Assembly (NCBI GenBank): GCA_030141605.1
Contig: JAQGDQ010000815.1
Coordinates: 28,682 to 92,681, forward strand
Direction: 5' to 3'
Source: Tubiluchus corallicola
Lineage: Eukaryota > Animalia > Priapulida
Length of the DNA stretch: 64,000 bases
Notes under the pieces: generated by a model
Seen by the model: only the letters and a program-made list of their open reading frames with translations
Databases searched by the model: none
What the model was told of the DNA's origin: nothing
Program-made: the position numbers and the translations under genes
Part shown: positions 1 through 64,000 of the stretch, piece after piece
Numbering within the stretch: the first letter of the stretch is position 1
Layout: each line of letters opens with the position of its first letter

Positions 1-529
1 CTATCCCTAATCTTACTATTTTTTCCATTCCATCATGTCTAGTAACCCTAACCATTCTTTCATTCACTCATCCTCTCCTCTTTTCCTTCTTCCTGTTCCT
101 AATCTTACTATTTTTCCATTCCATCATGTCTACTAACCCTAACCATTCTTTCATTCACTCATTCTCTCCTCCCTTCCTTCTTCCTATCCCTAATCTTGCT
201 ATTTTTTCCATTCCATCATGTCTACCAACCCTAACCATTCTTTCATTCACTCATCCTCTCCTCTTTTCCTTCTTCCTGTTCCTAATCTTACTATTTTTCC
301 ATTCCATCATGTTTACTAACCCTAACCATTCTTTCATTCACTCATCCTCCCCTCCCTTCCTTCTTCCTATCCCTAATCTTGCTATTTTTTCCATTCCATC
401 ATGTCTACCAACCCTAACCATTCTTTCATTCACTCATCCTCCCCTCCCTTCCTTCTTCCACTCCCTAATCTTACTATTTTTTCCATTCCATCATGTCTAG
501 TAACCCTAACCATTCTTTCATTCACTCAT
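1..529. repeat. Pyrimidine-rich tandem repeat, ~91-92 bp unit, ~6 copies (truncated by window edge)
   Basis: Recurrent ctatccctaatcttactattttttccattccatcatgtct...aaccctaaccattctttcattcactcat, with units starting at 1, 93, 184 and onward. Confidence 0.95.
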
Positions 530-1269
530 TTGTGCTACCTTAACAAGCCAAGCTTTCAAGGTGTCATACAGCAACTCTTTTATTTGGTTAAATTGACTTC
601 ATCAACGTTTTTTTACCTATACTGTTTCTTTTTGTTTCAATAATATTGTATGTTGATGTATTGTACATGTATTGCTGGAGTGAAATAAATTGATTGACTG
701 AAAGACTGAATTATCCACAGTCTCTGTGAAATGAAGACTTCCGCAGGATGTGGGTAATGTAAACTTCTAGCTAGCAAGTAATTCTCTGTTTAAATAACTC
801 ATTGCGGAATTGATATTTCAACATTGGAAAGTGACTGTGTGACGTTATGCTTAATTAGGACACGCCGTCTCATCTGTTATAAATTTTCCTTTCGTTTTGA
901 AACAGTCAGCTGACGGCTCCCACCCACCCGATCAATGCGCTGACTGTGCGGAACTCGCGGCCGGTAAAATTCCGTGACGTCATGCCATGCGCAAAGGTAG
1001 TTTTCCATTCTGAAGGCATGGCAACAGGAGGCTGAGGATTTCGGGGGGAAATTTTATCTCTGCGCTCAGCTGCTGAGGCTGAGGCTAAAGCCGGGTTTTA
1101 TCGCGTGGGCACAGATTTCGTTCAATTTTCGATAACAAACGATTGGCTTCGTTAAATATTTAGATTTTTCTTCACACGTTTTTCTCAAATGCGAAGTGGA
1201 TATTTTTAAGCGTCTCTGTCACAAACGGCCACGTTTGGTTTGCAACGTTCGTCGAAGGTTTGCTAAATA

Positions 1270-2030
1270 AAACCAAATCGGTTGGAAAAAGTCTGATTCG
1301 TTTTCTGATTCGATAATAATATGTTTTCAAAGTTATGTGTTTTTGTTTAAGGGACAAGAAAGGGGGCACCTGAAGTAGCTTTGAGAAAAATCGCTTTAAA
1401 AAATTATATGACTTTACAGCAATTTTATGCACATATCGTATTCGCTTCGAAAAGAATACCCGTTTGTTTTCATTTTAAATCTCCAGCAATACTGTTCCTA
1501 CGGCGCCATTACGTGACGTCACTTCGTCACGTAAATCACGGGAAGAAAAGGAAATGTTAAATTATGACCCAAAAAACTTTCTGTGCAAGTCTATATTACT
1601 TAGCATTTCACTTACCTGCTGCAAAGACTTATGTAACTAAGAAATAATAATTTAAAATTTTTGTGCAAATTGGTAAAATGTCGCTGACTCAACCGCCAGG
1701 GTGCGCCACTCACTAGCCAAAAATGTATTTTTAATCTTATTGACAAGATACAGTAATTTAAAATTTTACTTAATTAGCAACATGTATGCTACGAATGCTC
1801 TGATTATTTTTTAAAGCTTGTTATCTAAACTCTTCCAAATGACTTACCTTCAAAATGGCTACGCCCAACGGTCTTGACGAGAGTTTAAGTTACAGCGTTT
1901 TATAAGGCGTTGCTACTAATGCAACCACTGTATGCAATAAGACAGTATGTAAACGATATAAAATTTCAAAACGAATTTTTAAGCTTAATTTAGGAAGAGA
2001 ATTTTCTTGTCCTTCGACTTGAAGCTCTTG
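1270..2030. mobile_element. Dispersed repeat family A (unclassified); other copies ~3530-3660, 5340-6100, 7730-8490, inverted at 7535-7692, 9895-10395 and 23075-23300
   Basis: Shared blocks such as ggacaagaaa..gaagtag..gaaaaatcgc, tgacgtcact..cgtaaatc..gaagaaaaggaaatgttaaattatg and acaagatacagtaatttaaaattttactt. Confidence 0.8.
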
Positions 2031-3705
2031 GAGAAAAGTACTCGGCGAGGTATTTACATTACGTACAAAAAGCTTGTGTAAACATTAGTTTAAGAATATT
2101 TTTATTGAATAAGAAACATTGCAATATTGCTTGAACAGAAAGATGTTGAACAGAATGTGTAAATATTGCCTGTACAACGAAGAGAAATACTAAAAAATAC
2201 TTTGTCAACAAAGCCAGTATTTTTTTGGCTCTGGCGTACGTGCAAAATTTCGGTTCTACCTACCTATTTCATTGGTTCCATTAATTTATTTTATTAGGAC
2301 CAGCTGTTAAAGCCGTAAATAAACTTCCATGCGCCAGTACACCTCGCTGCTAACTACGAAAATGAAATTTTATGCATTTGATGATAGCAATAAAGCCATT
2401 TAACAACTGCTAAAGAATTAACATGTGTGTGCGAGGCTGCCTTGCTAAGACTTCTGTTGAGATTGTAACTGTGTCGCTTGTTGTACCGAGTACGCGATTG
2501 TAGTATGATGTAACCCATTTAATTGTCAGTTTACTACACTATGGTACTGAATTAGTCTATGCTGCCATCTACAGTCGTTGTTTTACTCTAATTATACAAA
2601 GTCTGTCAGAGATTGATTTTTGTTTCTAAATATTCTAAATATTATTTCCTTTTGCTTTGATAGATGTTCATTAATCAGAGTAATTAGATTGTTAATTTCA
2701 TGCTTTAATTCTGGTTCTAACTCTCTTATTCAAGTTTAAATAGAGGAAAAATTGTAACATTATAACACAGCTTTCTGTAAACCAATAATCTTTATTCTGC
2801 TATCAAAGAAGCCAAGTAGACTTTGATTTTGGTTTAACTAGTAGAGTTAGGTGACCTTTCCATTTATGGCCTGTATGCATGAATGTGATGTACCTTCAAA
2901 TAGGAACTTGTATGTCTGGTCATGTGATTACAGCTTTATTCTCTCAGACATGCAAGTTTCAGTTGATCTAGAGACAACATTGAGAAAGGATGCAAATTTT
3001 CTACTGTTAAATATCGTATTGCTAACTTTATGACTGTTTGTTCAATATTATGGTCTGTGAACATTGTGTACGTTTTACAATAAAATGATTGCAAATTTCT
3101 GCAAACTGTGTTCATTGTAAAAACCTGCTTGTCTAGTTAATGATACCTTAATTGATCATAATCTCATCACTACTTGGTAAAAATAACTTTTTTTCTCCAA
3201 TCTTTTTACAACTTTTCCTACTTAGGAGGTTTGATGAGATGCTAACATGGGTAAATTTTCAGCAAGATTAAGCTTTGGGAACACGAGTTTCCACTCATCT
3301 TAAGATTTCGGAATGATGCTCATTTGTGTAGTAATTTGACAAACTTTAAAAAAACTGATACATGCACTCCACTGAGCTAGCAATTTTCTCTGGTAGTTTG
3401 CAATGATTAATAGTTATCGTACAAAGAACTGTGACAGTTTTGCATGATAGGAAGTTGTATCTGCAAAATTTAAAAATGTGTGTATTTTATCCATATATAT
3501 ATATATATATATATATCCATGTATTTTATCCCTAAGCTAAAAATAATAGTTTAAAGTATTCATGCCAATAGGTAAATGTCACCGACTCAACTCCAGGGTG
3601 CGCCTGGAGATACAGTAATTTAAGATTTTACTTAATTAGCAACATGCCATATGTTAACTAATGCTTTTAAAATTACGCCTATATGCATTTTTCAAAAAGC
3701 TGCCG

Positions 3706-4090
3706 CATTGAAATGTAAGCCCCTGTGTTCTAAAAACAGTAACACTACCTTGCATTGTTTGTTTGGCATTGTGATTTCTTTATAATATCACTTGAAAATG
3801 TTCACATACATATAGACATACACGTATGCATATATACATACATATATACATGTATATATGTATGTATATATGCATACGTGTATGTATATATGTATGTGAA
3901 CATTTTCAAGTGATATTATAAAGAAATCACAATGCCAAACAAACAATACACGTATGCATATATATGCACGTATATATATATATGTATGTGAACATTTTCA
4001 ACTGATATTATAAAGAAATCACGATGTCAAATAAACAATGCAAGGTAGTGTTATAGTTTTTTAGAACAAATAGGGGCTTACATTTCAATG
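3706..4090. repeat. Long palindrome: 97-bp arms 3754-3850 / 3851-3947 with no spacer, plus an outer inverted arm to 4090
   Basis: Direct reverse-complement reading around the centre tataca|tgtata; one mismatch seen. Confidence 0.92.
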
Positions 4091-4101
4091 TCTATATATA
4101 C

Positions 4102-4136
<35 letters not shown>

Positions 4137-4925
4137 CGTGCGTGTGTGTGTGCGTGCGTGCGTGTGCGTGTGTATCATTTATTCGTACTTGTGGTACGAA
4201 TCAACGAGCAAAATAGCATTAATTAATTAACTCATACTCCCTCGTATTCCCAGCTAATTACGTAAACTGCTCTTTTATCAATAATTTTCTTAATACATTA
4301 TTATTAACACACATGTATTATACCGAATACCACTTACATATTTACTAATCTTACTTCCAAGTTCGGATGTATTCATTTTTGACATAACTTGTAAAGTTTT
4401 TACGCTGCTGTGACTTAAATTTAGCCAAATTGCCCTGCAGTCAGAGGGATTTTGTAACGTAAACAAAATGTAAAAAAATTTATTCATTTATTTTGCTAAA
4501 ATTGCTTTACAAGTGTTATGTATGTAAACATAAGCTCTCGTAATTTTGAGTACCTAGTTTTCTGTTTTAGTAAACATAGTACGTACAGTTGTAATACTAA
4601 TTATTATAATTCTCTGGTATTTGTTACATTTAAACTGTGTTTCATTGCTATTAAGAATTGCTGTTATATTCTGAATTTAAGACCAGTTTTTGTTTGTGAA
4701 GATTTGAATGTTCTGTAAAGAGATGCTAGCAGTTGTACGAAATGCACTGTATCAGCACAAGGTGGTTCATTCCTCACTATGGGCGTTTTCTTTCGCCGTG
4801 CTGATTCTGCCTGTTTACCTCGTTGAGGGAGGACATATTACTTTTCAGAATGTTTATGTTCTAGTGCCGGTACACTCACCCGTATAGATTTTTGATAACT
4901 AATCACACAATTTTTCTTTTTCTAG

Positions 4926-5064
4926 GTCAGAATGCTTGTGAGAAGAGGTCGTACCTCTTCTTGCGGAAAGAGCTACCCGTACGGCTTGCTAACATCATGA
5001 AGGAGTTCAACTTGTTGCCTGCGTATGTGTTACGAATGCCCTCCGTGGAAACAGTGCGCAGCTG
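4926..5064 (+). CDS. PDK: PDK exon ([28 protein letters not shown]...RSW)
   Basis: Boundaries ttctag|GT ... TG|gtacgt; conserved PDK N-terminal domain. Confidence 0.93.
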
Positions 5065-8000
5065 GTACGTCAAAATTACTCATTTTGCTGTTGAGTCATG
5101 TCGCCGAGTAGATAAGTGACTCAGTCATGTTACTGAGTAGCTTGTATTGTTTGTGTATTTGTTTTACCGGGCTTGGATATACTGTGTTAAGAGTACATCG
5201 AACGTATGTACGAATGTACCCGGAGTCACATGACTTTCTGGGGCCCCTAGACTAATGAAATTATGTACACCCCTCTCACACAGAGTCACCCTCTGACTCG
5301 CCTCCACCCGTCTTGAATATTTTTTAATCTCGACATTTTCATAGCTTGAAGTAAACTAAAATAGCTTACTAAAATTACTAAAAAAACTAAAATAGCTATG
5401 TTTTGTTTTTTGATAAAAACATCCTTTAAAGGACAAGAAAAGACGTACCAGAAGTAGGTTTCAGAAAAATCGCCTTAAAAAATTGTATGACTTTATAGCA
5501 ATTTTTATGCGCATGTCATACTCGCATTGAAACAAATTTTCGTTTGTTTCCATTTTAAATCTCCCGCGCTACTGTTCCGAAATCGCCATTACATGACGTC
5601 ACTACGCAAACGTAAATCCGGGGAAGAAAAGGCAATGTTAAATTATGTCCCAGAAAACTTTCCGTGCAATTCTATATTACTTAGCATTTCGCTTACCTGC
5701 TTGAGAAACTTATGTAACTAGAAAAGAAAATTTTTAATTATTTAAAATATTTTCACCAATTGGTAAAATGTTGCTGTTTCACCCTCCAGGGTGCACCACC
5801 CACTAACCAAAAACGTATTTTTAATCTTATTCACAAGATACAGTAATTTAAAATTTTACTTGCTTAGTGACGTACATTACGAATGTTCTGATTATTTTTT
5901 CAAACTTTACACAGTGTTATCTAAACTTGTTTTAAATGACCTGTCGTCAAAATGGCTGCGTCTAACGGTCATCGCGGGAGTTTAAATTTACATGTTTTAT
6001 ACAGCGTGACTGCTGATTGAAGTCCTGTATGTAAAAAGGCAGTATGTAAGTGGTATAAAATTTCAAGACGAATTTTTTAAGCTTTACGTTGATGAAGGGT
6101 TTTCTTGTGCTTTAAGAAATACCACTATTTTACTATTTACAGCAAACTAAACACACATTTCAACAGTGTAGTGAAAAAACAGATTTTTGTGCCAAATGTT
6201 ACGAAAGCTCTCGGGCCCCAAAACTTGAGTTTGAATCCTATACAAGCCTTTGGGATAATTGGACCCTGGATATGCTGCATGCTTTCCAGAAATAATGCAG
6301 CTGCTAAATTTTGGTTTATTGAAAATCTTAGTTGATAGGGAAATAATAGAGTAATCTCGAATCTTGCTGTCAGTGAGTTCGGAAGTACGGTTTCAGTTAC
6401 TGTATCTTGTTTCAAACGAAAATTGCTATTTGTTTTACAAAGACGTTTTCGTTTCTTATTCGCGCGTTTTTAGATCTTAAACAAATCGAAAACGATGTTT
6501 CATCTGACAGTTTTCTCAATATCCTGTTCGTTTTCGTTTCTTTGTTAGCCGGAAACATGCTGCTGCACGTTTTGCATTTTGAAACTGTTGCGTGTAAAAA
6601 AAACTAGTCTGCGTTGAATGAGTTGTACACGTGTTTTAATTTGAATTTATTGTGAATAAGTTGAGCAGATGCAGGGCCTATTTCAGCCTAGGCGAGGCCC
6701 GGGGAAGTGGGGCGTGTGAGGCCCCATCGGGTTGGTTAGCGGCGAAGCGCCGGCGGCGGGTGCCACCATGGTTGGCGCCCAGAAAATTTTTGAACTGCTA
6801 GAACGCCGGAGAAGCATTTTCCAAGAGAAAATATGGAGTTATACAGTTGTTAAAGGAAAGAACATTTGAAAGAAAAACTGTTTTATTCTCAAGATCAGCT
6901 CTTAATACTTGTCAATACTGGCAAACGGCGCGCGTGCGGCAAGAGAAAGAGAGGGAGAGAGGAGGCAGTGTGTTCGTATAAAGCAAAAAAATGTTACCTT
7001 GGCGCGAGGCCCCCCAGGAGGGTGAGGCCCCGGGGATGTATCCCCACTTCACCCCCTTGAAATGGGCCCTGAGCAGATGCACAATTCACCTATGCTGCAG
7101 TTACGCCCCGTATAGCCAGCATCGCAGATGCAGGTGTAGTTATTAATTTCAACCTGGCAGCTACCATTAACACAAGGGTTAGTAAAACAATCGCCAGGAT
7201 CTATAAGAAAATAAAAAGTAACCTTTACTGCTTGTCATACTAAAACTACATTTACTGCTGCATCGGTACTGCATCTAGAATTTCTTTGGAATAGATTGAC
7301 TAGATGCATCAATTTACCTATCTCACAGTTGCGTCCTGTGTAGCCAGGAATTGCATAAGCAAGTGTAGTTATTAACTTCATCTTGGCAGTAACCATTAAC
7401 ACAAGGTGGGGGGTTCAGGTAAGCAATCATCAATATCTGTGGCACAAAATTATGAAGGTAAAACAAAAATAATAATTAGCTGTTAGGCCAAAACAGCATT
7501 TACTTTCAATCTATATTTGAATTAAGTCATTTGAAATAAGTTTAGATAACATTCTGTAAAGTTTGAAAAAAAATTATCAGAGCATTCGTAACGCACATGC
7601 AACTAACTAAGTGAAATTTTAAATTACTGTATCTTGTCAATAAGATTAAAAATACGTTTTCGATTAGTGAGTCGCTCACCCTGGAGGGTGAGCCTCCACC
7701 CGTCTTGAATATTTTTTAAATCTCGACATTTTCATAGCTTGAAGTAAACTAAAATAGCTTACTAAAATTACTAAAAAACTGAAATAGCTATGTTTTGTTT
7801 TTCGATAAAAACGTCCTTTAAAGGACAAGAAAAGGGGCACCTGAAGTAGGTTTCAGAAAAATCGCCTTAAAAATTTGTTACTTTATAGCAATTTTATGCG
7901 TATGTCATACTCGCATTGAAAGAAATTTTCGTTTGTTTTCATTATAAATCTCTCGCAATACTTTTCCGACCGCGCCATTACATGACGTCACTACGCAAAC

Positions 8001-11000
8001 GTAAATCAGGAGAAGAAAAGGAAATGTTAAATTATGTCCCAGAAAACTTTCCGTGCAAATCTATATTACTTAGCATTTCGCTTACCTGCTAGAGAGAGTT
8101 ATGTAACTAGCAAAGAAAATTTTTAATTATTTAAAATATTTTCACCAATTGGTAAAATGTTGCTGTTTCACCCTCCAGGGTGCACCACCCACTAACCAAA
8201 CACGTATTTGTAATCTTATTCACAAGATACAGTAATTAAAAATTTTGCTCGCTTAGTGACGTGCATTTTTCTGATTATTTTTTCAGACTTTACACAATGT
8301 TATCTAAACTTGTTTTAAATGACCTGTCATCAAAATGGCTGCGTCTAACGGTCATCGCGGGAGTTTAAATTTACATGTTTTATACAGCGTGACTGCTGAT
8401 TGAAGTCCTGTATGTAAAAAGGCAGTATGTAAGTGGTATAAAATTTCAAGACGAATTTTTTAAGCTTTACGTTGATGAAGGGTTTTCTTGTGCTTTAAGA
8501 AATACCACTATTTTACTATTTACAGCAAACTAAACACACATTTCAACTGTGTGGTGAAAAAACAGATTTTTGTGCCAAATGTTACGAAAGCTCTCGGGCC
8601 CCAAAACTTGAGTTTGAATCCTATACAAGCCTTTGGGATAATTGGACCCTGGATATACTGCATGCTTTCCTGAAATATTGCAGCTGTTCAATTTTGGTTT
8701 ATTGAAAATCTTAGTTGATAGGGAAATAATAGAGTAATCTCGAATCTTGCTGTCAGTGAGTTCGGAAGTACGGTTTCACTTACTGTATCTTGTTTCAAAC
8801 GAAAATTGCTATTTGTTTTACAAAGGCGTTTTCGTTTCCTTATTCACGCGTTTTTAGATGTTAAACAAATTGAAAACGATGTTTCATCTGACAGTTTTCT
8901 CAATATCCTGTTCGTTTTCGTTTCTTTGTTAGCCGGAAACATGCTGCTGTACATTTTGCATTTTGAAACTGTTGCGTGTAAAAAAACTAGTCTGCGTTGA
9001 ATGAGTTGTACACGTGTTTTAATTAGAATTTATTGTGAATAAGTTGAGCAGATGCAGGGCCTATTTCAGCCTAGGCGAGGCCCGGGGAAGTGGGGCGTGT
9101 GAGGCCCCATCGGGTTGGTTAGCGGCGAAGCGCCGGGGGCGGGTGCCACCATGGTTGGCGCCCAGAAAATTTTTGAACTGCTAGAACGCCGGAGAAGCAT
9201 TTTCCAAGAGAAAATATGGAGTTATACAGTTGTTAAAGGAAAGAACATTTGAAAGAAAAACTGTTTTATTCTCAAGATCAGCCCTTAATACTTGTCAATA
9301 CTGGCAAACGGCGCGCGTGCGGCAAGAGAAAGAGAGGGAGAGAGGAGGCAGTGTGTTCGTATAAAGCAAAAAAATGTTACCTTGGCGCGAGGCCCCCCAG
9401 GAGGGTGAGGCCCCGGGGATGTATCCCCACTTCACCCCCTTGAAATAGGCCCTGAGCAGATGCACAATTCACCTATGCTGCAGTTACGCCCCGTATAGCC
9501 AGCATCACAGATGCAGGTGTAGTTATTAATTTCAACCTGGCAGCTACCATTAACACAAGGGTTAGTAAAACAATCGCCAGGATCTATAAGAAAATAAAAA
9601 GTAACCTTTACTGCTTGTCATACTAAAACTACATTTACTGCTGCATCGGTACTGCATCTAGAATTTCTTTGGAATAGATTGACTAGATGCATCAATTTAC
9701 CTATCTCACAGTTGCGTCCTGTGTAGCCAGGAATTACATATGCAAGTGTAGTTATTAACTTCATCTTGGCAGTAACCATTAACACAAGGTGGGGGGTTCA
9801 GGTAAGCAATCATCAATATCTGTGGCACAAAATTATGAAGGTAAAACAAAAATAATAATTAGCTGTTAGGCCAAAACAGCATTTACTTTCAATCTATATT
9901 TGAAATAAGTTTAGATAACATTCTGTAAAGTTTGAAAAAAACAATCAGAGCATGCGTAACGCACATGCAACTAACTAAGTGAAATTTAAAATTACTGTAC
10001 CTTGTCAATAAGATTAAAAATACGTTTTCGGTTAGTGAGTGCACACCCTGGAGGGTGAGTCAGCGACATTTTACCAATTGGTGAAAGCATTTTAAATCAT
10101 TAATAGTTTTTACATAAGTCTTTCAAGCAGGTAAGCGAAATGCTAGGCAACATAACTTTGCATGGAAAGTTTTTTTGGGACATAATTTAACATTTCAGTT
10201 TCTTCCCCTGATTTACGTTGTGCTTATATGACGTCATGTAATGGCGCCGTACTGCAGAAGATTTAAAATAAAAACAAACAGAAAATTCCTTCAGCACGAG
10301 TACGACAAACGCATAAAGTTGCTATAAAGTAGTATAATCTTTTAAGGCGATTTTTCCGAAACCTACTTCAGGTATCCCATTTCTTGTCCTTCAAAACTGA
10401 ATGATTATTGATTACAATTACGTAAGGAAGTATACAGTAAACTGTCATCGTTGCTATCGTTACACAAACTACTTCCGATACGCTCCACTTCAAATAGAAC
10501 AGCACGACAATATCGATTTAAACAAGTGAACGTCTTGAATCACAGATTCTGTACTAGTATGGCTGCTGTGCAGTTCATTAAGTGAGATCTAAATTTTTCA
10601 TGAGTTAAATGGAGTTTGTCGTTTATTAACTGCGTGACAAACATTTTTCAAAACTATCTGCAGGAATTGACGAGTTTACTTGTTAGCTACCATTTACTTT
10701 AGTCTTTAAATTTTCAGATTATTTCCATTACTTTTTTTTCTTTCACTGTATGGGACAATCTAACAAGCCCTGCTTTTTGATTGCCCGCAACACATTAACA
10801 TTGATATATAGGTAAACAGTGTGTGAGGCTTTTCTTGTGCAGAAACAATAAAAGCTTATTTGTATTGTGTTCATTGTAGGCCCTTTCACTAGATTTTGTA
10901 CATGAAATTATTGTAAATGTGTAATGTGAAATAAATGGTTTATGACTATGGCCATTTCAAATACGAACTTTCTTTGTTACATTTATTTTCACTGCGCCAT

Positions 11001-11404
11001 TTCTTACAGTAACGTCTTCATTGATGAGTGAATAAATTTTAACTAAACCCGTTTATAATGTGTGTTTCAAAAATATAACCTCTGACAGTTTTATGACCCT
11101 GGTTGCAAATATGTAGCAGGTGCTGTATTAAATAACTGCCGCGGCCTTGACATATGCACAGCTTTGAATTCTCGCTGAAGTGAAAGTGTTAACTATTTAC
11201 GTTTTAGCTGGGGCAGGGTGACCCGTGTTATGTAAAGTGCTGCGCATGCGTACTGCGCGATTTTTCAACAGGTCGATTAAACGGTTAAATCAATTTTGGT
11301 GGTTGAATTGAAGTAAGTCATGCGCGGTAGTGACGTAGCTAATGGGGGGGAGCAAGCGGAACAACCGCTCCCCCAAGCAGATTTTTCACATTTGGCCCTT
11401 TCAA

Positions 11405-11436
<32 letters not shown>

Positions 11437-14400
11437 ACTGTTTCAACAATTGCAGTTTTGTCATGATACATTTTTCATAATGCTTCATTTTGTTTTCATT
11501 TTAAATTTATAATTAAAATTTTAAGTAGCACACGTTTTTATTATGTTTTAAGACTTGGGAGCTTACTGTAAAAATTTATATTTTGTAAATTTTAATTTAA
11601 ATATGAAGTAACAATAATTATGTACTTCCTTTAAAACTGTATCTTCCTCGTGTTTTGTTTTTAAACACAAAATTAAAATGCATGAACAATGCGTTAAAAA
11701 TTGTTTTTGGTGTTTGTGTCACTGCGCCTGTTTATGTGCTTGCTCCCCCTAACTTTAGAACCTGGCTACGCCCCGGTCACAGCGTCTTTTTTATGTGCTT
11801 GCTCCCCCTAACTTTATAACCTGGCTACGCCCCAGTCACAGTGTCTTTTTTATGTGCTTACTTCCCCTAACTTTAGAACCTGGCTACGCCCCTGACACAG
11901 CATCTTTTTTATGTGCTTACTCCCCCTAACTTTAGAACCTGGTTATGGCCCTGATGCAAGATGTCATGAAAACTGATTTGATGTCTTTGGATGCTATCAT
12001 GTAACAGTGGTGCGAATGAGTAGTCCTTCACTTATTAAATTTTTGAACTATCATTATAATCTTTAAAAAAAGAAAATGAAAATAAAAGCGAGCTGCATTT
12101 GGATTTGAACCTGGGACTTTCCGACTGTAAGTCCAAAGCTATAATCCGTCAATCCTTAGTAATCGACTTATTGGTCTAATGATCAAGTGTCTAAGTCCAC
12201 ATCAACATGGCCAACAGACCGTAAAATAAATCTACCTTGGTCGAAAAAATGTGTGTGGTCTTGATTTTTGACTTGTAATTCAAAGGTAGCTGGTTCGTAT
12301 TCAAACTCTAACCCGACTTTTAACATTTCTATCCTATTATAGTTGTTTCTTTTTTCAAAATACATATTAGTGGTATGTGTATCATGGATAATGGGACAAA
12401 ATTTAGTACTTTCTCACTGGTGTACGGTATATCTCGTGTGCTCTATCTATAGTTTCGAATGCCAATTTCTACAAATTAGTATTTTTTGTGCACATATTCA
12501 CAGTTTCTTAAAGTTCAGTACTAATTATTAATTAAGTTGGCTAATTAATACTGCAGTACTTCTGCTTAAAATGTGGCACAGGTATTATTTTCATCAGCGA
12601 TGCATTTTTGAGTTACATTTAAAAATCTTTTCCAGGTATGTGCAAAGTTTTATGGATATTATCGAATTTGAAGACATACAAGAAGACCGTGACAGCGACT
12701 TGGGAAGGTAAGCTTCTCTCTCAAGCCCCAGTTACGAACTTGAGGTCATAGGTCACCTGTCATAGGCCACCTGTCTCTTAAAAGATACTCATTAAAACAC
12801 TGAGAAGTGAATGGCTTATAATTATATGTTTAATGTCCCAATCACCTAATTAGCTCAAATCCTAATCACAAAAGCTCATAAAGGAAAGCTCTTAAACCCA
12901 CTATGGAACTAACTCTGTAATCAAACAAGCAATTCTACTTTGGAATTCTCTACCATTACAGGATAAACAAATCAAGTCCCTATCAGCATTAAACTAAAAT
13001 CATTAATATTAACCAGATATGAAATACCATCACACTAGCACGACAACATGCACACTAATTCAGAATTTATATATCCACGGCCATAATTATTAAATCATAA
13101 TTTTTAATTTTTTTTTGTGAATAGTTGTAAATATGTTTGATTTTATTCGTCGTTACTTTCCATTACTGCACAGTAGTTTAGATTGCACTGACGCATTTGC
13201 CTTTAGCAGTGTAAGTTTTTATTAACTAACACTGATTGATCATCTCTGTAAAGTGATTATCAATGTATTTTAATGGCAAATAAAGATTATATATATATAA
13301 AGATTAGCATACATCATTATTCATTTTCAAATACAGTATTGTCCGCATAACTCAAATCCAACCGAACCGAAAAAACTTTGAGTAAGACGATATTTTGAGT
13401 TAGGCAACGTTGACCATGTTTTAGCATAGAAACTGTACACCTCTCCTCCAGATGGCGAGCTAAATAGAAGGCAGAAAGTCAACACTTCTACACATGAACG
13501 ATTTGATGACAATTACATGAAGAACAACAAATTATACAGTGAAACACCATTTTTTATGTTACAGAAAGACACGTACACAACACTGTTAAACATTATGACA
13601 ATGGGCTACCAACATCTTACATACTGTAGTTCAGTTCAATTATTTATACACATTTTTGAGTTAAGTGAAGTAAATTATGTGTATTTTCATTGAATGGACC
13701 TTAATTTTTTATTTGAGTTAGGCAAAATTTCGAGTTATATATTTTGAGTTTAGCGATGTTTTTTGTGGGAAAAACGAAGGATTTCATCCGTTCCTCTCAA
13801 ATTCTTTAAGTCAGGTGGAAATTTGAGTTACGCGGAGTTTACTGTACATCAATAATTTTTCAAGTATTCCATTCAAAAGTAATCAATTAGCACTATTCAA
13901 AAATCCAGAATTAAGGGCCAGAACATTTAATTTGAAACAAACTAGAACAAATACATTCACTTTGTAAACTATTCAATAGTAAAAAACGCCGTCCAGCTCA
14001 GGAATTCTCTGCCAGTCAAAACCAAACGTAGTAAAACATTAACCCAGTGGTTCCCAAAGTAGGGGTAAATTACCCCCCGGGGGTAATATGGTTTTTTTGG
14101 GGGGGTAACGGGCACCCCTCTGAAAATTTTTAAAACTTCGCTCGGAATGCATTTTACGTAGTTTTCTTCTTGAAGAGACTGCCTCCGGCAGGCAACACTG
14201 TGTCATGGGGTCCATCATTCGCACGTTCCCACAATCTCTGGTGCGATCCTGGGGAGAAGTAGTACTAGGTGGGGGGGTAATGGACACGACCGGGTTTCCC
14301 GATTTGGGTAACGGTCCGAGAAAGTTTGGGAACCACTGCATTAACCGCATTCAAAAGCAAAACAAAAGCATCAATGATGTCAAAGATTTGAATTAATCTA

Positions 14401-17400
14401 TTTTGAATTTGAATTTGATGTAATTTACCACAGTTACCAACATGACAACTCGCTCGCTAATGCAGAATTCATTTACCTCAGGCCATATTAAACCACTTTA
14501 TTTTGCTGATTGTCAGTTTGTAAATATGTGAAATACGTAAAGTTTATATTTTATTTTTGTACCTGTAATTTATTTTTGGCACTGATGCATTTACCTCCAA
14601 CAGTGGATGTTTTTTTACTATCACTGATTGAGCATCTTAATATTTTGTTATGATTCTCAATATATTATGGCAAATAAAGATGTCACTTACTTACTGTGTG
14701 TATAAACGTCTCAAGTTACAGTAATATTAGTAGTTATTACGGATAACTGAAAATTGTTCTCTTGTGCAGGTTTTGTGAAACTCTGATGATGGTTCGTAAT
14801 CGTCACCTGAACGTGGTTGAAACAATGGCTCAGGTACAGTATGCTTACACTGTTATGATTGAAGACACATAGCATGTCACGCTTTTTGCCAAATTTTCTG
14901 AAGATTTCTGAATTTTGCCTAAATACAGTGGTGGTTCATGTATATGTACTGTGGTACTGCAGCACCCCCCTGTTTTCGCTCGTTATCATCGATGTCGTTC
15001 AATATGATGGCTTTTTTCTTTAGTTCCTTATTTATACTTGTGTAAAACCGGAAGCACGTGAGGGTAGTACTGCATACTTCACAGCCCCAGCAATGTGGTA
15101 TTTGGCTGTTGTGCACATGCTGCTGTGCGCATATGTCTGAGATAAGTGCTGGGCTACCGTGTGCTGCTAGGTAGAGAAAGTGCTGTCACTAACACAGTGT
15201 CAGTTGTCACGTGCTTACAGTCATATTTTTGGATGTGATAAAGTGTAAACTTAGCGTGTGTGCTTAAAATATAAATAATTTCGTCATGGCCGCCTTGCAT
15301 CCCAAGAAATAAGTTCTGTGACTGTAATTGAACTACAACAGCTTAACTTTTCACAGTTGTCTCTGCAAGAGAAAGTTGCAGTTAAGATAAGAAGATATAT
15401 CTTCAAATATCTCAGCCAGGAACAAGCAACAGCAAGAAGTATATTCGTAGCTTTATTTCTAAATGGTACCAGCGGAAAAGTTGGCGTTGCGACTGTAAAG
15501 TAAAAAAATGCGTTGTTTTGCTTCCCGTGTTTGCTGTTTGGAGCTGACGAGACATGGACAAAAACATTAAAATTAAACATTTGTTACATTTTACACAGTA
15601 TTTAAAACAATGGCTGAAAATTTTCTGAAGCAGCACCCCCACTAATTTTAGCTACGAGTCGCCAATGCTTAAATATAACGGCCAGGGCTTTAAAAATTGC
15701 CCGTGATTTTTCTGCCCGTGACAACCTGTATTTGAACCGGCCTACTACTGGACGGTACATTGTTGCTAAGTTGTTGGCATTGTTGCCGACGACACCGCCG
15801 CACAAGCGCTCATGTCTGATGCGTTAGGTTAGATTAGTCGTTTGCACAGTACCCGTATGTTTATATAGTTCTGGTATGAAAAATTTCAGGGAGTTCTGGA
15901 GTTCAGGGATAGTCACGGCGTGGACAACATGATGGAAAACAGTCTACAGTACTTTCTGGACCGGTTCTACATGAGCAGAATTGGAATTCGAATGCTTATC
16001 AATCAACATAGTAAGTGTTACAGAGTAATCACCTCTCAAGGTGAAATTCGTATTCGTGTTTCAATTCGTCATTTCAGTACGTAGCAGTAGCAGAATAAGC
16101 CTTTCCAGTAGTTTCAGCGATTGATGACGATCGTGTCATCGAAGGTCAAAGGCTAAGTGTACTAGACAACGCATTTATGTACACTTGACAACGCCTGCTA
16201 TTCTAATAGTAAAAAAATAATAATAGTAATAATAATGCTTGTCTTTTACTTGGTGTATATTTATATTTCCCACTAATTGCATTTCATTTGGGACAGTAAT
16301 TCTGATGAAAAGGCTAAGCAATGGTAAATCGTTCTCAAGTAAAATTTGCCAAAAATGGTTCAGCTCCAGGGTGACTCACGAAATCACGTGCGAAAGCCGG
16401 AAGTGAACTGATGTTGCGGACACTTTCTTCTCAAATTCTTGTTTCGATTTAGTTATCTTGTGCGCACGACTTGTTTAATGTGTATTTTATTACATTAGAA
16501 CTTGTCTTTCACATGTGGCTGGACAGTAGAAATGTTCTGCGCGGCGAGTCGATCTTGCATTGACGAGCATCAGGAAATAGCCTTGTGTAAATAAACAGCT
16601 CCCTCTAGTTTCTCAAATAAACTTAATCGAAACAATATGTAGTGCCCGGCTTCATGTTAACCTTGAATTATTCATCGTGCTTCACAAGAGTATGATTTTT
16701 TATTCATCCCAACAGCAGCATTTTTGAGAACGAGGGGAACAGTCAAGTAGTCACAGCACGTGCTGTGCCAACAAAAGTTACGCAATACTGAAGCTGGTCG
16801 ATGAACGAACGCAGGGGCGCATCAGGACTTTACGGCACCTTAGGCTGAGAGTTCTATTCCTGCCCATGTCTACTCTGAATTTATGGTTGTTTATGTAATG
16901 AGCGGATTAAACAATTACTTTTGGTGTATTAAAAACTATATTAAACCCAGTTTCTATGTGGTCATTATAATTACATATTATATTCAAGTAGGCTGCGCAT
17001 CTGCTACTGTGCAATTACTTGCACTTGTTTGTTATGTGGCACTTATTTTGTAGCTAAACTCAATACCTGCATGTCGTTATTGAACCTATTGGTTGATACG
17101 CCCCTGAATGAACGAGTGACCACACAGTGGCTAACGAGTGACCACTCATTCACAACTCACTTTGAGCAGTTTTATTCGCCATACTGATTCTAGCTATTTA
17201 CTTCATTGAGAGTTAATCTCGACATTTCTCACAGCGAATAGACAAGTGAGTGTCAGCTCTCAATTACTGTAGGTGAGTAACTCACAGGAAATTTTGTTCT
17301 GTAGTCCGAACACGCTTGCGTGTTAGTTGGCGAGAAAACCCACTACTCTGATCGCGCCGTATCGGTATGCCTAATGCTACAGTCTGTTGTTATTTATAAA

Positions 17401-20400
17401 ATGTTTACTGTTTTGTTATGCAGAATGTCTCTCTGTCTGTTTCAGCTCTCCTTTTTGGACAGAACCTCAACGGTCATGCCCGGCATATTGGCTCTATAGA
17501 CCCGCACTGTGATGTACTCGCAGTTGTAAGAGGTAAGGACACATTTACACCTGACACTTGTGGCGCCATCGTTGCAAACCACGTTACAACGTTGCCAAAT
17601 TCTGTAGTGCGTGGTATTTTTTGTGCATTTCCTCCCTACGAAGTGCATGACTTTCTGAAACTTTGAAAAAATGTTATACGGTCTCTAAATTGCACAATAT
17701 CTTGCTGCAGGCATAAAAGAACCGATCTAAATTTCAACAAAAAAAGCAGAAGAATTTTCGAAACATTTTCGATTTTGGCTGCGGAAAGTTCTACGTAAGT
17801 CGCGCAAAAAGTTTCGCAATTTTTAACTTTTTTAGACAACAGAAGGACAGAAAAGTTTACTACCTAGAAGGACCGGCATGCTACACTTGATGCAATCATA
17901 GTTGCATTCTTATGCAGAAAGAAAACTAGTAGCTATCGGTCAGATTTTATTGAAATTCAATGATGCATCGGAAAAATCATCGACTTCTTATAAAATTGAA
18001 GCAATTTATGTAGTACACTTATAATGATTCCTGTAATGGAAGATTTCACAGTGCTTCGAGAACCTGCGTTCAGTCACGCCACCTGGTGGCCTGATTGTGA
18101 GAATCGACAATCAAGCGGGTCCAGACCTCGAGTTTTTAGCGCATAATAAGGCGTCAAATAGTTCACAGATTTACATTCACTGATGTATGTTCATAGACTT
18201 ACATTCGTCGTTTAGAATGTACAATATGTATTGACGTCAATTACGCTTCTGGTCCATCTAGATAGTGGCTAATAGTGGGAAAGTAACATTTCAGTCCTGA
18301 AAATCTGCGCAATAGTAGTTTGCAGTAAACCAGGAAAAGTAACAAAAATAGGAACACCCTCCAGAGGTTCGAGATATATGCACAAAATAAAAAATTGCTT
18401 CGATTGACACTAGGGGTGAGCGTTCTCTACCAGAAAGCGAATTTAAATTTAACCGAATTTCAGTATTTTGAATCCGAATCGACTTCCAATTGACTTTGAA
18501 AGATTTTCGAACAAGTTTTCGAACCACTAGTAAAAAGTGGTCTTACAAAGATCATGCATATTACTTGACTTTGTTCTGCAGTAAAACAGCTATTAATTTG
18601 TTAAAAATTTTGCACAGTAAAGAACATAAGTGGTTGAAATGCATAATGATTCAAATCTATGATTTTAGGTTCGAATCGAATTCGAACTAAAAAACGCATT
18701 CTAATCGAATTCGTTCGAACGTTCGATACTCACCCCTAACTGACACACCTTCTACTAGTGTTAAATACGTATGTTTCACCTTCTTCGTACAGAGTAACAG
18801 TCTCTAATAACACAATAATGTGCTAATAATCAATAACCTCTTTGCTGCGTCTTGCTAATATTTTCTACGTTTTAATTTACTTGTTATTTAGTTAACGAGT
18901 TATTACGTTTTCAGATGCTTATGACAACGCGAGGTTTCTATGTGATCAATACTATTTATCGTCTCCAGAAGTAGAAATCGAAGTTTCAAATGGTGAGTGT
19001 GTATTAGCAGTGAAATGTGCAAGTACTAAACCATCTAGAATGCCAATCTGCTGTTTAATCACGTGGGTAATCATATCAGAGATGTGTGTGCCTCGGATTT
19101 CCGGATTCGCGGAGCTAGTTCCGCAAGATTTTTCTGCGGATTTGCGAAGCTGCGGACCCACACTGCTTGCGGTGCCGGTGGGGTTGCAGGTTCCAACCTA
19201 TTTCTTAATTATTATTTGTGCATCTGGCTTCAAAACTGGAATATTAAGTTTTCTAAAGATTTATTAATTATAGTTTTCTTACAATGTATTAGCCAAAAAC
19301 ACGGATAACTAGTTACTCAGTAACTGGCTTCACATAGTTACTCAGTAACTGGTTTCACACAGTTACTCAGTAACTGGCTTCACATAGTTACTCAGTAACT
19401 GGCTTCACATAGTTACTCAGTAAGTGGCTTCACATAGTTACTCAGTAACTGGTTTCACACAGTTACTCAGTAACTGGCTTCACATAGTTACTCAGTAACT
19501 GGCTGCACATAGTTCTCAGTAAGTGGCTTCACATAGTTACTCAGTAACTGGTTTCACACAGTTACTCAGTAACTGGTTTCACACAGTTACTCAGTAACTG
19601 GCTTCACACAGTTACTCAGTAACTGGCTGCACATAGTTCTCAGTAAGTGGCTTCACATAGTTACTCAGTAACTGGTTTCACACAGTTACTCAGTAACTGG
19701 TTTCACACAGTTACTCAGTAACTGGCTTCACATAGTTACTCAGTAACTGGCTGCACATAGTTCTCAGTAAGTGGCTTCACATAGTTACTCAGTAACTGGC
19801 TTCACATAGTTACTCACTAACTGGCTTCACACAGTTACTCAATAACTGGCTTCACATAGTTACTCAGTAACTGACTTCCCATAGCTACTCAGTAACTGGC
19901 TTCACATAGTTACTCAGTAACTGGCTTCGCGTGCGAAAAATCGTCACATTCCCTAATCAGCGTCTCAGTTCTAGAAACTGTAATTTTTCCGTGGCAGATC
20001 CCGTGGAGTAGGGATCCAGTTATTGTACACAGTCTGTGGATTTTGTGGAGCCACTGTACCACACTTTGCGGGCGCAAAATAAGCGGGTCTGCTCATCTCT
20101 GGACGATATTGCCTCAAGTTGAGAAGCCATTTGTTGGCCAATCGATTTGCATGAAATTGAAAACCTTTGTGTTTTAGCGAGGAGAGACATCTAGCGCCCG
20201 TTTCCGAGACACAAAAAACTGCAATAAAAATATCTTTTGCAAAATTGCTAAACTTGACGCTGCATTGCAAAATATATGCCATTCCTTATCTTCTGATTAA
20301 TTTAACTTTCCATAACGCGCAATTTTACTGTTTCTGTTAGAATTATCTGCCTCTTTTGTAGCGTTGTTGGGTACAGTACTAACTGGCTCAGGTGATATAA

Positions 20401-23400
20401 ATGTAGAGTTGTGATGCATGTGGTGGCCCCATCTGGTGGCTGAAACTGCCAACTGAATGGCTGGGCGTATGATGTGCCGTGATTTTTCAGAAAATCACAT
20501 AAAACAATAGCCTATTACTCTATTTATAACAATGTATCGGTTCATCCGTTTCAGTTATTGGAAAGCGGGATGCGTCTATAACAGGGGTGTGCAAATTGCG
20601 GCCCGCCGAGAGAATTTGTGCGGCCCGCGAAGAGATTTGTCAACCTAATGAAAGTGTGGCCCGGGCGATGAATTGAGTGTATCCAGCTGAAGTCTGTGCC
20701 ACGATCCCAAAGATAGTGTGGGTAGTTTTTTCTACTAGATCGGATGCCATTATCCCTTACAAGACGGTTGTAGCTTAATAACACTGTACTACACAGACTG
20801 TGTGATACACATTACTAATATGTATTGTAATGAAATAACCACTGTGTCCTGAAAGTAGAAATATATGGTTTGTAATATAAATTTTAATAACTTCTAAAAT
20901 AGTTTCTTGAGTGTAGTAGTAACGATGTACGCAGAGAGGATGCAAAAAAATCGTTATTAGGCCTCACTGTACTTGGCTCGTTGATCAAACTGCCTGTGGC
21001 CCGCAGGAATTGTGGGAAAGTTTAATGTGGCCCGGCTAGTCAGATAATTTGCACACCCCTGTTCTATAAGTTTGTGCGTTGCTATTTCTTGCATTTCATG
21101 TCGCTGGTTATATGTTTTTTTTATGTTTTCTAGGCAATTCAGATGCAAGTAAACGAGTAATCATGTGTTATGTACCTTCTCACTTATATCACATGCTCTT
21201 CGAGTTGTTCAAGGTATGATAAATCTTGATAATCTTCATTTTTTGTGAGTCACTGTTTAATCTGGCAAAACTGTAATTATCACAATCTAAATGGCTTCAT
21301 CAGTGGAATTCCAGTTGTTTTACTAACTACAGCAATTTAACGTGAGATTTTTGATATCTCATCAATCAGTCAGTTCTGATTTTGATGTTTTTTGCATTCG
21401 GTTACAAATTTGTGTTGAAATTAAGCGCAATTTTCAATTAAATTAAATTAGTGAATATGCTGCTATGAGAAATCCAATAGATGTTTTTCTTTCCACACAT
21501 ATTTTCAATTAAATTTGTTGAATTAATTGAAAATATGTGTGGAAAGAAAAACATATATTGGATTTCTCATAGCAGCATATTCACTAATTTGTGCGGCTGG
21601 AGAGAGCTACGTTGAGGTCTGTGCAGTTAGCCTGGTTTGGTAGCTCGGAAATATTAGAAATATGTGTTTCCACCCTTGTCCTTTCAAAATTTACTGCAGT
21701 TGCTGCATCATTGTACATTTTATGGCCAAAGATAATGTATGCATGTTCATAATATTTCCTTCCTCCATGTTTATCCAACATATGTATGTTTTAGAATATG
21801 TTCATAGCATTTCCTTTCCCCTTGTTTGTCCAACATACGTGTGTTTTAGAATATGTTCATAGCATTTCCTTTCCCCTTGTTTGTCCAACATACGTGTGTT
21901 TTCCAATATGTTCATAGCATTTCCTTCCCCATGTTTGTCCAACATACGTGTGTTTTCGAATATGTTCATAGCATTTCCTTTCCCCTTGTTTGTCCAACAT
22001 ACGTGTGTTTTCCAATATGTTCATAGCATTTCCTTTCCCCTTGTTTGTCCAACATACGTGTGTTTTCCAATATGTTCATAGCATTTCCTTTCCCCATGTT
22101 TGTCCAACATACGTGTGTTTTCCAATATGTTCATAGCATTTCCTTTCCCCATGTTTGTCCAACATACGTGTGTTTTCGAATATGTTCATAGCATTTCCTT
22201 TCCCCTTGTTTGTCCAACATACGTGTGTTTTCCAATATGTTCATAGCATTTCCTTTCCCCATGTTTGTCCAACATACATGTGTTTTCGAATATGTTCATA
22301 GCATTTCCTTTCCCCTTGTTTGTCCAACATACATGTGTTTTCCAATATGTTCATAGCATTTCCTTTCCCCATGTTTGTCCAACATACACGTGTTTTCCAA
22401 TATGTTCATAGCATTTCCTTTCCCCTTGTTTGTCCAACATACGTGTGTTTTCCAATATGTTCATAGCATTTCCTTTCCCCATGTTTGTCCAACATACGTG
22501 TGTTTTCCAATATGTTCATAGCATTTCCTTTCCCCATGTTTGTCCAACATACGTGTGTTTTCCAATATGTTCATAGCATTTCCTTTCCCCTTGTTTATCC
22601 AACATACGTGTGTTTTCCAATATGTTCATAGCATTTCCTTTCCCCTTGTTTATCCAACATACGTGTGTTTTCCAATATGTTCATAGCATTTCCTTTCCCC
22701 TTGTTTGTCCAACATATGTGTGTTTTGGAATATGTTCATAGCATTTCCTTTTCCCATGTTTGTCCAACATATGTGAAATTTCAAACATACCTTTCATTTT
22801 AAATGTAAGTTATTTGCATTTATATATAAATGATAGTCGTTAGTTTTGCCTTTTTTTGTTTGTTTAGAATGCAATGCGAGCCGTAGTCGAGTTTCACGGT
22901 GAAACTGGGGATTATCCAAAGATAAAAGTTAATCTAGTCCTTGGTGCCGAGGATTTGACCATTAAGGTAACTAAAGCACAAAAATCCTTTACTTACATGA
23001 AAGCTAAAAAAATTCGTTTTGAAATTTTGTACCACTTGCATACTGTCTAATTGCGCATAGAGCTTGTATCAGCAGTAACGCTGTATAAAATTTGTAAATT
23101 TAAACTCCCGCAATGACCGTTAGGCGCAGCCATTTTAACGTTAAGTTGTTTGAAACGAGTTTAGATAACATTGGGTAAATTTTGAAAAAAAGGAGAGCAT
23201 TCGTAATGCTGTATTCACTAATGATTTACAAGCTTTATACAGCGTACAAAGAGTGATTTTTAAAAAAAACTTTTTTGATGAAGATTGATTTCTTGTCCTT
23301 TGATTTTGCAATAATAACTTTGTTCGTAGCACCACCAGTAAGTTGCTGTAGCAGTTTCTGATGAAAAGTCAACCACACGTGGACTCATTGTTGACAGATC

Positions 23401-26400
23401 CAAGTAGTTTAGCCTATTGTAGCCCATAGATTTGGACATATGACTGCAAGTAGTACAATTACACACTTGCATTGTTTTCTTAACTCGCCCCTAGATGGCA
23501 GTCAAGTACGACTGCAAGTAGTGCAGTTATACACTTGTATTGTTTGTTTAACTCGCCCCTAGATGGCAGTCAAGTACGACTGCAAGTAGTGCAGTTATAC
23601 ACTTGTATTGTTTGTTTGTTTAACTCGCCCCTAGATGGCAGTCAAGTACGACTACAAATAGTGCAGTTATACACTTGTATTGTTTGTTTAGCTCGCCCCT
23701 AGATGGCAGTCAAGTACGACTGCAAGTAGTGCAGTTACACACTTGCGTTGTTTTTTTAACTCGCCCCTAGATGGCAGACAATAATTGCTCAGTCACCAAA
23801 GCAACACCAACTTTAGCAATGCCCATTCCGGCAGCGTGAAGTTAGAAGCTACAGCAGGCCAATGAACATAGCAGCTGCGTGTCACAATCACCATGGCAAC
23901 GTGTTGTTTCAGCTAAGCTGTGGCTTGTTGCTGCGTGAAATTTTACACAATTTTTTTACAAATATCATTAGCACACAGCATTTGCTTGAACAACGTATTC
24001 AGTTGGATATTTCATTAGCTATTTGAAGATGCTGGCTGCTGTTTTTGTTTAGTTAGGCAAATAACTTAACCGTTTGAGAAAAATCTGCCGGTACCCATGA
24101 AAAACGCTTCATTTGCTGAACAAAACAGCATAAAACACTTTATGTATTTACTGAAAACGCACAAAACCCAAAAATGATCTTGACACAAAAATGTGGTCAT
24201 TACTGTGAAAGTCATGTTTGAAGTTGTAGATCACTCACTTGTAGAACAAGAATAAAAAATCTATAATACATATGTGCACTGCACAAAACAGAAAAGTGTT
24301 TATTAAACTAAAGACACATGAGTAGCATGTCTGCTGTACTGAACACTGAGAATGAGAGAGTCCTGCACTGAACACTGAGAGTTAGAGAGACTAGAAAGTA
24401 AAACCAGTCAGTATATATAGGTATAGGTGTCCTATGCAGACTTGCACAGGCTTCACAACAACCATTACTTTAAAATAGGGAGAGAACCAGTGAATATGCA
24501 TTCACTGGACTATACAATTATACTGGGGGTAAGTAGCTGGTAGAATGTAACAGGATTAGTTCATAGATGGCAGCACAAAATTAAAAATGTCAATTACAAC
24601 TTCCACAATTACGAAGCTGAAAAACCCCTCTTAATAGATCCATTGGTTGGTTTTACCTGCAAAGATTCATTGTAACAAAAATTAAGGAATATTTGTGTAA
24701 AAAGTGAAATTTATCGATGACCAGTAAGTTAATCAGGCACAACAATGAAACTTGTAATTGCATTATTCGCATTAGCTCGAAACTCAGTAAATTTTGGACT
24801 TAAATGTATTGGACATTTTTCAGATGTCTGATCTTGGTGGCGGAATACCTCGGAGTCAGATCGACATGCTGTTTCAGTACATGTATTCAACCGCACCGCG
24901 ACCTCTACCGGGCAATTCCGACGTCACCGTACCGCTGGCTGGATACGGATACGGCCTACCTCTGTCCAGGCTGTACGCTCGCTACTTTCAGGGCGACCTG
25001 CAGATTTACTCCGTCGAAGGATACGGCACCGATGCCATGGTTTATCTCAAGGTAACTTTATTGTCTGAACGAATCAAACTTTTCTATCGTTGGCCCAAAT
25101 GGTTTGTAGTGACGGGCGATTTTCAAATTTTCTCATTCAGTTACAAATCTTGTTCTTGTAATTTGAAATCCCGATTAAACTTTTGCGGTAATTTTCTAGT
25201 GTTTTAGCCATATTTTCCCAAACATTGCAGCACTGAAATATAGCCAGGCCACTTTATTTAGGTTATTTGACCTAAATAGCCTAAATAGCTTATTTAGGTT
25301 GTTTTTCAGATTTTATTTAGGTCATTTTAGGTTTTTGTTAAATTAGTGCTGAATTCGATGCCAAAAAGTCAGATTTTTAGGCTGTTATAGTGATATTCAT
25401 TTATTTTGTTCTTTCATTTCAACACAGTGAATAAATTGTACCAAATTATTCCTTATCACTATCAGTTATCACATTTTCATCAGTTCAAAAAAACTGTTTT
25501 GCTTGGAGGCACCCCCCCCCCTCCAGGCTGAAGTCTGTCATGCTCTGCTTGTAGCAATCTTTGATTTCCCCAACAATGCTAAAGTCAGCCTCTACAGTAG
25601 CAGTTGACAGAGAGAGAGTTGCATGTCCTCCAGAAAATTCCATCAAGGAAGAGTAGCGATCGAAGTTCTTCCAAGCTTTCTTTAATTAAAACAGCTAACC
25701 GTGTCCTAAAATTTCACCCTAACTTTATTAAGTTTCATAGTTTCCTTCCCAATGAAATCCAAGCTCGAAGTTTGCATAACGAGTAAAACGTTCGAAATCG
25801 CGTTCCATACTTTCTTTGGAAATGTCGCCTTCACATGCGATTTCATCTTATATAAAGTGCCGTGAAAAAGTTAAAAGTATTAGAAAATTAGAGACTGTCT
25901 TTCTGTTTTCATGTAAAACTGAAATTTGATGAAGTGTGCCATTTTTAACGTTTAAAGTTCAAATAAAAACGTGTCGAAATGCAACATATTGTGCGTACGA
26001 GCGAAATAGTCATTTAACTATTAAGTACTATAAGCCAGCACAAAACTTTAGATTGCATATTACTCTTGTCAAATGCAAAAGTGAGTTTTGCCTATTTAAA
26101 ACGGAACAAGTTTAGTTTCTAACAAGTAAAAGACCTCACTTATTGCCTGTGAACCTTGTTTGATGTTTTTGATATTCTGTGCTAATAACATTTTTGCCGA
26201 AGTAAAGCCCCTTCTTTGCTTTAGGCACTTGAAAGTGAAGCGAACGAGCTAATCCCGGTCTTCAACAAAACGTCGCTGAAGCAATACCGTCAAGGCATCG
26301 CGACGCCCGACTGGACGACGTCCACCAGCTCCTTCGCCAGTAAATCCTTTAGCGTTGTGGGCGCACGATGTATGCAGGCGTACGCACGAAACGTGCAGTC

Positions 26401-26422
26401 TGTCGGCCAGGTGGGGAGCTAG
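4926..26422 (+). CDS. PDK: Mitochondrial pyruvate dehydrogenase kinase (spliced, 5'-incomplete)
   Basis: Exons 4926-5064, 12636-12707, 14770-14833, 15890-16010, 17446-17532, 18915-18992, 21134-21213, 22868-22966, 24824-25051 and 26225-26422. All have AG/GT boundaries and matching phases. Motifs: [32 protein letters not shown]-box ELFKNAMRA, G1 DLGGG, G2 [20 protein letters not shown] and the C-terminal DW motif. Stop TAG at 26420-26422. Exon 1 was not found. Confidence 0.96.
5301..10059. repeat. Direct tandem duplication of ~2.39 kb (5301-7692 / 7693-10059) in a PDK intron
   Basis: Both copies start cctccacccgtcttgaatat and end ctggagggtgag; ORF pairs 6105/8488 and 6866/9249 are near identical. 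Confidence 0.95.
6672..7071. mobile_element. hAT-type MITE (second copy 9055-9454)
   Basis: TIRs cagggcctatttca / tgaaat(g/a)ggccctg and a perfect 8-bp TSD AGCAGATG. Confidence 0.9.
11328..11953. mobile_element. hAT-like non-autonomous element whose right end is tandemly repeated (~59-bp unit x4, 11731-11953)
   Basis: Left end tagtgacgtagcta; right end tagaacctggctacgcccc(t)g repeated four times. Confidence 0.6.
12636..12707 (+). CDS. PDK: PDK exon ([24 protein letters not shown])
   Basis: Boundaries ttccag|G ... AG|gtaagc; phase matches; completes the WYVQSF motif. Confidence 0.9.
13334..13844. mobile_element. Tc1/pogo-type MITE (related fragments ~36589-36730, 63358-63435)
   Basis: TA|cagtattgtccgcataactcaaat ... 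atttgagttacgcggagtttactg|TA. Confidence 0.8.
14045..14338. mobile_element. hAT MITE (second copy inverted at 61178-61434)
   Basis: TIRs cagtggttcccaaa / tttgggaaccactg with perfect TSD CATTAACC; the second copy has TSD AATTAAGT/AATAAAGT. Confidence 0.92.
14770..14833 (+). CDS. PDK: PDK exon ([21 protein letters not shown])
   Basis: Boundaries tgcag|G ... CAG|gtacag; RNRHxxVVxTMAQ motif. Confidence 0.92.
14926..15667 (+). mobile_element. Internally deleted hAT transposon with relic TTF-type zinc-finger transposase N-terminus
   Basis: Imperfect TIRs cagtggtggttcat / acgagtcgccaatg; TSD CCTAAATA/CTTAAATA; disrupted peptide [14 protein letters not shown] / [20 protein letters not shown] at ~15445-15567. 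Confidence 0.75.
15890..16010 (+). CDS. PDK: PDK exon ([10 protein letters not shown]...[19 protein letters not shown])
   Basis: Boundaries ttcag|GGA ... A|gtaagt; hallmark PDK motif. Confidence 0.95.
17446..17532 (+). CDS. PDK: PDK exon ([29 protein letters not shown])
   Basis: Boundaries ttcag|CT ... G|gtaagg; HIGSIDPxC motif. Confidence 0.93.
18411..18738. mobile_element. hAT MITE with TAGGGGTGAG ends (also 28627-29005; partial ~45264-45450 and ~48243-48535)
   Basis: TIRs taggggtgag / ctcaccccta; TSD ATTGACAC/ACTGACAC here and CTTGTGAT at the 28627 copy; subtermini rich in ttcgaa. Confidence 0.88.
18915..18992 (+). CDS. PDK: PDK exon ([26 protein letters not shown])
   Basis: Boundaries ttcag|AT ... 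G|gtgagt; LCDQYY motif. Confidence 0.93.
19311..19930. repeat. 25-bp minisatellite, ~25 copies, with palindromic core AGTTACT-C-AGTAACT; lies inside a probable hAT-like element 19077-20101
   Basis: Unit agttactcagtaactggcttcacat; flanking cagagatg...catctctg inverted ends. Confidence 0.93.
20582..21061. mobile_element. hAT MITE with caggggtgtgcaaatt ends (copies 62741-63200 and inverted 54086-54629)
   Basis: 16-bp TIRs; TSD GTCTATAA/TTCTATAA here and a perfect CCGTAATC at 62741-63200. Confidence 0.92.
21134..21213 (+). CDS. PDK: PDK exon ([27 protein letters not shown])
   Basis: Boundaries tctag|GC ... AAG|gtatga; [15 protein letters not shown] motif. Confidence 0.94.
21445..21590. repeat. 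Inverted repeat, 68-bp arms with 10-nt loop
   Basis: aaattagtgaatatgctgctatgagaaatccaat...ttttcaattaa and its reverse complement; one mismatch. Confidence 0.92.
21767..22775. repeat. 55-bp minisatellite, ~18 copies
   Basis: Unit tgtttgtccaacatacgtgtgttttccaatatgttcatagcatttcctttcccc(t/a). Confidence 0.95.
22868..22966 (+). CDS. PDK: PDK exon ([11 protein letters not shown]...LGAEDLTIK)
   Basis: Boundaries tttag|AAT ... AAG|gtaact; completes the N-box. Confidence 0.94.
23440..23778. repeat. 68-bp tandem repeat x5, each unit carrying a CTCF-like motif
   Basis: tcgcccctagatggcag at 23485, 23553, 23625, 23693 and 23761. Confidence 0.9.
24200..24610. mobile_element. Dispersed repeat shared with ~54930-55362 (unclassified)
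   Basis: Collinear blocks gaaagtcatgtttga..gttgtaga, cactgaacactgag, gtcagtatatataggtatagg and tagatggcagcac. Confidence 0.8.
24824..25051 (+). CDS. PDK: PDK exon (MSDLGGGIP...[20 protein letters not shown]...YLK)
   Basis: Boundaries ttcag|ATG ... AAG|gtaact; G1 and G2 boxes; lies within ORF 24794..25207. Confidence 0.96.
26225..26422 (+). CDS. PDK: PDK last coding exon ([15 protein letters not shown]...PDW...GS*)
   Basis: Acceptor ctttag|GCA; ALxxEAxExxPVFNK and DW motifs; TAG stop. Confidence 0.9.
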   Translation, partial: ALESEANELIPVFNKTSLKQYRQGIATPDWTTSTSSFASKSFSVVGARCMQAYARNVQSVGQVGS

Positions 26423-26748
26423 TCAAGAAGTGTTATGAGATGTTGTTATTTGTTAACTTGTCTGTTTGGAATATGTACAATGAGGGCCTGGGATGTGATG
26501 CAAGAGTCTGTCTTCTGTAGCGAAACAACGTTTTCCATCATCATTCAGATGAAGTGTTACGACAATACAAAAAATGGTCTTTTACTAACCTCAGTTTTTA
26601 GCACATTCTAGCTATCTGTATCAAAAGCCCACAGAATGTTACATGTCACGTTACACATTTCAAGGCCACTTGCTAAAGGTCAGTACATCACAAAAAAGCA
26701 AGAAAAGACGACGAATTCATTTGCATTTTTTCTGCAGCACTTGCATAA

Positions 26749-26954
26749 CGGCGCGTTCACACTAGAGAGGTTTCTATCGTGAGTTCCTCTCTGAGAGTAA
26801 ACTCACAAGTGTGAACGGCTTTGCTAGAACTATCACGAGTTTTGTTGACTGTCAGCTCGTGGTTACTCTCGGCGACTTTGCAAAAATTCGCAACGCCTCT
26901 TCCACACTCGGAAGTTTACTCTCAGGGAGAAAACTTGTTAGTGTGAACTCGCCA
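26749..26954. mobile_element. PIF/Harbinger-like MITE downstream of the PDK stop
   Basis: Imperfect TIRs ggcgcgttcacacta / tagtgtgaactcgcc flanked by TAA on both sides. Confidence 0.7.
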
Positions 26955-29900
26955 TAAGGTTTGAAACCCGTAATACTGTACTAAACGTATAATAGTCGTA
27001 ACTGCAGTAGTAAAACAGAACTAGGTCTAGTTAATCACAAGACTTATGTAACATAAACAAAGGCTACCTATTGTTAGAAGTGATTTCGCAGTTGTTATAC
27101 CAGCTAACGTTGCGTTATTAATTGCTTAAGTTTGCATCGCCTTTACTGTTTTGCTAGTTTGTCTGTTCTTCGATACATTTACCTATGGCAGCTGTTTGTG
27201 CTTTTATAATTTATGCGTCTGGACGAAAACATATCAAAAGGAGATGATTCAGGCCCGAGAATCCGCGAATTTTCTTCTTTTTTTTTTGGCGAGTCCGATT
27301 CTTGGATACAGATTAAGGATCTAAATGATGACCAGCGCAACCCCCCTGGGGAATTGTGGTATTCAGGATAAATGCATATTTGTGTTTTCTAGAGTAAACG
27401 GTTATTAATGAAAAGTATCCAAAAGTTCCGACTTGTCATGTTTGCGACATCATATGTATGTAGCTTGAAACGTTGAAAACACATTTACCTATAGCTTTAG
27501 GTACATCATGCTTCTATTAGTCAGCAACATACTTATGTGTTCTAAAGTGCATGAGTATCAATGAAAAGTGTGGTCAAAGCTTTTGGTTGTTGATGTCGTA
27601 TGTAGTTATTATGACGGCATATATGTATATTGCCGTCATACTTATATATATATCATTTTTATTCGTACCCTTTTAGTGGTACAATCACATCAAGTAAACA
27701 AACAGATCAACAAGCAAAATAACATTAATTAACAAGATTAGTAAGCAATGTGAATATGTACAATTAAGTGAGAGTAAGATATGTTAGTATGGCGTACAAC
27801 TGATTCCTGTCAAAAAAATCAAAACAATTACGTTCTAGTGCCCATATAAGTTCTTTAATGAAATTTACAGTCCGTATTTGTTCATTGCTGGCATTACTTC
27901 TTACATCTAATGTACAAGAAAAAACTTTAGAAAAAAAAATTTCATTTGTGTAAAAAGTTTACACAATGTCCAAAGGGCGTGAAAACTGTTGTATAGTATA
28001 CGTACATGTTTGTATGAGCTGATAATACAATTACATGCTCAAAAGTGAAAGGTTATGAGTGAAGACTGTGTTTTTTTTTAAATTCTTGCAGCCATGTTGG
28101 CTGCCATCTTGAATATCTCAAATTCCCCAAGATGTCGCATTGGTCATGATTCTGATCCTTAATCAGCTGGTTATCGGGACTCAGAATCTGCAAAAACCAT
28201 CCTGCGGACCCCCCACCCCGGCAAGAACTCACCCCGGTACTAGTTGTAGTGAAAATTTTGTAGTAGCACAAAAGAGTGCTGAAGAATTTGCTAACTGTTA
28301 TTAAGTTTGCACGAAGCCATGTGCTTAAGGATGGATGCTGCGAACTTATCTTTATAAATTATGCTGTTATCTCTTGCTCGCTACTTGTGCCCCCTGGTGG
28401 ATGAACTTTTTATTTATTACATATCTGTAATATGTATTAGAGGTTTTTCTTAGCTCAGCTGCTTGCGAGAGTAAGGATCTCTTCATTCGCTGAACCTTCA
28501 AGAAGCCAATTTAGGTTTTTATGATTTTTTTTGCATAAACAAGTGACTTTGAACGAAACAGTACAACACTATTTTTGCTAGTGTAGCTTCCTTAGATGAA
28601 CTGTCTCGTTGAAACTTACTTGTGATTAGGGGTGAGCATCGAACGTTCGAGTTCGATTCGAATGAGATTTTTAGTTCAAATTCGATTCGAACTTAAAACT
28701 ATAAATTTAAATACTTCACCACTTCAATCAGGTACGTTCTTTACCATTAAAATGTTTGAAACATCTTGCAATTAGTACAATTTAGTTGTGATTTCTCTAC
28801 ACAATTTTAAACAAACTAATAGTGGTTTTACTGCAGATTAAAATCAAGCATGTACTATGCATCATCTTTGTAAGACTAATTTTTACTGGTGGTTCGAAAA
28901 CTTGTTCGAAAATCTTTCAATCTCAATTCAAATTTGATTCGAATTCGAAAGTCACAAATTCGATTCAACTCTAATTCGCTTTCTGGTAGAGAATGATCAC
29001 CCCTTCTTGTGATGCAGATTTCATTTGAACTTTGAAGATTCCATGTGTAGAAAGTAACTATAAACATGCTATTGAGTATAGACAGAAATATTTTCAATAT
29101 TCGGGAGAATTCCTGGAGTTCACGAAGGATGGTCCTTGGCATTGTTCTTCGATAGGTAGGCATTGATGCTATCATTTTTGGTGGCATTTGCAAGAGCTTT
29201 TTAGGCATATCTGAAATGCGTTTAGGTGCTATTAACATGATGTAACTGTTAGATGATAGATGTACTGTATTTTGGTACTCGTCTTTATAATAGTGTTTTA
29301 TGGACAACAATGTCGCTGCGAAATCTACTTGCATTAATTGCTTCTGCTTTTTCTACCTGCTGATGTACAATTATATGTTTGTAAATATGTAACTATTGCC
29401 TTTGTATAATCTTTTATTTGCAGTATATTACTTGTAGTAAGTATGCATTATAGGTCTATGAAGCCAGCAGCCTTACAGTGAAGCCAAATAATGAATGTTA
29501 GCAATTATGCTTTTTTGTAAGAGTGTTCTTAACGTCTCAACTTATATCATTCTTGTAACTAGTGACAAGTTTTTCAAAGAATTTTACTTAGGTAAGTTTC
29601 AATGGCTAGTTTTGGTTTTACTGATATACCATAAATCTTTTTGTACGTTATCCCACAAAGTTAATTCAAAGATTTGTTCATCCATATTGGTTCAGTTGGC
29701 TGTCTTGGAAAAATTGTAACTACTTTGAGAAATTCATAAAATAAACGTTATTTGATGTTAGAAAATGATAATAAAATACCATTTTCATGTTGACAAAAAG
29801 TTCTTTTGTTGGTATTTTTCCTGTGTTGTCTTTAAAACACATTAAAGTTTCACAAAGCCTGTTATTACGTGACTGGAAAACGTTTGCAATCTGAAAGAAA

Positions 29901-30199
29901 GAACTCTTACTGTAATTGTAATTTTGTCTCTTAAGCACAGTAATGTGTGTAAAACCAGGAACCAAAAAGACTACATTAGTGCAGAGGTATTTGTCGTATA
30001 TTGGAATTGTGCAAAGAATAATTCGAAATTAATATCATATCTTACCTTTCAAAATCTGGTTGTACATCCTGTTATTAATTTTATAAAATTAACACTTCTC
30101 ACCGTAAAGGACTCCTAGAAGTACGAACCAATCGAAATTTAATTCTGTTTAACTGTTAACGCATTATAGTAAAGATAATGTTGCCTTACTGTTACTGTA

Positions 30200-30930
30200 T
30201 AAGTTATTAGTGAGAAGTTTATTAAAGTATGGGCATGTTGTGACTTACCCTCGTTATGTCAAGGATTATCAATTGCTTGAAGCTGTTCCGAGGGAAGCCA
30301 CAAGAATGATTCCTGGACTAAAAGAATTGGACTGTGAAGATCACTTGGCAGCCATTAAATTATGTTATAGAAGAGCAAGAGGTGATAATTTTATGATAGA
30401 ATGCTGCAAGTTGATCCTGTGTGCGGTATAACTTTCTGTTATGTATTAATGCGTCAGAACGCATTGTAAATAAAGTAGTTCGGTAACACGCATAATGGTG
30501 TACTATATTTTGTTATTTCTACTAGATTAATGCGTCAGAACGCATTGTAAATAAAGTAGTTCGGTAACACGCATAATGGTGTACTATATTTTGTTATTTC
30601 TACTAGATTAATGCGTCAGAACGCATTGTAAATAAAGTAGTTCGGTAACACGCATAATGGTGTACTATATTTCGTTATTTCTACTAGATAGAAATCCAGG
30701 TACATCAACATGAAACACATTCCACAACGCTTTGAGGTTGATGGCATGAGTAGGACTAGACGACATAGCAAGAAATGGAAGAAACCATACTGTAGGACAT
30801 CTGTTAGGCAACATTGTTTCTCATTAAGGATTCCTAATTTGTGGAATTCATTGTCAGATTCTGTTGTCGCTGCCCCATCACTTAATACATTCAAGGTTAG
30901 GGTGGATCAGTATTGGAGAAGATTTTGGTA
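30200..30930 (+). mobile_element. Degenerate CR1-group LINE 3' fragment interrupted by an 81-bp x3 tandem repeat (30446-30688)
   Basis: LLEAVPREATRMIPGLKEL..E.HL...YRRARGD.MIE and TRRHSKK...CRTSVRQHCFSLRIPNLWNSLSDSVVAAPSLNTFK.RVD..W are typical of CR1 ORF2 C-termini. Confidence 0.85.
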
Positions 30931-31149
30931 TGAAAATTGGCCAATATCCTCCCGCCAGATGCGTACAGGATGTTACGATTTTATCAATAGTAGAAATGTC
31001 GAAAACGTTGCACAGGTCTAAGATCTTAATCAACGCATCATTAAAGAAAAGTATGTAAGCTAAGTTAATGTTGTATCCGCTCTAAACGTGCCGGACTTCG
31101 CGGGCGGTTTTGATTAAAACTTCTGCTCATAGATGGCAGACGGTGTATT

Positions 31150-31270
31150 GTTGTCAGGCTGCTTAGTTACCACGACCGCAACGGTTACCAAGTGTAAACA
31201 AAACAAAAAACGCACAATGCGTAAACAAACTATGTTGCGTATTTTACTGTACGATCGTTTTGTTTACTCG
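31150..31270 (+). promoter_or_regulatory. Putative motile-cilia promoter elements: RFX X-box half-sites and forkhead (FOXJ1-type) motifs
   Basis: GTTACCAC at 31166, GTTACCAAG at 31184, GTAAACAAA at 31194 and 31221, TGTTTAC at 31261, all within 170 bp of the PACRG ATG. Motif match only. Confidence 0.5.
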
Positions 31271-31317
31271 CTTAGTTAACTTTTTGTGGACTTGTGCTAT
31301 CTGTCTATTCTTCCATC

Positions 31318-32013
31318 ATGCCAACCTCATCGCCCACCACGTGGACTAAAGAGCTCCATGATCAACATACTGGTAGTTCACCAAAGATTAAAAGTGGTTC
31401 ACCTCCAAAGGCAGGTGCATTTAGAGAGAGGCCATTGACCAAGAACTCTACGTTTAAGAAATTTTACGAAAGAGGAGACTTTCCTATTGCTCTCGAGCAC
31501 GACACAAAGGGAAATAAGATTGCTTGGAAACTTGAAATAGAAAAGCTTGATTTTCATCACTATCTTCCTCTGTTTTTCGATGGCCTGTGTGAGAGTACTC
31601 ATCCGTGTGAGTTTTTCGCTCGGCGAGGAGTTCACGACATGTTGGAACACGGCGGTTCCAAAATTCTTCCAGTTGTACCTCAGTTAATCATACCGATCAA
31701 AAATGCACTGAACACGAGAAATCTGACAGTTGTCTGCACGACCCTCAAGGTAATCCAACACTTAGTGGTTTCTGGCGAGATGATTGGTCAGGCACTGGTT
31801 CCGTATTACCGACAGATTCTGCCCATCTTAAACCTCTTCAAGAATAAGAATATAAACTCAGGAGACAAGATATACTACGGACAGCAGAAACGGGAAAATG
31901 TTGGTGATTTAATTGAGGAAACTTTGGAAGTTCTGGAGCGTTACGGAGGAGAGGATGCATTCATTAACATCAAGTATATGATACCAACTTATGAATCTTG
32001 CATACAGAACTGA
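31318..32013 (+). CDS. PACRG: Parkin co-regulated gene protein (axonemal inner-junction protein), single coding exon, 231 aa
   Basis: Uninterrupted ORF from ATG 31318 to TGA 32013, with [72 protein letters not shown] and [19 protein letters not shown]. Confidence 0.97.
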
Positions 32014-32597
32014 GATAAAGGGACAGCGAGCCAAAAGGAAGGATGTGCCAACTTTCACAATAGCTCACCAGTCTAGAATTTTTAATAAAGCAAAATGCCA
32101 TGTTGACATATTGAATTTTACTATATTTAAAGATAGCAAAGTTAGCCATAAAACTTATTTAAATTCAACCTGATTAAAAGTTATTGCAAAATGTTATGTG
32201 CAAAATTATTCAAGAAAAAATTTAGCGTGTATCAAATTGATTTAACTGTACCTGTTATGCTGAGCATCGGATGTAGATTTAGTGAATTAGTGCACGCATA
32301 TTTTTAGCTATTTAATTGCTGCTATATTTTCATTTATCTAGTTATTCACTAACATCTGTATTGCAAAAATATACCCAGCATAATAAGTACATATGAATTT
32401 ATATGTATTATATTCTTATATTTTGGTTTACTTAGGAAAATATTTTCATTAAAAGACACACATGAAATTGTCGAATTGCTACAAGATTTAATATGCAGAG
32501 GTAAGTATTATGATTTGGCTTGTCAAGTATAATGTGAAAACCCAAGTCAGAATATGGCTCTACAAAGTTATATATATATATATAGTGGAGATATGTA

Positions 32598-33099
32598 CAG
32601 TCAACCTCGGATATAAGGGACACCTCTGGATCGGAAAAAACTGTCCCTTATATCCGATGCCCCTTATAGCCGAAGTTGAGTCAGAGCAAGAGTGTGTCTA
32701 GACCTGTACTTTTCTGCACTTTTACCCATATTTTTATGGATTATTGTTACACATTCAGTACAAACGGTATGTAGTAAGCTCCTTCAGTGATGCGAGATGT
32801 ATGTGACCGCGGAAACCGAGCTGTTCGAAGGTGGAGTTTGCGAAAAATTCAGACTGAAAATCGATCAATTTCGCATTGATCATAGGGTCCCTTATATGTG
32901 AGGTAATTTACCCGAGTTTCTATTACGTGGGACCTGTGAAGATATCTTCCTTTATAACCGAAAGTCCCTTATATCCGAATCCATTCTATACGAAGATTTT
33001 TACATAGGAAAAATGTTACGAAAAATCGGGACCGGTGTTAGTGGTCCCTTATAAGCGAACGTCCCTTATCAGCGAGTACCTTACACCCGAGGTTTACTG
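32598..33099. mobile_element. Tc1/pogo-type MITE family (copies 36104-36569, 39585-40157, inverted 59743-60212)
   Basis: TA|cagtcaacctcgg ... ccgaggtt(g/t)actg|TA ends; four collinear copies. Confidence 0.92.
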
Positions 33100-33624
33100 T
33101 ATGCTGTATCAACGACCTAAAATCATTTTGTGCAATATCGGTTGGTTTTGAAAAAAATTTACCGAAGTTTAGACTACAATAATATTAGAAGTGCCTTAAG
33201 AAGTTGGAATTTAACAGCATGATATTGAGTGTGTTGGGTTTTGGCTGCGAAGGTTACAAGTGTATAGTTTAGTAGCTTTGAAGTTATGCATGTTAGAAAT
33301 TTAAACGCCAGAACAATATCAACTATGATCAACAACAGCCACATTGATGTGTAAAGCACTAAATACAAGGCAGAAGAATAATAAAGAAATCAACAACAAC
33401 CAGTTTTCATTGTGGTCTTCACCGCAGAAAGTGAAGCACTGATTAAAATTTATTGTCAAGCAAAAAAGGGATTCAATTATCTGGTCCATGGCTTCCGGAA
33501 TTCCCTTAAAGAGAACGTTTACGAAAGTCCCACAGAGCCGTTTGATGCAGAGGAAGTAATGGCAAAAATTGCTGAGTGTTGGGTTCGGCCAAATAAACCT
33601 TGAAGCAAAACCGGATCCAATCTT

Positions 33625-34075
33625 AAACTGCAGGTCAAAACAATCTACTCTTTAAAATATTGAAGGAAACATACTACTTTTTCAAAGAAAGAATTATTAC
33701 CAGACAAACAATTTCACGTTTGCGCCACTAGTTGTTCACTGTTACATGCATTTCGCCATTCACTAGTTAGACAGACACTAGCATTTGATTTTCAGAAACT
33801 CATTACAAAAAAGAGGTGCTGTACCTCTCAGTTCAGATGTGTTAGTTTGTGACAAACTGCACACGTTCGACAGCTCATGCTTGAGCAAAGTGGTAAATCT
33901 GAAATTTGAATTTTTACCTTAAAACTTGCAGTAGCACTGTACTTCAATTTTCGCTTACGCAAACACGTGCAACACGCTCGTGGAATATTTTTGCTGTTGA
34001 AAATTATGATAGTTTGTGATGTCATCACTATGTTGCCCATCGTTATATGAAAAATCATTCTGTTTTCCTTTAAAG
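33625..34075. mobile_element. Dispersed repeat shared with ~42240-42825 and ~61975-62180 (unclassified)
   Basis: Shared tctactctttaaaatattgaa, gctgtacctctcagttcagatg and gctcgtggaatatttttgctgttgaaaat. Confidence 0.8.
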
Positions 34076-34495
34076 AATTAAGAAACTGTATCTGCTACCG
34101 GAAGAAATACCATCATTTAGATGCGATAAAAATGGCGGACACAGAGCATCTGCCGCAAATATATCTCTTTATCTCTAACTGTTTATTTCACAAGAATAAC
34201 GAGTGAAATCATATGAAGAAGATAAACATTATAAAATATGAGTAAATCTCTTAGACAACTTGAGAAGAAGAAAAACAGACACAAAAGCAAATGACTTCAT
34301 ACACGTGTATTAACTCGTAGTATCTCTGGAACAGAATACATGGATATTTAAAAAAATATAATCTGGCAAAAGTTACTAATAAGAAATCTATATACATTTT
34401 AAAAAGGCTTGTATTAAAAAAGAATTGTATAAGCGTATACTGGACATGCGAAATACGTAAAAGTTGTTTTGCAGTAACATTTTCATTTCTGTTAA

Positions 34496-34953
34496 CCCTT
34501 TCATACCCGTTGTATCCCGCGGGATACGAGAATATTTTCTGCCTTTAAAATTAATAAAATTTTAAAACTGACAGTTATTTGATCTGTTAATAGTTATTTT
34601 GATTTAAGCTGATAACAATAGACTAAAAATGGTGATAAAATGGCAAACTAGAAAATCTACATAGCACAAAAAACTGTGTAAGGTACAGTACTTTAGAGAC
34701 GACTTTGTACAGATCAGCATAGCATGAATACTAAATGTCTTAAATACTTTAAAAAACTATCAGCAGTTCAAAATGAAGCACATTTTATGCTTCCACTGAA
34801 TCCCAATGTATCCCGTGGGATACAGGCTATATTTAGCACACGGACACAGGTAGAAAAAAATAATGATTATGTGTAAACAAGATGGACATACTGAACAAAA
34901 GTACCAAGTCAAAAAAAACTTTCTTATTAAAAAATAATTTGAGACTGAAAGGG
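34496..34953. mobile_element. piggyBac-like MITE
   Basis: TTAA|ccctttca ... tgaaaggg|TTAA; internal palindromes gtatcccg(c/t)gggatac near both ends. Confidence 0.82.
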
Positions 34954-34980
34954 TTAAATTAAGTTTTAACTGCACAACTA

Positions 34981-35523
34981 CCGTATTTATTCGAGTATAA
35001 CGCGCACCCCCAATTCTCGATTAAAAATCGGTATAAAATTTTGTTTCAGTTTTTCTCGGCTCAGACCAAGCATTGTAAGTGACAAACGTTGTTGAACAAC
35101 TCCAGTCTCTAACATTTCCTAGGCCAGGCACCGTCTAGACAAACCATCTAGACATTGCACCCTCTGACAAAGTCTGCTGATGACGCAAATATTATTGATT
35201 ATTTCCTTAGCTACGCAACGCGCACCCCTAATTTTCGATTAAAAATTGGTATAAAATTTTGTTTCAGTTTTTCTCGGCTCAGACCAAGCATTGTAAGTGA
35301 CAAACGTTGTTGAACAACTCCAGTCTCTAACATTTCCGTGGGCCAGACACCGTCTAGACAAAGCGTCTAGACGTTGCACGGTCTGACAGTCTGCTGATGA
35401 CGCAAATATTATTGATTATTTCCTTAGCTACGCCTCACCCCAGCCCTCGTTTATAACGCCCACCCAAACTTTGAGTTCTTTTTTAGGTAGAAAATTTTGC
35501 GCGTTATACTCGAATAAATACGG
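34981..35523. mobile_element. TA-flanked MITE (pogo/Tc1-like) with internal ~220-bp tandem duplication
   Basis: Perfect TIRs ccgtatttattcgagtataacgcgca / tgcgcgttatactcgaataaatacgg with TA TSD. Confidence 0.9.
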
Positions 35524-35875
35524 TACTTTAATACCAGAATTATCGATTACTGTTTTTCCTTGGAAATTTCGCAAAAGAAAGCAAATGCAAAAAAAATTAT
35601 GACTGAGCCAGAATCTAGGACAAAAAGCACTTTTTATTTTTTATTTTTATTGATCAAATTTGGCAGAAAAAAGTATCACATTGTCTCATTGTGAATTTTA
35701 ACAATGAATAATTAAGACTGTACTCAAACAGACTTTCCATTTTCAGTGTTTGAGATCTTTAGTATCACATTCAACACATGAGAATCATCATTGTTATGGT
35801 TATATTGATTCCACGACTCATTTCATTTCGGCCTCACAGTCACATGGCTCAATGCTCAATCACACTTCTATGGTT

Positions 35876-36019
35876 TCACTGCCAGTTCACTGCTTGGTCA
35901 TCTTGATCATCATAGTCAGGCAGTCTAACTCGCTTTTCCGTCGAGAAAACCTTTTCCAGTTCATTTTCGCTTGGTATCTTCAAATACGGCAACGCCACGC
36001 GCAACTGTCTCTTTAGCTC
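35876..36019 (-). CDS. MDH1B: MDH1B last exon (ELKRQLRVALPYLK...NWQ*)
   Basis: Acceptor tgcag|GAG, phase 0, open to TGA; sequence conservation is weak. Confidence 0.72.
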   Translation of the reverse strand, partial: ELKRQLRVALPYLKIPSENELEKVFSTEKRVRLPDYDDQDDQAVNWQ

Positions 36020-38887
36020 CTGCACAGAAGCGGAAAAAACCGAATCAGAAATTCACGATTTGTTTTTCAACACTATACTACCAAGTCAGCACTTTCGGAC
36101 ATACAGTCAACCTCGGATCTAGGGGACACTTCCGGACTGGAAAAAACCGTCCCTTATATTCGATGTCCCTTGGAGCTGAAGTTGAGTCAGACCAAGGGAG
36201 TATCTAGGTCTGTACTTTTCTGTACTTTTACCCATATTTTTATGGATTATTGCTACACATTCAGTGCAAATGGTATGTAGGAAGCTCCTTCAGTGATGCG
36301 AGATGTATGTGACCGCGGAAACTGAGCTGTTCGAAGGCCGAGTTTGCGAAAACTTGAGGTTAAACATTGATGAATTCCGCTTTGATCATGGGGTCCCTTA
36401 TATGCGAGGTAATTTACCTGAGTTTCTATTACGCGGGATCTGAAGATATCGTCTCTTATAACCGAAAGTCCATTATATCCGAAGATTTTTACATAGGAAA
36501 AACATTCAGAAATCAGGACCAGTGTTGGTGGTTCCTTATAAGCGAGTACCTTATACCCAAGGTTGACTGTATAAACATTATCAACATACAGTAAACTTAC
36601 ACATAAATTAAATCCACTCGGACCGAAAAAAACTTAGAGTTAGACAACATTTTGAGTTAGGCGATGCTGGACTATTTTCCAGCATAGAAACTCTAAACCC
36701 CTCCTCCAGATGGCGAGCTAAATTTAGTAATGAAAGTCTGATAAGTGCCTCGTGTAATTAGTAAAATTGCTTAAAAGTCGCGATCATTTCACGCTCGGAC
36801 GCTCGCAAATTTGACTGCCTGTTCTTCCACCGATGACGTCATTCATCGACTAAGGAAAAGCGGCGCAGCATCAAAACTAGAACATTCTGCGACATTTTTG
36901 TGAGAACATTCGGTAAGCTGCTGCAGAAGTTTTGAATTAGTTTAAACGCGATGCACCTATGTAAAGTCACAATGCGCTTTCGAAAAGTCACGAAGTTGAT
37001 GCAGCTAACAGCATAAATTCTGCTGCTCCTAAAACTAGATTTGGTTGAAGTTGTTGCATATCTTTATTTATCTTAGCTATCCGAGTTGTTATTGGTTTAC
37101 CTGGCTGTTTTTTGCAAAGTTTTAAGGCTTCTTCTAAGGTAATTCATACTGGTGTTTCACTTTGTAATCTGAGAAAGTGTCCTAATATAGGTTTTACACG
37201 TCAAATGTAGACACAGGAAAGTTCAAATGTGACTTAGGTAAGTCAAATGTAGACATAGGAATTTCGAATGTGTTTTGGTAACTCAGATGTGACTTAGGTA
37301 AGTCAAATGTAGACATAGGACATTTGACTTGACATGTGTCTACATTTGACTTACCAAAAACGCTTAAGATTTGTTGAAAATCATTGTTAACACATTTCAA
37401 CTGCCTAAGTCTACGTTTGAGTTACCAAGACACATTTGAATTACCTAAATCTACATTTGACTTAACATAGGTCTACATTTGACGTGTAAAACCTATATTT
37501 GAATCTTCAGAGCTTGACTTTTGAACTCTAGAGAACTTGTTTCATTCTAGTATATAAATCTTCGGCCATCTTGTTACATCATACAATAATTGTCTAGTGA
37601 ATGGCAGCTACTATGGCAGAAACAATCTATACCATGCTAGTATAAATTAACTATATAGTGCACAGACAATAATAGTAAAATAAACCCAACATACAGTCTA
37701 GCCTCGTTATCTCGCCACTGTCCGTCTAGGGCAAATTTTTGGCGAGAGGCGAGTATGGCGAGATAACGGGAATATAACGAAGTTAGTTTATATGTATATA
37801 CATAATAGGTGATTAACATAGTGTTCCTCTATGTACATATAAAATATATTTCGCATTATAGGATTAAGACAAAACAGTTTTTGCTTCAGAGACATCATGT
37901 AAAGTTGCTCACACTTTGTGGAAACTCAAACTTAAACGCAGCTTTGGTGTTATAGAGTAAGGATATCGGTGACGCTTTAGTTTCTCTGCGCATTAACCAA
38001 CCACAGCACTCCTAATCTAATCCTGGTGAGACACACACTAGATTATTTATGTCTGTCTATCGCGTACAGTATCATTGCCTACATACCGCGGTTATATTGA
38101 TCGACACGCGGTATATGTATTGATCGATTCACCTCTGAGTTTGTCTGTTTGGCGACATAACGAATATAGTTTACATAAGCATTCATCCTAGCATGACGTG
38201 GCGAGGGCGAGAAGCGAGTGTGGCGACTTGACGAGGTAAATATCAAAGCAGGAAATCCGTCCTGGTGCTTTCTATGGCGAGAGACGAGTTTGGCGGCATA
38301 ACGAGGGGCGAGATAACGAGGCTAGACTGTACTAAGTCATTTGACAAAACTTGAAGATCAACATTAGAACACTTACTAGAATACTTTCAACTAGTTTACG
38401 TCGCACATCTAAGCTTAATGGCAAGTCCTCTTTGACAGTGAGTCTACCATCATTAAACTGCACGGGGAATGAAAAACCTAGACCATTCGACACTCCATAC
38501 TGTCCTAAAATAAATATATTTTTATTAACTGAAATACTCGCCCCGTTAAATAAATGCAGATACTTGGCAATTCAACAAACAGAATCAAACATCACAGTAC
38601 ATTACTATGATTCTGCATTACAGCAGTAATTGACTTAATTTACGATAAATTAGTGAATGTTGTACGATTATTTCAAAGCAAAGAAACTGGTTTGGACTCG
38701 TGAAGCCAGAGGCCATTCAAACTAAGTGACTTGTGGTGAAATCTTAAAAGGGGTGGGTTGATACACAAAGCAAAACTGGTCCATTGTGATATCTCGTTTT
38801 CCATCTGAAACAAGGTAGTAATAAAAAGGCGTAAAATTTAGAGTTTAAAAACTTATCTTATTTGGAAAGAGAAAGAGAGGGAGAGAA

Positions 38888-38970
<83 letters not shown>

Positions 38971-39046
38971 AGAGAGCGAGGTGAAGGAGGGAGACGAGAG
39001 GGATGGAGGGAGAGAGGGAAAGGCAGGAAGAGAGAGAAAGACAAAG

Positions 39047-39102
<56 letters not shown>

Positions 39103-41761
39103 TGGAGAGAGAGAGAGAGAGATGGAGAGAGAAAGAGGCAGAGGAAGAGAAACAGAGGGAGATATGAAAAAGAGACAAGAGTATAATGCTTAACATGAAT
39201 TAAGTACGAACTGACCAGATGATATAACACCAAGCGAATGTAAATGACCATCCTGGGAACGACCATTCCACCACAACTTCATGATGTTCAATACGTCCAC
39301 AGATAAACACATATCACCTCCGCTAGAACCGAGGACAGCCTGAAAAATTCGTACGTCAAAATCTAGATTAAACCAGTTACAGAAAAATTATCCATACACA
39401 AACCAAAATAACCAATCGTTTGGATTTTACGCATGTACGCATAGCAATGTTGATAATTTTCCATTTTTTTATTACAAATTTGCAAAAATGAATGTCGCGG
39501 CCCACTACAAGCCAAAGTCTGGCATTCCGCAAAGTGGCCTATTTAATGTATTTCCTCTTACTACATTCACATGCAGTTAATGTACAGTCAACATCGGATA
39601 TACGGGACACCTCGGGACCGGAAAAAACCATCCCGTATATTCGATGTCCCTTATAGTCAAAGTTGAGTCAGACCGAGGGTGTATATCTAGACCTGTACTT
39701 TTCTGTATTTTTACCCATATTTTTATGGATAATTGCTACACATTCAGTGCAAACGGTATGTAGGAAGCTCCTTCAGTAATGCGAGATATATGTGACCACG
39801 GAAACCGAGTAGTTCGAAGGCAGAGTTTGCGAAAAATTGAGGTTAAAAGTTGATCAATTTCGCTTTGATCATAGAGTCCCTTATATGCGAGGTAATTTAC
39901 CTGGGTTTCTATTACGCGGGATCTGAAGATAACGTTCCGTATAACCGAAAGTCTCTATATCCGAGTACAGGAAAAACGTTACAAAAAATCGGGACCAATG
40001 TTGGTGGTTCCTTATAAGTGAGTGTCCCTTATAACGAGTACCTTATACACGAAGATTTTTACATAGGAAAAACGTTACAAAATTCGGGACCAGTGTTGGT
40101 GGTCCCTTATAAGTGAGTGTCCCTTATAAGCGAGTACGTTATACCCGAAGTTGACTGTATAAGATGATGTAATATTTTTTATACCTCTCTGCATTTTTTA
40201 ATTTTTTCTTGGAACTCGTGCTGCAGCCATTTTCTATCGTACAACACATCGAGCACCGGTCTCGAATATGTGTCCGGACCAAAGATCGCCGAATCAAGGC
40301 GATACACTCGAGCTGTGCTGACATCTGCATATTCGTTCACATTCAAGTTACCCCATACGATGACGTCCCGGACGTCACTAGCATGGACCGACAATTCCGA
40401 TGCGACGAGAGACCGGGCAATGTTCTCCGTTTCTTTGCTGAAGAATACAATGTTTTCCTTGGGAACGTTTGTCGCATAAAATAATAACACTGTAGCCGCC
40501 ACGTTCACGGGCCCCGTGCCAACGATAAGAATTTTCGCAGTTTGCATCTTCGCCTTTTGCATTATTTTACCATATTGCTTGAATATATTGGCAAATGACC
40601 ATAGAGCTTCGGCATCGATTTCTTTTAGTGTGTCTTCATCGGGTATTGAGGGAATTATATCGTCTACTAATTCTTCTACAATTGAGCTTGCTACTTCTTC
40701 GGAACTTGGTGGAATACTGTCCTCAACCAATCCTTCGACCACTTTGTACACAACTTGTTCACTTGTTGATAGAATGCTATCCTCTACGACTTCCGTGACG
40801 ATTCTATCTATAATTTTTCTAGGTCGCAGATAAAAGCTGTCTCTAACGATTTCTTGCACGAGAGCCCACACCATTTGTTTGGGTTTCAAGCAGAGACTGT
40901 TGCCGATAATTTCCCGCACAATTCTGCCCACGATTTCCGCTGGTTCCAAGGCACGATTTTCCTGGATGATTTTTGTCACCACTGCTTCTACGATTTCTCT
41001 AGCTCTGCGCAAAAGTCTTTCTTCGCTTCCCAATTCTCGAGAGACTATTGAGATAATTTCTCCACCATCGGCTCCCATAAGATCAAGCGAAGACTCGATT
41101 TCGATGGGTTCGGGCTGAACAATTATCGAAGGAGTTAACCACACCGGCTTGCTTTCAATTATCTCATCAACTGCTGCGAGAATTCTTTCTATTATCCAAT
41201 TAACAGTTTCTTCCGCTGTTTCTCGTGGCAGCATACAATCAAGCAAAACGATGAAACTACAGTTCTGAAACGCCTCCGCTGCGTTCCTCGTTATCACGAC
41301 CTCTCTCAGCGTAGGTGAACACATATCCATCATCTCAGCCTCCAAGCCTTGCAGCTCTTCGTCAGAATCCTCCTCGTTAGCAAGCAAACGCAAGCACAGT
41401 TGATAATCGTCGGAGAATATGTGACCGCACAGGATCTGTTGAATGATGCAGTAAGCAGTTTTAGTGCAAGGTTTACTGATGCACACATAGTAAGGATTAT
41501 AAGCAGCTTTTCGTGCCGCCATCTTTCCGTCTTCTTTAACTCTTTCCCGGAGGTTCTCTGCTGCACAGCCTCTTAAATACTCCATGTCAAAATCGAGCTT
41601 AATGTTGTAGTAGAAGTTCACGTAGTCTTCAAATTCGGTCGCTCCTCCCAGGTACAATCCTTTGCCTCCGCGATCAATTAGCTCACGCCATATTAGCGGC
41701 GATGACGAATGTGTCCAGTTGTTTGTGCGGCAAACTTGTTCTAGCCACTCCTAAAGCAAAC

Positions 41762-41806
<45 letters not shown>

Positions 41807-44086
41807 CTTTATTTAAAGGCGGCTTTTGGGTCAACAATTAACATTAGCTCAAAGAGTTATTATCGCCGACTGTAAATAACAACCTACAACTACATAACAG
41901 ACACTATTATTACCCCACTTTTACACTAAATACCACGTCTCAGGCAGCGCAAAGCATGTACCATTTTTAAAGTCTTTGGTATTACCCGGCCGCTGGTTCG
42001 AACTCACGACCTCCCAGACGGAAAGCAGACGCATTACCGCTAGACTAAACCGTCTGGTATAAAATTGTAAAGTAAAGGGATGTAAATAATTGTAAAGTAA
42101 TGATATTATAACATATTGGTGCAGTATACTTTGCTTAATATATATTGTTTATTGAGCAAAAAGGTACATATGATATTTTACAGAATTACACTCTTAAGTT
42201 AGTTCATTTGTACAATATATAAAGCAAAATATATCTTAAACTGTAGGTGAAAACCATCTACTCTTTAAAATATTGAAAGGAAAGATGCTATATTTTCAAA
42301 AATTACTTACGTAAAAGAATTATTACCACAAAAATACAATTTCACGTTCGTGCCACTAGTTCTTCCATGTTACATGCATTTTGCCATTCGCTACGTAGGC
42401 GGGCACTAGCAACGGCATTTCGGAAACGCTTTGCACAAAAATGCTGTACCTCTCAGTTCAGATGCATTAGTTTGTGACGAACTGCACAAGTTCGACAGCT
42501 CATGCGTGAGCACAGCAGTAAATATAAAATTAAATTTTTATCTTAAAACTTTCCTAGTTTTAGTACAGCACACTAAATATCTTACAGTAGCACTGTACTT
42601 CAATTTTCGCTTTCACAAACACGTGCAACATGCTCGTGGAATATTTTTGCTGTTGAAAATCACGTTAGTTTGTGAAGTCATCAATAGTTGGGCTCTCTTG
42701 CCATTAATCAAGTTTTTAATGTAATTACTAGAAATGCTTTGGCAGTATTAATTGTGTTAAAACGTATACTTTTTATCAGACATGAAGATGGGTTAGTAAG
42801 TGAAAAATCAACCTGTCTTCCTTTAAATTGAGCACTGCAGTTCTGAAGTGCAGTTTAAGAACTAATTTCCGAGCAGTCCTACAAAATGCAAACAACTGCT
42901 CATTTTAATACCACGATGCCCGATTAGCATCAATATTAACAGACAGATGGCAAATTGACAGTTAAGTTTAGCATACCCTCCATTCACAACCGTGAATCAT
43001 AATCTTGTGAACGTCAAAGTTTGGTAATCTTTTTGACATGTCTTCTGCAAGTAATTCTACTCTTGCAAATACCGGGCAGTCGGCAATACCTGAAAGAGGA
43101 AATAATTATGCAAAGTGTACATTAGTGGACACATGTACAAGTGCCTTTAAACTGATCTGTCACCTTCATCTCTGATTTGTTAACCTTGAAAAAGGGAAAA
43201 TCAATTTTTGCCTATTTTACTGTCAAATACAAAGAAATGGTCATTGTGACATTTCTGTCAAATTTTGTTTAAATTGAATCGAGTTCTTTTGAAACACAAC
43301 TATTAAGCACTGGCAACACATAGATGGAGAAATATGGCTCTAAGCAAGCTGTCAGACATGTCATAAGCACTTTTATATACAATCAAAAAAACGCATAAAT
43401 TTTAAATATATTTATATACTTATTTATTTATTTTTAAATTCAAACATTTACAATTATGTAAACAGTTAACGGCATTCACACATAAACAGTGTCCACCAGA
43501 CCTAATGTTTTTGTTTGGGAAAGTTGATTTGCTATTTTAAAGTAACTGTTATATAGTTTTAATATATATATATATATACTAATATCTCAGTTTGCCGGAC
43601 CTCACTTTTAAGGATATCAGAAGAATTGGACAAAATCTGGACCATTAAAAAGTCCCGCATACTACGGACACAGTCCACTGTTTCGCGAGCTGACCGCTAG
43701 TTGGTGGGCCATCACTTTACTTACATCATTACGTCAGTGTAACTACAACCGTTTGCCAACCGTTTTCATATACTTCTGTACAAGGCCCGTATGCGACATT
43801 TTTGAGACAATTAGGCAATAGATACTACATTACCGGGAATCTAACACATCTGTCGTGCGCCTACTATATTAGCTTATTATCGGTAAATACGAACAATCGG
43901 CAAATTCGTATCGACATCGCCACACTTTTATCCAGCAAACCATTATATCCGTGTATATTATCATATTATATTATATTACATTATATATTTCACACACTAC
44001 ACTTCTACAACATTATCTGGAATGGATAAGAGTTTTAATTCTTTCTATGATTATTTAAGCTTACCTGCTACTACAAATTTCGCCAT
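35876..44086 (-). CDS. MDH1B: Malate dehydrogenase 1B-like protein (spliced, ~698 aa, with large internal insertion)
   Basis: Minus-strand exons 44086-44065, 43089-42977, 41750-40185, 39339-39216, 38504-38377 and 36019-35876, with canonical sites and consistent phases. N-terminus MAKFVVAGIADCPVFARVELLAE...SPLIWRELIDRGGKGLYLGG; later DVIVWGN, RVYRLDSAIFGPDTYSRPV and SLGVISSGQYGV..GLGFSFPVQF, matching MDH1B as recalled. Confidence 0.93.
37184..37499. mobile_element. Foldback-like element with modular subterminal repeats
   Basis: Ends aatataggttttacacgtcaaatgtagac / gtctacatttgacgtgtaaaacctatatt, with repeated gtcaaatgtagac modules in both orientations. Confidence 0.82.
37694..38329. mobile_element. 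Tigger/pogo-type MITE
   Basis: TA|cagtctagcctcgttatctcgcc ... ggcgagataacgaggctagactg|TA; perfect 23-bp TIR. Confidence 0.92.
38377..38504 (-). CDS. MDH1B: MDH1B exon 5 (GQYGVSNGLGFSFPVQFNDG...ESIL)
   Basis: Boundaries ttttag|GA ... CTA|gtaagt; MDH C-terminal GxYGV..G..FSFPV motif. Confidence 0.9.
38866..39165. repeat. (GA)n microsatellite / purine tract
   Basis: Long (GA)n runs; source of spurious SL/ER ORFs. Confidence 0.97.
39216..39339 (-). CDS. MDH1B: MDH1B exon 4 (AVLGSSGG...KLWWNG...HSLGVISS)
   Basis: Boundaries tttcag|GCT ... G|gtcagt; phase consistent. Confidence 0.87.
40185..41750 (-). CDS. MDH1B: MDH1B exon 3, 1566 nt (EWLEQVCRTNNW ... KKCRE)
   Basis: Boundaries ctttag|GAG ... 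GAG|gtataa; open for 522 codons; overlaps ORF 40179..41657. Confidence 0.92.
41762..42060 (-). mobile_element. tRNA-derived SINE with (TTA)n tail
   Basis: On the minus strand: A-box-like TAGTCTAGCGG, B-box GAGTTCGAACC, core ccgggtaataccaaagactttaaaaatggta, then AATAAA and an (ATT)n tail. Confidence 0.82.
42977..43089 (-). CDS. MDH1B: MDH1B exon 2 (IADCPVFARVELLAEDMSKRLPNFDVHKIMIHGCEWR)
   Basis: Boundaries ttcag|GT ... AGG|gtatgc. Confidence 0.9.
44065..44086 (-). CDS. MDH1B: MDH1B coding exon 1 (MAKFVVAG)
   Basis: ATG GCG AAA TTT GTA GTA GCA G|gtaagc on the minus strand. Confidence 0.88.
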
Positions 44087-46006
44087 CCCGTCAGTTCAAA
44101 TGAAGTACTAGGACAATATCGAATAAAAACTGATGCATTCTTTTCAAGGTCTAACCAGTTAAATTCTGAAAAGTACTTTACAATTAATTATATACAACAT
44201 TACCAACAGAATACAATGGAACTACTTTAATAATTTTTACAAGAAAAAGACAGACAAATATAGAGAGAAAAAGCGAGGGGTCGGAAGAGAGAAAAGCGGC
44301 ATAGAGAGATGGGGAGGGAAGAAGACTGAATGAGTGAAAGGGAGAAATACAGAAAGAGAAGAAGAGGGAAAAGAGGGAGAGGGTTACTTAGTGTTAGAGA
44401 TGCCATCCAGTTCTACAACTAGTTTAATATCATGATGAAGACTAACGATTTCAAGATCATGATCTTAATCATTTTCGTCTGAACATCGTCATCGAAATGC
44501 TAAAAATTCTGATTTGATATGATGCGATTTATTTTTAAGTTCAAACATTTACAAATATGTAAACAGTTAACGGCATTCACACATAAACAGTGTCCACCAG
44601 ACCTGTTTTTGTTTGGGAAAGTTGATTTGCTATTTTATAGTAACTGTTATATAGTTTTAATACAATAGATGTCATTTTTGATAATATTAGACAGTAAATA
44701 TTCACCATTTTAATAAAAAATATAGTCAAAGTAACAATACACTATAATTTAGCAGACGCTAAGACGACGTGGTTGCACAAACTGTTGCCAAATTTTGTGA
44801 CGTCATCGCGCAATATACGAAATTACGCATTACAGAAAACTGAAACTTCAACCGAATCTATCTTCAGGAGTGACGAACTTACACTGCTAGCTGCAGAGAG
44901 AGGAGTGAGTGGAATACTGTAATAAATATTAATACCTGAATCTCAACAATAGATGGAATGAGACCTTAAAGAAAGAAACGAACATCAAGTATATTCATCA
45001 CCAGTAAGGCAGAACAACAGACAATTAAACTTTCAAAAGAAAGCTAGCAGTTTGTCAGAGCAGGTTCCGTTAGCCGAGAAGAAGTCAGCTACTGATGTAT
45101 ATAGATACACTGCAAAAAGATTTAGCAAATACATACTCTAGGTTTGAGTTATGATGCATCATTGGCAGTGGCAGTGGACAGAATGCCTGGCATCAATGCT
45201 TAACAGGTGGGATGCGCCATGTTTTGTAAAACGCAGCAGCACTTATAGACGACAACACAATCATTAGGGGTGAGCATTCTCTACCAGAAAGCGAATTCGA
45301 ATCGAACCGAATTTGTGACTTTCGAATTACAATCGACCCGAACTTCAGTGTTTCGAATTCGAATCTAATTCGAATTGAGATTGAAAAATTTTCGAACAAG
45401 TTTTCGAACCACCAGTAAAAATTAGTCTTACAAAGATCATGCATATCACTAGATTTTGTGATATGGTGGGCAATGTAGACGGTGAACAATGTAGTGTCAT
45501 TGGACCAAACTTGGACGATTGATACACGCCACATGATATGAATAATAAGGCCTTCGTGGTGATAAAAGTAAATAATCTTTGTTGTTGTTATTTATGCCAT
45601 AGAGTTTTATTTGTGAAGCATATCTTTTCATAGTAGTCGCTGTGAAGATGAATGATAAGTGATACAGAGGTAAAAAGCCAGTGTAAACAATTATCGTTTG
45701 CCCACGCGAGTGGAAAGTCTGGAGACTGGAGAGGCACACGAGAAATCGCAGAAAATCACAAAAGTTACAGGTCTAGTGACTCTTGTCTTGGATGTCTTCA
45801 GCCAAAGATATTTACACTGAGACACAACGGAATGAGGATAATTTGTTTTGCGCAAATTCCCGCATTGCGCTTTTTCTTATATTATGGCGACCACCAGGAT
45901 AATTTCTATAGACTGTAAAAAATTAAATGAATTTTAACTATGAGTCTATAAGCATGTGATTCTGTAGTACGTGAAAACCTGGAACTCCAAATAGATAAAA
46001 TAACAA

Positions 46007-63619
<17,613 letters not shown>

Positions 63620-63878
63620 GTTGGTGGGTAGGTAGATAAGTAGGTAGGTAAGTAAGTAAGTAGGTAGGTAGGTAAGCAAGTAAGTAAGTAGGTAGGTAAG
63701 TAAGTAGGTAGGTAGGTAAGCAAGTAAGTAGGTAGGTAGGTAGGTAGGTAAATAAGTAGGTAGGTAGGTAGGTAGGTAGGTAAGTAGGTAGGCAGGTAGG
63801 TAGGTAGCTAGGTAGGTAGGTAGGCAAGCAAGCAAGTAAAAGCAAGCAGGCAAGCAAGCAAGCAAGCAGGTAAGTAAT
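63620..63878. repeat. (GTAG/GTAA/GCAA)n microsatellite forming the LINE tail
   Basis: Tetranucleotide array adjoining the LINE 3' UTR, with the same architecture as 55745-55930. Confidence 0.92.
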
Positions 63879-64000
63879 TAAGCAGTTTATTGTCATTATA
63901 GCTCCATACATACAATGAAATTTACGTGGTTTTACGTACTGCAATAACTTATAGAAACAACAAGGAGATTAACACAAATAATTCAATCAGTTGTACGGTG

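What the first reader, a model, noticed from the sequence alone, without database searches (positions are those of the whole stretch)
40608..41222. MDH1B carries a ~200-aa insertion made of tandem 20-aa AKAP-like amphipathic helices
Seen: between FIVLLDCMLPR and ALWSFANIFKQYG the ORF has an acidic ~200-aa segment with six in-register 20-aa units at 40997-40638: EIVEAVVTKIIQENRALEPA / EIVGRIVREIIGNSLCLKPK / QMVWALVQEIVRDSFYLRPR / KIIDRIVTEVVEDSILSTSE / QVVYKVVEGLVEDSIPPSSE / EVASSIVEELVDDIIPSIPD. A seventh helix, VNWIIERILAAV, lies upstream. Each fits the hydrophobic pattern h-x-x-h-h-x-x-h-h-x-x-[hS]. The units are diverged in DNA yet keep frame, period and hydrophobic face, which points to protein-level selection. 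Established: this pattern is the AKAP helix consensus that binds RIIa/Dpy-30-type docking domains. As I recall, vertebrate MDH1B has only a short loop here and is linked to motile cilia and radial spokes. Inference: a lineage-specific multivalent docking scaffold for PKA-R or other D/D-domain proteins has been grafted into a ciliary dehydrogenase-like protein.
Basis: partly seen in the sequence, partly recalled or inferred. Interest (0 to 1): 0.85.

Follow-up and report, generated by a model that had tools for sequence, protein, structure and literature searches.

The report
Helix array inside ciliary pseudo-dehydrogenase
In what is likely a priapulid worm, the cilium protein MDH1B carries a 205-residue insertion of six evenly repeated, one-sided greasy helices in its degenerate active-site loop, which would likely act as several docking sites for protein kinase A or related cilium proteins, but binding is untested.

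Summary
The insertion (41222-40608, 205 codons) lies inside one 1566-nt exon of an intact five-exon MDH1B model. It replaces the roughly 14-residue substrate loop of the malate-dehydrogenase fold, in a protein that has lost its catalytic motifs. Six 20-residue units are real (lag-20 z 7.9, 0 of 2000 shuffles) and conserved at the protein level. The closest ortholog found (Priapulus caudatus, tree support 98/97) lacks the insertion. The loop is an insertion hot spot: 11 of 104 homologs carry 100 residues or more there, all polar and without the helix pattern. All six units fit the published hydrophobic positions of AKAP helices, and mammalian MDH1/MDH1B contacts a PKA regulatory subunit in radial spoke 3. 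A multivalent docking array for D/D domains is therefore my best reading (0.45). The pattern is not specific, however: it occurs 2.5 times per 1000 windows in ordinary MDH proteins, and a profile of the units found no AKAP. A self-packing helical repeat is a serious rival (0.3). Binding and expression are untested. The scan noted AKAP-like arrays before in other proteins and genomes, not in MDH1B.

The parts
44065..44086 (-). MDH1B exon 1 (start codon, 22 nt)
   Evidence: GT donor, phase 1
42977..43089 (-). MDH1B exon 2
   Evidence: tblastn; phases
40185..41750 (-). MDH1B exon 3, 1566 nt, holding the N-terminal domain, most of the MDH fold and the whole insertion
40608..41222 (-). 205-codon insertion (exon residues 177-381) in the MDH substrate loop, directly after the retained PR dipeptide
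41169..41207 (-). Upstream amphipathic helix (residues 182-194), 5 of 6 core positions hydrophobic
41031..41060 (-). Possible degenerate helix (residues 231-240), 4 of 6 core positions
   Evidence: helix in a low-confidence model
40938..40997 (-). Repeat unit 1
40878..40937 (-). Repeat unit 2
40818..40877 (-). Repeat unit 3
40758..40817 (-). Repeat unit 4
40698..40757 (-). Repeat unit 5
40638..40697 (-). Repeat unit 6
39216..39339 (-). MDH1B exon 4
38377..38504 (-). MDH1B exon 5 (a short last exon is expected downstream and was not located)

Best explanation
The MDH1B gene here encodes a 205-residue insertion of six 20-residue repeats in its degenerate substrate loop, and each repeat is predicted to form a four-turn amphipathic helix that would likely dock into the groove of a D/D-domain dimer (PKA regulatory subunit, SPA17/ROPN1L/CATIP type or Dpy-30 type), making this likely radial-spoke-3 subunit a multivalent anchor. 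Shown here: the insertion, its place in the loop, the loss of the catalytic motifs, the repeat and its hydrophobic pattern. Shown in mammals (papers): MDH1B pairs with MDH1 as a strut of radial spoke 3, a PKA regulatory subunit contacts that dimer, and the spoke is assembled through D/D domains on amphipathic helices. Inferred: the worm protein takes the same place; the dead loop faces solvent and tolerates long insertions; one helix-plus-linker unit was amplified in place by tandem duplication; each unit is a separate site on a short Pro/Ser-rich linker. Helices of four turns fit the wider class of D/D-interacting proteins better than strict PKA anchoring.
For: All 6 of 6 units are hydrophobic at all six core positions (5, 6, 9, 10, 13, 14) given for AKAP helices in PMC12083921 (passages), carry no charged residue on that face and no internal proline. 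Five of 6 extend to a fourth pair; that longer pattern occurs 28 times in 68,895 residues of 172 MDH-family proteins and never more than twice in one protein. Self-similarity is raised at lag 4 (z 2.9) but not at lag 7 (z -0.2), so the pairs are spaced by four rather than in coiled-coil heptads. Second codon positions are the best conserved between units (0.63). The insert is 38% hydrophobic, against 6-21% in the 11 long loops of homologs. Context: PKA-R interacts directly with the MDH1/MDH1B dimer in bovine sperm RS3, and RS3 proteins dock through RIIa or DPY30 domains (PMC11779644, passages); the flexible globular domain of PRKAR2A was placed tentatively beside the MDH dimer in mouse (10.1101/2025.05.19.654877, passages). 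Gain of an anchoring helix by insertion has a precedent in AKAP95 (PMC12203939, passages).
Against: The core pattern is common in ordinary folded proteins: 188 of 74,151 windows in 192 MDH-family proteins. The six matches descend from one unit, so they are not six independent observations. A profile of the seven helices found no AKAP chain among 25 rows up to E 10 in 177,635 solved sequences (chains under 20 residues are absent), and Pfam gave no match for 7 of 7 units. Only 1 of 36 core positions is a small residue, whereas known anchoring helices often carry alanine there (recalled). Proline at position 2 of three units limits the helix to about four turns; five are said to be needed for PKA R subunits. 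The strict 20-residue register with conserved hydrophobic linker positions would also be expected of a self-packing repeat. The closest ortholog found has no insertion. Low-depth contigs of run X1 differ from the window by 5 replacement and 3 silent changes in the insert, against 4 and 4 in the core: no sign of stronger constraint, on few and possibly erroneous sites.
Confidence: 0.45

Rival explanations
1. The six helices pack on each other as a small helical stack or bundle, which hides the hydrophobic faces and adds a rigid structural lobe or spacer to the radial spoke neck.
For: Exact 20-residue period without indels despite 15-40% identity; conserved hydrophobic residues in the linker; a face made almost only of Ile and Val; 38% hydrophobic content, high for a disordered array; the single-sequence model is best (pLDDT 60-66) over the first two units.
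Against: Pairs spaced by four rather than heptads; units 5 and 6 are strongly acidic (net -3 and -6 per 16 residues) with Pro/Ser linkers, which would disfavour tight stacking; the model of the array is low in confidence overall (pLDDT 49, pTM 0.35), which neither shows nor excludes a fold.
Confidence: 0.3
2. A tolerated tandem expansion in a dispensable loop of a dead enzyme: the helices have no specific partner, or bind another groove or surface (calmodulin or EF-hand proteins, tubulin, membrane).
For: 11 of 104 homologs have loops of 100 residues or more at this site, two visibly built from short tandem repeats (P0029, P0067); the named Macrostomum lignano protein has a 60-residue loop; Priapulus caudatus has the loop shortened; replacement changes are as frequent in the insert as in the core (weak).
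Against: All 11 other long loops are polar and lack the pattern; here the hydrophobic face survived DNA divergence to 42-60% identity between units, with second codon positions favoured.
Confidence: 0.18
3. The segment is an intron, an optional exon part or an assembly artefact and is absent from the main protein.
For: A 1566-nt exon is long beside the gene's other exons (22-128 nt); third-position GC is 0.37 in the insert against 0.52 in the core.
Against: No stop in 205 codons (chance about 8e-7), while the other two frames hold 17 and 13; among 18 AG sites at 40760-40560 none has the T-rich tract seen at the gene's true acceptors, and none of 15 GT sites near the 5' edge exceeds 5 of 9 consensus letters; a contig of run X1 bridges the 5' junction (41083-41302) and two others cover most units without gaps.
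Confidence: 0.05
4. The repeats are degenerate D/D domains themselves and fold as an internal four-helix bundle.
For: Helix-linker-helix spacing with a basic-Pro linker loosely recalls Dpy-30 and RIIa domains (recalled resemblance).
Against: A profile of 40 RIIa-type domains against the insert gave probability 0.4%; Pfam shows no RIIa or Dpy-30 match at E up to 1.
Confidence: 0.02

Closest known systems
Mammalian MDH1B in radial spoke 3 (PDB 9fqr_Xq, 9d2f_F; PMC11779644 and bioRxiv 10.1101/2025.05.19.654877, passages read)
   Same: Orthologous N-terminal domain and MDH fold (E 1.5e-59); forms the MDH1/MDH1B strut beside a PKA regulatory subunit in mammals.
   Different: Six residues separate the two matched halves in the solved chain against 204 here; no anchoring helix was mentioned for mammalian MDH1B in the passages read.
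Priapulus caudatus MDH1B (P0015, XP_014673864.1)
   Same: Best hit (43% identity) and sister in the tree (98/97).
   Different: Loop shortened, no insertion; only 43% identical, so a distant relative.
RSP3/RSPH3 and CFAP91, spoke backbones that carry several D/D docking helices (passages)
   Same: Several amphipathic helices for RIIa- and Dpy-30-type dimers in one ciliary protein.
   Different: They are extended scaffold proteins; here the helices are tandem copies inside an enzyme fold, and binding is untested.
SKIP/SPHKAP and AKAP220 (multi-site AKAPs) and AKAP95 (helix gained by insertion) (passages)
   Same: More than one anchoring helix per chain; gain of a helix by insertion.
   Different: Two sites are described, or one inserted helix, against six or seven units at a fixed 20-residue period; no FA/YA start for type I selectivity is present here.
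Long polar loop insertions in other MDH1B proteins (P0005-P0010, P0029, P0033, P0067, P0078, P0089, P0100; unnamed records)
   Same: Same site, similar length (103-269 residues), similar acidity.
   Different: 6-21% hydrophobic, no helix pattern, no sequence similarity to this insert.

Membership tests
MDH1B | Extra N-terminal globular domain ahead of an MDH-like fold | tested here: met
   both parts match MDH1B chains and named MDH1B proteins
MDH1B | Groups with named MDH1B proteins | tested here: met
   (48 rows, no MDH1 outgroup), names; best hits are MDH1B
MDH1B | Subunit of radial spoke 3, paired with MDH1 | not testable with these tools
   inferred by orthology
Active malate dehydrogenase | Gly-rich NAD motif, substrate-loop arginines, catalytic Asp/Arg/His | tested here: not met
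   against canonical MDH rows P0147 and P0160 the Gly-rich motif, the second loop Arg, the Asp-x-x-Arg motif and the His are replaced; only the first loop Arg is kept (residue roles from established knowledge)
AKAP / D/D-interacting helix | 14-18-residue segment hydrophobic at positions 5, 6, 9, 10, 13, 14 without charge or proline on the face | tested here: met
   6 of 6 units at 6 of 6 core positions; positions; background 2.5 per 1000 windows in MDH proteins
AKAP / D/D-interacting helix | Hydrophobic flanking positions 2 and 17 (five helical turns for PKA R subunits) | tested here: inconclusive
   position 2 is Ala, Pro, Pro, Pro, Ser, Ser; position 17 is Asn, Ser x4, Ile; position 18 is hydrophobic in 5 of 6
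Type I (RI-selective) AKAP | FA or YA at positions 1-2 | tested here: not met
   absent in 8 of 8 segments examined; feature
AKAP / D/D-interacting helix | Sequence match to a known anchoring-helix family | tested here: inconclusive
   no match, but 20-residue degenerate motifs are near the limit of these searches
AKAP / D/D-interacting helix | Binds a D/D dimer | not testable with these tools
   needs an overlay, peptide array or ITC experiment
AKAP / D/D-interacting helix | Helix exposed, not buried in its own fold | tested here: inconclusive
   helices predicted, packing at low confidence
RIIa-type D/D domain | Profile match to RIIa-type domains | tested here: not met
   probability 0.4%
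Known alpha-solenoid or helical repeat fold | Confident compact model matching a solved repeat fold | tested here: inconclusive
   low-confidence model

The most novel reading that the evidence does not exclude
A dead enzyme's active-site loop has been rebuilt, by tandem amplification of one helix, into a six- to seven-site anchor that loads several PKA or other D/D-domain dimers onto every radial spoke 3 of a priapulid axoneme, so the enzyme fold itself becomes the anchoring protein.
Probability: 0.3. Interest if true: 0.75.

Novelty: new variant of a known kind. Interest (0 to 1): 0.5.

Why it matters
Radial spoke 3 was only recently resolved as a hub of metabolic and signalling enzymes, and how PKA is held there differs between the two mammalian reports read (stalk docking through AKAP14/CFAP91; direct contact of PKA-R with the MDH dimer). 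A natural MDH1B with its own array of docking helices would show that the number of anchored kinases per spoke can be tuned by repeat expansion, and it gives a ready series of six diverged helices for testing D/D specificity and the spacing limit for multivalent docking. Even if the array only folds on itself, the MDH1B loop emerges as a recurrent insertion site that marks the protein as a structural pseudoenzyme.

Tried and rejected
No whole genome is held, so paralogs, D/D partners and a donor gene could not be sought. No RNA holder was listed for the exon; run X2 laid only on flanking repeats. Complex prediction of the array (residues 243-372) with two copies of a stand-in RII-beta-like D/D domain from locus L047 gave no answer (score 0.00 in both runs, mark 0.34, controls not folded, alignment not used, partner fold uncertain): it is no evidence either way. 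Single-sequence AlphaFold2 models were low in confidence (whole exon pLDDT 37; array 49). The fold search with the array model gave only generic helical matches (best Z 8.1, below the level the tool calls meaningful for helical bundles). No homolog of the repeat was found: ESM Atlas twice without a usable hit; 11 hits among 7998 candidates, none covering more than 38% of the query; none of the best 150 of 605 representatives has its best stretch inside residues 199-356, and 455 were not listed; 0 of 534 longer candidates; 0 solved sequences for the array; no look-alike among earlier scan windows. Weak Pfam rows (COMPASS-Shg1, mL44; below cut-off) were set aside. PACRG was uninformative for lineage (about 80% identical to many animals). 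Literature searches without a description of this insertion, judged from listings only: MDH1B + radial spoke (8 listed), MDH1B + insertion (12), MDH1B + Priapulus (0), multi-site AKAP terms (0), FSIP2 terms (1 each), THAHIT (0). PMC6357514 (passages) gave nothing on priapulid sperm. No supplements were read; bioRxiv supplements are closed and could show where this loop points in RS3.

Full report
Observation. The minus-strand frame 41750-40182 is open for 523 codons. Against solved structures it matches MDH1B chains best (9fqr_Xq E 1.5e-59; 9d2f_F E 2.2e-51) in two pieces, residues 1-177 and 382-518, which correspond to chain residues 46-221 and 228-363. The 205 codons between them (41222-40608) are the insertion. 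The six units lie at 40997-40638 with an exact 60-nt period. Self-similarity at lag 20 is z 7.9, above all 2000 shuffles, and lags 40 and 60 follow. Units are 15-40% identical as protein; neighbours are mostly the closest (1-2, 4-5 and 5-6 at 40%; 1-4, 1-5 and 1-6 at 15%), which points to serial duplication in place (inference). DNA identity by codon position is 0.46/0.63/0.41 against 0.31/0.29/0.28 expected, the signature of conserved hydrophobic character. DNA repeat finders do not see the array.

Is it coding? Five exons (44086-44065, 43089-42977, 41750-40185, 39339-39216, 38504-38377) join through GT-AG introns in consistent phase to 651 codons without a stop; a last exon was not located. 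The insert has no stop in frame (chance about 8e-7), against 17 and 13 in the other two frames. Of 15 GT sites near its 5' edge none exceeds 5 of 9 donor consensus letters, and of 18 AG sites near its 3' edge none has the T-rich tract of the gene's own acceptors. Three low-depth contigs (depth 2.2-4.3) of run X1, of unrecorded kind, cover most of the insert without gaps, one bridging the 5' junction. Their 16 listed differences are 5 replacement and 3 silent in the insert and 4 and 4 in the core; within the six units one is silent and one changes a polar-face residue. These are few and may include errors. Expression is not shown.

Where it sits. Aligned with canonical MDH rows, the insertion follows the PR dipeptide of the mobile substrate loop, and the protein lacks the Gly-rich NAD motif, the second loop arginine, the Asp/Arg motif and the catalytic histidine (residue roles from established knowledge). 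It is likely a pseudoenzyme. Of 162 homologs held, 104 had both halves well bounded (the set includes some MDH1-type proteins); their median loop is 14 residues against 212 here by the same anchors, 17 reach 30 residues and 11 reach 100. Those 11 are unnamed metagenome gene calls, five of them close relatives of one another; all are acidic (18-30% D+E) and poor in hydrophobic residues (6-21%, against 38% here), none matches the helix patterns, and none resembles this insert. The named Macrostomum lignano protein has a 60-residue loop. So the site is a recurrent insertion point, and what is unusual here is the content.

Lineage. In a tree of 48 rows (chosen from 172 held proteins by coverage, near-duplicates dropped, loop removed) the protein is sister to Priapulus caudatus MDH1B with support 98/97. 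No other named ecdysozoan was among the rows, so a priapulid or near relative is likely but not shown; two unreviewed notes from the same genome reached the same view. The P. caudatus protein has no insertion. No homolog of the repeat was found in any search, each with the limits given under Tried and rejected.

The helix pattern. PMC12083921 (passages) gives positions 2, 5, 6, 9, 10, 13, 14 and 17 as the hydrophobic face of AKAP helices. All six units are hydrophobic at all six core positions with no internal proline; positions 2 and 17 are mostly Pro or Ser, position 18 is hydrophobic in five; the upstream helix scores 5 of 6 and a degenerate one 4 of 6. The type I FA/YA start is absent. Background matters: the same core test passes 188 of 74,151 windows in 192 MDH-family proteins and 0 of 27,019 in 120 PACRG proteins; the four-pair version, met by 5 of 6 units, occurs 0.41 times per 1000 residues in MDH proteins. 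A recalled consensus matched seven non-overlapping sites against a mean of 1.4 in 20,000 shuffles, but this reflects the duplication, not independent support. A profile of the seven helices retrieved no AKAP among solved structures (25 unrelated rows, E 0.28 or worse), Pfam matched none of the seven, and a profile of 40 RIIa-type domains did not match the insert. AlphaFold2 without an alignment places one helix in each unit but at low confidence.

Context from papers (passages only). In mouse RS3 the MDH1/MDH1B heterodimer is one of four struts, and AKAP14, PRKAR2A and CATIP sit on the stalk next to the MDH1B N-terminal domain (10.1101/2025.05.19.654877). In bovine sperm RS3, proteins dock on CFAP91 through RIIa or DPY30 domains and PKA-R interacts directly with the MDH dimer (PMC11779644). 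PMC12203939 describes D/D-interacting proteins as mostly ciliary, says that Dpy-30 partners need four helical turns and PKA R subunits five, and reports that AKAP95 gained its helix by insertion. SKIP and AKAP220 carry two sites. PMC8339350 presents the interface as a general architectural element of cilia; PMC12399478 confirms the two helix types in RSP3.

Mechanism. I commit, at 0.45, to a docking array: the worm MDH1B would pair with MDH1 in RS3 (inferred), the dead loop would project the insert into solvent (inferred from tolerated insertions), and each four-turn helix would bind a D/D dimer, more likely of the broad ciliary class than PKA alone (inferred from helix length). The main rival, at 0.3, is a self-packing helical repeat, favoured by the strict register, the Ile/Val-only face and the conserved linker hydrophobes. 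A tolerated expansion or another partner takes 0.18, an intron or artefact 0.05, internal D/D domains 0.02.

Verdict. The feature is real and was not found described in my searches (listings only). It is a new variant of MDH1B and, if it binds, a new arrangement of a known docking principle. Arrays of AKAP-like helices were noted by this scan in other proteins (an FSIP2-like gene, a placozoan protein, unchecked). It is seen so far in one genome, without expression or binding data. Interest 0.5.

Noticed in passing
window 31318-32010 (+): Intronless PACRG open reading frame, about 80% identical to many animal PACRG proteins: a second axonemal gene 6 kb from MDH1B, either intron-free or a retrocopy.
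   Followed up: partly
window 41750-40185 (-): The N-terminal domain and most of the MDH fold lie in one 1566-nt exon, far longer than the other exons; intron loss is possible but was not compared with orthologs.
   Followed up: no
window 41494-41760: Two overlapping contigs of run X1 differ: one has 10 other letters in 151, the other none in 166; a divergent allele or a paralog may exist.
   Followed up: no
window about 18896-25204 (+): Open frames that look like exons of a pyruvate dehydrogenase kinase gene (label recalled from motifs, not tested).
   Followed up: no
window about 41820-42060 and 39540-40160: High-copy interspersed repeats in the introns on both sides of the large exon (depth in the thousands in X1); the first looks like a tRNA-derived SINE (recalled), and the second has a similar copy near 36200-36630.
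   Followed up: no
window about 57070-58650: Long tandem array with a 21-nt (7-codon) period, open in several frames on both strands; likely a minisatellite.
   Followed up: no
P0029, P0067, P0005-P0010, P0033, P0078, P0089, P0100: MDH1B homologs with 103-269-residue acidic, low-hydrophobicity loops at the same site, two built from short tandem repeats.
   Followed up: partly
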